Translations under genes and position numbers: made by a program
Shown here: piece after piece, positions 1-64,000 of the stretch
Layout of the letters: each line of letters begins with the position of its first letter
Position numbering within the stretch: the first letter of the stretch is position 1
Notes under the pieces: generated by a model
Told to the model about the DNA's origin: nothing
The model's database searches: none
Seen by the model: the letters and a program-made list of their open reading frames with translations, nothing else
Sequence record: NC_019408.1
Direction: 5' to 3' (one strand)
DNA length: 64,000 nt

Positions 1-1
1 C

Positions 2-3000
2 AAGTCCGGCGCGGTCAACACCGCCGCGTCGCTGGCGACCGATCGCATGGCGATGGCGACCAACCGCAGCCGTGACGCCGTCATGGGCGGCACCTTCGTG
101 GGCTCGGCCGCCGCGCCGGCCGTGCGTCAGGCTCCGGCCTTCTCGCAACTGTCCTACCTGACCGGCGCTCCGACGGAGGCTGCGCGCGGACGCGCGACCT
201 TCGGCCAGCGCCAGCCCTTCACCGGCAACTCCACCTTCGACGCGCGCCCGGCCGCGCGCGGTAACATGCTGGGCGGCCTGATGGGCGCGGCAAGCGCCGG
301 CGCTGCCACGGCGGCGACCACCGCGTTCAGCGGCCTGCGTAAGGTCATCAACCTCCTGCCCGGCGTTGCGCTGACGGCGGCCGTTGCCCTGGCGATCTTC
401 GGCAACAGCATGACCAAGCTGAACGACAAGGCCGTCTCCTACAACAACATCGCCGCCGGCGCCCTGGGCACGGCAGGCGATCAGGTTGGCATGGGCCTGA
501 CCGGGCTGTTCAACGGCATCCGGGGCCTGCTGGGCGCCCAGCAGAAGGCCGCCGGCACCGGCGACTGGCTGGTCGACATCTCCGCCTCGCTGATCGTCTT
601 CGGCAAGACCATCTTCACCCTGGCCTCGACCCTGGGCAAAATCCTCGGCACGATGATGTCCAACATCATCATCCCCTGGATCGACCTGGGTCAGAAGCTG
701 TCCTCGGGCGACCTGAAGGGCGCTGCGGCGGCCTCGGGTGAAATCCTGCTGGGTCAGTTCGGCAAGGAGAGCCGCAAGCGCTGGGGTGACCTGGGCAAGG
801 AACTGGGTCAGGACTGGGGCAAGGCCCTGGACTACGCGGGCACGCGCAAGTCGATCGTCGACGGCGCCCTGAAGTCGGCCGCCGGCGACACGGCCGCCAC
901 GCAAGGCGCCAACGCCGCCCAGAAGATGACGGAAGCGGCCCTCGCCCAGATGAAGGCCGCCGACGATCAGGCCCTGGCTGCGGCTGACCTGAAGGACGCC
1001 ACGGCGAACTTCAAGAAGGACCTCGCGCCGCTCAACTTCAACGACCTCTTCAAGCGCGCCCAGGCCCTGGCCGACGGCACCTTCCAGCGCACGGCCGCCG
1101 CCTCCAAGCCGGGCAGCGCGCTGATGGCTCCGTCGCCGGCGCAGACCCAGGCCAATGCCGCTGCCGTCAAGGCGACCATCGCCTCGATGGGCGATCGCGT
1201 GTACGCGACGGCTGGCCAGCACATGGGGCAGACCGCCGCCAAGGACGGCGCCTCGCTGCAAGCCTACTTCAAGGCCAACGGCGTCACCATCGACCCCAAG
1301 AAGTTGTCCTGGTGCGCGGCCTTCGTCAACGCGGTCCTGGCTCAAAACGGTCTCTCGGGCACGGGCTCGCTCGCGGCGTCGTCGTTCAAGGACTACGGCT
1401 CGGAAGTCAGCCGCGCCGACGCCAAGAAGGGCGACATCGTCGTCCTCAAGCCGCAGGACAAGCTCAAGCGCACGACGGGTCACGTTGGCTTCCTGGACGG
1501 CTTCAACAGCGACGGCAGCGTCCGCCTGCTGGGCGGTAACCAGGGCGGCGGCGTCAAGGTCTCGAACTTCAAGGCCGATCAGGTCGTCTCCTTCCGCCGC
1601 ACCGGCACGGGCGGTGCTTCGGGCGCTGATCCCAGCTTCCTGGGCGGCGCGATCAAGGACGGCCAGGGCGAAGAGGGAGGCTCGCGCTACGAGCGCCGCA
1701 TGAACGCCTTCAAGGCCCTGGGCACCATCACCGGCCAATCCTCGCCGGCCGCCGACGCCCTGTCCGACTACCAGGGCAACCTCGAAAAGCTGCGCGACAT
1801 CATCGTCTCGGAAGAGAAGCTGATGACCGACGTCGGCTCCGACGGGCAGTCGTTCTTCAACAAGACCAACCTCGAAGCCCTGGCGGCCACCCAGAAGAAG
1901 TGGAACCGCTCGATCGTCGAGGCGCTGAACCCGATCGCCAAGGAAGCGCGTCTGCTGTCGGAAGGCAACGACGTGCTGGAACTGCGCGCCAAGGGTCTGT
2001 CGCAGGAGGCCGACTGGCAAGAGCGCCTGACCAACATGCGCAACGACGGCCTGAACGTCGACCTGATGCAGGACGAGGCCAAGTGGACCCAGTACCTGAA
2101 CGAGTTGAAGAAGCAGGGCCTGGAGATCGACGTCAAGGCGCTGATGATGAAGCCGGACGAACTGCGCTACCAGCAGGGCCGTCAGGAAGCGCTCCAGACT
2201 GAACTCGACCTGACCAAGGCGCTGAACGACGCCAAGCAGGCGCAGATCGCGCGCACCGGCTCCAGCTACGACCGTACCCTGTCGGGCCTGATCGCGGGCA
2301 AGGGCAAGGAAGGCGAGAGCCTGACCCAGACCCAAGACCGTCTCGCCGGCTCGGTGGGTCCCAACGGCCGCAACGCCCTGGAGGCTCTGCAAGAGACCGC
2401 CGGGGTGATGGAAAGCTCGCGCTTGGCCGACGCCAAGGCCAGCATGCAGTCCCAGCTTCAGATCATGCGCGAGAGCGCACGCCTGAACAACACCCAGCGC
2501 GGCGTCTACGAGGAGTACCGCAACATCCTGGGCGAACTGCTCAACAAGCAGGGCGCCTCGCTGAAGGAACTGCTCGACTCGGCTGACGAGCAGACCAAGC
2601 AGCTTGCCCAGTCGTTCGTCAAGGCCAAGCAGGACTTCGAGAACCCGCCGGGCTTCCAGAAGTGGGCTGACGCCCTGGAGCCGCTGGACAAGCGCCTCCA
2701 GGACATCAAGTCGCAGTTCATGGATGACCTGGGCGGCGGCATCACCGACGCGCTGCTCGGCGAAGACGTCGACTGGCGTGAGATGCTGCACAACACCTTC
2801 AAGAAGCAGCTTCGCGCCCAGGTCGACGAAGGGCTCAAGAACGTCACCTACTGGCTGACCGGTCAGGACCCCAACGCCCAGGCCGCCGCCAAGACGCCGG
2901 AAGCCCAGGCCCTGGTCTCGGCCGCCGACGTCCAGAAGCAGGCCGGCGACACCCTCCAGCAGGCCGCCAACAGCCTGCTCCAGGTCGCGCAGGGCGGTGT

Positions 3001-4564
3001 CCCCGGCGCGCCGGGCATGATGCCGGGCGCCCAGGGTCCGATGGGTCCGATGTCGACGGCTGTCCAGCCGGGCATGACCCCGATGCAGGGCCTCGCCGCC
3101 CAGGGCATCAACAGCGCTGTGCAGGGCGTGGGCTCGCTGATCGGCGGCGATCCTACCCAGCACACCGGCGCGCGCAGCTTCGGCCAGCGCGTCGGCGGCA
3201 TCCTGTCGAGCGTCGGCAGCATGTTCGGCTTCGGCGGCAATCGCGGCACGGCGATCGCGCCGGGCGGCCTGGGCGCCATCGGTCAAACCAAGACCTCGGG
3301 TGGCCTGCTCGGTGTCCTGGGTGCGATGAACGGCGTCACCGGTCTCCAGAAGACCTCGACCATGGTCGGCGGCACCTCGGCGGCCGGCGGCTCGACGGCG
3401 ATCTCCGACGCCCTGACCATGGGCGGCGATCTGTCGCGTAATGCCGGCATGACCAACGCCATGCAGATCGGCAGCGCCACCATCTCGATCGGCAACGCCA
3501 CGATCAATGGAGGCGGCGCGGGTGGCGGCGGTGGAGCCCCTGGCGGCGCGCCGGGCGCCGGCGGCATGGGCGCGATGGGTGGCGGCGGCCTGGGCGGTCT
3601 GCTGGGCAACCTCAACACCAGCACCGTGGGCGTCGGCGACAACATGCTGAGCCAGTTCACCATGGACGGCTCGGGCGGCCCCGGCTTCATGCCGGCCGGC
3701 TCGGGCCTGATGAACCTGTTCGGCGGCGGCGACGGCGGCTTTGGCGGCGGCGCGGACCTGTCGGGCCTGACCAACAACGCCGTGGGCCTGCCTGACATGC
3801 TGAGCGCCTTCACCATGGACGGTTCGGGCGGTCCGGGCTTCCAGGCGGCGGGCTCGGCGCTGCAAGGCCTCAACATCACGCCGTTCGGCGGTGGCGGCGG
3901 CCTGGGCGGCTTCTTCTCGGCGATCGGTCCGATGATGCAGGGCGCGATGAGCTTTGCCGGCCCGCTGATTGGCGCCCTGATGACCGGCGGCAAGAAGCGC
4001 AACAACGCGCCCGACACCTACCGCACGCCCAACGGTGTCTTCGGACAGGCCAGCCAGAACACCGTCACCGGTCGCCTGCTGGGTCCGCGCAAGAACGTCT
4101 TCGGCGAGATCGCCAACCTCGCCATGCAGTTCTTCACCGGCGGCATGGGCGGCGGCGGCCCGATGAGCATGATGAGCATGTTCGGCGGTGGCGGCGGCAT
4201 GGGTGGCTTCCCCGGCTTCAAGGAAGGCGGCTACACCAACGCGCCGGTCAACCACTACTCGACCGCGTCGCTGTTCTCGGGCGCGCCGCATTACGCCGAA
4301 GGCACGCCCAACACCAGCCTCGCCAATGGGGGCATGCCCGCGATCGTCCACCCGGACGAAGCGGTCATCCCGCTGTCGCGCGGCCGGAACATCCCGGTCG
4401 AACTGAACGGCGCCGGCGGCGGCCACTCCACGACGGTGATCTCGCCGATCACGGTCTACGCCAACGACGCCGACAGCTTCCGCCCGGCCCAGGCTCAGAT
4501 CGCCCGCAAGCAGAACAAGACCCTGCGCCGGGCGGCTCTGCGCAACGCCACCATGGCGGCCTAA
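2..4564 (+). CDS. Tail tape measure protein, 5'-truncated by the window, with an internal TIGR02594/CHAP-like peptidoglycan hydrolase domain and a Gly-rich C-terminal region
   Basis: The frame is open from position 2. The protein is long and Ala/Gly-rich. Hydrolase motifs WCAAFV, KGDIVV, GHVGF and LGGNQG lie at ~1260-1600. The C-terminal F.EGGYT...AIVHPDEAVIPL is typical of siphophage tape measures, and the gene lies directly upstream of tail-tip genes. Confidence 0.85.
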   Translation, partial: KSGAVNTAASLATDRMAMATNRSRDAVMGGTFVGSAAAPAVRQAPAFSQLSYLTGAPTEAARGRATFGQRQPFTGNSTFDARPAARGNMLGGLMGAASAGAATAATTAFSGLRKVINLLPGVALTAAVALAIFGNSMTKLNDKAVSYNNIAAGALGTAGDQVGMGLTGLFNGIRGLLGAQQKAAGTGDWLVDISASLIVFGKTIFTLASTLGKILGTMMSNIIIPWIDLGQKLSSGDLKGAAAASGEILLGQFGKESRKRWGDLGKELGQDWGKALDYAGTRKSIVDGALKSAAGDTAATQGANAAQKMTEAALAQMKAADDQALAAADLKDATANFKKDLAPLNFNDLFKRAQALADGTFQRTAAASKPGSALMAPSPAQTQANAAAVKATIASMGDRVYATAGQHMGQTAAKDGASLQAYFKANGVTIDPKKLSWCAAFVNAVLAQNGLSGTGSLAASSFKDYGSEVSRADAKKGDIVVLKPQDKLKRTTGHVGFLDGFNSDGSVRLLGGNQGGGVKVSNFKADQVVSFRRTGTGGASGADPSFLGGAIKDGQGEEGGSRYERRMNAFKALGTITGQSSPAADALSDYQGNLEKLRDIIVSEEKLMTDVGSDGQSFFNKTNLEALAATQKKWNRSIVEALNPIAKEARLLSEGNDVLELRAKGLSQEADWQERLTNMRNDGLNVDLMQDEAKWTQYLNELKKQGLEIDVKALMMKPDELRYQQGRQEALQTELDLTKALNDAKQAQIARTGSSYDRTLSGLIAGKGKEGESLTQTQDRLAGSVGPNGRNALEALQETAGVMESSRLADAKASMQSQLQIMRESARLNNTQRGVYEEYRNILGELLNKQGASLKELLDSADEQTKQLAQSFVKAKQDFENPPGFQKWADALEPLDKRLQDIKSQFMDDLGGGITDALLGEDVDWREMLHNTFKKQLRAQVDEGLKNVTYWLTGQDPNAQAAAKTPEAQALVSAADVQKQAGDTLQQAANSLLQVAQGGVPGAPGMMPGAQGPMGPMSTAVQPGMTPMQGLAAQGINSAVQGVGSLIGGDPTQHTGARSFGQRVGGILSSVGSMFGFGGNRGTAIAPGGLGAIGQTKTSGGLLGVLGAMNGVTGLQKTSTMVGGTSAAGGSTAISDALTMGGDLSRNAGMTNAMQIGSATISIGNATINGGGAGGGGGAPGGAPGAGGMGAMGGGGLGGLLGNLNTSTVGVGDNMLSQFTMDGSGGPGFMPAGSGLMNLFGGGDGGFGGGADLSGLTNNAVGLPDMLSAFTMDGSGGPGFQAAGSALQGLNITPFGGGGGLGGFFSAIGPMMQGAMSFAGPLIGALMTGGKKRNNAPDTYRTPNGVFGQASQNTVTGRLLGPRKNVFGEIANLAMQFFTGGMGGGGPMSMMSMFGGGGGMGGFPGFKEGGYTNAPVNHYSTASLFSGAPHYAEGTPNTSLANGGMPAIVHPDEAVIPLSRGRNIPVELNGAGGGHSTTVISPITVYANDADSFRPAQAQIARKQNKTLRRAALRNATMAA
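3642..3841 (+). repeat. Internal direct repeat in the tape measure gene, two ~47-nt copies encoding MLS.FTMDGSGGPGF
   Basis: 3642-3688 and 3795-3841 match at DNA and protein level. Confidence 0.8.
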
Positions 4565-4580
4565 CGACATCACCCACGAC

Positions 4581-4620
4581 TGTCGTGAATCTTGACGTCC
4601 CTGGATGGTCGTGGCATCCA
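4581..4620 (+). promoter_or_regulatory. 17-bp motif TGTCGTGAATCTTGACG overlapping a -35 box; promoter for tail-tip genes
   Basis: TTGACG 4592-4597, 17-nt spacer, CATCCA 4615-4620. A reverse TTAACCAT lies at 4637-4644. Confidence 0.6.
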
Positions 4621-4636
4621 GGGACTCCCTTCTCGC

Positions 4637-5305
4637 ATGGTTAACGTGATGCCGAACTACAGCTTCCACGACGTGCTGTTCCCCGAGACCATCAGCTACG
4701 GCTCGTCGGGCGGTCCGAAGTTCAAGACCACGATCTTCCAGGCCGACTCGGGCTACGAGCAACGCAACAAGGACTGGAGCGACGTGCGGCACGAGTACGA
4801 CGTCGCCCAGTCGATCCGCTCGACCGAGGACATGGAAGAACTGCGCGCCTTCTTCATGGCCCGCAACGGCCGCGCCCACGGCTTCCGCTACAAGGACTGG
4901 GGTGACTTCCGCCTGAAGAACCAGTTGATCGGCGTCGGCGACGGCGTCACCAAGACCTTCCAGATCGTCAAGACCTACACCAGCACCGGACACGACGGCA
5001 CCGACTACACCTACACTCGCAACATCCGCAAGCCCAAGTGGGACTCGATCGCCGGCGTCAAGGTCGGGCCGGTCGTCCAGGTGGCCCCGACCAACTACGA
5101 GGTCGACTATTCGACCGGCCTGATGACCTTCGTCAACGCGCCCGCCCCCGACGCCCCGGTCACCATCGGCTTGGGCGAGTTCCACGTCCCCGTCCGCTTC
5201 GACACGGACATGATGGACGTGACCCAGGAATTCTGGATGCGCGAGACGTGGCCCAACATCGCCATCGTCGAAATCCGCGACTATCAGGAGATCATCCTCC
5301 CGTGA
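4637..5305 (+). CDS. GTA-like distal tail protein (DUF2460/TIGR02217)
   Basis: FHDVLFP...ISYGSSGGP.F.T, GYEQRN..W, ARNGRAHGFRYKDWGDF and F.VPVRFDTD are characteristic. The start may be 4637 or 4649. Confidence 0.9.
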   Translation: MVNVMPNYSFHDVLFPETISYGSSGGPKFKTTIFQADSGYEQRNKDWSDVRHEYDVAQSIRSTEDMEELRAFFMARNGRAHGFRYKDWGDFRLKNQLIGVGDGVTKTFQIVKTYTSTGHDGTDYTYTRNIRKPKWDSIAGVKVGPVVQVAPTNYEVDYSTGLMTFVNAPAPDAPVTIGLGEFHVPVRFDTDMMDVTQEFWMRETWPNIAIVEIRDYQEIILP

Positions 5306-6927
5306 AATCCGTCCCGCCGCTCCTGATGGAGCACATCCAGCAGGAGGTGACGACGCTGGCGACCTGCATCACGATCGTGCGGCAGGACGGCAAGGCCTTC
5401 TTCCTGACCGACCACGACCGGCCGATCCTGTTCGAGAACCAGCACTTCGTCCCCTACGACTCCTACCAGCGCACGTCGATCCTGATGTCGTCGGAACTCG
5501 AAGTCGATACGGCCGACATCACCGCCTTCCTGACCTCCGACGGCGTCACGCGCGATGACGTGGCCTCGGGCCTGTTCGACTATGCCGCGATCAAGGTGCA
5601 GTTGCTCAACTACACCAGCCCGCAGGACGGCGCGATCCTGCTGCGCAAGGGCACCTTCGGCGAAGTGGTGATGAACCAGGACGAGACGTTCACGGCCGAA
5701 ATCCGTGGCCTGACCCAGGTCCTGACCTATCGGGTCGGCGAGTCCTATGCGCCCGAGTGCCGCGCGGACCTGGGCGATCGCCGCTGCAAGATCGGCCTGA
5801 TGCCCGAGGAATGGCAGGGCAACACCTATTACGCCACCAGCACCTGCGTGCTGGGCGAGGTCTCGGCCGCGAACTCCTTCGTCAACCTTGACGTCATCAA
5901 CTGGAGCTTCGAGTCCGGCGACCTCAACACCGTCGTCACCGCGCCGGCCGGCTGGGTGGCCTACGGCGATCCGACCAGCCGCTGGGTCTACAAGCACGAC
6001 TGGTACAACCTCTCGCGCCCGCAACTGGGCGACAAGTTCATCGCTGCGACCCGCACGTCGATCGACGACAAGCAGGAGATCGCCGGCATGTTCCAGGACA
6101 TCAGCCTCCTCAGTGCTGGCGTCTCCGAAGAGGACCTCGACTCGGGCCTCTGCCGCGTCCGCTACAAGTCGTTCGTGGCGTGTCTCAACAACCGCGCCCA
6201 GTCGCGCGAGCGCCTGACCTGCATCAAGGCCGACGGGTCGGTCGAGACGATCTGGGACACCGGCGAGAAGAAGTACCCCGAGGACCGCTGGGTCGCCGTC
6301 AACGCCGACGACGTCCTGATCCCGGCCGGCACCCGCACCCTGCGCATCGACCTGTGGTCCAAGAAGCGCAACGTCCACGAAGAGGGCGTGGCCTACGACG
6401 GCATCAAGGCCTCGATCAACCTGCCCGACGGCACGGCCGGCAACGCCGACGTCTACGGCGGGGTGATGTTCAAGTGCATCCAGGCGGGCGTCAGCGGCGA
6501 CACCCCGCCCGAATGGACCAACGAGATCGGCGCCACCTTCAACGACGGCACCGTCATCTGGCAGTGCGTGACCAACTACAAGCGCGTGGGCACGGTCGAC
6601 GCGGTCGACTCCAACAAGTCCTTCACCCCCGAAGGCATTGGCGAGCAGGGCGGCTTCTACGACGGTGGCGTGCTCTACTGGGAGACCGGCCGCAACGCCG
6701 GCCGCGCCCAGGAGATCAAGCTCTGGTCGGGCGGCGTCTTCACGCTCTTCCAGCGCACCTACTACCCGATCACCGAGGGTGACCGCTTCGTGGTCTATCC
6801 CGGCTGCGACAAGCGCCGCAGCACCTGCGGCGACAAGTTCAACAACATCCTCAACTTCCGCGCCGAGCCCGACGTGCCCGGCCAGGACATCTACTATCGC
6901 ACGCCCAACGCGCCGGAGCAGGAATGA
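5302..6927 (+). CDS. GTA-like tail hub protein (DUF2163/TIGR02218 with C-terminal BR0599 domain) carrying a large internal insertion
   Basis: GTG start overlaps the upstream TGA. TTLATC..IVRQDG...FLTDHDR, C.ADLGD.RC and PGCDKR.STC..KFNN..NFR.EP.VPG motifs are present. Confidence 0.88.
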   Translation: MKSVPPLLMEHIQQEVTTLATCITIVRQDGKAFFLTDHDRPILFENQHFVPYDSYQRTSILMSSELEVDTADITAFLTSDGVTRDDVASGLFDYAAIKVQLLNYTSPQDGAILLRKGTFGEVVMNQDETFTAEIRGLTQVLTYRVGESYAPECRADLGDRRCKIGLMPEEWQGNTYYATSTCVLGEVSAANSFVNLDVINWSFESGDLNTVVTAPAGWVAYGDPTSRWVYKHDWYNLSRPQLGDKFIAATRTSIDDKQEIAGMFQDISLLSAGVSEEDLDSGLCRVRYKSFVACLNNRAQSRERLTCIKADGSVETIWDTGEKKYPEDRWVAVNADDVLIPAGTRTLRIDLWSKKRNVHEEGVAYDGIKASINLPDGTAGNADVYGGVMFKCIQAGVSGDTPPEWTNEIGATFNDGTVIWQCVTNYKRVGTVDAVDSNKSFTPEGIGEQGGFYDGGVLYWETGRNAGRAQEIKLWSGGVFTLFQRTYYPITEGDRFVVYPGCDKRRSTCGDKFNNILNFRAEPDVPGQDIYYRTPNAPEQE

Positions 6928-7349
6928 CCCGCGACGACATCGTGACCGAAGCGCGCCGCTATGTGGCGCTCCAAACCCCCTGGCGTCACCGGGGCCGCAC
7001 CGAGCGCGGCCTCGACTGCATCGGGCTGGCCGTGATGATCTTCGAGAAATACAACCTGGAATACATGGACCAGGATGGCTACGCGCGCACGCCCGACGGC
7101 GAGCGGTTCGTCGACGTGATCAAGGCCCACATGACCCTGGCCGACCCCACCGACCTCAAGCCCGGCATGCTCGTCCTGTTCAACGACGACGCCCGGCCCT
7201 GCCATGTGGGCATCCTGGCCCAGAAGCACGGGGTCATGACCCTGATCCACGCGACCGCCGACAAGAAGCGCACGGTCGAAGAAATCTATGATCGCCGCTA
7301 CGCCGCCCGGTTCCGGATGGCGTTCGATTTCCCCGGCGTTGAGGACTAA
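6924..7349 (+). CDS. NlpC/P60 family tail-associated peptidase (TIGR02219-like)
   Basis: TPWRHRGR...GLDCIGL with catalytic Cys, and HVGI...LIHA. Confidence 0.9.
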   Translation: MTRDDIVTEARRYVALQTPWRHRGRTERGLDCIGLAVMIFEKYNLEYMDQDGYARTPDGERFVDVIKAHMTLADPTDLKPGMLVLFNDDARPCHVGILAQKHGVMTLIHATADKKRTVEEIYDRRYAARFRMAFDFPGVED

Positions 7350-7351
7350 GC

Positions 7352-10300
7352 ATGGGCGCAGCTATTGCTCTTCCGATCGTCTCGGCCATTGTCAGCACGG
7401 CGATCAGCTACATCTTCCCGGACGAAGGTCCGCGCCTGCGCGACACCAAGGTCTCGGCCTCGACCTACGGCAACGTGATCCCCGAAATCTTCGGGACCGC
7501 GCGCGTGGCCGGTAACATGATCTGGTCCAAGCCCTTCACCGAGAAGAAGAAGAAGAAGCGCGCCGGCAAGGGCGGCTCCTACTACAACCAGTACACCTAC
7601 TTCTGCGACTTCGCGATGGGCTTCTGCAAGGGTCCGGTCAAGGAGGTGCGGCGTATCTGGGCCGACGGCAAGGTGATCTATGACACCACCGGCGGCTCGG
7701 AGGTGGTCGACAACAACAAGTACCGCTTCCGCTTCTACTCCGGGGACGAAGAGCAGCTTCCCGACAGCCTCGTCTCGGAAGACAAGGGCCTGGACTACGC
7801 CCCGGCCTATCGGGGCCTTTGCTACGTCGTGTTCGACGACTTCGCCCTGGCTGACTTCGGCAACCGCATCCCGCAGATCATGGCCGAGGTCTATGCCGGC
7901 GACGAGGGCGGCACGGCGATCACCGACGTCACCTCGCTGGGCGATGACACGGAGCAGCCCGGCGGCTCCTTCCAGCTTGACCAGTGCATCATCGACACCG
8001 ATCGCGGCTACTTCTACCTCGTCGACAGCACCTCGGACCCGCGCGGCGGCGTCCTGCGGCGCTTCCTGCTGTCGAACGGCAAGGAAGACCGGCGCGAGCT
8101 TGTCCAGGTCGCCCCGACCACGCCGCCGTCGGTCTATGACAGCCCGTCCCTGACCTCCGTGCGTGGCCTGACGTCGAAGGGCGAACTGCTCTGCGTGTTC
8201 GGCGGCGTCAACAACTACATGCGGATCGAGAAGCTCGATCCCTATTCCTGGACCTCGCTGGGAACGGTGGGGCGCAGCTTCCCCTTCGAAACCAGCCCCG
8301 AACGGAGCCTGGAGTTCTCTAACGCCGACTTCAAGACTTCGCGCGACGACAAGGGCAACTACCTGACCCTGACGCTGGGTGTCTTCGGCGAGTACAACAT
8401 CTTCGATCCGTCCAGCATGACCTACATGTCCAAGGGGCACATGGCCGGCTGGAACGGCCCTGGCACGCCGATGTTCATCACCGCCCGCCAGGGCGGCTCG
8501 CCCAATGCGCGCCGCTTCTACCACGTCACCTACGACGGCGGCCCGACCCTGTCGGTGTGCAGCCTGGGCGAGACCCTCTATCATCACCCGTTGCCGCATC
8601 CTGGCGCGGCCGGCGCCACCGGCTGGTGTTTCTGGGACGAAGGCGATCCGGGCGTGGTCTTCTTCTACACCGACGGCAACCAGGATCGCTATCTGGCCAA
8701 GTGGTCGGAGACGACCGGCGCCCTGGCGTGGCAGACCCAACTCCGCAACAGCGACCCGATCTGCGGCTATCCGGTCTGGGGCATGGACGCGCGGATCAAG
8801 GACAACGAACTCCACTGGGTCTATAGGGACCACCTGTTCTCGATCAACACCTCGACGGGCAAGTGGATCGACCGCACGTTCGACCAGGACTTCTACAAGA
8901 CCAAGAACGACAAGACCGCCGATCAGGTCAATGACGGCGATCGCGGGCAGTTGCTGTCGCGTGAGGTCGCCTCCGACCACGTCATCTACGACCCGCGCCG
9001 CAACATCGTCATCGGCCTGGGGTCTCCCCAGATCACCAACGGCATCGTCCATGTCGGGGCCTACACCGGGCAGAAGACCAATGTCGGCCGCATCGTCGAG
9101 CAGTTGCTGGTCACCACCGGGCAGTTGACCTCCAACGACTACGACCTGACGCCGCTCTATGAAATCCCCGTGCGCGGCTACGGCTACGCGACCTCGACCG
9201 ACGTCAAGTCGATCATCTCCGAACTGCGCAACCTGTTCATGTTCGATCTGGTCGAAAGCGACGGCAAGCTGGTGGCGCGCGTGCGCGGCGACCAGGAGGC
9301 GGACGCCGAGGTCCCCTGGCAGCTTCTCGGCTCCCAGAGCGGCCCCAGCGACGACAAGGCCGAATACTGGAAGGAGACGCGGATGTCGGAGTCCGACCTC
9401 CCGTCCGCGATCGACCTGACCTACATGAACATCGACGACGACTACAACCCGTCGACGGCCAAGTCCAAGCGCATCTCCTCGCCGGTGGCGACCATGATGT
9501 CGCGCCAGCAGGTCAAGACCGAGTGCAACCTCGTCATGGACGCGACCGAGGCCAAGAACCGCGTCAACATCATGCTCTACACCCAGTGGGACGAGCGCAC
9601 CCAGCACAACACCGCCCTGCCCTGGGCGTTCGCGCACCTGGATGCCTCGGACCTCATCTCGGTGACCATGGAGGACGGCCGCAACTACTTCGACCGCATC
9701 GGCTCGATCGAGTTCGGCGCCGACTTCTCCTCGCGCCTGGAGACCTATGGCACCGACAGCGGCGCCTACCTGTCTGAGAAGGTCGGTGACGGCGGCGGCG
9801 CGGGCCGGCCGACCGTGGTCCACGCGCCCAAGCCGGTCGTGGGCTTCATCATGAACCTGCCGTTGCTGCGCGACACCCACGACACCGGCGCCAACTTCTC
9901 CAACTGGTACAGCGCCATCGGTCAGGGCGCGCCGGGCACCTTCTATGGCGGGACGATGTTCAAGTCCGCCAACAGCCAGGACTATGTCGATCTCTACCAG
10001 GAGACCGAGAGCGCCGAGTGGGGCACCGTCAAGGGGATCGTCCCGCCGGCCTCGCGCGGCTGGTTCGCGCTGGACTGGGAGACCAAGATCACCATCGTCC
10101 CGGCGGTCGAGTTCTTCGAACTGGAGTCGATCACCGACGACGAACTTTGGGAAGGCCAGAACGGCTTCGTGGTCGGCAACGAGGTCATGCAGTTCCGCGA
10201 CGCGGTCGAGAACGCCGACGGCACCTGGACGATCTGGAACCTGCTGCGCGGTCGGCGCGGGACGCAGTACGCCTGCGACACCCACGTCGCGGGCGAGAAG

Positions 10301-10828
10301 TTCATCTTCCTGGACGAGCGCTCGCTCGAACTCCAGGCCGAGAACCTCGACACCGCCGGGCAGAACCGCTGGTACAAGGCCGTTGGCTCGGGCATGTCGC
10401 TGTTCGAGACCGACGCCACCCAGATCAACTACCAGCCGCGCGACCTCATGCCCTACCGGCCGTCGGACATCCGCCGCGCGGTCGCGGGCGGGGACGTGAC
10501 GGTGACCTGGAAGCGCCGCACGCGCTTCACGGCCACCATGAAGGACGGCACGGGCGTGGTTCCGGTCAACGAGGGCAGCGAAGCCTACGAGGCCTATGTG
10601 CTGGCCACGGCGTTCACGGGCGACCATTCGCGCCAGGACGCGCCGGCGGCTTTCGTGCGGAAATACGACCTCACGAGCCCCACTTTCACCTACACGGCGG
10701 CCGAGCAGACGGCTGACGGATTTGACGTGAATCTTGACACTCTCCACGTCGTGATCTATCAGTTGAGTTCGGCTGTTGGTCGGGGTTTCCCCGGCGCTCG
10801 CTCGATCGAGTCCTGGCAGGACTTCTAA
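7352..10828 (+). CDS. Host-specificity / central tail protein (Phage-tail_3, GTA baseplate-like)
   Basis: STYG.VIPEIFGT.RVAGNMIW, APAYRGLCYVVF.DF.LADFGNRIP and LLRGRRGT motifs. It follows the NlpC/P60 gene as in GTA tail modules. Confidence 0.85.
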   Translation: MGAAIALPIVSAIVSTAISYIFPDEGPRLRDTKVSASTYGNVIPEIFGTARVAGNMIWSKPFTEKKKKKRAGKGGSYYNQYTYFCDFAMGFCKGPVKEVRRIWADGKVIYDTTGGSEVVDNNKYRFRFYSGDEEQLPDSLVSEDKGLDYAPAYRGLCYVVFDDFALADFGNRIPQIMAEVYAGDEGGTAITDVTSLGDDTEQPGGSFQLDQCIIDTDRGYFYLVDSTSDPRGGVLRRFLLSNGKEDRRELVQVAPTTPPSVYDSPSLTSVRGLTSKGELLCVFGGVNNYMRIEKLDPYSWTSLGTVGRSFPFETSPERSLEFSNADFKTSRDDKGNYLTLTLGVFGEYNIFDPSSMTYMSKGHMAGWNGPGTPMFITARQGGSPNARRFYHVTYDGGPTLSVCSLGETLYHHPLPHPGAAGATGWCFWDEGDPGVVFFYTDGNQDRYLAKWSETTGALAWQTQLRNSDPICGYPVWGMDARIKDNELHWVYRDHLFSINTSTGKWIDRTFDQDFYKTKNDKTADQVNDGDRGQLLSREVASDHVIYDPRRNIVIGLGSPQITNGIVHVGAYTGQKTNVGRIVEQLLVTTGQLTSNDYDLTPLYEIPVRGYGYATSTDVKSIISELRNLFMFDLVESDGKLVARVRGDQEADAEVPWQLLGSQSGPSDDKAEYWKETRMSESDLPSAIDLTYMNIDDDYNPSTAKSKRISSPVATMMSRQQVKTECNLVMDATEAKNRVNIMLYTQWDERTQHNTALPWAFAHLDASDLISVTMEDGRNYFDRIGSIEFGADFSSRLETYGTDSGAYLSEKVGDGGGAGRPTVVHAPKPVVGFIMNLPLLRDTHDTGANFSNWYSAIGQGAPGTFYGGTMFKSANSQDYVDLYQETESAEWGTVKGIVPPASRGWFALDWETKITIVPAVEFFELESITDDELWEGQNGFVVGNEVMQFRDAVENADGTWTIWNLLRGRRGTQYACDTHVAGEKFIFLDERSLELQAENLDTAGQNRWYKAVGSGMSLFETDATQINYQPRDLMPYRPSDIRRAVAGGDVTVTWKRRTRFTATMKDGTGVVPVNEGSEAYEAYVLATAFTGDHSRQDAPAAFVRKYDLTSPTFTYTAAEQTADGFDVNLDTLHVVIYQLSSAVGRGFPGARSIESWQDF
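10723..10762 (+). promoter_or_regulatory. Copy of the 17-bp motif with -35/-10 boxes embedded in coding sequence; internal promoter for the fibre genes
   Basis: TGACGTGAATCTTGACA 10723-10739, 17-nt spacer, TATCAG 10757-10762. Confidence 0.6.
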
Positions 10829-10850
10829 GCTCCCCTTCCACAATCCCATC

Positions 10851-10872
10851 GATCCCGGAGCGATCCGGGATC
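10851..10872. other. Intergenic stem-loop GATCCCGGA-GCGA-TCCGGGATC without a U-tract
   Basis: Perfect 9-bp stem with a GNRA loop. The GGA-GCRA-TCC core recurs in several terminators. Confidence 0.6.
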
Positions 10873-10899
10873 GGTCCTTGTCATAAAAGCCGTGGAACG

Positions 10900-11745
10900 A
10901 TGACCGACTACACGCCGATCCTGAAAATCCCCGAAGTCGCGCCCAACCAGAACCAAAAAGAAGACACGATCAACACCGGCTTCGCGATCCTGGAGGCCGC
11001 GCAGAACGACGACGTGCAGATCACCGTGACGTCGGGCAACTACAACGTCACCGCCGACCAGTTCACCAAGGCCTTCGTGCATCGCTACTCGGGCCACGCC
11101 GACGCCACCGTGGTCGCGGTCATCCCCACCTCCGCCCGCTGGTTTGCTCTGGCCAACGAGGGCGGGTTCGCCATGGGGCTGAAGGTCTTCGGGCAGGTTC
11201 CCGTCGTGACCATCCAGCCGGGCAAGATCGTGCTCTTCCAGTCGGACGGCACCACCCTGCGCGCGGTTTCCGAAGGCGTCAGCCGCATCTTCGATCTCTC
11301 CGACGTCGACGGCTCCGACACGCCCTCGAACGGACAGACCCTGGTGTGGAATTCCACGACCAGCCGGTTCGAGCCGGCCGACCTGCCGGCCGATGCCGAC
11401 TTCTGGACGAACGGCACGACGGGCAACAACGGCGTCGTCCTGCGTAAGCTCTTCCTGCGCCCGGTGCGCTTCCTGGCCGACTTCCTGGGCTCGATCGCCA
11501 AGGCCGGCGTCGCCGCCACCGGCACCGCCGTCTTCACGGTCAAGAAGACCACGGGCGTGACGACCACCACCGTCGGCACCATCACCTTCACCGGGACCAC
11601 CGCCACCTTCTCGACCGACGTCGGGGCCGGCTCGGTCACCGTCAATTTCGGGGCCGGCGACATCATGACCATCACCGGTCCCGCCACCTCCAACGCCACC
11701 CTCGCTGACATCGTCGCTTCCCTCAAGGGCGTCATCCTGCAATGA
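10900..11745 (+). CDS. Tail fibre/adaptor protein, DUF2793-like N-terminus
   Basis: MTDYTPILKIPEVAPNQNQKEDTIN N-terminus, paralogous to the next gene. Confidence 0.75.
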   Translation: MTDYTPILKIPEVAPNQNQKEDTINTGFAILEAAQNDDVQITVTSGNYNVTADQFTKAFVHRYSGHADATVVAVIPTSARWFALANEGGFAMGLKVFGQVPVVTIQPGKIVLFQSDGTTLRAVSEGVSRIFDLSDVDGSDTPSNGQTLVWNSTTSRFEPADLPADADFWTNGTTGNNGVVLRKLFLRPVRFLADFLGSIAKAGVAATGTAVFTVKKTTGVTTTTVGTITFTGTTATFSTDVGAGSVTVNFGAGDIMTITGPATSNATLADIVASLKGVILQ

Positions 11746-14700
11746 CCGACTATACGCCGATCCTGAAGCTGCCTGAGGTCGCGCCGAACCAGAACCAGAA
11801 GGAAGACACGATCAACACCGCGCTCGCCATCCTGGAGAGCGCGATGAACAACGTGAAGCCCTATACCCTGACGGGCGCGGGGCCGTTCGCCCTGACCGAC
11901 GACGACTTCACCCGCTACTTCCTGCACCGCTTCTCGGGCCAGACCGCCGCCTACGAGATCACCGTCCCCGCCGGCCAGCCGCGCTGGTTCGCCGTGGAGA
12001 ACGGCGGCAGCTTCGCCATCACCGTGCGTTGCGCCGGCGTCTCGGGCGGCCTGCCGTTCGAGGTTCCCTCCGGCAAGATCGGCCTCGTGGTCTCCGATGG
12101 CGCGGACCTGCGCACCGTCGTGCCGCAGGCGGGCATGGGTCTGCTCCAGGACCTTTCCGACGTCTCGGGCGTGCCCACCGACAAGCAGGTCCTGCGCTAT
12201 GATGCGCCGTCGAACCTGTGGAAGCCCTCGACCTTCCTGCTCTCGTTCGGCGAACTAACCGACACGCCCAACAACTACTTCGGCGCCAACGGCAAGATCG
12301 TCGCGGTCAACGCTGCCGGCGATGGCCTGGAGTTCGTCTCCTCGGCCGCCAACGTCAACTCCTTCGTCGACCTGGACGACACGCCCAGCAGCTACTCGGG
12401 CGCGGCCGGCCTGACCGTCAAGGTCTCGCCCGGCGGCACGGGCCTGATCTTCGCCGCGCCGACCTTCCTGGAAGCCTCCGACACGCCCAACACCTATGGC
12501 GGGCAGGCCAAGAAGTTCCCGCGCGTCAAGGCCGACATGTCGGGACTGGAGTTCGACAGCGTCCGCCTGACGGACCTGTCGGACGGTCCGGGGTCCTACG
12601 CCGGCGCGGCCGGCATGTTCGTGCGCGTCAAGAACGACGGCACGGGGTTTGAGTTCAACACCGGCTCGGGCGGCCCCGACAACTTCCTGGACCTGACCGA
12701 CACGCCTGACGCGTACACGGGTCAGGGCAGCAAGGCCGTGCGCGTCAAGTCCGACGTCAGTGGCCTGGAGTTCTACACCCCCACGCTCCTGGGCCTGGGC
12801 GACACGCCGGCCAACTACACGGGCGCGGCCAACAAGGTGCTGCGCGTCAATAGCTCGGGCAATGCCGTGGTGTTCAGCACCCTGGCCTTTGGCGACCTGT
12901 CGAACGTCCCGCTGCCGGAGGCCAACAAGTGGCTGCGCTGGAGCCCGACGGGCACGGCGATCGTCAACGACACGCCCACCTTCCTGGGCCTGCTCGACAC
13001 GCCCAATGCCTACGCGGGCAACGAGGGCAAGTACGTCTACGTCAAGGGCGATGGCTCGGGCCTGGGCTTTGCGGCCTCCTCGGTCAACCTGTCGTTCCTG
13101 GAACTGAACGACGCGATCGACACCTCCTACGATAGCAAGACCGACATGGTGCCGATCGTCACGATCGTCACCGGCACGCCCGTGCTTAAGCTGGGCTACT
13201 ATGCCTTCAGCAAGCTGGCGGGCATCAGCCTGTCCTCGCCCACCGAAGGGCAAATCCTCGGCTACGACGCCGACCTGGGCCTGTGGACCAACATCGACGC
13301 TCCCGAGGGCGGCGGTGGCGGCTCGATCGGCGTGCCCTCCTACGGCGAACACGCCTACTGGCGCCTGCTGCTGCACACCACCGACGGCAGCACCAGCCAG
13401 TACGGCATCCAGGAAATCCAGTTCAAGCACTCCAAGACCGGCGCGGACTTGGCCAATGGCGGCACGCCCTCGGCCAGCAGCGACCAGTTCGGCACGGTCG
13501 CCGGAGCGTTCGACAACGTCATCTCCGGCGCGTGGTTCTCCAACACGCCCAACGACGGCGAGTGGATCGCCTACCACTTCACCACGCCGGCCGACGTCCG
13601 CTATGTGACCCTCCAGGGCTCGCAGTCCCAGCCCGATACCTCGCCGCGCTCGTTCTCGGTCCAGTACAGCGACGACGGCGTCGCCTACACCACCGCCTGG
13701 GAAGTCACCGGGCAGAACGGCTGGGCGCCGGGCCAGACCCGCGAGTTCCACGCCCCGATCGACCTCTTCTTCACCGATCTGGCCGACGCCCCGCCCAGCT
13801 ATATCGGTCAGGCGCTGAAGGTCCTGCGGGTCAACGCCGGCGAGACCGCGCTCGAACTCTTCACCCTGCCCTCGGTCCCGACCAAGCTCGACGACCTGAC
13901 CGACGTTCAGGTCACCGGCACGCCGACCGACGGGCAGGTCCTGGCCTGGGACGACGCGACCGGGGTCTTCAAACCCACCTCGGTGCCGGGCATCACCCCG
14001 ACGGCGTTCACGGACCTGACCGACGCGCCCACCTCCTATGCGGGCGAGGGCGGCAACGCCGTGCGCGTCAAGATGACTGAGGACGGTCTGGAATTCTACA
14101 CCCCCGGCACGGGTGGTGGCGGCGGGGGTGGCAGCTATCGCGGGGCCTGGGCCTCGGGTTCCGAGCAGGTCATTCTCAACTTCGAGAACGGCAGTCTCAA
14201 TCCGGCCTTCACCTATGATGCGGCCGGCTTCAACGTCGTCATCCAGCCGGACACGGTCTCGGGCACCACCCTGGCCCTGAAGTTCCGTCCGATCGGCAAT
14301 GGAGCGACCTGCTATTGCGACCTGCCGGTCGAGGACGTGGTTGGGATCGCCAACTTCAAGGTCCGCTACAAGGTCTCCTCCGAAGGTCCGGACTTCTTCC
14401 GGGTCATCCAGGACGGTACGACCACGCTGCTGACCGACAGCGGCAACACCGGGCTGTACGAGGAAGGGTCTTTCCCGGTCACCGGCGACCACACCCTGCG
14501 GTTCCAGTACAGCAAGGACGGCTCGCTGGCGGTCGGCGACGACACCGTCTACATCTCGCAGATCACCTACTTCAAGACGCTGACCAACCCCTACGTCTAC
14601 GGGGACACGATCACCTATGCCGGGTCCTATTGGCTCTGCCGCGTCGGTGGAACCTCCGAAGAGCCGGGCGTTGGCGACGACTGGATCAAGCTGCCTGATA

Positions 14701-16481
14701 CCCTGGCGCAACTGGATGACGTCGACCTGACCTCGTCGCCGCCCTCGAACGGTCAAGCCCTGGTCTTTGATGGCGCGACCAACAAGTTCAAGCCGGGAAC
14801 CGTGGCCGGCGGCTCGGGTGGTGGTAACAAGTACAACATCGGCGTGACGCCGCGCACGCGTCTGCACCGCGCGGCTATCCAGTCGATCCCGACTTCGACC
14901 TGGACGGCGGTCCAGTGGGACACCGAGGCCGAAGACGCCGCCAACGCCTTCACCAGCGGTGCCAACACGCGGGTCACCATTCCGGCGGGCGTCAAGGCCG
15001 CGCGCGTGACGGCCTATGCCAACTGGGTGACGCCGGTCACCACCTCGATCGTGGGCTTGGCCCTGCGTCGCAATGGCGTCGAGATCGGCTCTACCGGCGG
15101 CTCGCCCGTCGCGGCCTCGCGCGCGGGCCTCTACCAGTCGCATCTCAATTTCACGTCTGAGTGGTTCCCGGTCACGCAAGGGGACTACTACGAGTTGTTC
15201 GTCTATCACGACTCGGGCTCCAACCGGGACCTGAACGGTCCGGTCACCAACTTCGGCGAGAACACCTACCTCCAGTTCGAGTGGGATGAAGGCATCTCGC
15301 CCTCGGCGGTCGAGGCCGGAGACTTCCACGGCCCCCACCAGGGCTGGCGGATGCTGACCATCGACAGCCAGACGGGAACCTATGCCACGTTTGGGGAACT
15401 GAAGTTCTTCGACCGTAGCGGCGTCCAGATCGCCACCACCGGCGGGAAGCTCTTCGACACCTACTCCCACCCCTCTTACCCTGTCCAGCAGGCCTTCGAC
15501 GGCAACAACACGACCTACTGGTCCTCGCTCCAACAGACCTCGACCGGTCAGCTTGCCGGCCCCGGCTACATCTTCGCCGCGCCCGTCGATGTCGGCTCGA
15601 TCAAGCTGACCTCGACGTCGACCGACTTCAACAGCACCAACTCGCCCAAGAACTTCGCGATCCAGTACACCGATGACGGTGGCGCGTCGTGGTTCACCTA
15701 CGTCACCTTCAGCAACCAGACCGGCTGGGGCGACCGGGAGGAGCGCACGTTCGTCCTGCCGACGAGCGGCATCGCCCGCGTCGGGGGCGCCCGCGCGCTC
15801 GACGAACTCAAGGACGTCACGATCGGCACGCCCAAGAACGGCGACCTGCTGACCTATGACGCGACGACCTCGACCTGGAAGCAGAAGTCCCGCTGGGGCT
15901 ATGCGCCGCCCGTGGCGGCCGATTTCCCCACGGCCGTGGGCACCGTGCCCCTGACCCTGACCTATGACGACGAGGTCGGGCTGATGATCGACTGCGGGGC
16001 CAGCGCCTCAGGGGACGTGCAGCGCGCCGTCCTCAAGGCGCTGCCGACGGGGGACTGGAACCTGACGGTGAAGATCACCGACCATCTGGCGCCGGTCTAC
16101 TACAACGCCGTCGGGGTCGTGATGCGCGAGTCCTCGACGGGTAAGATCGTGCTGTTCGGGTGCGAGATCGCCGGATCGAGCTTCTCGGTTCCGATGCGTC
16201 AGGTCCGCTACTCGCGTCTGCCGGGCCTCTCGGGCTTCACGGCCAACGACTACGCCCGGCCCTCGCCGTCGCTGCCCCAGTGGTATCGCCTCTCCCTGGT
16301 GGGCAGCACCCTCAAGGCCGAGGTGTCGGCCGACGGCAAGTTCTGGCGCACCGTGGTCTCGCAGGCGGTGACCACCGGGTTCACGACCAAGCCCGACCAG
16401 ATCGGGCTCGGCTGCTCGCTCAACTACACCGACACCCAGAGCGCGATGCTCTCCGTGTCCTACTGGAGCCAGTCCTGGTAG
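11742..16481 (+). CDS. Long tail fibre / receptor-binding protein with DUF2793-like N-terminus, ~30-aa repeats and two discoidin/F5-8-like lectin modules
   Basis: Repeats of F.DL.DTP..Y.G....VRV..DG.GLEF at ~12250-13110 and ~13770-14100. Two W.....GIQEIQF / F.ELKFF...AFD...W modules at ~13330-13760 and ~15330-15760. Confidence 0.8.
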   Translation: MTDYTPILKLPEVAPNQNQKEDTINTALAILESAMNNVKPYTLTGAGPFALTDDDFTRYFLHRFSGQTAAYEITVPAGQPRWFAVENGGSFAITVRCAGVSGGLPFEVPSGKIGLVVSDGADLRTVVPQAGMGLLQDLSDVSGVPTDKQVLRYDAPSNLWKPSTFLLSFGELTDTPNNYFGANGKIVAVNAAGDGLEFVSSAANVNSFVDLDDTPSSYSGAAGLTVKVSPGGTGLIFAAPTFLEASDTPNTYGGQAKKFPRVKADMSGLEFDSVRLTDLSDGPGSYAGAAGMFVRVKNDGTGFEFNTGSGGPDNFLDLTDTPDAYTGQGSKAVRVKSDVSGLEFYTPTLLGLGDTPANYTGAANKVLRVNSSGNAVVFSTLAFGDLSNVPLPEANKWLRWSPTGTAIVNDTPTFLGLLDTPNAYAGNEGKYVYVKGDGSGLGFAASSVNLSFLELNDAIDTSYDSKTDMVPIVTIVTGTPVLKLGYYAFSKLAGISLSSPTEGQILGYDADLGLWTNIDAPEGGGGGSIGVPSYGEHAYWRLLLHTTDGSTSQYGIQEIQFKHSKTGADLANGGTPSASSDQFGTVAGAFDNVISGAWFSNTPNDGEWIAYHFTTPADVRYVTLQGSQSQPDTSPRSFSVQYSDDGVAYTTAWEVTGQNGWAPGQTREFHAPIDLFFTDLADAPPSYIGQALKVLRVNAGETALELFTLPSVPTKLDDLTDVQVTGTPTDGQVLAWDDATGVFKPTSVPGITPTAFTDLTDAPTSYAGEGGNAVRVKMTEDGLEFYTPGTGGGGGGGSYRGAWASGSEQVILNFENGSLNPAFTYDAAGFNVVIQPDTVSGTTLALKFRPIGNGATCYCDLPVEDVVGIANFKVRYKVSSEGPDFFRVIQDGTTTLLTDSGNTGLYEEGSFPVTGDHTLRFQYSKDGSLAVGDDTVYISQITYFKTLTNPYVYGDTITYAGSYWLCRVGGTSEEPGVGDDWIKLPDTLAQLDDVDLTSSPPSNGQALVFDGATNKFKPGTVAGGSGGGNKYNIGVTPRTRLHRAAIQSIPTSTWTAVQWDTEAEDAANAFTSGANTRVTIPAGVKAARVTAYANWVTPVTTSIVGLALRRNGVEIGSTGGSPVAASRAGLYQSHLNFTSEWFPVTQGDYYELFVYHDSGSNRDLNGPVTNFGENTYLQFEWDEGISPSAVEAGDFHGPHQGWRMLTIDSQTGTYATFGELKFFDRSGVQIATTGGKLFDTYSHPSYPVQQAFDGNNTTYWSSLQQTSTGQLAGPGYIFAAPVDVGSIKLTSTSTDFNSTNSPKNFAIQYTDDGGASWFTYVTFSNQTGWGDREERTFVLPTSGIARVGGARALDELKDVTIGTPKNGDLLTYDATTSTWKQKSRWGYAPPVAADFPTAVGTVPLTLTYDDEVGLMIDCGASASGDVQRAVLKALPTGDWNLTVKITDHLAPVYYNAVGVVMRESSTGKIVLFGCEIAGSSFSVPMRQVRYSRLPGLSGFTANDYARPSPSLPQWYRLSLVGSTLKAEVSADGKFWRTVVSQAVTTGFTTKPDQIGLGCSLNYTDTQSAMLSVSYWSQSW

Positions 16482-16504
16482 GCCCTATACGCTTCGCCGT
16501 ATAT

Positions 16505-16538
16505 CCCGGATTTATACGCGAAAGCGCATAAATCCGGG
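16505..16538. terminator. Stem-loop after the tail fibre gene
   Basis: CCCGGATTTAT / ATAAATCCGGG form an 11-bp inverted repeat. Confidence 0.5.
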
Positions 16539-16558
16539 CTATGCGTTTTCGGGCATAA

Positions 16559-16598
16559 TGTCGTGAATCTTGACATCGGCACAAATCCAGGCCATGGT
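16559..16598 (+). promoter_or_regulatory. 17-bp motif plus promoter of the lysis cassette
   Basis: TGTCGTGAATCTTGACA 16559-16575, 17-nt spacer, CATGGT 16593-16598. Confidence 0.7.
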
Positions 16599-16634
16599 CA
16601 AGACCTGATTTTCAGCACTCCCGGAATTCCCCAC

Positions 16635-17273
16635 ATGCGTGTCTCTGACGCCGGCCTGAAGCTTATCCAGGCCTGGGAAGGTCTCGGCGACGGTAACCCC
16701 GCCACCGTGGACCTCGAACCCTACATCTGCCCGGCCAAGGTTTGGACCGTCGGCTGGGGGCACGCCCTGAAGACGCCGACCGGTCAGATCATCGACGTCG
16801 ACGTCTTCGGCGCGGCCAGGGCCAAGGCCTTGGCCGCCGAATCCATGCAGCGCAAGTTCGGCAAGGGCGCCATCACCAAGGCCCAGGCCGTGGACCTCGT
16901 GCGCGAGGACGTGACCTACTTCGAGCGGCAGGTCGAGAAGCTGGTGGCGGGCAATGCGGCCCAGGCCGAGTTCGACGCCCTGGTGTCGTTCGCCTTCAAC
17001 TGCGGCGTCGCCAACCTCCAGTCCTCGACCCTGCTGCGGATGCACAACGCCGGCAAGCGCAAGGTCGGCGACGTCTCGCTGTCGGACCTCTGCCAGAAGA
17101 GCAAGCTCTCCACGCCGATCGACAACGTCGCCGTGGCCTTCGTCCGCTGGAACAAGTTCAACGGCAAGTGGGCGCTGGGGCTGTTCCGCCGGCGCCTGTC
17201 CGAGGCCCTGGTCTACGGCGGCCACAATCCCGACGAGGCGGTCAAAGCCGCCCAAGCCTTCAAGGGCTGCTGA
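16635..17273 (+). CDS. Endolysin, GH24 phage lysozyme
   Basis: GLKLIQAWEG (catalytic Glu), YICPAKVWTVGWGH and FDALVSFAFNCG...L..STLLR. The ATG at 16635 is preferred over the track start, which lies inside the promoter. Confidence 0.9.
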   Translation: MRVSDAGLKLIQAWEGLGDGNPATVDLEPYICPAKVWTVGWGHALKTPTGQIIDVDVFGAARAKALAAESMQRKFGKGAITKAQAVDLVREDVTYFERQVEKLVAGNAAQAEFDALVSFAFNCGVANLQSSTLLRMHNAGKRKVGDVSLSDLCQKSKLSTPIDNVAVAFVRWNKFNGKWALGLFRRRLSEALVYGGHNPDEAVKAAQAFKGC

Positions 17274-17274
17274 C

Positions 17275-17763
17275 ATGGGCCTCTTCGCGATCATCGCCCT
17301 GGCCGTGAAGTTCCTAATGAACCCGGCCGTCATGGGCGTGCTGTTCATCACCATCGCCGCCCTGACGGGCCTGTGGTTCCTGGGCGGCCCGGCGCTGTTC
17401 TGGAAGGTCCTGCGCGACGCGCGTCTCTGGCTGCTGGTCGCCGTGGCGGCCGTGGTCTTCGGCTATGCCCATCTCCAGGCCAAGCTCGACAAGACCGAGC
17501 AGCGCCTGGAGCAGGTCGAGCAGCAGAAGCAGGCCCACGACGACGGCCAGGAGGTCGTCAAGAACAACATCAAAAAGCAGGTCAAGCGCGCCCAGCAGGG
17601 GGCCAAGTACCAAGAGGTTATCCACAATGCCCCGACTGGCGAAAAGCTCGACGCCCTCCTCGACGAGTTCGCGCGCGATCAAGGCGTTCCTGATCCCCGC
17701 CCTTCTGCTGCTCAGCCTGTCCCTGACGGCGTGTCAAAGTCTCCCGGTCGGATTCTCCCCTGA
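17275..17763 (+). CDS. Inner-membrane spanin (Rz-like)
   Basis: N-terminal hydrophobic segments followed by a coiled coil. It follows the endolysin and overlaps a lipoprotein gene. Confidence 0.75.
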   Translation: MGLFAIIALAVKFLMNPAVMGVLFITIAALTGLWFLGGPALFWKVLRDARLWLLVAVAAVVFGYAHLQAKLDKTEQRLEQVEQQKQAHDDGQEVVKNNIKKQVKRAQQGAKYQEVIHNAPTGEKLDALLDEFARDQGVPDPRPSAAQPVPDGVSKSPGRILP

Positions 17764-18013
17764 CGACCTCTATCCGAAGGAGCTTCGCACCTGCGCGCCG
17801 TCTCCTGCGGTCCCGCCGCGCCCCGCGCCCGGCGCGCCGCGCTCCGAGGACGCCCAGGCCGGCTACGTCAAGGATGACCACCTCGCCGGCGCCGACTGCC
17901 GCGACAAGGTCGAGTCCTGGAACGAGCGCGCCGTCAAGTACGAGGCCCAGTACAAGGCCATGAACGCCGGGCCGGCGGGCAAGCTGCTCGCCAAGTTCAA
18001 GGGGAAGAAGTGA
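17627..18013 (+). CDS. Outer-membrane spanin lipoprotein (Rz1-like), overlapping the i-spanin in another frame
   Basis: GAGG precedes ATG 17627. Signal peptide LLLLSLSLTAC contains a lipobox Cys, and the mature part is Pro-rich. Confidence 0.8.
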   Translation: MPRLAKSSTPSSTSSRAIKAFLIPALLLLSLSLTACQSLPVGFSPDDLYPKELRTCAPSPAVPPRPAPGAPRSEDAQAGYVKDDHLAGADCRDKVESWNERAVKYEAQYKAMNAGPAGKLLAKFKGKK

Positions 18014-18489
18014 TGCCGCCCTGGGCCGCCGCGCCGCTGCGGGTCTGCGGCAACTTCTTCCGCTGGGTGCGCCTGACGCTGGACAATCTCTGCGATCGTC
18101 CGGACCACCTTCAGCGCCTGTCGATCATCGGCTCGGGGATGGCGGCCTTCCCGCTGATCCTGCTGATCATTCACATCCTCGTCTATTTCGGGCTGCACGG
18201 TCCTGACACGGCCGCCGCCCTGGCGGTCATCCCGATCATCGGCAACATGGGCTATGGGGCCTTGGCGCTCTATGCGCTGTCCCAGGTGGCGCTCCTGGGG
18301 ATCATCAAGGGCATCCGGATCGCCGCACCCGGCGGCGTCAACGTCGCCATCGAGACCACGGCGGGGACCGGCGATGGCCTGTCCGACGACAACGATCATG
18401 ATCACGACCACGGCCGCTGGCGCGGTCGCGAGCGTGATTGCGAACCCAATCCCCCTGCCGGCTCTGGCGCCGGCGCTATCACGGAGTAG
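18010..18489 (+). CDS. Putative holin (two transmembrane segments, charged C-terminus)
   Basis: Two hydrophobic stretches, position in the lysis cassette, adjacent GTG-ATG starts. Confidence 0.55.
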   Translation: MMPPWAAAPLRVCGNFFRWVRLTLDNLCDRPDHLQRLSIIGSGMAAFPLILLIIHILVYFGLHGPDTAAALAVIPIIGNMGYGALALYALSQVALLGIIKGIRIAAPGGVNVAIETTAGTGDGLSDDNDHDHDHGRWRGRERDCEPNPPAGSGAGAITE

Positions 18490-18494
18490 GGACC

Positions 18495-18641
18495 ATGCGC
18501 GAAGGCTATGGCGGTCTGAAGATCATCGACGGGCTGGTCGGCGGCATCCTTCCGATCAAGGATGACATCATCCCGGTCAAGGACGACGTGAGCACCGGCT
18601 TTCCGGACGGCGACGCCCTCGCCCCGCTCGACTACGGATAG
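18495..18641 (+). CDS. Small hypothetical protein (48 aa)
   Basis: GGAGTAGGG precedes ATG 18495; phage-like codon usage. Confidence 0.5.
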   Translation: MREGYGGLKIIDGLVGGILPIKDDIIPVKDDVSTGFPDGDALAPLDYG

Positions 18642-18661
18642 ACCTGCGACATCCGGTCGCA

Positions 18662-18701
18662 TGTCGTGATCCTTGACATATCGGCGTTCTTGCACTATGG
18701 T
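18662..18701 (+). promoter_or_regulatory. 17-bp motif variant plus a near-consensus sigma70 promoter
   Basis: TGTCGTGATCCTTGACA 18662-18678, 17-nt spacer, TATGGT 18696-18701. Confidence 0.7.
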
Positions 18702-18707
18702 CGCGCT

Positions 18708-19006
18708 TCTTCGACGGCATCCCACCGTCCAACATGGCTCGCGACCCACCGTTCGCAGGGACACGATCGCGACCAAGGCGGTAGCCGGAACGATGCTAGG
18801 CCGTAAGGTCAAGCCTCCGGAACACGCAGTAGCCGGCTGGAACGCTAGGCTTCTACGTCCCAAACGGGGTACAGGCTTCCTGAGCCTTCGGGCGATAGAC
18901 CCCACCACCTCGAAAGAGGTTCACGCGTGATGCGGAGAAGGGCTGAAAAGCCCAAGTGTCTGGAAGTGCAGAAGACCCCGCCGGATTGCTCCGGCGGGGT
19001 CTTTTT
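18708..19006 (+). ncRNA. Candidate ~300-nt structured ncRNA of unknown family
   Basis: Bounded by a promoter and an intrinsic terminator, with no credible ORF. It has multiple hairpins, including two GAAA tetraloops (18907-18920, 18940-18953). Confidence 0.55.
18972..19006. terminator. Intrinsic terminator, probably bidirectional
   Basis: AGACCCCGCCGGA-TTGC-TCCGGCGGGGTCT followed by TTTT; lies between convergent transcription units. Confidence 0.85.
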
Positions 19007-19029
19007 CTGTCTGGAGCGGAGGAGCCCGA

Positions 19030-19821
19030 CTAGGCGCGCGCGCGGGCCTTGGAGGCGACCGGCAGCGCCGGCGTCAGGGCGCCCACCTTGCCGACCACCT
19101 TGCCCAGGATCACGAGCTTGGCGGCGTCGACGTCGATGTGGTCCTTCAGGTCCGCGTCGTAGATGCGATAGGGGCCGGACTTGCTCGGCCGGGTGACGTG
19201 CGCCACCTGCATGGTCTTGTTGAGCCCGTAGACGAACTCGCCGCCGGCCGCGTTGGGCTCGACGTCGCGGCGGACCACCGCCATGTCGCCCGGATTGAGG
19301 CCGGGGGCGAAGTCATGGATCGCCGCCAGGGCCAGATCGGTGGGCTCGGCCTCGAAGCGCTCGCGCAGCCAGTCCGGATCGAGGTTCCAGGTCCGCAGGC
19401 GTTGGAACTCGCCCGTGCGCGGCTTGAAGGTCAGTTCCTCGACCGGGTTGGGCGCGCCGACCCCGAAGGTGATGTACTCGGGGGTGGTCTTCAAGACGTG
19501 AGCGATCTGCTCCAGCACATCGATGTGCGGCTTGACGCTGTCGGACTCGTACATGATGTAGGCGGTGCGCGCCAGCGGCCGGCGCTCGCCAGCCTGCTTG
19601 GGCTCCCAGCCGGGTTTGGTGCTGACGTCCTTGCGCGAATTGCTCTGCTGGGTCAGGTAGACCCGCGACGCGACTTGTTCCTGGGTCAGGCCCAGGCCCA
19701 TGCGGCAGGCGGTAATGCGCTGGCCGATGGTGCGAGGATGCGCGAGATCGGCATCCTTGTGGATCAGGGAACGAGACCGGTGCGCAGCAACGCCCGGCTT
19801 CATCTCGATCACGGTTTGCAT
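19030..19821 (-). CDS. XRE-family HTH regulator with a C-terminal S24-like (CI/LexA-like) domain
   Basis: IGQRITACRMGLGLTQEQVA...YESDSVKP helix-turn-helix. C-terminal GDMAVV...ILGKVVGKV fits the S24 fold. Confidence 0.75.
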   Translation of the reverse strand: MQTVIEMKPGVAAHRSRSLIHKDADLAHPRTIGQRITACRMGLGLTQEQVASRVYLTQQSNSRKDVSTKPGWEPKQAGERRPLARTAYIMYESDSVKPHIDVLEQIAHVLKTTPEYITFGVGAPNPVEELTFKPRTGEFQRLRTWNLDPDWLRERFEAEPTDLALAAIHDFAPGLNPGDMAVVRRDVEPNAAGGEFVYGLNKTMQVAHVTRPSKSGPYRIYDADLKDHIDVDAAKLVILGKVVGKVGALTPALPVASKARARA

Positions 19822-19916
19822 ATCGTTCTCCTCCGTCCGTTGAGAACCGCGTCATTGGGTGTCGTGGTAACCCATGACATTCGCGATGGTTCCCAGACGC
19901 AACGTCTGTTTGCCAA

Positions 19917-19953
19917 TGTTGACAAAGAGGGATTTACACCCTCTTTGGCAACA
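19917..19953. repeat. 15-7-15 inverted repeat upstream of the regulator gene
   Basis: TGTTGACAAAGAGGG-atttaca-CCCTCTTTGGCAACA, 14/15 complementary. Confidence 0.7.
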
Positions 19954-20007
19954 CATCAAGGCCAGAGAAGAAAAAAGTTGACAGGTCGACTTAAGGGTGC
20001 GGCTGCA

Positions 20008-20691
20008 CTAATTCCCGGTGGAGCCGAAACCGCCGGCGCCGCGCGCGGTCGAGGCGAGGTCATCGACCTCGACGACGGGCACGATCAGGCACTGCTCAAG
20101 GATGATCTGGGCGATCCGGTCGCCCGGATTGATCACCACGTTCTCGCCGTAGAACGGCGCGCCGAAGACGTCGGCCTGCTTGCCGTGGTGGGTCAGGATG
20201 ACCTTGACCTCGCCGGTGTAGTCCTCGTCCACCACGCCGGCCAGGACGCCCAGGCCCTTGACGCCCAGGCCCGAGCGGGGCGCGACGCGGGCGTAGGTGC
20301 CTTCGGGCGCGGTCATCGCCAGCCCCGTCGACAGGAGCGCGCGCTCCCCAGGCCGCAGAGTCACCTTCTCGGTCCCGTCATAGTAGACGTCCAGGCCGGC
20401 GGCCTTGGGCGAGCCGCGCGTCGGCAGCTTGGCGGTCGGCGTCAGGCGCTTGACCTTCAGGACGGGCTCGTTGCTGTTCATGCGCGTCATCTCCAGCGCC
20501 TCCGACCAGGAGACGAACTTCACGTCGCGCGTGAACCGGCCGTAGAGTTCGACGTCCTGGCCGCCCCCGACCTTGACCTCCGCCTCGATGCCGGACGCCG
20601 CCAGGGTGTCAGCCAGGGCGTAGGCCTGCTCGGCTTGCGCGGTCCGTTGGTAGAAGACGACAGCTTTGCTGTAAAGGCGGGTCGGGGACAT
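20008..20691 (-). CDS. dut: Trimeric dUTPase with a ~70-aa N-terminal extension
   Basis: AAGLD, RVAPRSGL, GVVDEDYTGEVKV, GDRIAQ and RGAGGFGSTG are dUTPase motifs I-V. A possible internal start at 20481 is preceded by GGAG. Confidence 0.92.
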   Translation of the reverse strand: MSPTRLYSKAVVFYQRTAQAEQAYALADTLAASGIEAEVKVGGGQDVELYGRFTRDVKFVSWSEALEMTRMNSNEPVLKVKRLTPTAKLPTRGSPKAAGLDVYYDGTEKVTLRPGERALLSTGLAMTAPEGTYARVAPRSGLGVKGLGVLAGVVDEDYTGEVKVILTHHGKQADVFGAPFYGENVVINPGDRIAQIILEQCLIVPVVEVDDLASTARGAGGFGSTGN

Positions 20692-20708
20692 TATTTTCGG
20701 GCCTCTGG

Positions 20709-22073
20709 TTAACGGGGAATGTCGAGATGGTCGGCCAGATCATCGGCGCCGCCGATGAAGGCTTCTTCGGAGCCGTCGTCCGCGTCGAGCAGGAAGACCA
20801 TCGGCGAGGAGTTCCAGGCCGGATGGCCCCAGTGGTTGCGCACCTCCTCGAACTTGGCGCGGCGGCCGACATCGCTCGGCTGGACCGCCTCGTAGGGGAT
20901 GCCCAGGTCGTCGAGATAGGCCTTGGCCCGGTCGCAGTGCGGGCAGTCCTTCTTGGTGTAGACGCGGTACACCGTCACGTCCGGATCGTAGGTCTTGACG
21001 GGCGACACCGCCGGGCGCGTGACGCTCCAGTAGCGCAGCGGCTCGGGCAGTTCGCAAACCCCCTCGTCGGTGCAGCCGCCGGCGGCGTAGGGCGTCCACA
21101 TCGGACGCTGGAGGAAGGCGAACGCGGTCGGCCAGCCGGCGACTTCGCCCTTGCCGTACTCGGTCGAGCGCTGCTCGAAGAAGTTGGCGTGGGTCGGGGC
21201 GTTCATGATCCAGTCGAGCCAGTCGAAGGGGTTCTCCTTCTGGCCGTAGTTGGGCTTCATGCCCAGTTGCAGCCACCGGCGGTCGGCGATGTAGCGGATG
21301 TACTTCTTGGTGTCCTCGGGCGTGACGCCGTCGACCTCGCCCAGGGCGAAGGCTTGGTCGATGAAGGCGTCTTCCAGGTCGACCATCCGGCGGCCGGCGT
21401 CGTAGATGCGCTTCTTGGTCTCGTCGTTCCAGGCGCGCGGGTGCTCCTTGATCAACTCGTGCAGGAGCTTGATCATGCTCTCGACGTGGTGGGTCTCGTC
21501 GCGGATCGACCACTCGACGATCGTGGTCATGCCCTTCATCAGGCCGCGCCGCTGGTAGTTCATCAGCAGGGCGAACGAGGAGAAAAGCTGCATGCCTTCG
21601 CCGAAGGCCGAGAACACGGCGATGTCGACGATCAGGTCGGCGATCGACGTGCCGCTCTCGCGCTCGAACATGTACTCGTGCTTTTCACGCATCGCCTGAT
21701 AGTCCAGGAAGGCGCGGAACTCGACCTCGGGCAGGCCCAGGGTGTCGATCAGGGTGGCGTAGGCGTCGATGTGGTTGGCCTCGGCCGCCATGAACGAGGC
21801 CAGCATCATCCGCACCTCCGGGTGCGGGAAGCGCGGGCCGTACTTTTCGAAGTAGCCGCGCGCCACATCGACGTCGGCCTGGGTGAAGAAGCGGAAGAGT
21901 TGCGTAAGCTGGTTCTTCTCGCTGGGCTTGAGCTTCTCGTTCCAGTCCTGGATGTCGGTGTCCATCGGCGCCTCGTGGGGGAGCCAGTGGAGCGATTGCA
22001 TGATCCGGTAGGCGTCGTAGGCCCAGGGGTAGGCGAAGGGCTTGTAGTAGTCGCGCGGCTTGAGCAGGGACAT
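20709..22073 (-). CDS. nrdB: Class I ribonucleotide reductase beta subunit with C-terminal glutaredoxin-like domain
   Basis: FFTQADVDVA, EANHIDAY, FGEGMQLFSSF and RDETHH diiron motifs, and NFFEQRSTEY. C-terminal VYTKKDCPHCDRAK. Confidence 0.92.
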   Translation of the reverse strand: MSLLKPRDYYKPFAYPWAYDAYRIMQSLHWLPHEAPMDTDIQDWNEKLKPSEKNQLTQLFRFFTQADVDVARGYFEKYGPRFPHPEVRMMLASFMAAEANHIDAYATLIDTLGLPEVEFRAFLDYQAMREKHEYMFERESGTSIADLIVDIAVFSAFGEGMQLFSSFALLMNYQRRGLMKGMTTIVEWSIRDETHHVESMIKLLHELIKEHPRAWNDETKKRIYDAGRRMVDLEDAFIDQAFALGEVDGVTPEDTKKYIRYIADRRWLQLGMKPNYGQKENPFDWLDWIMNAPTHANFFEQRSTEYGKGEVAGWPTAFAFLQRPMWTPYAAGGCTDEGVCELPEPLRYWSVTRPAVSPVKTYDPDVTVYRVYTKKDCPHCDRAKAYLDDLGIPYEAVQPSDVGRRAKFEEVRNHWGHPAWNSSPMVFLLDADDGSEEAFIGGADDLADHLDIPR

Positions 22074-22126
22074 GTGTGGGAGGTCTCGAAAGGAGGGATG
22101 GGGAGGTGAAGGGCGCCGGCGGCGCC

Positions 22127-24940
22127 CTAGCCCTCGCAGGCCACGCAGGTGGAGTCCGACGTCGGGTTCAGGGCCAGCAGCGCGGCCTCTTCGGCGGACC
22201 CCGTGGTCGGGACCTCCTCGGCGACGTCGATCTGCTTGCGCTCGACCTTGGTGTTGGTGTTCTCGGCCCGCTTGGGCGTCGTCGACCGCAGGTAGTACAT
22301 CGACTTGACGCCGTACCCCTCGTTCCAGGCCAGGAAGGTGACTTCCGACAGCGTCTCGGCCGTGGCGTCGTGCGGGTGGAAGACGTTCAGGGACTGGCCC
22401 TGGCAGATGTCCTCCGTCCGCCCGACGGCCAGCCGCACGACCCAGCGCTGGTCGAGTTCCATCGCCGTCTTGTAGACGCGCTTCTTGTGGTCCAGGACCG
22501 CCGGGTCGACTTCGATGCCCAGGGCCTCGAAGAACTCGACCGAGAAGTGCTGGATCGAGCCCTCGTTGGCGACGATGGTCTTCCAGACCTCATCGGTGTC
22601 GGCGCCCAGGCTCGCCAGCCACGCGCGCAGCCAGCGGTTCTTGACCTGGAACGAACCCGAGAGGGTCTTGTGCAGGAAGGTGTTGGCGCGGTTGGGCTCG
22701 ATCGACGGCGAAGCGCCGCCGCAGAGGATCGACGAGGAGGCGTTGGGGGCCACCGCCAGCTTGTGGGCGAAGCGCTCGCCCGAGCCTTCCATGTCAGGGG
22801 CCTCGCCGCGCTCGGCGCCCAGGACCAGCGACGCCGCGTCGGCCTTGCGGCGCATGTGGCGGAAGATGGTCTTATTGAGCGTCTCGGCCGCCATGCTCTC
22901 GAACGGGATGTCGAGCGACTGGAGCAGCGAGTGGAAGCCCAGCAGGCCCAGGCCCACCGAGCGCTCGCGCACGGCGCTGTAGGAGGCCCGGTGCATCTCG
23001 TCCGGCGCGTTGTCGATGAACACCTGGAGGCAGTTGTCCAGCATGCGCATCAGGTCTTCGATGAAGGTCGGGTGATCCTTCCATTCGACCCACTTTTCGG
23101 CGTTGACGCTCGACAGGCAGCAGACGGCCGTGCGCATCTTGCCGAACACGTCGCGGCCGGTGCCCAGCATGATCTCCGAGCAGTTGCCCGTCAGGTAGCC
23201 GTTGAAGACCAGCCGGTTGCGCTTGGGCTCGGTGGCGCAGAAGACGTCGGCCTTGTGGGCGAGCGGATGAACGCTGGCGACCGTGGCGGCCAGCTTGGGC
23301 GCGACCTCGATCTGGTGGGCCGCGTCGATCTGCTCGGCGGTCTTGGACAGCACCGCGCCGATCTTCGACAGGTACGCCACGTCCCAGGCCGACAGCGAGA
23401 AAGCGCTGACCGTGTCGGTCAGGCGGATGCGCGGGTGCAGGCCCGTCTCGACGGCCATCAGGCGCATCTCGCGGATCAGGTCCGCGTCGGTCGAGCCGAC
23501 CGTCAGCCAGCGCACGCCGTCGATCTCGACCCATTCGCCGGCCGCGTCCAGCGCCCCGCCCAGCCACGCCAGACGGCGGCTCGGGGTGTGATGGAACGGC
23601 ACGACGCCGGTGGCCAGCGTCAGCGGGTCATAGCGCAGGGTGGTGCCTGCCTCGTCACCTTCCAGGTTCAGCGACAGCGCCGACAGGGTCTTGAGCACCG
23701 CGTCGGGCAGGCCCGCCGGCACGAAGGCCGACAGACGGTTCTTGTCGCTGAAGCCGGCGAAGGTCGTCCAGCCGGCCGTGTAGGCGACTTCCAGCGGCGG
23801 GCTGGCGTCGGTGACGCCCTCGGTGATCGGCACATTGGCCTTGGCCAACACCGTGCCGTCCTTCAGTTCGCCGGCGCGGACTTCGACGCCCGCCTCGGTG
23901 TAGAACTTGTGGTAGGGGGTGCAGTCGACGAAGTCGCCGTCCTCGAACCAGACGCGGACCAGTTCGGCCTTCTCGTCGGTGGCGTTGGTCTGGTGAATCA
24001 GGACGTTGCTGAACTCGACGCCATTCCAGACGTCATGGAAGCCGCCGGCCAGCGAGGCGATCGGCAGGTGACCGTTGCGGGTCAGGATTTCGGTCTCGCC
24101 CGCCACGCAGAGGTTCGACTGGCGAACGCTCAGGCCAAGCTTCTTCTGCCGGTCCGGGAAGTGGCGGTTGGAGGTGTCGATGAAGTGGATGTAGGGCTCG
24201 CCCGTCTGCACGCGCGTCTCGATCAGCAGGCGCCACAGGTCGCGCGCCCGTTCCATGCGGATCACCTCGCCCGTCTTGGGCGAGCGCAGGGCGAAGTCGG
24301 TGTCGTCGCGCACCGCGATCATGAACTCGTCGGTGACGTTGACCGCATTGTGCAGGTTGGTGATCTTGCGGTTGTGGTCCCCGCCCGTCGGCTTGCGCGC
24401 GGTGATGAACTCGCGGATTTCGGGGTGGTGGATGTCCAGGTAGACGGCGTTGGAGCCCCGGCGCGTACCGCCCTGGCTGACGGCCAGGATCAGGCGGTCG
24501 TCCACCGCCATGAACGGGATGACGCCGGTCGACTGCGAACCCTTGGAGGTCTTCTCGCCCAGGCCGCGCAGGGCGCCGTAATAGGAGCCGATGCCGCCGC
24601 CCATCGACGACAGCCAGATGACCTCGTCATAGTGCTCGGAGATCGACTCGCGGCTGTCCTCGATCGCGGTGAGGAAGCAGGAGATCGGCAGGCCACGGGC
24701 CGAGCCGCCGTTCGACAGCAGCGGGGTGGCGTACATGAACCAGAGGTTCGAGACGTATTCGTACAGACGCTGGCCGTGCTCGGCGTCATCCGCAAAGGCC
24801 GCACTCGCGCGCGCGAAGGCCTCCTGGGGGGAAGTTTCCCCAGGCAGCAGATAGCGTTCACGGAGGGTCTGAAGGGTGAAGTCGTCGAGCAGGGCGTCGC
24901 GGGTGAGATCGATCTTGATTTCGTGCGTTGCGACAGCCAT
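22127..24940 (-). CDS. nrdA: Class I ribonucleotide reductase alpha subunit, intein-containing
   Basis: TPLLSNGG, PISCF, SQGGTRRG, SNL|C.EI, VGLGLLG, AVAPNASSS, KSMYYLRS and C-terminal CVACEG. Start taken at ATG 24940. Confidence 0.95.
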   Translation of the reverse strand: MAVATHEIKIDLTRDALLDDFTLQTLRERYLLPGETSPQEAFARASAAFADDAEHGQRLYEYVSNLWFMYATPLLSNGGSARGLPISCFLTAIEDSRESISEHYDEVIWLSSMGGGIGSYYGALRGLGEKTSKGSQSTGVIPFMAVDDRLILAVSQGGTRRGSNAVYLDIHHPEIREFITARKPTGGDHNRKITNLHNAVNVTDEFMIAVRDDTDFALRSPKTGEVIRMERARDLWRLLIETRVQTGEPYIHFIDTSNRHFPDRQKKLGLSVRQSNLCVAGETEILTRNGHLPIASLAGGFHDVWNGVEFSNVLIHQTNATDEKAELVRVWFEDGDFVDCTPYHKFYTEAGVEVRAGELKDGTVLAKANVPITEGVTDASPPLEVAYTAGWTTFAGFSDKNRLSAFVPAGLPDAVLKTLSALSLNLEGDEAGTTLRYDPLTLATGVVPFHHTPSRRLAWLGGALDAAGEWVEIDGVRWLTVGSTDADLIREMRLMAVETGLHPRIRLTDTVSAFSLSAWDVAYLSKIGAVLSKTAEQIDAAHQIEVAPKLAATVASVHPLAHKADVFCATEPKRNRLVFNGYLTGNCSEIMLGTGRDVFGKMRTAVCCLSSVNAEKWVEWKDHPTFIEDLMRMLDNCLQVFIDNAPDEMHRASYSAVRERSVGLGLLGFHSLLQSLDIPFESMAAETLNKTIFRHMRRKADAASLVLGAERGEAPDMEGSGERFAHKLAVAPNASSSILCGGASPSIEPNRANTFLHKTLSGSFQVKNRWLRAWLASLGADTDEVWKTIVANEGSIQHFSVEFFEALGIEVDPAVLDHKKRVYKTAMELDQRWVVRLAVGRTEDICQGQSLNVFHPHDATAETLSEVTFLAWNEGYGVKSMYYLRSTTPKRAENTNTKVERKQIDVAEEVPTTGSAEEAALLALNPTSDSTCVACEG
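23183..24109 (-). mobile_element. Intein (309 aa) inserted at the RNR active-site Cys, with degenerate LAGLIDADG motifs
   Basis: Begins CVAGETEIL after RQSNL and ends LVFNGYLTGN before CSEI. Internal motifs AYTAGWTTFAG and WLGGALDAAG. Confidence 0.9.
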
Positions 24941-25022
24941 GGGGTCTCGTTCTCGCGACAAGGCGCGATGCGTTAAAAAGCCCTGAGAAATCAGGGCCTT
25001 AAGATGAAAGCAAAGGATGGTT

Positions 25023-25062
25023 AAGATAGCCTGAGGGGTCCCGAAAGTCAAGATTCACGACA
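25023..25062 (-). promoter_or_regulatory. nrdA promoter with the 17-bp motif and an adjacent TTAACCAT
   Basis: On the minus strand: TGTCGTGAATCTTGACT, 17-nt spacer, TATCTT. TTAACCAT at 25024-25017. Confidence 0.7.
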
Positions 25063-25102
25063 GTCGCGAACCCCTCAAAGATTCCTTGACAGACCCTGGG
25101 AT

Positions 25103-25339
25103 TTACTCGTCGGCGAACTTCATCCCGGCCGCCTTCAGGATGTCCTTGGTATTGCAAGGCTTTCCGTCCAGCAGGAAGCAGGTCTTGGTTTCGCGGACCC
25201 GGTCGCCCAGCGCCGCCATCGCCCGCTCCAGGATGGTCAGCCCATCGCCGAGCGGCGCGATCAGGGCGCCGGTTTCGCGGGGAAGGCGAGGACCGCTGGT
25301 GCTCGCCTTCTCGGGTTTCTTGGCGCGCTTAGCGGACAA
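25103..25339 (-). CDS. Hypothetical protein
   Basis: In the operon direction; TTG start at 25339 is inferred. Confidence 0.55.
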   Translation of the reverse strand: MSAKRAKKPEKASTSGPRLPRETGALIAPLGDGLTILERAMAALGDRVRETKTCFLLDGKPCNTKDILKAAGMKFADE

Positions 25340-25679
25340 CGCCCTGGACCCCAACGATGCTGCGGAACTTGTCGAGGGCGGCGTCGACGTCTTGGCCGCT
25401 GGCGATCTGGGCCGACAGGTCCGAGACGGCGGTGTTGATCTTGTCGACTTCGGCCTTGAACACGTCGGGCGTGTCCTTCAGGATGTTGACCAGGGCCAGG
25501 ATCACGATGTCGACCACCGGGATGCGGATGGTCTCGCCGTCGGCTTCGTTGAACGAGGCCAGCGACAGGCCGATCGTGAAGCCGCCGGGGTTGGTGGGGC
25601 TCTCGGTCAGGGCGAGCACCGACTGGGCGGTGATCACCTCTTCGCGGACCGGGATGAAATCTTCAGTGGGGGAGGTCAT
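25329..25679 (-). CDS. Hypothetical protein
   Basis: 116-aa ORF with host-like codon bias, overlapping its neighbours. Confidence 0.7.
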   Translation of the reverse strand: MTSPTEDFIPVREEVITAQSVLALTESPTNPGGFTIGLSLASFNEADGETIRIPVVDIVILALVNILKDTPDVFKAEVDKINTAVSDLSAQIASGQDVDAALDKFRSIVGVQGVVR

Positions 25680-25962
25680 GGGATTCCTGCTGCATGAGGA
25701 GAGCGATGCGGTTGACGGCGTCGACTTCGTTGATCGGGCCGGCGGCGAGCAGGGCGTCGATCGTGTCGGCGATCACCCCCTGCTGGTCGAGGGTCATGAT
25801 CGCGAGGCCGTAGAGGAGCGCCTGGGAGGCGTGCCGGCGGATGCTCGGCACCGTCTGGTGGATGATGAGGTCGACCTCGCCGCGATCGCCATCGGCCGGC
25901 ACGTAGGCCGCGAGGGAGAACTGCGGCTCCAGGTCTTCGGGGATGGCGAGCGGGGCGTTCAT
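25663..25962 (-). CDS. Hypothetical protein
   Basis: ATG 25962 lies downstream of a promoter; codon bias. Confidence 0.65.
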   Translation of the reverse strand: MNAPLAIPEDLEPQFSLAAYVPADGDRGEVDLIIHQTVPSIRRHASQALLYGLAIMTLDQQGVIADTIDALLAAGPINEVDAVNRIALLMQQESHDLPH

Positions 25963-25996
25963 GGGCGGCTCCGGGGGATGTCGTGTCTCCCGACAA

Positions 25997-26025
25997 GAGA
26001 TGTCAGGATTCACGACATCGGTCAA
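25997..26025 (-). promoter_or_regulatory. Promoter with the 17-bp motif lying between the -35 and -10 boxes
   Basis: TTGACC, 17-nt spacer, CATCTC. Motif TGTCGTGAATCCTGACA at 26017-26001. Confidence 0.55.
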
Positions 26026-26054
26026 CGTGGTTAATGCGGGGGTGCGCGCTTTTG

Positions 26055-26990
26055 TCAGGCGTCCCAGACCGCCTCGCCCGGCACGAACTTGCGGAACTGC
26101 TGGAAGCCCCGGAAATTGCCCTGGAACTGGCTGTTGAGCCCCGCCGGCCGAGCTTGGTGCTCCAGCGGCGAAGCGTGAACCGGCTGGGAGCCGGCCAGCT
26201 TCAGGAAGGTGCCGACGTCGCGCTCGACAGTGGCCTTGGAGCCGTCGAAGTCGCGATAGCTGGCGCGGGCGCTGCGGGCCGCCGAGGAGACGATAAGCAG
26301 GCGGTTGACCAGGGTCTCGTTCGGAAGGTTCTTGAACGCGAAATCGATCTGATCTTGAAGCTGCTCGAACAGCGCCTGATTGTCGGCGCAGAGGCGGTTG
26401 ATGGCCTCGACGTCGGCTTCCAGATCGACGAACGGCAGGTGCCAGTCGCCCTCGCGCAGCAGGCGCGGCTTCTGAGCTTCCAGGTCGGCCTTGATCCGCC
26501 GGGCCAGGACCTGGATTTCATCCTGGGCGCCGGCGTCGTCGCGCAGCGTCAGGAAGTTGATCCAGTCGGTGGCCGAGACCACCACCGAGATGTAGCCGAA
26601 GAACTCAGTGGCGCGGTTCACCCACTGCTTGTGGATGTTGAGACCGCCCTCGGCGCGCGGCAAGCCCAGCTTGGCGACGCCGGCGCGCACCGCGTCGGCC
26701 ATCTCCATCCAGATCGCCTCGGCCGCTTCCTGGTCGGCGTTGGAGAGGTACTCGCCCGGCTGCATGCCCGGCTGGTTCTCGCGGAAGAGCGGGATGTAGG
26801 GCGCGTCCAGCAGCATCTTCTTGAGCGGGATGGCCCGGCTCGAAGAGGCGTTGCGGCTGAACACCCGGTGGGTCATGAAGTCGGCGTGGACCATGCGCGG
26901 ATAGCGCAGCAGCAGGCTGTCCAGGCGCTTGCCGTCATGGGTGATCGACGACGCCAGGGGCGTCGTCTGCACAAAGTCGAGAGTGGGCAT
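26055..26990 (-). CDS. thyX: Flavin-dependent thymidylate synthase
   Basis: THRVFSRNASSSRAIP signature, HKQ..NR..E, and HASP.EH. Confidence 0.88.
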   Translation of the reverse strand: MPTLDFVQTTPLASSITHDGKRLDSLLLRYPRMVHADFMTHRVFSRNASSSRAIPLKKMLLDAPYIPLFRENQPGMQPGEYLSNADQEAAEAIWMEMADAVRAGVAKLGLPRAEGGLNIHKQWVNRATEFFGYISVVVSATDWINFLTLRDDAGAQDEIQVLARRIKADLEAQKPRLLREGDWHLPFVDLEADVEAINRLCADNQALFEQLQDQIDFAFKNLPNETLVNRLLIVSSAARSARASYRDFDGSKATVERDVGTFLKLAGSQPVHASPLEHQARPAGLNSQFQGNFRGFQQFRKFVPGEAVWDA

Positions 26991-26991
26991 G

Positions 26992-27567
26992 TCAGTCCTT
27001 GTCGAAGACGATCATTTCGATCGCGGCGTGGAGGTCGGCGATCTCGCGATCGTTGGTGATCGTCCAGTCCGGGACGATCTTGGCCATCTCGGTCTCGGAG
27101 GCGTGCTGGGAGGCCGCATCCGTGGCGCGCTTGCGCGGGTCCTGGACCCGGATGATCACGCCCTTCAGGCGCCGGACCATCTCGGCCTCGTTAAGGAACC
27201 GGCAGTCCGAGCAGACCACGCCGGCGACTTCCCGAACGCCGCCGAAGCCGTTGGTCACCTTGCCATCGAGATAGGCCCTGGCCTTGTTCCCCCAGGCCTG
27301 GACCCAGGTGTCGTCGACGTAATGACGGAACATGTCCGTCCCGATGTGCTGGAGGATTTCGCGGGGGCTCTTGAACGGCCAGCGTTCGAGCTTGGTCTCC
27401 TTCAGGACCGGGTCCAGCATCTCCTCCATCGTCACGCCGTAGGCGATCTTGGCGATCTCCCGCAGCGGGTCGGCGAAGTTGATGTGGACATAGCCCCTGG
27501 CTTCCAGGGCGGCGGCGGCCGTGGACTTGCCATGTCCACGGGGGCCGGTGATGGCGACGATGTTCAT
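26992..27567 (-). CDS. Deoxynucleoside monophosphate kinase
   Basis: ITGPRGHGKST P-loop, FADPLRE, SPREILQHIGT, SDCRFLNE and HASE. Confidence 0.88.
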   Translation of the reverse strand: MNIVAITGPRGHGKSTAAAALEARGYVHINFADPLREIAKIAYGVTMEEMLDPVLKETKLERWPFKSPREILQHIGTDMFRHYVDDTWVQAWGNKARAYLDGKVTNGFGGVREVAGVVCSDCRFLNEAEMVRRLKGVIIRVQDPRKRATDAASQHASETEMAKIVPDWTITNDREIADLHAAIEMIVFDKD

Positions 27568-27576
27568 CGGGGTCTC

Positions 27577-28911
27577 CTAGCGAAGGACGGTGAGGGTCTC
27601 GGCCGCGCGGGTGACGGCCGTGTAGAGCCACTTGTCTTCGTCGGCGCGGAAGCAGCCGGACTCGTCGATCACGACGACGTCCTTCCACTGCGAGCCCTGC
27701 GAGGCGTGGCAGGTGATGGCGTAGGCCCAGTCGGCGACGATCGAGTTCTTCAGCGCCCGCCACGCCTTCTGCTCGGGCGCGGTGTAGCCCTTTGGCGTGC
27801 GCGAGAAGTGCTCCTCGAACATGCCCTGGAACATCATCTTGTCGTGGTGCTCGACCCCGTTCTCTTCCTGGAACGAGCCCATGAAGGTGGCGTCGCCCTT
27901 GGTGAAGCTGACGTCCTTGATCGAGGTGACCTCGGTGCCGTTGGTCAGGTCGGGATTGTCGCGGACGTTCTTGCGGATCATCAGCGGCTCGCCCTTCTGA
28001 GGGCCGACGCGCTCGCCGGGGTACTCGACGAAGCCGAACTCCGAACGCAGTTGCTGGTTGGTGTTCCAGCGCGTCTTGTTGCGGCCGACGATGAACTGCG
28101 GGCGGTCCTCGAAATCGAAGACCTCCTCGTATTCCTGGCGCCGCATGACCTTCACGCCGCTGCCGTAGTCGCGGTAGGGCAGGTCCTTACCTTCGCGCGC
28201 CAGGGTCGACAGGTGGATGATCGGGTTGTCCTTGGCCTGACGGTGGATTTCCGACAGGAAGAAGTCCGGGTCGTTCGCCAGCAGGCCGGCGGCGTCCTCG
28301 ACCGGCGGAAGCTGACCAGGATCGCCCATGGCGAAGATCGGCACGCCGAATTCCATCAGGTCGTCGGTCATGCGCCGGCCGACCATGGAGGCTTCATCGA
28401 CCACGATCAGGCTGGCCAGTTGGATGGCGCTGTCGGGGTTGAGTTGGAAGTTGATCTTGTCCTCGCGGTACGCGGCGCTGAGTTCGGCCTCCAGGCGCGT
28501 GATCAGCTTGCGTTGCGTGAAGATGTGCTGATCCTTGTCGGGATCGCCGCCGTCCATGGCGCACAGGTACATCGCCTCCGAGAGCGCTTCCCGGTGGTTT
28601 TCCAGGTCGGTTTCCAGTTGCGAGATCGGCGCCGGCTTGGCGCGATAGATCGACGAGTGGATCGTGCCGGCGTTGGTGTTGGGGTAGCCCTGGGCCTTGA
28701 GCTTGGTGCGCATGACCTTGGCGGCCTTGCCCGTCGGGGCGACGAAGGCCACCGTCTCGGGCGCGATGCCGAGGGTGTCGAGGATGAAGGGCAGGATGGT
28801 CGACTTGCCCGAGCCGGCGAAGCCGGTCATGGTCGTCAGAGGCTGGCCGTCCTTGATCTTCTCAACGACGACCTTGCGGCACTTGTCCTGTTGATCGCTG
28901 AGAGTCGTCAT
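27577..28911 (-). CDS. RecD/Dda-like SF1B helicase
   Basis: GFAGSGKST, APTGKAA, VDEASM, GDPGQLPPV, YAITCHASQGSQW and YTAVTRA. Confidence 0.9.
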   Translation of the reverse strand: MTTLSDQQDKCRKVVVEKIKDGQPLTTMTGFAGSGKSTILPFILDTLGIAPETVAFVAPTGKAAKVMRTKLKAQGYPNTNAGTIHSSIYRAKPAPISQLETDLENHREALSEAMYLCAMDGGDPDKDQHIFTQRKLITRLEAELSAAYREDKINFQLNPDSAIQLASLIVVDEASMVGRRMTDDLMEFGVPIFAMGDPGQLPPVEDAAGLLANDPDFFLSEIHRQAKDNPIIHLSTLAREGKDLPYRDYGSGVKVMRRQEYEEVFDFEDRPQFIVGRNKTRWNTNQQLRSEFGFVEYPGERVGPQKGEPLMIRKNVRDNPDLTNGTEVTSIKDVSFTKGDATFMGSFQEENGVEHHDKMMFQGMFEEHFSRTPKGYTAPEQKAWRALKNSIVADWAYAITCHASQGSQWKDVVVIDESGCFRADEDKWLYTAVTRAAETLTVLR

Positions 28912-28937
28912 CGGGGTCTTTCGGGCGCGAGCAAGGG

Positions 28938-28964
28938 AACCCGCCCGGACAAGCCGGGCGGGTT
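28938..28964. terminator. Intergenic GC-rich hairpin
   Basis: AACCCGCCCGG / CCGGGCGGGTT form an 11-bp stem. Confidence 0.5.
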
Positions 28965-28983
28965 GGTCGAAGCAGGGAGGTGC

Positions 28984-30126
28984 TTAGAAGCGACCGCGCG
29001 CGCGCGGCTTTTCCTCGTCCTTGCCCTTGTCGTCCTCGTCGTCGCGGCTCGAACGACGGCTCGAACGCTCTTCACGTTCGTCGCGGTCGTCACGATCGTC
29101 GTCGCGCGAACGGCGGGCCGGACGCTCGTCCTCGTCGTCGCGGCTCGAACGACGCGCCGGGCGCTCTTCGTCCTCGTCACGCGAGCGGCGGGCCGGGCGT
29201 TCCTCGCGGTCGTCCTTGGCCTTGTCGTCCTCGTCGTCACGGCTCGAACGACGGCTCGAACGCTCTTCGCGCTCGTCTTCCTTGTCGTCGCGGGCCGAGC
29301 GGCGGGTCGAGCGCTCTTCACGATCGTCCTCGTCGTCGCGGCTCGACCGGCGGGTCGAACGCTCTTCGCGCTCGCTGCGATCGTCACGATCGTCGTCGCG
29401 CGAACGGCGGGCCGGACGCTCGTCTTCGTCCTCGCGACCACGGCGCGAGCCGCGCTTGTCTTCGAGGGCCTTGCCCTTGCCGGCGTCGTAGTCTTCCTGC
29501 GAGCCCTCGACGAGGGAGGCGAGGTCCTTCTCCGACATCCAGTCGACGATCTTGAACTTGGGCGCGTACTTGGTGACCTTACGGCCGCCCTTGGTCTTGC
29601 CCTCGAACTCGTTGGAGTCCAGTTCGATGATCGGCAGTTCGCCGGGGTGGTTGCGGAAGCTGTTGCCGAAGTCCTTCAGGAACGCGGCCAGCGCGCGGCG
29701 CTTGGACACGTTGTTGGCCTGGAAGACCATCTCGACGTAGGGCTCGTCGATCAGACGGAAGTCGATCGTGTACTGCTCGACCGGGCCGTCTTCTTCGCCG
29801 TAGGGGCCGTGGTCGGGCAGGCTACCCTTGGTCGGCTGCGGGCCGTCCGCCAGGGCGACCATTTCTTCGTAGACGACCTTGCCGTCCACCCAGATCACCC
29901 AGCCGCGCTTGTAGGAGCGCAGGTTCGCGGCCATCCGCGTCTTGTTCTTCAGCGGCTCGTCTTCGGCGCCGTAGGAGAACGAGCCGTCGTTGCCGTCGAA
30001 CTTCATGAAGGCCTTGCCGTCGCCGCCGCCCTTGAGGTTGTTGGCCTCGGTGGCGATCATGGCGTAGAAATCGTCGTTCGACGTCAGGTAGCCGCCGTTC
30101 GAACGGGTGGTCACTTCGTTACCCAT
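28984..30126 (-). CDS. Putative ssDNA-binding/annealing protein with a long Arg/Ser/Asp/Glu repeat tail
   Basis: The globular N-terminal ~235 aa resemble phage SSB-like proteins of replication modules (inference). The C-terminal ~140 aa are RRSSRDDED repeats. Confidence 0.55.
   Translation of the reverse strand: MGNEVTTRSNGGYLTSNDDFYAMIATEANNLKGGGDGKAFMKFDGNDGSFSYGAEDEPLKNKTRMAANLRSYKRGWVIWVDGKVVYEEMVALADGPQPTKGSLPDHGPYGEEDGPVEQYTIDFRLIDEPYVEMVFQANNVSKRRALAAFLKDFGNSFRNHPGELPIIELDSNEFEGKTKGGRKVTKYAPKFKIVDWMSEKDLASLVEGSQEDYDAGKGKALEDKRGSRRGREDEDERPARRSRDDDRDDRSEREERSTRRSSRDDEDDREERSTRRSARDDKEDEREERSSRRSSRDDEDDKAKDDREERPARRSRDEDEERPARRSSRDDEDERPARRSRDDDRDDRDEREERSSRRSSRDDEDDKGKDEEKPRARGRF
28990..29460 (-). 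repeat. Imperfect tandem coding repeats (ERSSRRSSRDDEDD / ERPARRSRDD)
   Basis: Repeated blocks such as TCGTCGTCGCGGCTCGAACGACGGCTCGAACGCTCTTC. Confidence 0.85.
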
Positions 30127-30237
30127 AGTGCTGATGCCTATTTTCTGGGAGTTCCCCGGAAGCGAGATTGCCTCCGGGGCTGTTTCTAGGACTAGACTGA
30201 GACTAGCTAGGACTGAGAGAAGACAACCGAAGTAGAG

Positions 30238-31374
30238 CTATTCCTCGTCCGCCTTCTGAGCACCCTTTTCAGAGATGTTCAGGCGGCCGTGGCCTTCGCC
30301 TTCCTTCATGTAGTCTTCGATATTGAGACCATGTTCAGCCAGCGCTTCGCGAACCGCGCCGGTGTCGAGGGTCTTGCGACCCTTGATCCAGGAGATGGAG
30401 CCCTTGATCTTGCCGTCCGCAGACTTCGCGACCCGGACCCCAGTATTCGTGAACCACTGCTTCAGAGCCTCCGAAGCAGCTTTGTGGCCCACTTCGGCCG
30501 CCTTTTTCGCAGCCGAGGCGCACCGCTCCTCGACCACAAGGCGTTCGAACTCAGCCAGGATGGGCAGCGGCGTCTCCTTGGAGTTCGCTTCGCCCTTCGT
30601 GGGGGTTGACTTTTTGATGGTCTGCGCGCAGGCGACCTTGTAGGGGCAGTACGTGCAGGAACTGTCGATCTTGCCCTCGGCCATGATCACCGAGGGGTCT
30701 TCGATCTCGAAGACGTCGCGCGCGCGCTGCATGGCGACGTCGAACGCCTTCTGGTCGTAAGGCACGACGAAGATTTCGATGTCGTCGAAGAAGCTGGCGT
30801 CGACGTAGATGATCACCGCGTAGTTCGGCCGCCACGACGAAAGCTGCCGCGTAAGGCCCATCTGGACGATCGTCTGGCCACGGTGAATCGCCTTCTCCTC
30901 CTTGAGGTTCACGCGCGGGTCGACCGACTTGATCTCCAGGTTGAAGCAGTTGGAGGGATGCTCGACGTCCTTGCGCGAGCCGCCCAGCGAGGCGATCCCG
31001 TACTGGGCCAGGGCGTCGTCATCGGCGTAGATCACCAGACCGTCGGGCGTGGCCGACAGCGGAGCCTCGGGCGAGATGAGGGTCTTCTGGTTGGCGCCGC
31101 CCCAGATCAGTTGGGCGTCACGCGTCAGGTTCTCCATGATCCACTTGACGCCGGGCTCGACGAAGTGGTTTTCCATCATGTCGCCGCGCTGGAGCGCGCC
31201 CCACGATTGCTCGTAGTCGGGGTCCTTGTCGGCGCCATGCTTGGCATACCAGACCTTGCGCAGGCACCCGAAGGCCTCGGACGCGCCCACGGACTTGGTC
31301 CGGTCGTGCTTCCAGACCTTCTGGCGGGAGTTCACCCACTTGTCGAAGCCGTCTTTGAAATCGATCGCAGCCAT
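30238..31374 (-). CDS. PD-(D/E)XK (Cas4/RecB-like) exonuclease
   Basis: GASEAFGCLRKVWY, SATPDG, LEIKS, Q..VQM and C.YCPY..AC iron-sulfur-type cysteines. Confidence 0.8.
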   Translation of the reverse strand: MAAIDFKDGFDKWVNSRQKVWKHDRTKSVGASEAFGCLRKVWYAKHGADKDPDYEQSWGALQRGDMMENHFVEPGVKWIMENLTRDAQLIWGGANQKTLISPEAPLSATPDGLVIYADDDALAQYGIASLGGSRKDVEHPSNCFNLEIKSVDPRVNLKEEKAIHRGQTIVQMGLTRQLSSWRPNYAVIIYVDASFFDDIEIFVVPYDQKAFDVAMQRARDVFEIEDPSVIMAEGKIDSSCTYCPYKVACAQTIKKSTPTKGEANSKETPLPILAEFERLVVEERCASAAKKAAEVGHKAASEALKQWFTNTGVRVAKSADGKIKGSISWIKGRKTLDTGAVREALAEHGLNIEDYMKEGEGHGRLNISEKGAQKADEE

Positions 31375-31449
31375 CTAGCGCACCGCCGTCATAAATTCCT
31401 GGTTTCGTGACTAGGGTTCATCCAGGGTCACGGGCCTGGGACGCGGGAA

Positions 31450-31533
31450 CTAGGTCCGGTCGAGCCGGTTGCGCAGCCAGATCAGGCCGCAGATCGCGGC
31501 GGCGACCAGGAGGGTCAGGATGAAGTCGTTCAC
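31450..31533 (-). CDS. 27-aa single-pass membrane peptide, absent from the ORF track
   Basis: MNDFILTLLVAAAICGLIWLRNRLDRT. GTG start overlaps the upstream TGA and follows AGGAG. Confidence 0.55.
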   Translation of the reverse strand: MNDFILTLLVAAAICGLIWLRNRLDRT

Positions 31534-32159
31534 GCCGCCTTCTCCTGGCGCTTGGCCTCCACCATGTCCTGCATGGCGTAGTAGCAGCGGCGCGTGGCCT
31601 CGACGTCGGCGATCGCGGTGTGGGCGTCCTCGAAGCCTTCGCCGGTCAGGTGCTTGTGCAGGTCGATCAGCTTGGGCTTGCGATAGCCGCCCTGACGCGA
31701 GGGCAGCTTCATCAGCGGCGTGCCCGCCACGATGGTGTCGAACATCGACTTGCCTTCGAACGGATCGGCGTCAGGCCGGCCCAGGACGCGGCGCACCACG
31801 TTGGTCACGATCTTGTTGTCGAAGGAGATGTGGTTGTGCCCGACGATCACGTCGGCGACGGCGACCATGTCCATGAAGGCTTCGATCGCGATCGCCTCGG
31901 TCATGCCGATCTTCTCGGAGATGTCGGGCGAGACGCCGTGGATGGCGGCGGCGCCGCCCTTGCCGTCGCGGCCGATCGTCCAATCGCTCAGGACGCTGGA
32001 CGGGACCGTGCCCAGGCTCAGGATCGTGTCGAGGCGGGCGGCCTCGCGCCGGTCCGGATAAGCCAGGATCGCACCCAGTTGGACGATGCGGGGCTGCTCA
32101 TCCAAGGGCTTCTTGCTGTCCGGAAAACCGGTGGTCTCGGTGTCGTAAAAAAGGATCAT
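31530..32159 (-). CDS. DEDDh 3'-5' exonuclease (DnaQ/epsilon-like)
   Basis: FYDTETTG, GHNHISFD and AHTAIADV. Confidence 0.88.
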   Translation of the reverse strand: MILFYDTETTGFPDSKKPLDEQPRIVQLGAILAYPDRREAARLDTILSLGTVPSSVLSDWTIGRDGKGGAAAIHGVSPDISEKIGMTEAIAIEAFMDMVAVADVIVGHNHISFDNKIVTNVVRRVLGRPDADPFEGKSMFDTIVAGTPLMKLPSRQGGYRKPKLIDLHKHLTGEGFEDAHTAIADVEATRRCYYAMQDMVEAKRQEKAA

Positions 32160-32184
32160 CGGGGCGATCTCGTTCGGGAGTGTC

Positions 32185-32224
32185 TTGTTAACCAAGTTCC
32201 GGATGGGTGTCAAGATTCACGACA
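32185..32224 (-). promoter_or_regulatory. 17-bp motif plus promoter
   Basis: TGTCGTGAATCTTGACA 32224-32208, 17-nt spacer, TAACAA. Confidence 0.7.
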
Positions 32225-32231
32225 TCGAAAG

Positions 32232-32894
32232 TCACGAAGGATGACGCACGGCCTTGATGATCTCGTAGATGCGCTGCACCGACAGGCCCAGGTCCGCCGC
32301 GATCGACGACACAGGCTCGCCGTCGGCGTAGCGCTTCGCGGTCCAGGCGTAGTGCGCCTTCTTGGTCTCCTCGCGCTTGGCCTTGGCCTCAGGCGCGTGG
32401 CGGTCGATGAAGCGGTAGATCGCGATCCGCGAGACACCGTACTGCTGGGCGATGAACGGCACGGGGGCGAAGCTGGTGAATTGCAGGACGATGTCGTCGG
32501 CGTGGTCGGCGAGGGCCATGTGGTGCTCCAGGGTGTCGAGGGCGCGGTCGATCACCACCGCCGCGCGCTTGGAAGGCTGTTTGGTCAGGAAGCCGCAGAG
32601 GCGGCCGGCGGCGTAGGGCGGCTCGCACCCTTCGATGAGGTATTGCTCGGCGGTCGGGTCCAGCCGCTCGCCGGCCTTGTTCGCCAGCCACCAGTGGGTG
32701 CCGCCGTCAGGGTCAGGCGCGACCATGGGCCGCCAGGGGCCGTCGAGACCGCCGGACAGATGCCAGAGCGCCTCGGAGGCGACATAGCAGTGCCCGGCGG
32801 TCGGGTTCGAAGCCGTGTACGCGGAACGATAAGGCTCGCGCAGAAGCTCGGGTGTGAGGGCGCCCTGCACCGCTCTGAGGGTCTCGATGTCCAT
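32232..32894 (-). CDS. Hypothetical protein with C-terminal HTH motif(s)
   Basis: ATG overlaps the polymerase stop. IAQQYGVSRIAIYR and IAADLGLSVQRIYEII are HTH-like. Confidence 0.65.
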   Translation of the reverse strand: MDIETLRAVQGALTPELLREPYRSAYTASNPTAGHCYVASEALWHLSGGLDGPWRPMVAPDPDGGTHWWLANKAGERLDPTAEQYLIEGCEPPYAAGRLCGFLTKQPSKRAAVVIDRALDTLEHHMALADHADDIVLQFTSFAPVPFIAQQYGVSRIAIYRFIDRHAPEAKAKREETKKAHYAWTAKRYADGEPVSSIAADLGLSVQRIYEIIKAVRHPS

Positions 32895-35140
32895 CAGTGC
32901 GTCTCGGCCCAGGTGCGGCCCCACTTGACGTCCACGTCGACCGGCAGGCGGAAGTCGAACCGGTGTCCGGCTTCCTTCGCCGCGTCGACGATGTTGCGGC
33001 GGCAGATTTCCTTGATCGCCGGGTCGTCGCGCACGGCGACCTGCATTTCGTCGTGGACCCAGGCCAGCACCGCGTAGTCGCCGTCCCAGCCGTGGACGAG
33101 GCCGTCGTCTTCGTTGAAGGTCTCGAAGTTGACGCACCAGCCCTTGGCGATGGTCGCGCCGGCGCCCTGGAGCTTGGTGTTGAGCGCCGAGTGCTTGGCC
33201 CGCACGTAGAGCAGGCGCCCGTCGAGCGCATCGACATAGCCGCGCTTGGCCTCCCGCTGCACGGCCTTGACGACCTGTTGCAGCGCCGGGATGCGCGTCA
33301 TAATGCGGCGGCGCATTTCCGAGCCCAGGGCCTTGGCCTTGGCGACGTTCATCGTCAGGGTCGGATCGACGGTGCAGCCCAGCTTGTAGTCCTGGGCGCC
33401 GTAGATCATGGCGTAGATGAAGGTCTTGGCGGTGTCGCGAGACTCCATTTCCATGGCGGCTTGGTGGACGCCGTGGACGTCGCCATCCAGAACGATCTTG
33501 CCGTACTGCCCGTTGTCGAACTCCGCCATGAAGTGCGCCAGACAGCGCAGTTCGATACCCGCTTGGTCGGCGCCCATGAGGACCCAGCCCTCGGGCACGT
33601 AGAAGAGGTCGCGGCTATCCCAGCCGTGGTCGCCCTCGCGGCCCTTCATCAGGACCTTCTTGGTGACCACCTCGCCCTTCTCGTTGAGCGTGAACTCGCC
33701 CTCGGGCGTCAGCACCGGCCGGCCACGGATTTGCTTGCCGTCCGGGCCGAGCAGCGGGACCTTCTTGGCCTCGTCCTTCCACTGCGGCGGCGACTTGAAG
33801 ACGACGCGCGGGACCTGGGCGATGTTGGGGTTGGAGTGCGAGGCGCGGTTGGTCACCGTGCCGCCCACGTTGACGCGGCCGTGAATCTTGCCGTCGCCGT
33901 TCCATTCCTCGCACTTCGCCAGCCAGCCGTTCTTGCCGTCGACCAGTTGCCCCAGGCGCTTCTTGTAGTAGAAGATTTCCGCCAGGGTCTCGCAGATCGG
34001 GATGACCAGCTTCTTGGTGTTCTCGTCCTCGGCCTTGGCCAGATCGCGCAGCACCTCGTCGTCGACGACGGGGGCGTTGTTCTCGGTGAACTCCTGCGGC
34101 TCCCAGCCGTAGACCTTGGTCAGGCGGTCAACGATCTGCTGGCGCGAGTTGGGGTTGAACTCGGTGATCTTGACCGGGCAGAACGGGGCGCCGGCCGTGC
34201 GGTCGCCCTTCATCGGGTCCTTGTACTTGACGTCGCGCGAGGGCACCGTCACCTCGGCCCAGTGCTCGCGCGTATCGTCCTCGCCAAACTCCGGGCGCGG
34301 GCGATAGGAGACCTGATCCTTCTCGGGCTTGCCGGTCTCGGGCGAGCAGTAGGTGGTCGACTTGTTCTTTCGCAGCCACTTGCCCGGCACCCACCAGGAG
34401 CCGAAGTGCTTGATCGCCTCGTCCGACATCTTGGTGTGGGCCGTGCGCAGTTCGTCTTCGAGACGGCGCGCGCGCTCGCGGTGGAACGGGAAGCCGTTGC
34501 GCTGCACCCGCTCCATCATGTCGTGGACCATGTGTTCGAGCGTGGTCGCGGTCTTGGACCACGGCCGGCTCTCGATCTTGCGCCACAGGGCCTCGGTGAC
34601 CTCGACGTCCTGGATGGCGTAGTCTTCCATGTCCTGGTTCCAGGTGCCCCAGACGTAGCGGCTGATCTCCGCCTTGTCCGTGATGCCCTTGGCCTTGGCC
34701 TCTTCCTCGGCGACGTCGGCATAGTCGCCCTTCGGGAAGCCCAGGCGCTGGCCCCAGGCCCCCAGTTCGTGCGAGCCGATGTAGCCGCCGTAGAGGTCGC
34801 CGCGCTTCCACATGCGGAAGTCGTCGTCCTTGAGGTCGGCGAACAGCATCCGCGTCATCACCAGGGTGTCGCGCAGGATGCCTTGCGGGTTGAACTTGTT
34901 GCCGTAGACCTTCTTCAGGGCCTCGCAGTCGAAGCCCACGATGTTGTGGCCGATCAACATCTCGGCCTCGTTCAGCATCTTGATGCCTTCGAGGATGTTG
35001 TCCTCGCGCTTGTTGCGGTGGAAGACCCACCGCTGGCGCGTGTCAGCGTCCTTGATCACCAGGATGTGGATGCGCGTGAGTTGCAGCAGCAGCCCATCGG
35101 TTTCCAAGTCGAAGAGGAGGCGGCGCTTACGCAGCTTCAT
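32894..35140 (-). CDS. T7-like family A DNA polymerase with 3'-5' exonuclease domain
   Basis: FDLETDG, GHNI..FD, DQAGIELR (motif A), KTFIYAMIYG (motif B, Tyr as in T7), VHDE (motif C). Confidence 0.95.
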   Translation of the reverse strand: MKLRKRRLLFDLETDGLLLQLTRIHILVIKDADTRQRWVFHRNKREDNILEGIKMLNEAEMLIGHNIVGFDCEALKKVYGNKFNPQGILRDTLVMTRMLFADLKDDDFRMWKRGDLYGGYIGSHELGAWGQRLGFPKGDYADVAEEEAKAKGITDKAEISRYVWGTWNQDMEDYAIQDVEVTEALWRKIESRPWSKTATTLEHMVHDMMERVQRNGFPFHRERARRLEDELRTAHTKMSDEAIKHFGSWWVPGKWLRKNKSTTYCSPETGKPEKDQVSYRPRPEFGEDDTREHWAEVTVPSRDVKYKDPMKGDRTAGAPFCPVKITEFNPNSRQQIVDRLTKVYGWEPQEFTENNAPVVDDEVLRDLAKAEDENTKKLVIPICETLAEIFYYKKRLGQLVDGKNGWLAKCEEWNGDGKIHGRVNVGGTVTNRASHSNPNIAQVPRVVFKSPPQWKDEAKKVPLLGPDGKQIRGRPVLTPEGEFTLNEKGEVVTKKVLMKGREGDHGWDSRDLFYVPEGWVLMGADQAGIELRCLAHFMAEFDNGQYGKIVLDGDVHGVHQAAMEMESRDTAKTFIYAMIYGAQDYKLGCTVDPTLTMNVAKAKALGSEMRRRIMTRIPALQQVVKAVQREAKRGYVDALDGRLLYVRAKHSALNTKLQGAGATIAKGWCVNFETFNEDDGLVHGWDGDYAVLAWVHDEMQVAVRDDPAIKEICRRNIVDAAKEAGHRFDFRLPVDVDVKWGRTWAETH

Positions 35141-36200
35141 GGAGCACCTTGAGAATCTGGTCGCCGATCCAGTCCACCATCGGGACGATCAGGCTGTTGC
35201 CGATGATGGTGCGGCGCTCGGTGTCGGAGAGGCCCGGCACGTCGGTGTGGGTTCCCGACATCCCCATCAGGCGCTCGCACTCGGCCACGGTGTGGTTGCG
35301 GATGCGCCAGTCGCCGCGCTCGTGGACCAGGAGCATGCCGATGCTGGAGCCGCCCGAGGCGGTGCGCAGGCAGTTGGCGATCTGGCCGCCTTCTTCGATC
35401 TGCTGGCCGTCGAAGCCGTTGATCACCCGGCCCCGGACGGCGACGGTGCGAGCCCGAAAGACAGGGCGGCCGTCAATTCCGGGGACAACGTCCGCCCCGC
35501 TTTCGTAGCGTTGTCCAAGAGCGTCGCACGGCGGGACGGGCTCATGTACAATGCGGCGGGGATCGATTCCGGAGCGTCGAGTACACGCGATAAGGACAAG
35601 CCGCCGGCGGGACTGGGGGACGCCGAACTCGGGGCCGTCGAAGACCCGCCACGCGATGGCGCGACGGGGTCCCAGCACATAACCACAGTCCGGCCACCGA
35701 CGCCCTGCCTGGATGTCGACACCGTCGGGCTTTCCGTAGGGGTGGAGGGCGTCGCGCTCGCCGGCGAGGCGGCCGAGGAACTTTCCAAAGGCGTTTTCCT
35801 TGTTGTTGAGGAGCTTGACGACGTTCTCGAAGCAAAAGATCGGCGGGTCGATCTCGTCGATCACCCGCACGCCCGAGAGCGTCAGCCGGCCGCGAGGATC
35901 GCTCAGACCCAGGCCCAGGCCCGCGTCGCTCCACGGCTGGCAGGGGAACGAGGCCCACAGGACGTCGACCTTGCCCTCGTGGGCCGTGCCGTCGATCTGC
36001 TCCAGGTCGCCCAGGTTGGGGACCTCGCCCCAGTGGTGGGCCAGGAGCTTGATCGGCGCCGAGGCGATTTCGCTGAAGAAGCGGGCCTTGCCGCCCTTCG
36101 GCTCCCAGGCGTAGGACGGAATGTCCGCGCCGGAGCAAAGGGTCGCAAAGGTCCACGGCTGGACGTCGGAGGCGTCCGCCTGGGGAAGGATCGGGGGCAT
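35127..36200 (-). CDS. C5-cytosine DNA methyltransferase
   Basis: LCSGAD (motif I), SFPCQPWS (IV), FENV (VI), QSRRRL (VIII), ECERLMG...IGNS (IX/X). Confidence 0.85.
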   Translation of the reverse strand: MPPILPQADASDVQPWTFATLCSGADIPSYAWEPKGGKARFFSEIASAPIKLLAHHWGEVPNLGDLEQIDGTAHEGKVDVLWASFPCQPWSDAGLGLGLSDPRGRLTLSGVRVIDEIDPPIFCFENVVKLLNNKENAFGKFLGRLAGERDALHPYGKPDGVDIQAGRRWPDCGYVLGPRRAIAWRVFDGPEFGVPQSRRRLVLIACTRRSGIDPRRIVHEPVPPCDALGQRYESGADVVPGIDGRPVFRARTVAVRGRVINGFDGQQIEEGGQIANCLRTASGGSSIGMLLVHERGDWRIRNHTVAECERLMGMSGTHTDVPGLSDTERRTIIGNSLIVPMVDWIGDQILKVLHEAA

Positions 36201-36206
36201 GAGGTA

Positions 36207-36235
36207 TGGTTAACCGATGTCGTGAATCACGTCAA
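36207..36235 (-). promoter_or_regulatory. Promoter with a nearly symmetric 17-bp motif in the spacer; leaderless start for the C5 methyltransferase
   Basis: TTGACG, 17-nt spacer, TAACCA. Motif TGTCGTGAATCACGTCA at 36218-36234. ATG lies 6 nt after the -10 box. Confidence 0.65.
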
Positions 36236-36254
36236 GAAATGTCGTCAGGGACGA

Positions 36255-37013
36255 CTACTTCTGACCGTTGGCGGCGGCGATCTCGGCGTCCGTGAGGAGC
36301 CGGCGACCGGTGGTCTTGACCTCGCCGCGCCAGACGCGGTCGGCCATCTTCAGGAAGGCCTTGGCGACCTTCTGCTTGTTCTCGTGGCCGATGTGGCGCG
36401 CCATCGACAGCGGCCAGCGCGGGGGCAGGGCGTAGAAGAACATCACCCCCGGCTTGGTGTAGGCGTCGACGACGAAGTCGCCGGCCATCCGCTGGTTGAC
36501 CGAGAACGACTGGTCACCCAGGATCGCGGTGTTGGTGTCGTCATAGTAGCCGATGCCGAGCCTGATCTTGTCGATCGCGCTGTCGTAGGCCAGCCAGATG
36601 AGGCGCCCGTCACCCAGGCTGACCTCGTCGACCTTCCAGTCCTCGGGGTGGCCCCAGACGGCGTCGTGCGCCATCCGGATGGCCTCGGCCAGCAGCGAGG
36701 TGACCGACTTCATCTCGCCGCCGGCCACGAACATGTCGTCGGTCGTGAGGTCGAGGGTCTTGTCGACGCCAAACAGCGGGGCCAGCTTGCCGGCCTTGAA
36801 CGAGAAGCCCTCGCGCTCGATCTTGTCGGCGACCTCGTAGGCAAAGCCCGGCTTGAGGTTGAACGTCATCACGTGGGTGACGTTCAGCCCCGAGGCGGAC
36901 TCGTGCCCGAGCCCAATCTGGATCGACTGGGTCTCATCGGTGACCAGGGCGTAGAGGAAGCCGCCTTTCGGGCGCGTCGGGAACGGCACGCGGCGGGAGA
37001 CGAGAAGGGTCAT
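36255..37013 (-). CDS. Hypothetical protein
   Basis: 252-aa ORF with strong codon bias. Confidence 0.75.
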   Translation of the reverse strand: MTLLVSRRVPFPTRPKGGFLYALVTDETQSIQIGLGHESASGLNVTHVMTFNLKPGFAYEVADKIEREGFSFKAGKLAPLFGVDKTLDLTTDDMFVAGGEMKSVTSLLAEAIRMAHDAVWGHPEDWKVDEVSLGDGRLIWLAYDSAIDKIRLGIGYYDDTNTAILGDQSFSVNQRMAGDFVVDAYTKPGVMFFYALPPRWPLSMARHIGHENKQKVAKAFLKMADRVWRGEVKTTGRRLLTDAEIAAANGQK

Positions 37014-37023
37014 CGGGGCCTCG

Positions 37024-38724
37024 TTACAGGTGCCAGCGCGAGCCGGTGAAGGTGATCAGCGCGCGCTTGCCGTTCGGGTATTGCACGCAGTGGGTGTGCG
37101 CCCAGGACGAGGGACCCTTGTTGTAGCCCATGTCGAGCAGGGAGGTCGTCCCGGTGTTGTAGGCGCTCTCGTAGATGCCCGGCGAATGGGTGTGACCGAA
37201 CGTCACCTTCGGCCCCAGTTCGGCGAACTGCTTGATGTTGCCGCGCGAGCCGTTGGTCCCGTTGTGGCCGTGGACCGAGTGCTCGACCTTGCCCTTCATG
37301 TGGGATTGGTCCTGGAAGAGGAACTTGACCCCCTCGCAGGCCCAGGCCGTGAACTTGTTCTGCATGACCCAGGAGAAGATCGAGAACCCGCTCTCGCGCT
37401 CGCGGATCGAGCGGTACTTGCGCGCCTGACATTCCAGGAAGAACTCGGCGTTGACCGGGTCCTGGCGGTAGTCGGCCGTCTTCAGCCACTTCTCCAGCGC
37501 CAGATCGTGATTGCTCTCGACCACCGCGATCTCGGTGTCGGGGTGCTCGGCCGCCAGGACCGACATGAACATCGCCACCTCGCGAAGCTCTTCCTCGACG
37601 CTCTCGGTCCCGTTGATGTAGAGCCAGTAGCGGTCGTGGGGGTCGGAGATGTTGTGGTGGTTGCGCGCCCGGAAGTCCGAGACGTCGTGCAGGAACACGT
37701 TCTCGGGCCGCAGGACGTCGATCATGCTGGGCGTCGCCTGCTTGACCCAGACGCGGCCGTTCGCCGAGCGCTGCTCGGTGGGGAAGAACCCGAACGTGCC
37801 GGCCGAGACTTGAGGGTCGATCTGGGCGACGTGGATGTCGCCCGGCGTCAGGGCGGTGATCCGGTGGGCCTCGGTGACCTTGCCGTCCTGGACGAAGCGG
37901 TCCAGGTCGTAGAACGAGCCGTCCTTGTCGCCCAGCAGGTGGCGGCAGAAGAACGTGCCGTCCTCGTCGATCTCGACCAGGACAGCCCCGAGTTGGTGGT
38001 GGTGCTGGGCCTTCTGGCCCGCCAGCTTGGGAATGTAGTTCGGCTTGGTGACGGCGCCGGTCGTCATGTTCTGCTTGGACGGCTGGTCCTTCATCGTCGC
38101 GATGCTGGCCAGTTGGACCTTGGCGTGCGGGAAGATGCCCCAGCGCTCACCCGAGTAGGTCTTCAGGCCCGAGATCGGGTTGACGTTGGTCGGCAGGGCG
38201 TTGATGTTGCCCAGGAACTCGACGCGGTCGCCCAGTTGGACGCGATCGACGATCAGGTAGTCCATGACGCGCTCGTGGTAGACCGAGGCGTGCTTGGCGT
38301 GATCCTCGAACAGGCGCTTGGAGTAGGTGAAGCCGGCGATCATGATGTCGCACGGCGCGTCCTGGCGCAGGTACTCGGCGTAGGCCTCCAGGTTGTCCAC
38401 GAACTCGTCATGGACGTAGGTGGCGTCCTGGGCCGACGACAGGATGAAGCGCCGGCGCCCGGTGTCGGGGCCGACCGGGATGACCCGCGCTTCCGGGATC
38501 GGGCGGTGCGAGAACGGGTCCTTGCGCATCGCGTAGAGGCGATTTTGCAGGGTCGTGCGCTTGACGCTGTACTTGCGGGAGAACGCCCGCTGGCCGCCGG
38601 CCTTCTTGACCATCGCCAGCAGTTCGATCGGCTCGACCGAGTAGATGTCGAAGGGACCGTCCTTGGGCAGGGTCACCTTCATCCGCTTGGCGGCCTTGGA
38701 GGCGTGTTCGAACTCAGCCGGCAT
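37024..38724 (-). CDS. Calcineurin-like metallophosphoesterase-fold protein with N-terminal HTH-like segment
   Basis: PGDIH, FLHD, ESNHD, HGH and FGHTH metal-ligand motifs. Confidence 0.7.
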   Translation of the reverse strand: MPAEFEHASKAAKRMKVTLPKDGPFDIYSVEPIELLAMVKKAGGQRAFSRKYSVKRTTLQNRLYAMRKDPFSHRPIPEARVIPVGPDTGRRRFILSSAQDATYVHDEFVDNLEAYAEYLRQDAPCDIMIAGFTYSKRLFEDHAKHASVYHERVMDYLIVDRVQLGDRVEFLGNINALPTNVNPISGLKTYSGERWGIFPHAKVQLASIATMKDQPSKQNMTTGAVTKPNYIPKLAGQKAQHHHQLGAVLVEIDEDGTFFCRHLLGDKDGSFYDLDRFVQDGKVTEAHRITALTPGDIHVAQIDPQVSAGTFGFFPTEQRSANGRVWVKQATPSMIDVLRPENVFLHDVSDFRARNHHNISDPHDRYWLYINGTESVEEELREVAMFMSVLAAEHPDTEIAVVESNHDLALEKWLKTADYRQDPVNAEFFLECQARKYRSIRERESGFSIFSWVMQNKFTAWACEGVKFLFQDQSHMKGKVEHSVHGHNGTNGSRGNIKQFAELGPKVTFGHTHSPGIYESAYNTGTTSLLDMGYNKGPSSWAHTHCVQYPNGKRALITFTGSRWHL

Positions 38725-39397
38725 AGAGAAGCTCCGGTTTGGCGCTGACGGGCTTGGACCAGTCCCAGACGAACCACGCGTAGGCGAAGCGCGGTGCGCC
38801 CTTGGTCCCCTCGATCCAGCGGGGGCGATGGCGAAGGGTGACCTTCGCGGCGAAGGCGGGGTGATCGAAGAGGTCGGCGCGCGAGCGCGCGGCGTCCCAT
38901 TCGTGGCGGCAGAGGAAGGCGACGAAGCCCTTGTCGGCTTCCATCAGCTTCAGGGCATGACGGGCGGCGCGCTCGGCGTCCTTGCCGTAAGGCGGATTGG
39001 AGATGATGGCGTCCGGGCGCGCCGGCAGCGGGGTGACCTTGCGCTCCTTGCCCTCGTCGTCGAGGACCACCGCCGGCCGGGCCTTCAGCGCGCCCAGGCG
39101 ATCCAGGTCGTCCGGGGTGAGCTTGAAGAAGTCCTCGACCGCGTCCACGTCGAAGCCTTCGTAGCGACGGATGTCCGTGGAAAGGACCTCCTGCACGTAG
39201 GGCCGCAGCGGGTTGGCGATCGCGCCGTTGCCCGCGAAGGGCTCCCAGGCATAGAAGCCGGCGAACTCGTCGCCCATGGCCTCGATCAGCGCGTCGAACG
39301 CGGGACGAGGCGTCGGATAGAAATCCAAGGGGTTCCTGGCATAGCCCGAGGCGCCCAGCATGGAGGGGTCTTTGCGACCGGCATCGGAGAGAGACAT
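38714..39397 (-). CDS. Small amino (N6-adenine or N4-cytosine) DNA methyltransferase
   Basis: DFYPTP, WEPFAGNGAI (motif I), STDI and ISNPPY (motif IV). Confidence 0.75.
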   Translation of the reverse strand: MSLSDAGRKDPSMLGASGYARNPLDFYPTPRPAFDALIEAMGDEFAGFYAWEPFAGNGAIANPLRPYVQEVLSTDIRRYEGFDVDAVEDFFKLTPDDLDRLGALKARPAVVLDDEGKERKVTPLPARPDAIISNPPYGKDAERAARHALKLMEADKGFVAFLCRHEWDAARSRADLFDHPAFAAKVTLRHRPRWIEGTKGAPRFAYAWFVWDWSKPVSAKPELLYAG

Positions 39398-39405
39398 GGC
39401 CAGGA

Positions 39406-39474
39406 GGGATGTCATGGTTAACGAAGGGTGTCAAGATTCACGACATTGACTGTCGTGACGCACCACGCTACACA
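39406..39474. promoter_or_regulatory. Back-to-back divergent promoters sharing the 17-bp motif
   Basis: Minus strand: TTGACA, 17-nt spacer containing TTAACCAT, CATCCC. Plus strand: TTGACT 39446-39451, 17-nt spacer, TACACA 39469-39474. Motif at 39429-39445. Confidence 0.7.
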
Positions 39475-39480
39475 CCCTCG

Positions 39481-40133
39481 ACGAGGCGGTCTCCTGCTCC
39501 TAGCGCGCGCTCTCCAGCCTTTCCGAGGGCGATGCGCCGGACCTGCTGAGCAAGGGAATCCAGAGCGAGGCAGCGCTCTGCTCCCCAAAGAGTGGGCCAA
39601 GCGGTGCGGGCGGAAAGGCTCGGGGTCCGTGGCTCCATGCAATGCGCAGGAGAGACCGTGCTCCTTCTGACGCAGCGGGCGCCCGACGTTGCGGGTCGTG
39701 AGGCGAGGCCGGCCGAGATGATCAACGGCCTGGGGCGGGAGGGGCTTGACCTCTCCCGCATCCGCCTCTAGCGTCACCATCAATCAGGCGCAGCACTGCC
39801 TCACGATCGGACCATGTTCGGCTCCCGGTCCTGGAGCTTGGAAGCCTCACTCTGGAGCAGGACTGCCGCTGCGCCGGGGACGGTTTGGACGACGCACCCG
39901 TCCATGAGGCGAACGCCGGCCAAGACATGGCACGAGGCGTGACGGGGACCAGAGGTCCCACTCCATTCGCCGCGCCGGCGGCAGCAAAGCTCATTGAGCG
40001 GATGGTGGCACGGGCGCGAGCCCGATTTTGAGAGCCAGCGGAGAGCCACCTTCCTCCCTGGCCCGGCGACGACGAAAGCTGGGTGGCTGTAACCGCTCGT
40101 CTGAGGGATGCGTCCCCAAGATCATCAAGACGC
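39481..40133 (+). ncRNA. Candidate large ornate ncRNA (~650 nt), GOLLD/ROOL-class by size and context; family unverified
   Basis: Promoter immediately upstream, terminator downstream, no credible ORF. More than 10 helices of 6-10 bp, including crossing pairs. Confidence 0.7.
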
Positions 40134-40164
40134 AAAAGGCCCCGATCTCGCGATCGGGGCCTTT
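40134..40164. terminator. Bidirectional intrinsic terminator
   Basis: AAAAGGCCCCGATC-TCGC-GATCGGGGCCTTT between convergent RNA genes. Confidence 0.85.
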
Positions 40165-40171
40165 CAAATTC

Positions 40172-40260
40172 TGGAGCTACGGGAGGGACTCGAACCCTCA
40201 TAGGTGTCGCCACCAGCAGAGATTTGCAGTCCCGCGCCTAACCTCTCGGACCACCGTAGC
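40172..40260 (-). tRNA. tRNA-Cys(GCA) with a long variable arm, CCA encoded
   Basis: Acceptor GCTACGG/CCGTAGC, anticodon loop CT-GCA-AA, T arm GAGGG-TTCGAGT-CCCTC, U73, 18-nt variable region with GGTG-GCGA-CACC. Confidence 0.85.
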
Positions 40261-40440
40261 AAAACGGGACTGACGCCCGAAGGCCCAGCCCCGTTCCCGA
40301 CGACCCAAGGGAGTGCCGTAGCTGTCCCAAGGAGCACCGTGACGGCGTGGCAGGCGACTGAAGCCGTCAAGTCGAAGGGCTTCCGGCGCCGGTCACCCTA
40401 ACCTCCGGGCTCTTGCGAGCGCGAGTGAGGTCCTCCTACG
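40261..40440 (-). ncRNA. Structured ~180-nt leader or ncRNA co-transcribed with tRNA-Cys
   Basis: Minus-strand promoter TTGCGG, 17-nt spacer, TATAAG (-10 at 40452-40447). Hairpins with GCAA and UUCG tetraloops. Confidence 0.4.
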
Positions 40441-40542
40441 CCGATCCTTATAGCCGAGCCTTCACGCGTCCGCAACGAAAAATGTGTCGTGAGCGATGAC
40501 TTTTTCCTTGACACCTTCGATTAGGCTCTGGTAGAGAACAGG

Positions 40543-40945
40543 CATCGTTGTAATTCGGACAACGGAAACGGCGGCAAGACGGGGGTGCGATTCCCCCCGC
40601 CTCCACCACCACGAGCCCCTGGCGCTGGGAGTACGCGACTCCTGGGCAGGGAGTGTTACCCTGGCGGACCATTGCTGGCCCGAGCCAAAGGTAGCCGGGG
40701 GTTCTTGATGCTGGGGGCGATCAGCTTCGATTGGCGCATGTGACTGGAAGACGCAACGGTGGGTGACCTCCAGGCCAGCTTGCTGGTGATCGGGTCGAAG
40801 CAACAGAAATGTCGCTGCAAATGACAACGCTCCGTTCGCGGTGCGTGAAGCCATCGCCGCCTAATAAGCGGTAGAGGCGTGTCCCGGCGGACGCGCGTGT
40901 CACAAAAAGGCCCTGCATCTACGGACCGGGGCCAGTCCGCCACCC
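40543..40945 (+). ncRNA. ssrA: Two-piece (circularly permuted) tmRNA; tag peptide ANDNAPFAVREAIAA
   Basis: Acceptor piece has T arm GGGGG-TGCGATT-CCCCC and CGCCTCC-ACCA (40598-40608). Coding piece starts GGGGGCG (40713) and gives a G3:U70 pair. Tag reading frame 40817-40861 is followed by TAA TAA. Promoter TTGACA at 40508. End points are approximate. Confidence 0.92.
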
Positions 40946-41046
40946 ACCTTTCGCAGGCGGGGACCTAACTTCGGATGTCTGTCGGGCGATGGATGTTCAC
41001 CTTGGGTCCCCGTCTTCGAAAGGTGGTCGAAAGACCGTCTAAAAGA

Positions 41047-41125
41047 CGCGGGGTAGAGGAGTCCGGTTGTCCTCGTCTGGCTCATAACCAGAAGATCAGG
41101 GGTTCAAATCCCCTTCCCGCTCCCA
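41047..41125 (+). tRNA. tRNA-Met(CAU), initiator-like, CCA encoded
   Basis: CGCGGG start with a mismatched first pair, A11:U24, anticodon arm TCTGG-CTCATAA-CCAGA, TTCAAAT loop. Confidence 0.8.
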
Positions 41126-41383
41126 GGACCTGAACGCCGAGGGACTCCCAAAGAACGACGGCGTGACACGCTCGGAGAGAACGAGCACTGCAATCCGGGC
41201 TATGAGACCGTGATGTAGCGGACGCCGAAGCGAGAGCAGGCGTGACACCTGGAGAGACGGGACCAGTTTTCCAGGCCGCATGCCCGGCGCACAAGACCGC
41301 AGGCTTCGGCCGTAGGGCAGTGTCAGGGGATGAGGCTAGTCCCCGGCCCAAGGGCTAGGGCATGCGGCTTGGAAAGCTGGTTT
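41126..41383 (+). ncRNA. Candidate ~255-nt pseudoknotted ncRNA between two tRNAs
   Basis: 24-bp helix 41262-41285/41358-41381, duplicated ACGCC..GGCGTGACAC..GGAGAGA module, crossing pair GCACTGC/GCAGTGT. Confidence 0.6.
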
Positions 41384-41470
41384 GGTACGGTGGCTCGACA
41401 GGTAAGGCATCGGCCTCATAAGCCGAGGGACTAGCTCCCGATCCTGGTTCAAATCCAGGTCGTACCTCCA
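41384..41470 (+). tRNA. tRNA with CAU anticodon (Met or Ile2) and a long variable arm, CCA encoded
   Basis: Acceptor GGTACGG/TCGTACC, anticodon arm TCGGC-CTCATAA-GCCGA, variable arm GGGA-CTAGC-TCCC, T arm CCTGG-TTCAAAT-CCAGG, U73. Confidence 0.85.
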
Positions 41471-41477
41471 AAAAGCA

Positions 41478-41509
41478 GGCGGCCGTCGGGGCGACCCGGC
41501 GGCCGTTTT
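41478..41509 (+). terminator. Intrinsic terminator of the tmRNA/tRNA transcript
   Basis: GCGGCCGTCGGG-GCGA-CCCGGCGGCCGT followed by a T-tract. Confidence 0.75.
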
Positions 41510-41511
41510 GC

Positions 41512-41551
41512 TGTCGTGAATCTTGACACTCCGGGTTGAGCTAGGCATTAT
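41512..41551 (+). promoter_or_regulatory. 17-bp motif plus promoter of the cadherin-repeat gene
   Basis: TGTCGTGAATCTTGACA 41512-41528, 17-nt spacer, CATTAT. Confidence 0.7.
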
Positions 41552-41579
41552 GCCGCTTGACTTTCAGGAGATTTGTGTC

Positions 41580-44273
41580 GTGGCTCGATCCACTCGTTCC
41601 GTCGCGTTGGCGCGCGTCGTCACGCCCGCGCAACTGAAGCGCGACATCCGTATTCGCCGTGCTGACGAACTGGCTGGGCCGAGCGGCCCCAATGGCGTGG
41701 TCCTGATCGGGATCACCAACGACCGCGTCATGGAAAACAGCGCACCCGGCACGCCCGTGGGCGACATCTTCACGATCCCGGCCGGCGCCGACATCGAACT
41801 GGTCACCACCGGCGGCAATCGCTTCGACCTCGTCGGCTCGACCCTGGTCGTGGGCTCCACGCCCCTGGACCACGAGGCCACGCCCGTCGTCAACGTCCTG
41901 GTCCATGCCGAGTACGCGGGATCGACGCTGGAGACCACGCTGCCGATCACGATCCTCAACGAGACCGAGGTGATCGGCGTCACCCTCTCGGCCAACACCG
42001 TGCTGGAGAACTCGGCCGCCGGCGTGACGATCGGGACCCTGACGCCCAACCCTGCGGACGCCACGCTCCAGGTCGTCGGCCCCTATGCCGGCTACTTCAC
42101 GGTCGCGGCCGGCAACATCCTGAAGACCGGGTCGACGCCGACCGACTACGAGACCGCGCCCAACCTGACCGATCACTCCTACCCGGTGACGATCGCCGCC
42201 ACCCGCCAGGGTGAGACGGCCAATTTCACCATCCCGGTCTTCGTGCTGAACCAAGTCGAGATCACCAACATCACGCTCTCGGCCAACCACATCGCCGAGG
42301 GCTCGGGCAGCGGGACGGTGGTGGGCGGCCTGACCTCCACGCCGTCGGGCGCGACCTTCTCGCTGGTCGACAACGCCGGCTCGCGCTTCGCCCTGGCCGG
42401 CAACAACGTCGTCGCCGGCAGCGTCGCCACCAACTACGACACCGCCACCCAGCACGACATCACCGTGCGCGGCACGATCGGCAACGAGAGCCTCAACAAG
42501 ACCTTCACGATCCTGGTCGACAACGTCAACTCGATCAGCGACATCACCCTGACGGGCGCGTCGGTCAACGAGAACACCGCCCCCGGCGTCACCGTCGGGA
42601 CCTTCGCGACCGTGCCGCCCGGCCTGCCGCTGACCCTCACCGACACCGCCGGCAACCGGTTCGCCTTGTCGGGCAACACCCTCCAGACGGGCGCAACGGC
42701 GACCAACTACGAGGTTGCCCAGAGCCATCAGGTCACCGCCCAGGCGACGTTTGGCAGCGACACCCTGTCGAAGAACTTCACGATCAACGTGGTCGACATC
42801 GACGAGATCAACGACATCACGCTCTCGGGCAACACGGTGACCGAGAACACGGCCGCCGGCGTCACCGTCGGGACCCTGGCGTCGGTCCCCACCGGGGCGA
42901 CCTTCTCGATCATCTCGCAGTCCCCGGCGGGCTCCTATTTCGTCATCAACGGCAACGCGCTCCAGACGGGGGCGACGCCGACGGACTACGAGAACGCGAT
43001 CTCCCACACCGTCAACATCCGAGGCACGCGCCAGAGCGAGACCTACGATGAGGCGTTCACGATCAACGTGACCAACATCACCGAGATCAGCAGCGTCTCG
43101 CTCGACAACCTGTCGATCAACGAGAACTCGCCGCAGGGTACGACCGTCGGTAACTTGACGTCGTCGCCGGCCGGGGCCAGCTTCTCGCTCACCGACAATG
43201 CGGGCGGGCGGTTCCAGATCAGCGGCGGCGTGCTTCAGGCCGGATCGGTGGCGACCAACTACGAGGCCGCGACCAGCCATTCGGTCACGGTGCGCGGCAC
43301 GCGCCTGGGCGAGACCAAGGATCAGCAGTTCACGATCTCCGTCAACGATCTCGTCGAACTGAGCACCATCAGCCTCTCGGGCTCGTCGATCGACGAGAAC
43401 TCGGGACCGGGGACTGGCGTCGGAACGCTCTCCTCGTCGCCGGCCGGCGCGAGCTTCAGCCTCACCAACAGCGCGGGCAACCGTTTTGCGCTGTCGGGCA
43501 ACACGATTGTCGCCGGTTCGGTCGCCACCGACTACGAAACCGCGACCAGCCACCAGATCACCGTCCAAGGCACGCGCCTGGGCGAGACCAAGAGCCAAAA
43601 CTTCACGATCAGCGTCAACGACGTGAACGAAGCCCCGCCCGCGCCTGATCTGGACAGCTTCGGCCTGTCGGGCTCGTCGATCGACGAGAACTCGGGAGCG
43701 GGCACCTTTGTGGGCACCTTCTCCTCGTCGCCGTCGGGCGCCAGCTATGTCCTGACCAACAGCGCGGGCGGCCGGTTCGCGATCTCTGGTTCCTCCCTGG
43801 TCGCTGGCTCGACGCCGACGGACTACGAGACCGCGACCAGCCATTCGATCTCGGTCCAGGCGACGCGCGGCGCGACGACGCTCTCCGACAGCTTCACGAT
43901 CACCGTCAACAACTTGGCCGAAGGCGGTGGCGGAAGCCCGACCCTGACCCCTGGGGTGAGCAACGGCAGCTTGACGGTGTTCGCGTCCAATCCTGGGGAG
44001 CAGGCGGTCTCGGGTTACGTGACTGTTTCGATCAGCCAAGGCACCGGGCCTTATTCGTTCGATTGGGAGCAGGTCAGCGGCTATGCCAACATGTACGTGG
44101 CCTACGGCACCGTGAACGGCAAGCCCAACGATTCTGGCTACTTCTACCTGGACCAGGGCGATCGTCCGTCCGACCGCACCACCATCTGGCGCTGTAAGGT
44201 CACCGACTCCGTCGGCAACTACGGGTACACGAACAACGTCACGATCCGCCTCGTCCAGTCCAGCCCGACCTAA
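41580..44273 (+). CDS. Protein with eight tandem cadherin-like repeats and a distinct C-terminal domain
   Basis: ~93-aa repeats with ITLS...ENS..G..VG.L, F.L.G and DYE.A..H motifs. GTG 41580 follows AGGAG. Confidence 0.8.
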   Translation: MARSTRSVALARVVTPAQLKRDIRIRRADELAGPSGPNGVVLIGITNDRVMENSAPGTPVGDIFTIPAGADIELVTTGGNRFDLVGSTLVVGSTPLDHEATPVVNVLVHAEYAGSTLETTLPITILNETEVIGVTLSANTVLENSAAGVTIGTLTPNPADATLQVVGPYAGYFTVAAGNILKTGSTPTDYETAPNLTDHSYPVTIAATRQGETANFTIPVFVLNQVEITNITLSANHIAEGSGSGTVVGGLTSTPSGATFSLVDNAGSRFALAGNNVVAGSVATNYDTATQHDITVRGTIGNESLNKTFTILVDNVNSISDITLTGASVNENTAPGVTVGTFATVPPGLPLTLTDTAGNRFALSGNTLQTGATATNYEVAQSHQVTAQATFGSDTLSKNFTINVVDIDEINDITLSGNTVTENTAAGVTVGTLASVPTGATFSIISQSPAGSYFVINGNALQTGATPTDYENAISHTVNIRGTRQSETYDEAFTINVTNITEISSVSLDNLSINENSPQGTTVGNLTSSPAGASFSLTDNAGGRFQISGGVLQAGSVATNYEAATSHSVTVRGTRLGETKDQQFTISVNDLVELSTISLSGSSIDENSGPGTGVGTLSSSPAGASFSLTNSAGNRFALSGNTIVAGSVATDYETATSHQITVQGTRLGETKSQNFTISVNDVNEAPPAPDLDSFGLSGSSIDENSGAGTFVGTFSSSPSGASYVLTNSAGGRFAISGSSLVAGSTPTDYETATSHSISVQATRGATTLSDSFTITVNNLAEGGGGSPTLTPGVSNGSLTVFASNPGEQAVSGYVTVSISQGTGPYSFDWEQVSGYANMYVAYGTVNGKPNDSGYFYLDQGDRPSDRTTIWRCKVTDSVGNYGYTNNVTIRLVQSSPT

Positions 44274-44346
44274 CGGCTTGACCACCGCGACCGATCTGCT
44301 ACCTTCGCCGTGGTAGCGACGCGTCCTTCCTGACAGCAGTCAAACC

Positions 44347-44377
44347 AAAGCCGCCGGAGCCTAGCTTCGGCGGCTTT
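44347..44377. terminator. Bidirectional terminator
   Basis: AAAGCCGCCGGAG...CTTCGGCGGCTTT between convergent genes. Confidence 0.75.
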
Positions 44378-44378
44378 C

Positions 44379-44741
44379 CTATTCCACGACCCGCAGCTTC
44401 CGCGCGGCCTGGGAGCGCTCCATCGCCGCGTAGCGCGACACGTCCTGGAGGTGGGCCTTGGCGATGAGGTCGGGCGCGCCCACGGCCCGGAACGGTACGG
44501 CGGGGGAGAGTTCGACGTAGCGCCGCAGCAGCGGCTCGAACTCCAGGTCCCGCGCCTTGGCCAGCCGGGAGAGGGCGCCGGCGACGATCGCCACCACAAG
44601 GACGGTGGCGGGGGTCTCCTTGGTCAGGTTCCAGACGCCCGGCAAGGTCTGGCCTGGATGGAGCGGCTGGCGCGCGACATCGTCGGCGGCAGCGCGAAAG
44701 ATGTTCTCGTAGGGGACGCCATCAATCATGGGTTGGGACAC
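44379..44741 (-). CDS. Hypothetical protein
   Basis: 120-aa ORF ending at the terminator. Confidence 0.65.
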   Translation of the reverse strand: MSQPMIDGVPYENIFRAAADDVARQPLHPGQTLPGVWNLTKETPATVLVVAIVAGALSRLAKARDLEFEPLLRRYVELSPAVPFRAVGAPDLIAKAHLQDVSRYAAMERSQAARKLRVVE

Positions 44742-44811
44742 TTACTCAAACCGAGCAGGCTGTCTACCATCTACCCTTGCTAGTAGAAATGTCGGTTTTA
44801 CAACACAGACG

Positions 44812-45207
44812 CTAAATCCGCCCACCGTAGTAATCGCGCCACATCCCTTCCCAGTAGGCCTCATGCTCCTCGGTGCAGTGCGGACAGTAGCGGCGATCGC
44901 GGTTTGGGTCCTCGCCCTTGCCGTCCCAGTGGTAGCAGGTCATCGAGCCGACCATGGCCAGCCGCCAGAACGTGCCGCAATGCTCGCACCCGCCCAGGGC
45001 GATGTTCTGCATCAGCCGGTGGCCGTTCCACCATGCCTGGGGCCGGCGCCAGAGTTCATAGACCAGCGCCGAGCGGATGCTGGGGTACTGGTGGAGCCCG
45101 ACCTGGACGACCTTGCGCCGGCCCTGGGGCTCGACCTTGCCTCCGGCCCAGCGGTAGGTCGGCTCGTGGTAGACCTTGATCTTCGGGAGCCAGCGGCGCT
45201 TCTTCAC
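44812..45207 (-). CDS. Hypothetical protein with two CxxC motifs (possible Zn finger)
   Basis: GTG overlaps the helicase TGA; CEHC and CPHC. Confidence 0.6.
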   Translation of the reverse strand: MKKRRWLPKIKVYHEPTYRWAGGKVEPQGRRKVVQVGLHQYPSIRSALVYELWRRPQAWWNGHRLMQNIALGGCEHCGTFWRLAMVGSMTCYHWDGKGEDPNRDRRYCPHCTEEHEAYWEGMWRDYYGGRI

Positions 45208-47150
45208 GTGTCCATGACCTTCGCGATGTTGTCCTCCTTCTCCTTGGCGGCCTGGGCGATGCGCGCGTCGAGCGAACCGTTGGCCACCAGGAAGAAGCAC
45301 ATGATTTTCTCGGCCGTCTGACCAATCCGGCAGGCGCGGTCCTCGGCCTGCTCGATCAGGGTCGGCGTCCAGTCCCCCTCGGCGAACGCCACGTCGTGCG
45401 CCCGCGTCATGGTGAAGCCTACACCGGCGGCCTGGAGGTTGCAAACGATGACCCGGCAGGTCTCGTCCTCCTGGAACTTGTCGACCTGAAGCTGGCGCTT
45501 GTTGACGGGGGTCCCGCCGTAGATCATCGCCGGATTGTAGTCGGCCAGGGCCTCGGCGAGCGCCTTGACGACGTCGGAGTGGTAGGCGAACAGGATCAGC
45601 TTGTCGCCGCCGTCCAGGAAGTTCTTGACCCACGGGATGATCGCCGGGAGCTTGGCCATCCCCAGTTCGCGGCGGACGGCGGCGATCTCCTCGAACAGCA
45701 CCGCCACGGCCGGCGGGGCAAGGCCCAGCACGGCGGCGGCGTAGTCGAGGTTGAGCGCCCGCGAGTTGGGCTTGTCGGGATCGCCGTCGACGCCCACGGC
45801 CTTGTCGAAACCGTAGGCCTGGGCCGTCTCCAGGGCCGCCAGCCCCAGCCGGATGTCGCGCTGATCCTCGGTCTCGTTGTCGCCGGCCAGGACCGAGGAC
45901 TCGTAGAGCTTCAGGGCCTGGGTAAGCTCGTCCTCGCGCGCCACCACCTCGCGGATTTCCGGGCTGTCGAGGAGCACGACTTGCCGGAACTTCGGGGGAA
46001 GCTCGGGCAGCACCTCGCGCTTGTTGCGCCGGACCATGAAGGTCGAGCGCAGGCGATAGCCTAGCTCCTCCAGGTTCGAGGCGCCGGTGAAGTTGTAGGC
46101 CCCGTTCTTGCCGCGCGTGTTGTCGAACCAGCCCTCGCAGTAGCGATAGCCGTAGTCGTTGTAGCTCTTGCCCAGGCCGTCGGGATCGAAGGCCTTGACG
46201 ATCGACCACATCTCGATCGGGCGGTTCATCATCGGCGTGCCCGACAGGAAGACCCGCCGCTTGGCGTCGACCGGGTTGAACCAGATGTCGGCCAGCACCG
46301 GCTCGCGGTTCTCGGCCTCGGCCTTCTTGATCTCGGCGGCGTTGGCCTCCTTGCGCTTCTTGCGCACGGCCGCTTTGGAGCGGGCGTCCATCTGCTCGCC
46401 GCCCAGGATGAAGATCGTCCGACCACTGTCGGGGGTCTTGATCGCGTGGCACTCGTCGCAGACCAGCAGGTCCCAGGGAGCGTCGTGGATTTCCTTGGAG
46501 AAGCGCTCCAGGATGTCGTAGTTGATGATCACCACGTCGGTCTTGGGCCACCAGCGCGGGTGGACGACCTTCTTGAAGCGCGGCTTGCCGTTCTTGTAGA
46601 AGCCGTCGCGCACGGTCTCGCGGTAGCGGGTCTCGGCGATCCCCACCGTCAGGCCCTTGCTGCACCAGAGCTTCCACTCGCGGCGCCAGTTCTCCTTCAG
46701 CGACGCCGGCACCACCACCAGCACGCGGCGGATTTTCTTCATCGCGTTGGAGACGCCGACCGCCTGGATCGTCTTGCCCAGGCCGGGCGGATCGGCGATG
46801 AGCGTGTCGCGCCGGCCCGGCAGGGTGGCGAAGTCGATCCCCGCGCGCTGGAATGGCTTGAAGTCCCAGCCCTTGGCCTCGACCGCCTTGGAGATCGGCG
46901 GCCAGAAATCGCAGTCGGCCTTGTAGGAAAGCTCGCGGCTGATGTTGGCCAGATGCTCGCGCCGCCCGAGTTCGTCGAGCGCGTTGGCCTTCCAGACCAC
47001 GCCCGCCACCTTGAGGGCGACGGCGGGATTGTGGGTGATCAGCGCCTTGCGCGGCGGGCTCCAGCTAAAGCCGGCCTCCTGGAACCGCTTGCGGTCTTCC
47101 CATTCGGTGACGGCCCAGAAGTAGCCGTCTCGGTAGTCGATAAATGCCAT
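45204..47150 (-). CDS. SNF2/SMARCAL1-like SF2 helicase
   Basis: DPPGLGKTIQ, CDECH, LSGTPMMNRP, GVGFTMT and EQAEDRACRIGQ. Confidence 0.9.
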   Translation of the reverse strand: MAFIDYRDGYFWAVTEWEDRKRFQEAGFSWSPPRKALITHNPAVALKVAGVVWKANALDELGRREHLANISRELSYKADCDFWPPISKAVEAKGWDFKPFQRAGIDFATLPGRRDTLIADPPGLGKTIQAVGVSNAMKKIRRVLVVVPASLKENWRREWKLWCSKGLTVGIAETRYRETVRDGFYKNGKPRFKKVVHPRWWPKTDVVIINYDILERFSKEIHDAPWDLLVCDECHAIKTPDSGRTIFILGGEQMDARSKAAVRKKRKEANAAEIKKAEAENREPVLADIWFNPVDAKRRVFLSGTPMMNRPIEMWSIVKAFDPDGLGKSYNDYGYRYCEGWFDNTRGKNGAYNFTGASNLEELGYRLRSTFMVRRNKREVLPELPPKFRQVVLLDSPEIREVVAREDELTQALKLYESSVLAGDNETEDQRDIRLGLAALETAQAYGFDKAVGVDGDPDKPNSRALNLDYAAAVLGLAPPAVAVLFEEIAAVRRELGMAKLPAIIPWVKNFLDGGDKLILFAYHSDVVKALAEALADYNPAMIYGGTPVNKRQLQVDKFQEDETCRVIVCNLQAAGVGFTMTRAHDVAFAEGDWTPTLIEQAEDRACRIGQTAEKIMCFFLVANGSLDARIAQAAKEKEDNIAKVMDT

Positions 47151-47200
47151 GGGTCCGCACGTGGTTAACGCGCGGCAATGTCGCCCATGACGACGTCACA

Positions 47201-47245
47201 TGTCAAGATTCATGACTTGACCCAAGGCGTTAACCATGGCACGGT
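47201..47245. promoter_or_regulatory. Divergent regulatory region with the 17-bp motif and TTAACCAT
   Basis: Minus-strand AGTCATGAATCTTGACA at 47217-47201. Plus-strand TTGACC at 47217. TTAACCAT at 47230-47237. Confidence 0.55.
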
Positions 47246-47288
47246 CGGGGCACGGCTGAGAGATCAGCCGGTCACAAGGAGAACTACC

Positions 47289-47588
47289 ATGACCCTGATC
47301 GTCAAGATCATGTCGGACGAGAACCTGCCCGACACCGACCCCTCCAAGCGCTTCTCGCTTTATGCCGGGGTGAAGTCCTTCCATCCGATCGTCCAGGAGC
47401 CCGAGGTGGCGGGTGGCAAGCCCTACTGCTACCTGCGGCTCTACATCGCCGATCCCGTCAAGACCGCGACCGTGCCCGGCTTCGTCGAGCATGAGACCCA
47501 CGTCGACGTCGGCGGCAACGTCTACGTGATGAACGAGGCCGGCAAGACCATCGCCACCTGGACCCCGCCCTGCGGCGCGCCCAACTAG
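47289..47588 (+). CDS. Hypothetical protein
   Basis: AAGGAG precedes ATG 47289. Confidence 0.7.
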   Translation: MTLIVKIMSDENLPDTDPSKRFSLYAGVKSFHPIVQEPEVAGGKPYCYLRLYIADPVKTATVPGFVEHETHVDVGGNVYVMNEAGKTIATWTPPCGAPN

Positions 47589-47824
47589 GTCTTCTGCGCT
47601 TCCAGACCCGGATCGCCTTCCCAGGCGGCCGGGTCTTTCTGCCAGCCCATCCGCTCCATGACCGCGTGGCAGTCGAGCGGCGCGCTGCCGTCCTTGGGCT
47701 CCTCGCCCAGGCAGAGGAACACGAACCGCTTGCCGGTGTTGGCCTTGTAGCGGATGCGCAGGTTGCCGTCCTCCGAGACGATCTCGCACGACGTCATGTT
47801 CACGACTTCACCAGGGCGCATCAC
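47585..47824 (-). CDS. Hypothetical protein
   Basis: 79-aa ORF coupled to the upstream gene. Confidence 0.55.
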   Translation of the reverse strand: MMRPGEVVNMTSCEIVSEDGNLRIRYKANTGKRFVFLCLGEEPKDGSAPLDCHAVMERMGWQKDPAAWEGDPGLEAQKT

Positions 47825-48393
47825 GCCGCCTCCTTAATTTCCCGAGCGCGCTCGGTCCAGATCATCAGGTCGTAGTCGGCCGGGCTCATCCCGGCGGCGT
47901 CGGCAAGGCCCAGGAAGGCCTCTTCCAGGCGACGATAGACCTTCGGGTTGCCCGGCGTCACCTTGGGCGCTTCCACCCCGTTCTGGGCCAGATGCGCGAG
48001 GATGTGGGTGTCCAGGGCCGACAGGCGCTGATCGGCGCGCGAGTGCAGCAGGAAGAACCGGGCCGTCTTGGGGCCGACCCCGTGGATGGCCTCGAACTTC
48101 TCGACCGGATCGTGGCGCAGGTCCAGCCCCCAGGCGCTCTGGGCAAAGCAGGCCTCCAGCCGGGCGTACTGCCCGATGCCGAACATCTCCATATAGGGCC
48201 GCAGCTTGTTCTCGAAGATCGCGCAGCGCAGCTTGCCGAACGGCGTGGTCCCGACCATGGCGTGGAGCATCTGGTCGAGCTTGCGGGCCTGGATGTCGGC
48301 GGTCTTGCCCGCGACGATGCAGCAGAACAGCCACCACTCTTCCAGTTCCGCGTCGGTGCGGTCGAACTTGGTCACGTCACGCGGGTCGATCAT
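47821..48393 (-). CDS. HhH DNA glycosylase, Ogg2-type 8-oxoguanine glycosylase-like
   Basis: IHGVGPKTARFFL (HhH with Lys), ALDTHIL, Y.RLEE.F and DYDLMIW match the Ogg2 layout. Confidence 0.65.
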   Translation of the reverse strand: MIDPRDVTKFDRTDAELEEWWLFCCIVAGKTADIQARKLDQMLHAMVGTTPFGKLRCAIFENKLRPYMEMFGIGQYARLEACFAQSAWGLDLRHDPVEKFEAIHGVGPKTARFFLLHSRADQRLSALDTHILAHLAQNGVEAPKVTPGNPKVYRRLEEAFLGLADAAGMSPADYDLMIWTERAREIKEAA

Positions 48394-48397
48394 TGGC

Positions 48398-48853
48398 TCA
48401 CTTCTTGTACTTCTTGGCGTGCTGGCGGCCCTTCCAGGAGGCCTTGTAGCCACCGAGCTTGGTGAAGCCCGAACAGCAGGGCGATCCACAGGAGCAGCGG
48501 TCGTAAGCGTCCTCGACCAGCCCGCGCTTGTAGAGGGTGTGCATGTGCGAGCCCTTGAACGGCTCGGGCGGGCGGCGCACCTGCTCGTCGGCGACCATCT
48601 CGATCAAGAGCCACTTGGGGCCGTCGATCTCGCACGCGCGGCAGGTGTGTTCGTCCTCGGCGGCGAACATCGCCTCGGTCTCGGCCTGCGAGCGCACCAT
48701 GGCGGCGAACTCGTCGTCCGTGTACGCGCCAGTGATGTAGCGCTCGACGGTGACCGCCCTCTTCAGCGTCCGCCCGCAGGTCTTGCAGGCGCAGGTGTAG
48801 CCCACCGTGGCGCTGAAGAGGTCGACGTTGTCGGAGACAGCGTAGCCGGCCAT
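48398..48853 (-). CDS. Cys-rich hypothetical protein
   Basis: CACKTC, CRAC and CSCGSPCC. Confidence 0.6.
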   Translation of the reverse strand: MAGYAVSDNVDLFSATVGYTCACKTCGRTLKRAVTVERYITGAYTDDEFAAMVRSQAETEAMFAAEDEHTCRACEIDGPKWLLIEMVADEQVRRPPEPFKGSHMHTLYKRGLVEDAYDRCSCGSPCCSGFTKLGGYKASWKGRQHAKKYKK

Positions 48854-48855
48854 GA

Positions 48856-49305
48856 CTAGAGGTGCGGCGCCAGTTCGCGTTCCAGGCGGTCGAGTTCGCC
48901 GCGCTTGTGGAGTTCGGAGACGCGGTGCAGGGCGATGATCTTCTGCTCGATGTAGGTCATGGTCGCCGGCGCCCGCGTGGGCAGTTCCGACAGGCCCGTG
49001 CCGATCCCGTCGGACGGGTAGACCACGATGCCGCCCTTCTTGACGTGCTCGAACAGCGGGCGGAAATCTTCGTCGATCGTCCGGCACTGGGCGTCGGTGG
49101 CGATCGGATCATCACCGAAGAAGTCGGTGGCGTGCATGCCCGGCGTGCGCTTGGTCGCCACACCGATGGCGTTGGGCTCGCCGCGCATGTGGCCGGCCTG
49201 CCCGCCCATCCCCTGGCGGATCATGTTGTCGCCGAAGACGTAGAGGACGTCGGGATTGCGGCGCAGGTCCTCGCGGAAAATGCGGTGCTGGTAGATGACG
49301 GGCAT
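48856..49305 (-). CDS. Hypothetical protein
   Basis: 149-aa ORF with strong codon bias; LYVFGDN..R.G.GGQA...RGEPNAIGVATK segment. Confidence 0.7.
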   Translation of the reverse strand: MPVIYQHRIFREDLRRNPDVLYVFGDNMIRQGMGGQAGHMRGEPNAIGVATKRTPGMHATDFFGDDPIATDAQCRTIDEDFRPLFEHVKKGGIVVYPSDGIGTGLSELPTRAPATMTYIEQKIIALHRVSELHKRGELDRLERELAPHL

Positions 49306-49328
49306 GGGGCGATCCTTCTGAAGTGGGA

Positions 49329-49352
49329 GAGGGGCCGGCGAACCGGCCCCTC
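49329..49352. terminator. Hairpin after the rIIB-like gene
   Basis: GAGGGGCCGG-CGAA-CCGGCCCCTC. Confidence 0.5.
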
Positions 49353-49365
49353 GGGGTGGGAGCGA

Positions 49366-50988
49366 TTACTTGTTGGCGAACGCCGCGACGTAGGCCTTGG
49401 CGTAGGCTTCCTTGTAGAGCGGGCCGACGTCGTCGTTGTTCTCGTCTTCGAGGTCGGTGAAGTTCGAGTAGTGCTCGCCCTTCTCGGCGTCGAGGTCGAA
49501 CGTCTCGGCGTACTCGCCCTCCAGGCGCCCGTCGCGGTCGCCCGCCAGCTTGGCCCAGGCCGCGTAGTGGTGGACGAGGACCTCCTCGAACGCTTCCTCA
49601 TAGAGGTACGAGTAGGTGCCCACGCCCTTGTCGGCGCTGGCGCTGTTGTCGAGCGCCGATTCAGCCACCACGTCCAGGCGCTCGCCTTCGGGGCCTTCGC
49701 CCTCGACGAGGTCGACCAGGGCCTGGAGGCGCACGCCTTCGTCGGTCTGGCTCATCGCCTGGGCGATCAGCTTCTCGGCGTCCTCGCGGCCCCAGGACTT
49801 GGCCATGGTCGTGGCCAGATCGTGGTCGACGGCGGCAAAGCCGTTGGCGTCGTAGGCGGGGGTCTCGTCGGTCGAGGCGGTCTCTTCGACCTTCTCGTCC
49901 GAGGCGTCGTCAGTGGCGGCGGCCGAGAAGCCGACGCCATAGCCCTTGACATAGCCCTCCGAGTACGCCTGCCGGGCCGAGTCGGGGCCGTCGGTGAGTT
50001 CGCCCGGCAGATCGAAAGACGCGTCGTACTCGTAGCCGTTGTCCTGGTCGGCCGCACCCGCCTTCAGGCCAGCGTCGTGGCCGATCTTGGCCCAGTCGGT
50101 CGCCTCGGCTTCGACCACCGCTTCGGGGGCCTCGGTGGTGATCACGCCGTCGGCGGCCGTGGCGTCGGTCTCGATCTCGGGATCGACCTGGGCCTGGGCG
50201 TCAGCCTGGGCGGCCTTCTCCTCGGCGTAGCGGCGCTCGACGGCGGCGGTGAAGTAGTTGACCGCGTCGGCCTCGGGGATTTCGCCCAGGACCTTCATCT
50301 CGCAGCAGCGCAGCTTGGTGAGGTTGTAGTCGGTCGGGATCGCCGTGACGTCCTTGGGGTTGATCTCGACGATGATGATCTTGCCCCGGCCGCCGTGGAA
50401 CGAGCGCAGGTAGTCGAACGAGCAGGCGTGCAGGCCGCGCGAACAGGTCTGGTTGCGGTTCGGGTCACAGAGGTCGCGATCCATCGAGACCGTGCTGCCG
50501 ATCTTGTACTCGACGGTGTGTGAGTGCAGGTCGAAGTAGTCCTCGCCCACGCGCTTGAAGGCATGGAACATGCCGTCCGGCGTCAGCGGGTTGCGACCCT
50601 TCTCCAGGAAGGCGTAGAGATCGGCGGCGATCGACTTGTCGGGGTTCTGGTCGACATTGGCGATGAAGTTGGTCAGCGGCTCCATGTCGAAGCCTTCCGC
50701 CAGCACGCGCTTGAAGGTGCCGGCCGCCACGTAGTCGACGACCTTGCCGTCCAGGCGCAGGCGGTCGCGATCGTCCAGGATGACGCGGCCGAACGAGTGG
50801 GCCGCCACATAGGCCGCCACGTCGGCGATCAGCCGGATTTCGTCGATGTCCTGCGGGACCTTCTTGACGGCCTCTTCCAGCTTCTTGCCCTGCGACGAGC
50901 CGCGAGGGAAGGAGCGGTAGCGCCCGTCCAGGGTGATCGAGATCGCGTCGACGGTGATCGTCACGGCGACCTTCGCTTGGGTAGTCAT
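49366..50988 (-). CDS. rIIB: rIIB-like protein with an acidic C-terminal extension
   Basis: LYAFLE...P.TPDG.F.AFK.V..DY.D.HS, CS.GLHACS..YL..F and V..NPKDV.AIP.DYN..K.RCC. Confidence 0.75.
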   Translation of the reverse strand: MTTQAKVAVTITVDAISITLDGRYRSFPRGSSQGKKLEEAVKKVPQDIDEIRLIADVAAYVAAHSFGRVILDDRDRLRLDGKVVDYVAAGTFKRVLAEGFDMEPLTNFIANVDQNPDKSIAADLYAFLEKGRNPLTPDGMFHAFKRVGEDYFDLHSHTVEYKIGSTVSMDRDLCDPNRNQTCSRGLHACSFDYLRSFHGGRGKIIIVEINPKDVTAIPTDYNLTKLRCCEMKVLGEIPEADAVNYFTAAVERRYAEEKAAQADAQAQVDPEIETDATAADGVITTEAPEAVVEAEATDWAKIGHDAGLKAGAADQDNGYEYDASFDLPGELTDGPDSARQAYSEGYVKGYGVGFSAAATDDASDEKVEETASTDETPAYDANGFAAVDHDLATTMAKSWGREDAEKLIAQAMSQTDEGVRLQALVDLVEGEGPEGERLDVVAESALDNSASADKGVGTYSYLYEEAFEEVLVHHYAAWAKLAGDRDGRLEGEYAETFDLDAEKGEHYSNFTDLEDENNDDVGPLYKEAYAKAYVAAFANK

Positions 50989-51009
50989 GGGAGACTCCTT
51001 GCTCGCGGC

Positions 51010-53133
51010 CTAGTAGCTGCCGAACTTCAGGGTGAGAGGGATGGTGCGAATCAGCGCTTCCAGGGCCTTGGTGCAGGCGGTGACCTGCTCGGTCGAGGTC
51101 GCGTGGTTCGTGTTGTCGAGGAACTTGCGGATCGGGTGGTTGGACGTGGCGTTCAGCTTGGTATGACCCTCCTCGAACGTCTTGGTCAGTTCCGAGCGCG
51201 GCGGCGCCTTGAACTGCCCGTCCACCTCGTAGAGCGCCTTGATGAAGGAGCGCTCGCGCTCGGTCCACTCGACGAGGCCGGCGGCCAGCAGCGGCTTGAC
51301 CGCGCCGAAGTAGGCCGCGACCGACGACTTCATCCGCGTCAGGCGGTCGAAATCGGCCGGGCACTTCTCGATCGCCCGGTTGTAGAAGCCGTAGGCCGTC
51401 GACGAGGTCGACAGCTTCTGCACCGCCACCACGCAGTCATCCAGGCTGACCTTGTGCTTGGCCTGGATCGCCGCGTCGATCGCCTCGCGCATGGTCGGGA
51501 CCTTGGCGTCCTCGACGTGCTTCTGGGCGGTGGGCGAGGCGATGTAGATGTGCTTGATGCCGTACTTGTTGGCGACGACGAAGACGTCCTCGGCCTTCTT
51601 GCGGTACTGGTCCGACGACACCCAGGCCACGGTCCCGGCAGGGAAGGTCTCCACGCCGGTCACCGCCATCTGCTCGCCCGCGCGCTTGGCCAGGGCCAGA
51701 CCCCGGATCGGCGGCACATAGGCGGGCGCGTCCTTGCTGACCTTGTCGCGGCGCGGGACCTCGCCCTTGAGCGTGGCCACGTCGATGTCCTCGAACTTGG
51801 CGGTCGGCAGGGCGCAGTTCCAGAAGGCCTTGTCCCGGTCGTAGCCGAGCATGAAGACCCCGTCCTTCAGGTTCTTGCTCTCCAGGTAGAGGCGCAGGAT
51901 GCGCGCAAGGCGGCGCGTCTCGCTCTGGGAGAACTCGCGCTTGGTCGAGTCGTCGCGCGACGGGTCGAGCAGGTCGGAGATGTCGCGCAGGACCAGGAAG
52001 TGGGTTTCGGCCTTCTGGCTCAGGTCGAGCGTGTTCTCGATCCGGTAGCCCCAGCGCTCGCGGTGCTGGTCGAACGAGGCCTTGTAGAGGCAGGCCACGC
52101 CAGGGAAGGAGATCGTCGTGCTTTCCAGGCCCGTGGCCGGGTGCTTGGGCTTGCTGCTGATGAACGGCGGGCGCAGCTTGTTGTGGGTCGCGAAGAACTC
52201 GGTGACCGACTGGATGTCCTTGATCTTGACCCAGATCGCCGCCTCGACGTCTTGGCTGATCGTGCCGATGATGTCTTGCAGGGCCTTGACCGCTTCGGGC
52301 TTGTACTGGATTTCTTCCCGCGACGGGATGGGCTCGACCGTGCCCATCGGCACCGTGATCAGCCACTTGCGGCCGTTGTCGTGGGGCAGGCTCAGACCGC
52401 CCTTGGCGGCCAGCGGGTAGATGGCGCAGCCCTGGCGCACGTTCCACGTCGCCGGCAGGGCCGAGTTCTCGTAGGCGGCCCAGGTGCCGTCGGCGGCTTC
52501 GTACTGCGGCATGCCCAGCGGCTGGCCCAGGTCGATGTTGCTGTCGTACATGGGGATGAAGCCCATGGCGACGTTCTTGACGGCGCGCTCGAAGGAGGCG
52601 AAGTCGGTGGGGTTGACCGCGACGGTGACGCGCACGCCGGCCGGCTCGGAGCAGTCCTCGGTGCCCTGGAGCATGACGCGCGGCACGCCGCCCTTGCCGA
52701 TCGCGGCGGTGTAGTGGCGCACGACGTCGCCGTCGTAGCAGGACAGGGCGAATTGGGAGGTGTAGGCGAACGGGCTCTTGGAGCCCAGGCCGAAGGCGCC
52801 GGTGAGATCGTCGGTCTCGTCCTTGTCCGACTCGAACAGGGTCGAGTAGAGGTGCATGACCTTGGCGTGGTCCATGCCGGGGCCGTAGTCGCGCACGTAG
52901 AATTCGGGGCGCATTTCGCTGGGGACGTGGACGAAGAAGCTGCCGGGGTAGCCGGCGACGATATGGGCGTCCTGGGCGTTCGAGCAGATTTCCCGCACCA
53001 GCGAGCCGATCTTGTCCGAGTAGAGCCCGTCGATCAGCATCCGGAACGCTTTGCCAGACGCCTTGATCTTGAACTCTTGCTCCTCCTGAACGCCGATGGT
53101 TTCGAGGAAGACCGGTTCGGTTGCAAGCCGCAT
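51010..53133 (-). CDS. rIIA: rIIA-like protein (N-terminal GHKL/HATPase domain)
   Basis: LYSDK..SLVREICSNAQDAH, VRDYGPGM and GAFGLGSKSPFAYT. Paired with the rIIB-like gene. Confidence 0.8.
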   Translation of the reverse strand: MRLATEPVFLETIGVQEEQEFKIKASGKAFRMLIDGLYSDKIGSLVREICSNAQDAHIVAGYPGSFFVHVPSEMRPEFYVRDYGPGMDHAKVMHLYSTLFESDKDETDDLTGAFGLGSKSPFAYTSQFALSCYDGDVVRHYTAAIGKGGVPRVMLQGTEDCSEPAGVRVTVAVNPTDFASFERAVKNVAMGFIPMYDSNIDLGQPLGMPQYEAADGTWAAYENSALPATWNVRQGCAIYPLAAKGGLSLPHDNGRKWLITVPMGTVEPIPSREEIQYKPEAVKALQDIIGTISQDVEAAIWVKIKDIQSVTEFFATHNKLRPPFISSKPKHPATGLESTTISFPGVACLYKASFDQHRERWGYRIENTLDLSQKAETHFLVLRDISDLLDPSRDDSTKREFSQSETRRLARILRLYLESKNLKDGVFMLGYDRDKAFWNCALPTAKFEDIDVATLKGEVPRRDKVSKDAPAYVPPIRGLALAKRAGEQMAVTGVETFPAGTVAWVSSDQYRKKAEDVFVVANKYGIKHIYIASPTAQKHVEDAKVPTMREAIDAAIQAKHKVSLDDCVVAVQKLSTSSTAYGFYNRAIEKCPADFDRLTRMKSSVAAYFGAVKPLLAAGLVEWTERERSFIKALYEVDGQFKAPPRSELTKTFEEGHTKLNATSNHPIRKFLDNTNHATSTEQVTACTKALEALIRTIPLTLKFGSY

Positions 53134-53224
53134 TATCAACTCCAGAGGAGAGTGGTTAGGTGGATGTCGACGATCCTTCTATCCAGGGCATCCGGTTCTG
53201 TCAACACACTCGCTCCGGCTTTTT

Positions 53225-53264
53225 GGTCGTGAATCTTGACGTTCTCGCACGGGTCAGGCACAAT
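53225..53264 (+). promoter_or_regulatory. 17-bp motif plus promoter with a leaderless start
   Basis: GGTCGTGAATCTTGACG, 17-nt spacer, CACAAT. ATG lies 6 nt later. Confidence 0.65.
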
Positions 53265-53270
53265 TTTCTC

Positions 53271-53519
53271 ATGTGGTCAATCCGCAACATCACGACCGAA
53301 GCCTCCCACTCGATTCGCACCTGCACCGCCAAGGACTACCCGTGGCCTGAGCGGGGGTCGGAGGGCTGCATTTGTCGCGACCCTGGCGCGCGCCGTGACC
53401 GGGATTTCATGCTGCTGATCGACCGCCATGGCGAGATTCAATGGTACGCGAGGACGACATGCCCGATCCACGGCCCGAAGATCACGACGGTGGACGTCGA
53501 AACAAAATCCACGACCTGA
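53271..53519 (+). CDS. Small Cys-containing hypothetical protein, probably leaderless
   Basis: ATG at the predicted +1; CIC and CPIHG. Confidence 0.55.
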   Translation: MWSIRNITTEASHSIRTCTAKDYPWPERGSEGCICRDPGARRDRDFMLLIDRHGEIQWYARTTCPIHGPKITTVDVETKSTT

Positions 53520-53866
53520 TCGTCGGCGACCCGCGCGAGGACCCGCGCTACAATCGCAAGCTCAGCAACCGCGACAAGACCGCCTTCCTCTGCGGCGTCC
53601 TGCGCCACCCGGCCCAGGCGTTCGACCTGGACCTGCCGTTCCCGGTCGAGGACTGGGTCGCCTCGGACGACAACTCCCTGATCGTCGCGGGCCTCTACCT
53701 GTCGGACCTGCGGCTCCAGTTCTATGACGCCCTGGAGGTCAAGCCCGACGACGAGCACGGCTTCGTGCGCCAGGGCGAGGCCGAGTTCTGGCACCACGCC
53801 TTCAACGTCATGGTCGAGCGCCGCAGCCACGGCGTGCTGGTCTCCGACGGGCGCGTGCTCAATTGA
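53459..53866 (+). CDS. Hypothetical protein
   Basis: GAGGA precedes ATG 53459; codon bias. Confidence 0.65.
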   Translation: MPDPRPEDHDGGRRNKIHDLIVGDPREDPRYNRKLSNRDKTAFLCGVLRHPAQAFDLDLPFPVEDWVASDDNSLIVAGLYLSDLRLQFYDALEVKPDDEHGFVRQGEAEFWHHAFNVMVERRSHGVLVSDGRVLN

Positions 53867-54234
53867 CCCTGCTCTATGACGGCGCCCTGGAAGGCAACTG
53901 CGTCGGCCGCTTCGTGCGCGCCGGCCAGACCTTCGACGTCATCCGCCCCGGCTACGACGCCCAAGGGGTCAAGCGCCAGACCTGGACCCAGATCATCCAC
54001 GACGGCGTGCCGGTCTTCGAGGTCAAGGTCCGCACCGACCTCGACAACGTGATCGACCGCTTCGACGCGCTCTGGGAACGCCACATCGGCGATGACGACG
54101 ACCTGCTGGCCCGCGCCCTGACCTCGGTCAAGCGCGAGCGGGCCTCCAAGTTCCGCGATGGCAAGGCCGGCGTCGCGCCCGCCCCGACCCTGGCCCATGA
54201 CGAGCATCCCTACCCGCCGCATTATGTCGCATAA
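53863..54234 (+). CDS. Hypothetical protein
   Basis: TTG start overlaps the upstream stop. Confidence 0.65.
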   Translation: MTLLYDGALEGNCVGRFVRAGQTFDVIRPGYDAQGVKRQTWTQIIHDGVPVFEVKVRTDLDNVIDRFDALWERHIGDDDDLLARALTSVKRERASKFRDGKAGVAPAPTLAHDEHPYPPHYVA

Positions 54235-54250
54235 TGTTGGCGTGAGACTG

Positions 54251-54279
54251 TTGACATCTCTGATTTTGTGACATAGAAG
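54251..54279 (+). promoter_or_regulatory. sigma70-type promoter of the recombinase gene
   Basis: TTGACA, 17-nt spacer, TAGAAG. Confidence 0.5.
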
Positions 54280-54308
54280 CCTCCTCGACGACAACGAAGG
54301 AGGCTTTC

Positions 54309-54935
54309 ATGCCCAAGCGGATCAAAGGCAAGCGTATCGCCCTGCACCAAGCCAAGGTGCTGGACGCCCAAGAGTTCCAGATGGTTCTCGACCGCGCCGA
54401 GCAGGGTGACAACCCGCTGCGTGACCGCGTGCTCTTCAAGCTCTCCTTCTACTGCGGCATGCGTGTCGCCGAGATCGCCGGCCTGGAGTGGCGCAAGCAC
54501 CTCCTGGACGCCAGCGGCCGGCTGCGCCCCGCCATCCACATCACCCACGACATCGGCAAGAACGCCGTCGCCCGCCACGTCCCGATCGAGGCGTCGCTGG
54601 CGGCTGACCTGCGCGCCCTGCGCAAGGAACGCGGCGGCGATCGCTTCGTTGTCTACCCGCTGCGCGCCTCGATGCGCGGTGGTCCCGAGAAGACCGACGC
54701 CAACACCCTGGCTCAATACATGCGCCGCATGTACCGCGAGATCGGGCTGGACGGCGCCTCGTCGCACTCGGGCCGCCGCACCTTCATCACCGATCTGGCG
54801 CGCAAGGCGAACATGTTCGACTGCTCGCTCCGGGACATCCAGGAGATGGTCGGGCACCGGCGGATCGAAACGACCGGGACCTATATCGAGACGAGCCCCC
54901 GCCAGGACCGGCTCGTCAACATGGTCCTGCGATAG
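54309..54935 (+). CDS. Tyrosine recombinase, catalytic domain only
   Basis: GMRVAEI (Arg), HSGRRTF (HxxR) and [12 protein letters not shown] (His, Tyr); 208 aa. Confidence 0.88.
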
Positions 54936-54944
54936 GGGGCGGCG

Positions 54945-55355
54945 ATGACCTTCATCTGCACCGAACTGGACAACGCCACCCCCGTCGACCTGGACGCGGC
55001 CGAGGCCCTCCTCGCCACGACCCCGCGCAAGCGCGCCAACTTCGCCAAGGCCAAGGGTGTCTGCCGCGAGTGCGGCGCGCCCAAGCACGAGCGCCGCCTG
55101 GGCGCGGACTTCTGCTCGGCCCGCTGCCGCTCGGACTTCCACAACCGGGCCAAGATGGAAGGCGCCTCGATCGTCCACATCATCAAGCGCTGGCGCCGTT
55201 ACCGCCGCCCCGGCGATTTCGCCCTGATGACCAAGATGGCTGATGACCTGATCCGCATGGACAAGGCCCTGAAGCGCGACTTCTACCCCGATCCGCCGGC
55301 CACCGCCCACGCCAAGGTCGTCGCCACCAATATCGCCGGCCGCCGCCGCGCCTGA
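54945..55355 (+). CDS. Hypothetical Zn-ribbon protein
   Basis: CRECG and FCSARC. Confidence 0.7.
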   Translation: MTFICTELDNATPVDLDAAEALLATTPRKRANFAKAKGVCRECGAPKHERRLGADFCSARCRSDFHNRAKMEGASIVHIIKRWRRYRRPGDFALMTKMADDLIRMDKALKRDFYPDPPATAHAKVVATNIAGRRRA

Positions 55356-55370
55356 AGTAAGGAGTACAGC

Positions 55371-55625
55371 TTGAACCAACCCACCGAGAAGCCCGTGTTC
55401 GCCACCGAGAGCGGCGGTTACCTTTTCCAGGTCTACGCCGCACCGGCTGACCACGGCCGCGCCTACCTGGGCTTCTGCGACGGCGTCCTGAGCGTCAGCG
55501 GCGACACCGTCGATGTCACCCTGCGCGCCCTGGCCCGCAAGCACGCCGAGCCCAAGCGCACGGCCCAGGTCATCGACTTCACCGCCGAAAAGCTCAAGCG
55601 CCTGGGCGCGGTGGTCGCGGCCTGA
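55371..55625 (+). CDS. Hypothetical protein
   Basis: TAAGGAG precedes the TTG start. Confidence 0.65.
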   Translation: MNQPTEKPVFATESGGYLFQVYAAPADHGRAYLGFCDGVLSVSGDTVDVTLRALARKHAEPKRTAQVIDFTAEKLKRLGAVVAA

Positions 55626-56014
55626 TGGCGTCTCCTGTCGAAGAGCGCCTGGACCCGACGATCCTGGCCCCGCTCATCTACCGCCACTTCTACAACGGTC
55701 CCGTCGGCGGCGCGGCCTTCCGCCTCGCGCGGATCATCCGCAACCACGCCATGGGCCTGCCGATCCTGTCGTTCGCCGAGGTGCTCGACGAGTACCTGAA
55801 CGCCAAGCTCGGACTCAATGACAGCGCCGACCCCGAGATCAGGGCGGAGAACGAGCGCACCCTCAAGACCGCCCGCGCGGCGTTCTGGAAGGCGCTCAAC
55901 GGCATAGGCGATCCCGAGCACGTCGACGGACTGGTCCGCTATGCCCAGGCCAAGAGCCTGAGCGAGTGCATCGCCGAGACCCTTGAAAAACGTCGTCCGC
56001 AACAACTGTCATGA
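55625..56014 (+). CDS. Hypothetical protein
   Basis: Translationally coupled ATG. Confidence 0.65.
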   Translation: MASPVEERLDPTILAPLIYRHFYNGPVGGAAFRLARIIRNHAMGLPILSFAEVLDEYLNAKLGLNDSADPEIRAENERTLKTARAAFWKALNGIGDPEHVDGLVRYAQAKSLSECIAETLEKRRPQQLS

Positions 56015-56047
56015 ATCTTGACACCTGTCGGGAAAGGGGGCTAGATG
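56007..56047 (+). promoter_or_regulatory. 17-bp motif plus primase promoter
   Basis: TGTCATGAATCTTGACA 56007-56023, followed by GCTAGAT near 56040-56046. Confidence 0.6.
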
Positions 56048-56081
56048 ACCCCCGCCTTTCACCCCCGTCCCGACAGGCTTC

Positions 56082-59000
56082 ATGTCCGATCCCTTTGATT
56101 TCCTCGCCGCGCTGTTCGCGGCGCATGAAGGCCCGATCGCCTTCGAACACGACAACAAGACCGTCAAGACCCGCGAACCTGAGTTCGTCGAGGATCATGC
56201 CGGCGCCCTTTACGTCTCGCCGTCCACGCCGGACGGCCGCGTCGCCTTCGTGTTTGGTTCCGACCAGGACGTCGACCGCGACGCCTGGGAGTCGTTCCGC
56301 CTCAAGCCGACCGTGGTCCTCTACAAGGAGAAGACCGGCGACATGATCGTCGCCTGGGCCTTCGAGGAGACCCAGGAGCCCGACGACGTCCGCCGGCTGG
56401 CCGACGCCCTGGGCATGGCTGATCTGGAAGAGCCGATCCCGCTGCCGGGCACCAACGGCTGGACCTTGGTCCACGCCGAGGAGAGCGACTACTACAAGCT
56501 CGACGAGGTCGAACGCGTGTACGCGCCTGACCGCAAGGTCGGCTACCCCGACCCGCCCAAGAACCGGCAAAAAGATCGGCAATTTTCTGACACGGCTTCC
56601 TCGCAAGCCTCGGAAAAGGCTGGGAAAAAGGCTGCTTCGAAGACCGGCAAGAAAACCGGCGCCGACGACCCGCCGTGGGACGAGGACCTCGGCGTTTATG
56701 CCGACGCCCAAATCAAGACCCGCTACGACGAGAGCGACCCGGCCCTGAGCCGCGAGATCATCGTCTCGGTCGGCGGCAACAGCAAGTCGATGAACTGGCA
56801 ACCCAAGGCCATGCCCCTGGGCGCGTTCGTCGCGCAGTTCTGCCAGCACCGCGAGGGCGCCAAGGATGGCGTCTCCTTCGTCATGGGCGACATGGTGCCC
56901 GGCCAGCGCAAGAAGACGGCGGTCAAGGCCCTCTACGCGGTGGGCCTGGACGTCGACGTCGGCATGGCCTCCTCGGCGATCGACGCGGCGCTGAAGAAGT
57001 TCGGCCGCATGGCCGTGCGCTACACCACCCACTCGCACCTGAAGTCGGTCACGGACGTCAAGAAGGACGTGCTGATCAAGTGGTGCGAGCAGGAAGCCGA
57101 CGGCGCCGACTACGAAGAGGACGAGGTCCTCCAGCGCTACTTCCTGGCCAAGGACCTGATGACGCCGGAGATCGCCAAGACGGTCGAGTTCAACGGCACC
57201 GAGCACAAGGATGGCGGCATCATGGTGAGCGTCAAGCACGCTCCCATCGCCAAGCACCGGATCATCGTGCCGCTCGCCGAGGCGTTCGACATCTCCAAGG
57301 TCGCCCCGACCCAGAAGGAGGCGATGGAAAAGTGGGCCAAGGTCCCGACCGCCCTGGCGGCGGAACTGGGCGTGCCGCTCGACAAGTCGTGCCTGGACCC
57401 CTCGCGCCTGTTCTATCTGCCGCGCCACGCCAAGGGCAAGCCGTTCGAGGTCAGCCTGTTCGGCGGCGACCTGTTCGACTGGAAGAGCCTGACGCTCGAC
57501 GATCCGTTCGAGGCCGAGATCGCCAAGCTCTCCAAGGGCACCAGCAAGTCCAAGACCGCCGCCGGCCGTGACCTCGGCCGCTGGTCGATGAAGGCCGCCC
57601 ACGGCTTCCAGGTCGTGCAGGTGATGGAGGAGCACTGCCCCGACAAGCTGCGCCATCAGGTCTCGGCCGGCTACGAGATCGAGTGCCCGTTCGACGACCT
57701 GCACTCCAACGCCGGCGACACCGAGGACCGCGCCTGTCTGGCGGTCAATGCCGGCGACGGCCCTAGCGAGTGGTTCACCGTCCGCTGCCAGCACGAGTCC
57801 TGCCGCGAGTTCACCAACCTCGACATGCTGGGCAAGATGGTCGAGGACGGTTGGTTCGATCGCGCCTGCCTGGACGACGAGGACTACAACATCGTCGAGG
57901 CCGAGAACGCTCCCAACCCGGTGGCGGCCAAGCGCATCGAGACCGAGGACAAGGCCAAGGAAGCCTACATGCAGGCGATCTTCGACCTGCCCGAGGTGGA
58001 CTTCACCGACGACGACGTCGACAAGGTGGTGCGGACCTGCTGCGAGGCCGCCCTGGGGACCCTGGCCGAGAACAAGGCCAAGGACGCCCTCAAGGCGCGC
58101 CTGGGCGTCAACGGCACGGTCATCAACAAGATGTTCAAGGACATGAAGGCGGCCATCGCCCGTGACCAGAACACCGAGGGCAACATCAAGGACCCGCTGG
58201 GCCGCAGCGTCTTCTCCTACGCTGGCGAGTTCAACTTCGACGAGGCGTTCTCCTGCTGCTTCCGGGCGCTGCTGAACACCAACCGCGAGAAGGACCAGCC
58301 GATCTTCTCCTGCTTGCAGGACAAGCCGGTCCGGATGGCGACGGACGTCGATGGGCGCCTGAAGTTCACCGAGATCGGGGCCTCGGCCGCGATGAACGCC
58401 GAACTGAACGAGCTTGTCACCTTCGTGCGCAAGAACGACCAGGGCACGGGTGTGCGCGGCCGGGTGCCTGACGACGTCGCCCGCCACGTCTACGAGAAGT
58501 GCTACACCCGTCTGCCCCGGACGCCCGAGATCATGTACACCCCGATCTATACGGCCGACGGTGACCTGATCCGCAAGCCGGGCTGGTATCAGAACCTGGA
58601 CATCATGATGGCCGACATCGGCTTCCAGGTGCCCAAGGTCTTCAGCGACCCCACGCCCGAGGAGGTCCAGGAGGCCGTGCGCCTGCTGACCGACGACGTG
58701 CTGATCGACTTCCCGTTCCTGGACTACGACACCCAGGGCAACGAGCGTCGCGAGCCGTCGCTGGCCAACGCCATGGCGATGTTGATCACCCCGTTCATGC
58801 GCCGCATGATCGATAGCTGCACCCCGGTGTTCTTCGTCTCCAAGCCCACGCCGGGCACGGGCGGCACGTTCCTGGGCATGGTGCCGATCATCCTCTTCGA
58901 CGGGGAAGAGCCGGCCCCGATCCGCTATACCCAGAACGAGGAGGAGATGCAGAAGGCCCTCCTGGCGTCGCTGATGAATTCGAAGGCCTACCTGTTCTTC

Positions 59001-59738
59001 GATGACGTGAAGGAGTTTAACAACCGGGTGTTGCTGATGGCGATCACCTCGCGTTATATTGGTGGCCGCGTCCTGGGCTCCTCGAAGAACATCGAGATGC
59101 CCAACAACTCGATCTGGATCGCCACGGGCAACAACCCGCTGATCTCCTCGGAAATGGCCCGCCGGGTGGTCGACATCCGCCTCAACGCCAAGACCTCGGA
59201 CATCCAGAAGCGCACCTATCGCCACCCCGACTACGTCCAGTGGCTGAAGGCCAACCGGGGCGAGATCGTCCACGCGATCCTGACCCTGATCGCCCACTGG
59301 ATCAACTGCGGCATGCCCAAGTTCACGGCGCGCAAGCGTGCCTCGTTCGAGGACTGGTCCGAGAAGGTCGGCGGCGTGCTGATGTGCGCCAACATCGACG
59401 GCTTCCTGGACAACCGCCGCTCGGTGGCCGCCGACATGGACGAGGCCGCGATCAAGCAGTTCGTCCGCGACTGGCTGCTGAAGTGGGGCGAGAAGGCTCC
59501 GGTCAAGATCGCCGACCTGTGGAGCTACGCTTTCGACATGGAACTCGACATCGTGTCGGGCGCCAACGACGACCAGAAGAAGGCCCGCTTCATGCGCATC
59601 CTTCCGACCCTGGACGGCCGGACGTTCAAGATGCCGCGCGGCGACTGCATGGTCCGCGCAGGCGCCGACGTCGACGGCAACGTCACCTATCATCTGGAGC
59701 GCTTGAGCGCGCCGGAGGAGGTCCTGGAGACTGCCTGA
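56082..59738 (+). CDS. Multidomain primase(-polymerase)/helicase-like replication protein
   Basis: AEP-like LDVD...YTTHSH, Zn module CPFDDLHS...CQHESC, and a C-terminal P-loop-like region (PGTGGT, FFDD, ATGNN). Confidence 0.65.
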   Translation: MSDPFDFLAALFAAHEGPIAFEHDNKTVKTREPEFVEDHAGALYVSPSTPDGRVAFVFGSDQDVDRDAWESFRLKPTVVLYKEKTGDMIVAWAFEETQEPDDVRRLADALGMADLEEPIPLPGTNGWTLVHAEESDYYKLDEVERVYAPDRKVGYPDPPKNRQKDRQFSDTASSQASEKAGKKAASKTGKKTGADDPPWDEDLGVYADAQIKTRYDESDPALSREIIVSVGGNSKSMNWQPKAMPLGAFVAQFCQHREGAKDGVSFVMGDMVPGQRKKTAVKALYAVGLDVDVGMASSAIDAALKKFGRMAVRYTTHSHLKSVTDVKKDVLIKWCEQEADGADYEEDEVLQRYFLAKDLMTPEIAKTVEFNGTEHKDGGIMVSVKHAPIAKHRIIVPLAEAFDISKVAPTQKEAMEKWAKVPTALAAELGVPLDKSCLDPSRLFYLPRHAKGKPFEVSLFGGDLFDWKSLTLDDPFEAEIAKLSKGTSKSKTAAGRDLGRWSMKAAHGFQVVQVMEEHCPDKLRHQVSAGYEIECPFDDLHSNAGDTEDRACLAVNAGDGPSEWFTVRCQHESCREFTNLDMLGKMVEDGWFDRACLDDEDYNIVEAENAPNPVAAKRIETEDKAKEAYMQAIFDLPEVDFTDDDVDKVVRTCCEAALGTLAENKAKDALKARLGVNGTVINKMFKDMKAAIARDQNTEGNIKDPLGRSVFSYAGEFNFDEAFSCCFRALLNTNREKDQPIFSCLQDKPVRMATDVDGRLKFTEIGASAAMNAELNELVTFVRKNDQGTGVRGRVPDDVARHVYEKCYTRLPRTPEIMYTPIYTADGDLIRKPGWYQNLDIMMADIGFQVPKVFSDPTPEEVQEAVRLLTDDVLIDFPFLDYDTQGNERREPSLANAMAMLITPFMRRMIDSCTPVFFVSKPTPGTGGTFLGMVPIILFDGEEPAPIRYTQNEEEMQKALLASLMNSKAYLFFDDVKEFNNRVLLMAITSRYIGGRVLGSSKNIEMPNNSIWIATGNNPLISSEMARRVVDIRLNAKTSDIQKRTYRHPDYVQWLKANRGEIVHAILTLIAHWINCGMPKFTARKRASFEDWSEKVGGVLMCANIDGFLDNRRSVAADMDEAAIKQFVRDWLLKWGEKAPVKIADLWSYAFDMELDIVSGANDDQKKARFMRILPTLDGRTFKMPRGDCMVRAGADVDGNVTYHLERLSAPEEVLETA

Positions 59739-59765
59739 CGGGGGTGAGTGCTCCAGGACTACGAG

Positions 59766-59796
59766 AAAGGCCCCAGGAGCGATCCTGGGGCCTTTT
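59766..59796. terminator. Bidirectional terminator
   Basis: AAAGGCCCCAGGA-GCGA-TCCTGGGGCCTTTT. Confidence 0.85.
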
Positions 59797-59807
59797 GAGT
59801 TGTAGCC

Positions 59808-60197
59808 TTAGAGCCAGACGACCCGAGGCGGTTTGCCCCGCTCACGCACGATCCTGACGTCGCCGCTCGCGACGAGCTTGGCGAACATCTTGTCGAGCGA
59901 GGAGGTCTTGGTCTTGCCCTTCTGGGCGGCCTGGGCGCGCCGGCGCTGGCGGCGGTTCATCTGCCCTTCATCGGCGACGGCGTAATTGGTGCTGTCGGGC
60001 TCGGAGCCCCGGCCGTAGCTCATCTCGAACGAGGCCGACTGGAGTTCCTGGCGGGTGAGCTTGCCGCTGGTGATCGCTTGGTCCAGGACGGCGATCGCAT
60101 CGGGCGGGTACTTGTCGCGGACGGCCTCCAGATAGGCCGCCTTCTCCTCGGGGGAGAGGGCCTCGGCCGGGTCGAGAGTGGAGGGGTGAGGCGTCAT
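59808..60197 (-). CDS. Hypothetical protein
   Basis: GGAG precedes the ATG; ends at the terminator. Confidence 0.7.
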   Translation of the reverse strand: MTPHPSTLDPAEALSPEEKAAYLEAVRDKYPPDAIAVLDQAITSGKLTRQELQSASFEMSYGRGSEPDSTNYAVADEGQMNRRQRRRAQAAQKGKTKTSSLDKMFAKLVASGDVRIVRERGKPPRVVWL

Positions 60198-60218
60198 GAA
60201 AATCTCCAGAGGCGGGAA

Positions 60219-60235
60219 TGTCGCCCTTCATGACA
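60219..60235. promoter_or_regulatory. Degenerate copy of the 17-bp motif in a divergent intergenic region
   Basis: TGTCGCCCTTCATGACA (TGTC-N9-GACA). Confidence 0.45.
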
Positions 60236-60312
60236 CGCCCGGCAGTAGACGTAAAGTGTTGACAGACGACACTCGATCCCGGTATGTGATCCTTGTACGG
60301 TAAGGGAAACCG

Positions 60313-60912
60313 ATGAACGACGACGATTTGGACTGGCAGGACGGCGAGCTTTCGCCGGCCCGCGCTCCGGTCACGACCAAGGACATCGCCGATGTCGCCC
60401 AGGCTCCGGCCGGCGGGCGGATGGCGGCGATGCGTGAAGCGGGTGATGCGCATCGGCGCGACTTCCTGCTCCTGCGCGGTCCGCTGGGCGTGGTCCGTCT
60501 GTCGCTCGCGCACGTTCCGGCGCTGCACGCTCTTTGGCGAGTCTGGTCGCGCAAGCGCACGGCCCAGACCGCCGATCCTGGCGCCAGTCTTGCAGAGATC
60601 GGCGAGGAGATGAATTTGCCGGCGGCCTCGGTGCGTCCGATGGTCGTCAGCCTGCTCAAGAACCGACTCATCCGGACGCGGCGCAGCCACCACGGATGGC
60701 AAGGGGTGCGGGCGACCTACTACCCGTCGGCGATCGCCGTCCAGGCCCTGGCCTTGGCGGAGGTCCTCGGTCCGGGGCATGCGGTTCAGGTGGGGCGCAA
60801 CGCCTCGGCCTGGGCCAATCGCAGCCTGACCGAACCCGGCAACCTGTTCCAACACGCCGCCTTGTTGCGCGGCGGGGCTCCCCTCGGGGCCTCCGAGACG
60901 GAGTATTCATGA
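60313..60912 (+). CDS. Putative winged-HTH protein
   Basis: SLAEIGEEMNLPAASVRPMVVSLLKNRLI. Confidence 0.55.
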   Translation: MNDDDLDWQDGELSPARAPVTTKDIADVAQAPAGGRMAAMREAGDAHRRDFLLLRGPLGVVRLSLAHVPALHALWRVWSRKRTAQTADPGASLAEIGEEMNLPAASVRPMVVSLLKNRLIRTRRSHHGWQGVRATYYPSAIAVQALALAEVLGPGHAVQVGRNASAWANRSLTEPGNLFQHAALLRGGAPLGASETEYS

Positions 60913-60913
60913 G

Positions 60914-61330
60914 ATGCCTCAACGCCAAAAAGACGTCCAAGCCCAAGCCGACAAGCCCGCTGGGGCTCAGGGAGGCGCGCAGCCTGGAAGTTCTCAAGGC
61001 GAGGCCGCCCAGGCTGCGCAGCTTCTGAGCCCCGAGGCGATCGGTCAGATCGGCGAAGCGCTCGGCGGCCGGACCCATTGGCAGGCCTCGATCGCCCGCC
61101 GCGTCGGCGTCTCCAAGTCGCAGATCACCCGCTACCTCAACGGCGATCGCACGCCCAACACCGCGCTGGGCGACAGCTATCTCGAACTGATGCTCGACAA
61201 CCTCGCCGAGCTTTCGGACCTGCTCTCGACGCCCGGCCTGCCCCAGGCTGACGGTGCCGACGTCGCCGAAGCCCAGCGCCACATCCATCACGCCGTGCGC
61301 CTCCTGCGCGACAAAGTTCTCTACGCCTGA
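60914..61330 (+). CDS. HTH (XRE-like) protein
   Basis: WQASIARRVGVSKSQITRYLNGDRTP. Confidence 0.65.
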   Translation: MPQRQKDVQAQADKPAGAQGGAQPGSSQGEAAQAAQLLSPEAIGQIGEALGGRTHWQASIARRVGVSKSQITRYLNGDRTPNTALGDSYLELMLDNLAELSDLLSTPGLPQADGADVAEAQRHIHHAVRLLRDKVLYA

Positions 61331-61338
61331 AGGACCCC

Positions 61339-61800
61339 ATGACGACCCTGATCGAACAACTCCGCAACGACGCCCTGGCCGCGCGCAAGGCCGCCATCAA
61401 GAAGGAAGCCGGCGGTGAGCACGCCGCGCTCCTGGCCTCGGTGGCGTCCGACGCCACCATGATCGGCAAGAACGACCGCGCCGCGCCCGGCCGCGAACCG
61501 ACCGACGACGAGACCGCCAAGGTCGTGAAGAAGTACATCGCCGGCCTGGAGACCTCGATCGAGGCCGCCCGGAGCGAGGAGGAGCGCTCGCGCTTCATCG
61601 TCGAGAAGCGGCGCCTGGAGGGCTTCCTGCCGCAGATGCTCGACGGCGGTCACCTGACCGACGCCATCCACGTGACCCTGGCCAAGCTGGGCGTCGATCG
61701 CGACGTCAAGAGCACCAAGGCGGTGGTCGCCGATCTGCAAGAGACCTACCCCGGTCAGATTGACCCGGCGGCCGTCTCGCGCTACCTTCGCAACGTCTGA
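61339..61800 (+). CDS. GatB/YqeY-domain protein
   Basis: L.....ARK, K..R...D....V.KK, E...LE.FLPQML and M...V..L....G..D pattern. Confidence 0.75.
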   Translation: MTTLIEQLRNDALAARKAAIKKEAGGEHAALLASVASDATMIGKNDRAAPGREPTDDETAKVVKKYIAGLETSIEAARSEEERSRFIVEKRRLEGFLPQMLDGGHLTDAIHVTLAKLGVDRDVKSTKAVVADLQETYPGQIDPAAVSRYLRNV

Positions 61801-61827
61801 TCCCAGACGAAATCCCAACCAGAACTC

Positions 61828-61857
61828 AAAAGGCCCCGGAGCGATCCGGGGCCTTTT
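61828..61857. terminator. Bidirectional terminator
   Basis: AAAAGGCCCCGGA-GCGA-TCCGGGGCCTTTT. Confidence 0.85.
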
Positions 61858-61869
61858 CTTCGTCCAGGT

Positions 61870-62190
61870 CTACCGGCGCTGCGCCGGCGGATCGCCATAG
61901 ATGACGGGGTAGTGGGCGCGCACGTCAGGCGGCGTGAAGTCGCCCCCGTCCTTGACGCACTCGCGCGCCCGCATGACGGTGTGGTCGTAGAGGGTCAGAA
62001 GCTCCTCGCGCGTCAGCGCCATCAGGGCGTTGGTGAACCAGACGCGCTGGGAGCCGTGGACCTCGGTCGGCTCGTAAGGCAGCGGCGCGGTCAAGAACAC
62101 CTGATGCGCGCGGTTCTCACGCCAGTTGGCGATCTTGAGCGCCCGCTGGAGGAGGCCCATGGGGTTGACGTCTTCGTTAGGCGGCTTCAT
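61870..62190 (-). CDS. Hypothetical protein
   Basis: MKPPNEDVNP...; start overlaps the end of the ligase gene. Confidence 0.6.
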   Translation of the reverse strand: MKPPNEDVNPMGLLQRALKIANWRENRAHQVFLTAPLPYEPTEVHGSQRVWFTNALMALTREELLTLYDHTVMRARECVKDGGDFTPPDVRAHYPVIYGDPPAQRR

Positions 62191-63250
62191 CGTCGGTGTC
62201 CTCTTGCTTGGCCAGCCAGTCGGCGTAGAGCGCCTCCAGGACCTTGACGCGGGCGCCGTCCATGTCGGACGGATCACGCAGGCCCTCGAACACCCCGTGG
62301 CGCGGCAGGTCGTAGTCGCCGGCCAGGGCGTAGCTCATCTTGACGAACTGACCCACCGGCGGGTTGACGAAGTAGTCGGCCTTGGTCTTGTCGTTGAGGC
62401 CCGAGGCGATCCGCGCCACCTTGCCCGGCCATTCGGGGAAGATCACCAGCAGCTTGCCGGCGCGGCCCTTGGCGGCCTTGTTCGCCTTGTGGGTCGAGCG
62501 CTTGGTGTAGCCGCGCTCGTCGAGCGTCGCCTCGTTGTTGTTGGCGAACTCCTCCTCGACGCCGATGCAGACGCCCTCCAGGTCGGCCTTGTCCTTGGCC
62601 TTGACGTTGTAGCCCTCCAGGACCGTCGAGCGGCCGGGCTTGTAGGGGCCGTCGATCGCGCAGAAGATCAGGCCCTCGTCCTCGTTCTCCAGCGCCTCCA
62701 GGTACATGGCCAGCGCCTCCTCGGCGTTGCGAAGCAGGCGCTGCTCCAGGACCACTACCCACGACGGCAGGGACAGTTCCAGGGCCTTGAGCGCGGCGAG
62801 GCGCTCGGCCTTGCCGCCCGGCGCCAGGAAGTGCTCGAAGACATAGTAGCGGATGTCGGGCTCGCCCTCATGGGTCATCACCGCCGAGGTCGAGCCCCGG
62901 AAGTTCAGCTTGCCATCGGTCAGGATGCCGATCTCGCCGTCCAGGCCGTGCGGCAGCGTCGACAGCAGCTTGCGCACGTGCAGGTTCGGGATGTACTTCA
63001 GCGACCGGGTGATGCCGTGGCCGATCGTGTCGCGCTCGTTGGTCACCCAGCCGGCCTCGGTGTGGGTGATCGCCGCCTCGATCCTGTCGGGATGCACCGG
63101 CGAGACGCTGGCCCGGACCCCGTCCTTTTTGAAGGACCCGTAGCAGGGGAACGTGATCCGCGTGGCGAACTCGCTGGGCTTGACCGAGTCGGTGTCGGCT
63201 AGGGCGATACGGAAGCGCTTGTAAAGCTTGGGCTTCTTGATCTTGCTCAT
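62177..63250 (-). CDS. ATP-dependent DNA ligase
   Basis: KKDGVRA (KxDG), LDGEI, EGLIF, YKPGRS and an OB domain with LPRHGVF. ATG at 63250. Confidence 0.88.
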   Translation of the reverse strand: MSKIKKPKLYKRFRIALADTDSVKPSEFATRITFPCYGSFKKDGVRASVSPVHPDRIEAAITHTEAGWVTNERDTIGHGITRSLKYIPNLHVRKLLSTLPHGLDGEIGILTDGKLNFRGSTSAVMTHEGEPDIRYYVFEHFLAPGGKAERLAALKALELSLPSWVVVLEQRLLRNAEEALAMYLEALENEDEGLIFCAIDGPYKPGRSTVLEGYNVKAKDKADLEGVCIGVEEEFANNNEATLDERGYTKRSTHKANKAAKGRAGKLLVIFPEWPGKVARIASGLNDKTKADYFVNPPVGQFVKMSYALAGDYDLPRHGVFEGLRDPSDMDGARVKVLEALYADWLAKQEDTDDEAA

Positions 63251-63708
63251 CTCAATTTCCCCTCGATCAACTTGAGGCCGGGCTGGTCCCGGTCCATCTG
63301 GTAGACGGTGTAGCGATCGCCGTCGAACTCGACGCTGTAGACCCGGATGCCGGCGTTGAGGCACTGCATCCACATGTCGCGCGTGCCCGGCCCGCCGGGA
63401 AACGCCACGCAGACGTCGGGCTGGCTGGTCTCACGCATGCGGGTGTTGCGCCGCTTGGGCGCATCGTCGCCCTCGCCGTCGAGCGCCGGGTCGACCTTGT
63501 AGACCTCGGTGGCGAACCCCCACTTCGCGGCCCAGGCGCGGCAGAGCCGGTCATAGCCCACCGCGTCGCCGTCGACCCAGATCATGTCGCGCGGCCAGCG
63601 CAGCGCCGAGACCAGGGCGGACAGCACAAGGGTGGGCGCGATCTCGACGACGCCGACCCGGCCGCCGCAGACCACCGCGACGAAAGGACGTTCAGCTTCA
63701 GGCGTCAT
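63247..63708 (-). CDS. DUF2493/YspA-like SLOG family protein
   Basis: VVCGGR, DG.A.G.D.L...WA, A..RRNTRM and VAFPGGPGT.DM. Confidence 0.75.
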   Translation of the reverse strand: MTPEAERPFVAVVCGGRVGVVEIAPTLVLSALVSALRWPRDMIWVDGDAVGYDRLCRAWAAKWGFATEVYKVDPALDGEGDDAPKRRNTRMRETSQPDVCVAFPGGPGTRDMWMQCLNAGIRVYSVEFDGDRYTVYQMDRDQPGLKLIEGKLR

Positions 63709-64000
63709 CGAAGATGTCCGGGTTGAGGATTTCGGGTTCCATGTCGATGAACGAGCCGTCGAGCTTACCCGAGCGCACGCCCGGCGTCGGTGCCTCATAG
63801 CGCGGGTTGAGCAGGTCCATCTCCAGGCGGTGGCGCTGGTATTCGTTATGCGAGTTGTACCTGTACTTGTTGTGGTACATCTTGGACGCGTGTTCCATGG
63901 TCTCCTCGGGCGGCGCGTAGCTGCGCCCCCGCCTGCCGCCGCCGTAGTCGTAGTGCGGGCTGCGGAAGTTGCCGCCGAACTCGCGGTCCGACAACGCCGC
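63698..64000 (-). CDS. Hypothetical protein, 5'-truncated by the window edge
   Basis: The frame is open to the window end. Confidence 0.55.
   Translation of the reverse strand, partial: AALSDREFGGNFRSPHYDYGGGRRGRSYAPPEETMEHASKMYHNKYRYNSHNEYQRHRLEMDLLNPRYEAPTPGVRSGKLDGSFIDMEPEILNPDIFDDA

Follow-up and report, generated by a model that had tools for sequence, protein, structure and literature searches.

A composite plus-strand RNA between two tRNA genes of Caulobacter phage CcrRogue, built of two module types with separate evolutionary distributions

A tmRNA-tRNA operon with a structured spacer

The window analysed here is a 64,000-nt stretch of NC_019408.1, from Caulobacter phage CcrRogue. 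It holds a non-coding unit in the order permuted tmRNA, initiator-like tRNA(CAU), spacer, long-arm tRNA(CAU) and terminator-like hairpin, all on the plus strand. Upstream lies a TTGACA (40508-40513, plus strand), read from the sequence as a promoter-like -35 hexamer with a putative function in driving the operon; TTGACA/TTGACT-like hexamers also precede the tmRNA in Bajun, Kikimora and CcrSC. The circularly permuted two-piece tmRNA gene (40546-41046, plus strand) matches Rfam RF04321 at 40546-40864 (88.2 bits, E 1e-15) and probably extends from 40864 to the next tRNA, with an acceptor piece, a structured intervening segment and a coding piece carrying the tag ...ANDNAPFAVREAIAA. This gene is without annotation in JX100814. 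The first tRNA (41047-41125, plus strand; ARAGORN, Rfam tRNA 50 bits) is initiator-like, with anticodon CAU and a 1-72 mismatch, and the second (41384-41470, plus strand; ARAGORN, Rfam tRNA 47.1 bits) has anticodon CAU, a long variable arm and U73. CCA is encoded in both, and the spacer of 258 nt (41126-41383, plus strand) fills exactly the interval between them, as a first-pass annotation of this DNA had described. The unit closes with a terminator-like hairpin of 11 pairs with a GCGA loop, followed by UUUU (41480-41509, plus strand; read from the sequence, and missing from the output of the consensus scan); a promoter-like site for the next gene was placed by consensus scan at 41523-41551. 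We infer that the tmRNA, the two tRNAs and the spacer form one co-transcribed unit. In phiCbK (165 bits) and Bajun (104 bits), a GOLLD RNA lies approximately 1 kb 5' of the same operon.

The spacer folds on the plus strand with a minimum free energy of -123.8 kcal/mol (z = -5.7), a stability equalled by 0 of 200 shuffles, compared with z = -1.3 for the minus strand. G-U cells outnumber A-C cells by 62 to 2 in the alignment, which places the RNA on the plus strand. A long helix, its enclosed hairpins and two tandem units are kept in 26 phiCbK-like (Caulobacter) phages with compensatory changes, and the spacers of CcrRogue and phiCbK share 82% identity, against a genome-wide identity of 62.6% (PMC3556154). 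The spacer is thus a genuine plus-strand non-coding RNA under strong structural selection. Three opposite-strand ORFs (41082-41351, 41096-41281 and 41336-41548) might instead indicate a protein-coding locus, being open for 61-89 codons, and the BL64 record PV745554.1 has 'hypothetical protein (x2)' somewhere under a 1.2-kb match that spans the locus. This possibility is effectively refuted: spurious ORFs are expected at 65% GC, those found here overlap the two tRNA genes and have no Pfam or PHROG match, the spacer lengths of close relatives (258, 250 and 243 nt) differ by amounts that are not multiples of three, and substitutions preserve base pairs and G-U wobbles on the plus strand.

Decayed tRNA or tmRNA remnants without present function would be another source of such a spacer. 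T-arm-like hairpins occur in the spacers of CcrColossus, CcrPW and Kikimora, and in phiCbK a unit made of T-arm, closed acceptor and D-arm gives a weak match to YrlA (L003:1867-1934, 29.7 bits, E 0.005), which lies in a 3' extension absent from CcrRogue. The CcrRogue spacer itself contains no T-loop or D-loop motif, it is conserved above the genome average and shows many compensatory changes, and one of its modules is common to unrelated phages; we therefore disfavour decay and regard it as very improbable.

Rfam 15 gave no match to 41126-41383, either at the gathering score or at E ≤ 10 in a 3-kb search, and a 271-nt search at E ≤ 10 returned solely two 12-bit lncRNA noise matches. A literature search, covering work other than the list of 8,495 unnamed IMG/VR candidates of Fremin et al. 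2023 (PMC10690425), found neither element of the spacer described. The first-pass annotation had proposed a single novel structured RNA. Its novelty with respect to Rfam and its placement on the tRNA strand hold, but the spacer RNA is a composite of two module types with separate evolutionary distributions rather than one single RNA.

A four-way junction specific to phiCbK-like phages

The 3' domain (41262-41381, plus strand; alignment A1, model R1) is a four-way junction. P1 is the 24-bp helix with two G-U pairs recognised in the first-pass annotation (arms 41262-41285 and 41358-41381, 92% Watson-Crick), and both hairpins said to lie inside it are present. P2 (41286-41290/41320-41324) has a variable interior that includes the UUCG hairpin, GGC-UUCG-GCC at 41302-41311; P3 (41326-41344) has the stem GGGGAU/GUCCCC and an invariant GAGGCUA loop; and P4 occupies 41345-41356. 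Alignment A1, which covers 11 phages from at least four genera, contains 38 pairs with 97% of cells paired, and 18 pairs are changed on both sides, a result matched by 0 of 500 shuffles. In these 11 phages the stems vary with compensation, but neither the P3 loop nor the nucleotides at the junction change; the window conforms to the junction consensus across helices P1-P4, C-GGC...GUC-A-G...C-GGC...GCY-A-GGG, with the P3 loop GAGGCUA. In the window, model R1 has a single match, at 41262-41381, with 128.6 bits, a score obtained on a sequence that is a row of R1's own alignment, and the homologous domains of Bajun and Kikimora score 85 and 88 bits. The four-way-junction domain is specific to the phiCbK-like subfamily Dolichocephalovirinae, and exact-pattern scans for the P3 hairpin in IMG/VR, metagenomes and GTDB genomes returned known isolates and stemless chance matches only. 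No complement of the GAGGCUA loop was found in the operon or the window.

P1 ends 1-3 nt 5' of a tRNA or tmRNA coding piece in CcrRogue, CcrBL10, RBC8, BL57, CcrSC, CcrBL9, Bajun and Kikimora; in CcrSC and CcrBL9 the domain stands 1-2 nt 5' of a tRNA-Met. In the Brevundimonas phages Bajun (L011:1809-1924) and Kikimora (L023:2041-2165), the domain is itself the intervening segment of a permuted tmRNA and begins directly 3' of the CCA of the acceptor piece. Such intervening segments are known to be excised from permuted tmRNA precursors (PMC11915505). Adjacency to an RNase P site is not universal, since phiCbK, Swift, Ccr10 and CcrColossus have 106-150 nt or more of other sequence between the helix and the next tRNA. 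With this exception to strict adjacency, the domain is always found in RNA that tRNA-processing enzymes discard, either a tRNA 5' flank or a tmRNA intervening segment, and its movement between the two suggests that the "waste" RNA of tRNA processing is used as a slot for a functional RNA. The annotation of RBC8 is too sparse to show RNA-binding partners.

The same observations leave some room for a purely cis-acting processing or insulation element, which we consider possible at somewhat long odds. Here P1 would be the point of entry for a double-strand RNase of the RNase III type, or would insulate the neighbouring tRNA-like domains against misfolding, and the fragments would be inactive waste. 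Of all the features of the domain, the long closing helix persists best: the interior is divergent in CcrColossus, and CcrPW keeps just a plain long hairpin in place of the four-way junction, so the junction is dispensable in one genus. The helix, nearly perfect over 22-24 bp, has the length that RNase III requires, and the tmRNA intervening segments of Caulobacter phages, unrelated in sequence, are also multi-hairpin junctions with a closing helix of approximately 11 bp. However, the stems drift between genera without any change in the 7-nt P3 loop or the junction nucleotides, a constraint that a mere double-stranded RNA site would not require; moreover, tRNAs in phage arrays normally lie a few nucleotides apart without such elements.

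A pseudoknot-hairpin module common to unrelated phages

The 5' domain consists largely of a second type of module, which recurs in dozens of unrelated IMG/VR phage contigs. The module is 42-60 nt long and is ordered as an AACGYC...GRCGU helix, single-stranded GACA, a 4-5-bp hairpin with a GAGAGA(N) loop, and AC. It forms a compact H-type pseudoknot in which the stem A loop AAACGYCA pairs with the downstream GRCGU to give stem B; in minimal array examples the strands follow the order A5'-B5'-A3'-B3', and the hairpin comes next. A perfect 5-bp hairpin occurs in 62 of 117 IMG/VR pattern matches against the approximately 2% expected by chance, and stem A has a mean length of 2.9 bp, compared with 2.0 ± 0.17 bp when its partners are shuffled. 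The module helices show covariation and a G-U bias in the IMG/VR alignment. The sequences of this alignment were chosen for perfect stems; complete pairing (100%) is therefore built into it, and the evidence lies solely in the variety of pair types.

Model R2, built from unrelated IMG/VR phages only and without any Caulobacter phage, detects the module twice in the CcrRogue spacer, and both copies carry all of its sequence features. Copy 1 (41129-41189, plus strand; R2 match at 41131-41189, 35.9 bits, E 1.5e-7) comprises stem A (CCU at 41129-41131, AGG at 41140-41142), stem B or H1 (41134-41139/41159-41164), the linker GACAC (41165-41169) and H2 with its GAGAGAA loop (41170-41186). Copy 2 (41219-41264, plus strand; R2 match over the same positions, 28.7 bits, E 1.1e-5) comprises H4 (41222-41243), the linker GACA (41244-41247) and H5 with a GAGAGA loop (41248-41261). 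These copies correspond to the two tandem units noticed at first pass, in which GGCGTGACAC occurs exactly at 41160 and 41239, each time between ACGCC/GGCGU and GAGAGA(A)-loop hairpins. Compensatory change is seen in H2 and in H4, where C-G is replaced by U-A in CcrBL10. Column identity across the 5' domain is 79-82%, and the invariant positions are largely loops and linkers.

The first-pass annotation had also proposed a pseudoknot between GCACUGC (41185-41191) and GCAGUGU (41317-41323). These segments are complementary in CcrRogue, but compensatory changes occur in no pair, G65-C194 is a pair in CcrRogue alone, CcrBL10, RBC8 and Ccr10 either lack the 3' arm or have other sequence in its place, and the arms share positions with the conserved helices H2 and P2. 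The orthologous spacers keep the long helix and do not support the proposed pseudoknot. A different long-range helix, UAGCGGACG/CGUCCGCUA, is found in phiCbK and Ccr10, and in weak form in CcrColossus, but not in Swift, BL57 or CcrRogue, and so is not general.

Between the two copies stands H3 (41193-41214, plus strand; alignments A2 and A3), a hairpin of AUCCGG/CCG(U)GAU with a 9-nt loop that holds an invariant UAUGAG, and its stem changes from A-U to G-C between genera. UAUGAG is the exact complement of the CUCAUA anticodon loop in both flanking tRNAs and is invariant in seven phages of three genera while flanking loop positions vary. The spacer could thus be a tRNA-Met-binding RNA, in which the H3 loop would pair with the anticodon loop like a T-box specifier and the AGAGA loops would dock against the elbow of the tRNA; AGAGA-type loops recall the T-loop motifs of T-box Stem I. 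We think this improbable. The 6-mer match was noticed post hoc and has a rough p of about 0.01-0.05, the similar AUGAGG in P3 displays no AUG because its A and U belong to covarying stem pairs, H3 is absent from CcrSC, CcrBL9, Bajun and Kikimora, its 6 bp are too short for the distance from anticodon to elbow, and Rfam gave no T-box match.

Approximately 25 of 81 good module matches sit in same-strand tRNA arrays, and other matches lie 25-50 nt upstream of unrelated genes; the module is sometimes in tandem, as in CcrRogue. Neither of its edges falls exactly at a tRNA end, the distances varying by 0-30 nt upstream and 2-13 nt downstream. No common neighbouring protein was found among 59 module loci, and Rfam had no match in 12 IMG/VR loci, nor in a further locus (L087). 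BLAST, which lacks the sensitivity for a motif of 42 nt, returned only Rhizobium phage B1VFA among named phages.

Several explanations of the module were tried and rejected. A gene-specific riboswitch is ruled out by the heterogeneity of the downstream genes. The string GTGACA-N5-GGAGAGA resembles the SP6/T7-type promoter GTGACAC-TATA-GAAGAG, but both hairpins covary with G-U pairs, and the -4 to -1 positions of that promoter reading are GC-rich stem positions. An RNase P minihelix (hairpin plus RCCA) fails since CCA follows the hairpin in just 12 of 53 cases, and H2 as an intrinsic terminator fails on inconsistent U-runs. Pairing of a GUGACA loop with the tmRNA segment GUGUCAC is unrelated to the module, as Bajun has a similar CUGUCAC without the module.

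A further candidate, which would parallel the HDV-like theta ribozymes beside phage tRNAs, is a new small self-cleaving ribozyme that would cut phage polycistronic transcripts. The small size, the pseudoknot with a hairpin and the strictly conserved unpaired GACA, GAGAGA and AC would suit such an activity, as would the intergenic placement beside tRNAs or in leaders, sometimes in tandem, in unrelated phages with no common neighbouring protein. This distribution is typical of small ribozymes and has a precedent (PMC10879173). On the other side, no known Rfam ribozyme family was matched at E ≤ 10, the topology is by inspection unlike the HDV-like double pseudoknot, and neither module edge coincides exactly with a tRNA end, so that we hold self-cleavage to be unlikely.

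Proposed origin and role of the spacer RNA, and its relation to known systems

Given these structures, their strand, conservation and modularity, and the genomic contexts in which they recur, our preferred reading is that the spacer is a plus-strand non-coding RNA co-transcribed with the tmRNA and the two tRNAs and built of independently evolving modules, to which we give a probability of roughly one half. The pseudoknot-hairpin module most probably works in cis, on its own transcript, since it is found in many unrelated phages, at the heads of tRNA arrays and in assorted gene leaders. It could serve as a processing or end-protection signal or as an elongation signal, and its partner would be either the RNA itself or a component that many hosts share. 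Release of the spacer RNA by tRNA-processing enzymes is plausible, and the comparative context of the 3' domain fits it. An RNase P cut at 41383/41384, at the 5' end of the tRNA 41384-41470, would set the 3' end of the spacer RNA, and 3' maturation of the upstream tRNA would set its 5' end. The precise excision proposed from the outset would yield a species of approximately 255 nt, or of approximately 120 nt if the RNA were also cut between the domains. With its 3' end paired in the 24-bp helix, the excised RNA would be expected to withstand exonucleases and to persist, and the GAGGCUA loop with the junction may then form a binding surface for a putative partner; cleavage, stability and any activity are all predictions from the comparative data. 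A phiCbK infection transcriptome is included in PhageExpressionAtlas (PMC13478754).

The phiCbK-like phages are in standard use in the cell biology of Caulobacter. This locus encodes a tmRNA, a pair of unusual tRNAs and an RNA of 258 nt, one building block of which is shared with dozens of unrelated uncultivated phages and with Rhizobium phage B1VFA and always stands at the start of tRNA-array or operon transcripts. The module is common, small, sharply conserved and without an associated protein, with a distribution like that of the small self-cleaving ribozymes of phages. A bolder and distinctly speculative extension is that the GACA/GAGAGA module is a new, widespread and autonomous phage RNA device, either a self-cleaving ribozyme or a protein-independent element acting on universal host machinery, RNA polymerase or a ribonuclease for instance, that would punctuate and protect untranslated tRNA arrays and operon leaders, and that the four-way-junction domain would be a stable, excised, trans-acting RNA in phiCbK-like infection.

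The theta ribozymes (PMC10879173) parallel the module in distribution: they are small conserved pseudoknotted RNAs that lie in the gaps next to tRNA genes of many uncultivated phages and have no protein associated with them. They start exactly at the tRNA 3' end and have a nested double pseudoknot (P1, P1.1, P2 and P3) with a catalytic C in J4/2, whereas the module combines an H-type pseudoknot with a GAGAGA hairpin, in a strand order that is not that of HDV and at variable distances from tRNAs. The Rfam search, which should include HDV-type models, returned no HDV-like or theta match at E ≤ 10. The put RNA of HK022 is a cis-acting antiterminator of approximately 70 nt with two stem-loops, near a promoter and with no dedicated protein; about ten lambdoid sequences are known, and it binds E. 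coli RNA polymerase (PMC9378689). The module resembles put in its position at array heads and operon leaders, a comparison that covers size and position only.

The YrlA model (gathering score 69 bits), which describes a Y RNA with a tRNA-like T-arm, closed acceptor and D-arm, has no match anywhere in the CcrRogue window. YrlA is encoded within about 4 kb of the Ro60 (TROVE) gene (PMC4201824); the genes annotated within 4 kb here are a T5 A1-like protein, a methylase, a cadherin-like protein, a helicase and hypotheticals, none of which is named Ro or TROVE, as judged by annotation names only. T-box leaders carry a specifier loop in Stem I and an antiterminator bulge, UGGN, pairing with NCCA; Rfam, which should cover the T-box leader, gave no match at E ≤ 10, and the sole likeness is the 6-nt complementarity between the H3 loop and the anticodon loop. 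GOLLD and ROOL are likewise phage-borne and lie beside or enclose tRNAs, but the CcrRogue RNA is much smaller, has another architecture and shows no homology to them, and their Rfam models have no match in the window.

By-products of tRNA maturation can persist and function, as do the 3' ETS of glyW-cysT-leuZ and the internal spacers of metZWV in E. coli. Those spacers are short and weakly structured and act by simple base-pairing with small RNAs, whereas the CcrRogue spacer RNA is large and highly structured, with no target complementarity found for GAGGCUA. The species 1 and 2 RNAs of T4 (rnaC/rnaD) are structured non-tRNA RNAs of about 120-140 nt, restricted to T4-like phages, that share a transcript with phage tRNAs and owe their maturation to the enzymes of tRNA processing. 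They are alike in kind to the CcrRogue spacer RNA, a likeness drawn from their description only, with no relationship apparent.

Among known systems, the 3' domain is close to the intervening segments of permuted tmRNAs, those of Bajun and Kikimora being its homologues. Like them, the CcrRogue domain borders on a tRNA-like 3' end and/or an RNase P site, and a closing helix joins its ends. Unlike them, it lies between two tRNAs, at least 400 nt 3' of the tmRNA, and is fused to another domain, a placement that sets it apart from intervening segments proper. Intervening segments are usually treated as disposable, and to our knowledge none has been reported in which a four-way junction is conserved together with an invariant loop. 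The CcrRogue spacer RNA is thus assigned to two families defined in the present analysis, with both copies in its 5' domain belonging to the GACA/GAGAGA module and 41262-41381 to the Dolichocephalovirinae four-way-junction domain.

An apparent non-coding unit around the spacer

The spacer (41126-41383, + strand, 258 nt) separates two tRNAs with anticodon CAU, both identified by ARAGORN and Rfam on the + strand (41047-41125 and 41384-41470). The surrounding 40400-41600 is 100% identical to 102400-103600 of record JX100814, Caulobacter phage CcrRogue (window coordinate + 62000), whose GenBank annotation at the locus lists tRNA-Cys and two tRNA-Met only. Upstream lie a circularly permuted tmRNA (40546-40864, +; Rfam RF04321, 88 bits), a TTGACA hexamer (40508-40513) and, on the minus strand, tRNA-Cys (40172-40260; ARAGORN/Rfam). 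Downstream, a GC-rich hairpin runs into UUUU (41480-41509), and the next gene has its own promoter-like site (41523-41551). Given these elements, tmRNA, tRNAs and spacer look like a single non-coding transcription unit, inside which the spacer would be transcribed.

Several components of this unit have features of their own. The two-piece tmRNA gene extends over 40546-41046 (+), with a tag ending in ANDNAPFAVREAIAA, and its intervening segment of ~100 nt forms a multi-hairpin junction with an 11-bp closing helix, conserved in CcrRogue, CcrBL10, phiCbK and BL57. A long variable arm and discriminator U73 are found in both tRNA-Cys(GCA) (89 nt) and the downstream tRNA(CAU) (87 nt), a class II shape unusual for Cys or Met/Ile tRNAs. 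Brevundimonas and phiCbK-like phages keep this shape, but the counterparts in CcrSC and CcrBL9 measure 77 nt. GOLLD RNAs lie just upstream of the tmRNA operon in phiCbK (L003:8-494, -; 165 bits; enclosing tRNA-Gly) and Bajun (L011:795-1213, -; 104 bits), with no match at the equivalent CcrRogue position.

Fold and placement of the 3' domain

The spacer is kept in 26 Caulobacter phage records, none of which has an annotated feature under the match, and its length in Caulobacter phages varies from 243 to 498 nt; inter-tRNA spacers of Brevundimonas phages are 134-168 nt and unrelated. Its + strand folds at -123.8 kcal/mol (z -5.7), a stability reached by none of 200 shuffles, and the reverse complement has no comparable excess (z -1.3). 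We aligned 11 distinct sequences of the 3' domain (CcrRogue, CcrBL10, RBC8, phiCbK, Swift, Ccr10, BL57, CcrSC, CcrBL9, Bajun and Kikimora), which yielded a single consensus fold for 41262-41381: a long closing helix P1 (24 bp in CcrRogue), P2 (GGCGC/GYGUC; its interior is hypervariable), P3 (6 bp, capped by the invariant loop GAGGCUA) and P4 (variable at its tip), with one A between P2 and P3 and another between P4 and P1. The fold has 38 pairs, 18 of which vary on both sides, with pairing in 97% of cells; none of 500 shuffles reached these values, and sliding the registers reduces the paired fraction to 25-52%; decayed remnants would thus be a most improbable description of the spacer. G-U cells outnumber A-C cells by 62 to 2, which therefore indicates selection on + strand RNA, and minus-strand protein coding at the spacer can be given practically no credence.

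A covariance model of the 3' domain picks out a single copy in the 64-kb window, and where the domain lies is the most revealing result. P1 ends 2 nt from the downstream tRNA in CcrRogue, CcrBL10, RBC8 and BL57, and 1 nt from it in CcrSC and CcrBL9. In the Brevundimonas phages Bajun and Kikimora, where a 28-nt exact match was its first sign, the domain does not lie between tRNAs; it makes up the permuted tmRNA's intervening segment, starting directly after the CCA of the acceptor piece and ending 2-3 nt 5' of the coding piece. In two independent contexts, then, the 3' domain is predicted to occupy excised RNA bounded by tRNA-type processing sites, which supports the core proposal of the first-pass annotation, an RNA of ~255 nt released by tRNA 3' trimming and RNase P. 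Weighing against such release, phiCbK, Swift, Ccr10 and CcrColossus have at least 100 nt, mutually different in sequence, added between P1 and the tRNA. The interior of the domain is divergent in CcrColossus, and in CcrPW a plain long hairpin replaces the junction. A rival reading, in which the spacer is purely a cis-acting processing or insulator helix, seems to us rather unlikely.

The spacer's 3' extension in phiCbK (L003:1842-1947; also in Karma and Ccr10) contains a circularly permuted tRNA-like unit, in the order T-arm, loop-closed acceptor, D-arm and 4-bp anticodon-stem remnant, and matches YrlA (Y RNA-like) weakly (29.7 bits, E 0.005). Candidate explanations are a Y-RNA-like module and a relic of tandem tRNA duplication. 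T-arm-like hairpins also occur in the CcrColossus, CcrPW and Kikimora spacers.

The 5' domain and its widespread module

The 5' domain (41129-41261) comprises, in order, H1, GACAC, H2 (loop GAGAGAA), H3 (loop GCUAUGAGA), GUAGCGG, H4, GACA and H5 (loop GAGAGA). Over three genera the column identity amounts to 79-82%, the invariant positions are mostly unpaired, and compensatory changes occur in H2, H3 and H4. The UAUGAG of the H3 loop is complementary to the anticodon loop CUCAUA of both flanking tRNAs, yet a tRNA-Met binder remains a very improbable identity for the spacer. All sequence elements listed in the first-pass annotation were found where it placed them; its long-range pseudoknot did not hold up. 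In the full-length alignment of seven phages, none of its seven pairs has changed in a compensatory way, CcrRogue alone has G-C at columns 65/194, the 3' arm is lost or replaced in CcrBL10, RBC8 and Ccr10, and the arms share positions with conserved helices (H2 and P2), so we regard it as chance complementarity within a hypervariable loop. On sequence evidence, the feature is real and its structure is otherwise confirmed, with the earlier interpretation partly supported.

A scan of IMG/VR with the pattern CGTGACA-N5-GGAGAGA, expected to return mostly noise, gave at least 119 loci. Among the matches listed, 62 of 117 have a perfect 5-bp stem around the GAGAGA hexaloop, against a chance expectation of ~2%, and 19 more have four of the five pairs; a conserved A-C follows the hairpin. 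The instances also have in common an upstream helix, ACGYC/GRCGU, whose fourth pair is U-G, C-G, U-A, G-U, G-C or A-U depending on the instance. Since a short stem A (mean 2.9 bp versus 2.0 +/- 0.17 bp with shuffled partners) flanks AAACGYCA, this would be a pseudoknot helix. Because perfect stems were a selection criterion for the alignment used in modelling, the proportion of paired positions carries no weight here, and the evidence lies in the range of pair types. R2, a covariance model built from 30 environmental sequences with Caulobacter phages excluded, picks up the two CcrRogue units (35.9 bits, E 1.5e-7, and 28.7 bits, E 1.1e-5) and their equivalents in every relative, along with weaker variants at other positions of these genomes. 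The spacer combines two RNA families, one lineage-specific and one widespread; neither was found in Rfam 15 or in the searchable literature, and the widespread module may be one of the 8,495 IMG/VR candidates left unnamed in PMC10690425.

About 25 of the 81 good instances among the matches listed lie in tRNA arrays, on the strand of the tRNAs and usually in a 56-80-nt spacer ahead of the first tRNA or the second. Many others stand 25-50 nt 5' of start codons, in front of genes that are unrelated to one another (for a DNA polymerase, a membrane protein, a Sak4-like protein and unknown products), and no neighbouring protein family was common to more than 7 of 59 module loci. Outside Caulobacter phages, too, there are tandem copies (L142, L143 and L045). 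In two IMG/VR contigs (L031 and L052), the tRNA clusters that contain module copies also include a tmRNA gene of the standard one-piece type (Rfam 127 and 84 bits), echoing the tmRNA-tRNA-module association of CcrRogue. The best cultured-phage module outside Caulobacter phages, in Rhizobium phage B1VFA (MT770738; L146:276-427; R2 40.8 bits), immediately adjoins an 84-nt tRNA-Cys, right where the genome record begins. CcrRogue itself has a third, variant copy at 39885-39960 (+), CGAACGCC...GGCGUGAC-G-GGGACC-AGA-GGUCCC (R2 16.2 bits, E 0.02), which is conserved in CcrBL10 and RBC8; CcrColossus and CcrPW have stronger counterparts, which stop precisely at the 5' end of tRNA-Cys. This copy overlaps gp125 (39722-40135, -), an annotated gene that matches neither Pfam nor PHROG and may have been miscalled.

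Possible release and known parallels

Collectively, the comparisons show two independent, strongly constrained RNA structures on the tRNA strand, modular in distribution and placed systematically in what would be processed, untranslated RNA. We propose, with a probability of about one half, that the spacer is an excised RNA of composite, modular build. A cut by RNase P at 41383/41384, together with 3' end maturation of the tRNA upstream, would release it, the 24-bp P1 helix would protect its 3' end, and the invariant GAGGCUA loop and junction would form a putative binding surface. The small module may act in cis on its own transcript, in processing, end protection, elongation control or self-cleavage.

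Small ribozymes occur beside phage tRNAs (PMC10879173), and the small module has the same genomic habits; that it is a new ribozyme is nonetheless improbable. The CcrRogue RNA did not qualify as a member of any curated family tested, be it Rfam as a whole or the YrlA, HDV-like, T-box and GOLLD RNAs in particular. The T4 species 1 and 2 RNAs, and the external and internal tRNA spacers that act as sRNA sponges, are by-products of tRNA maturation that persist. The CcrRogue spacer may be likened to both, and to the intervening segment of tmRNA, as a by-product of the same kind.
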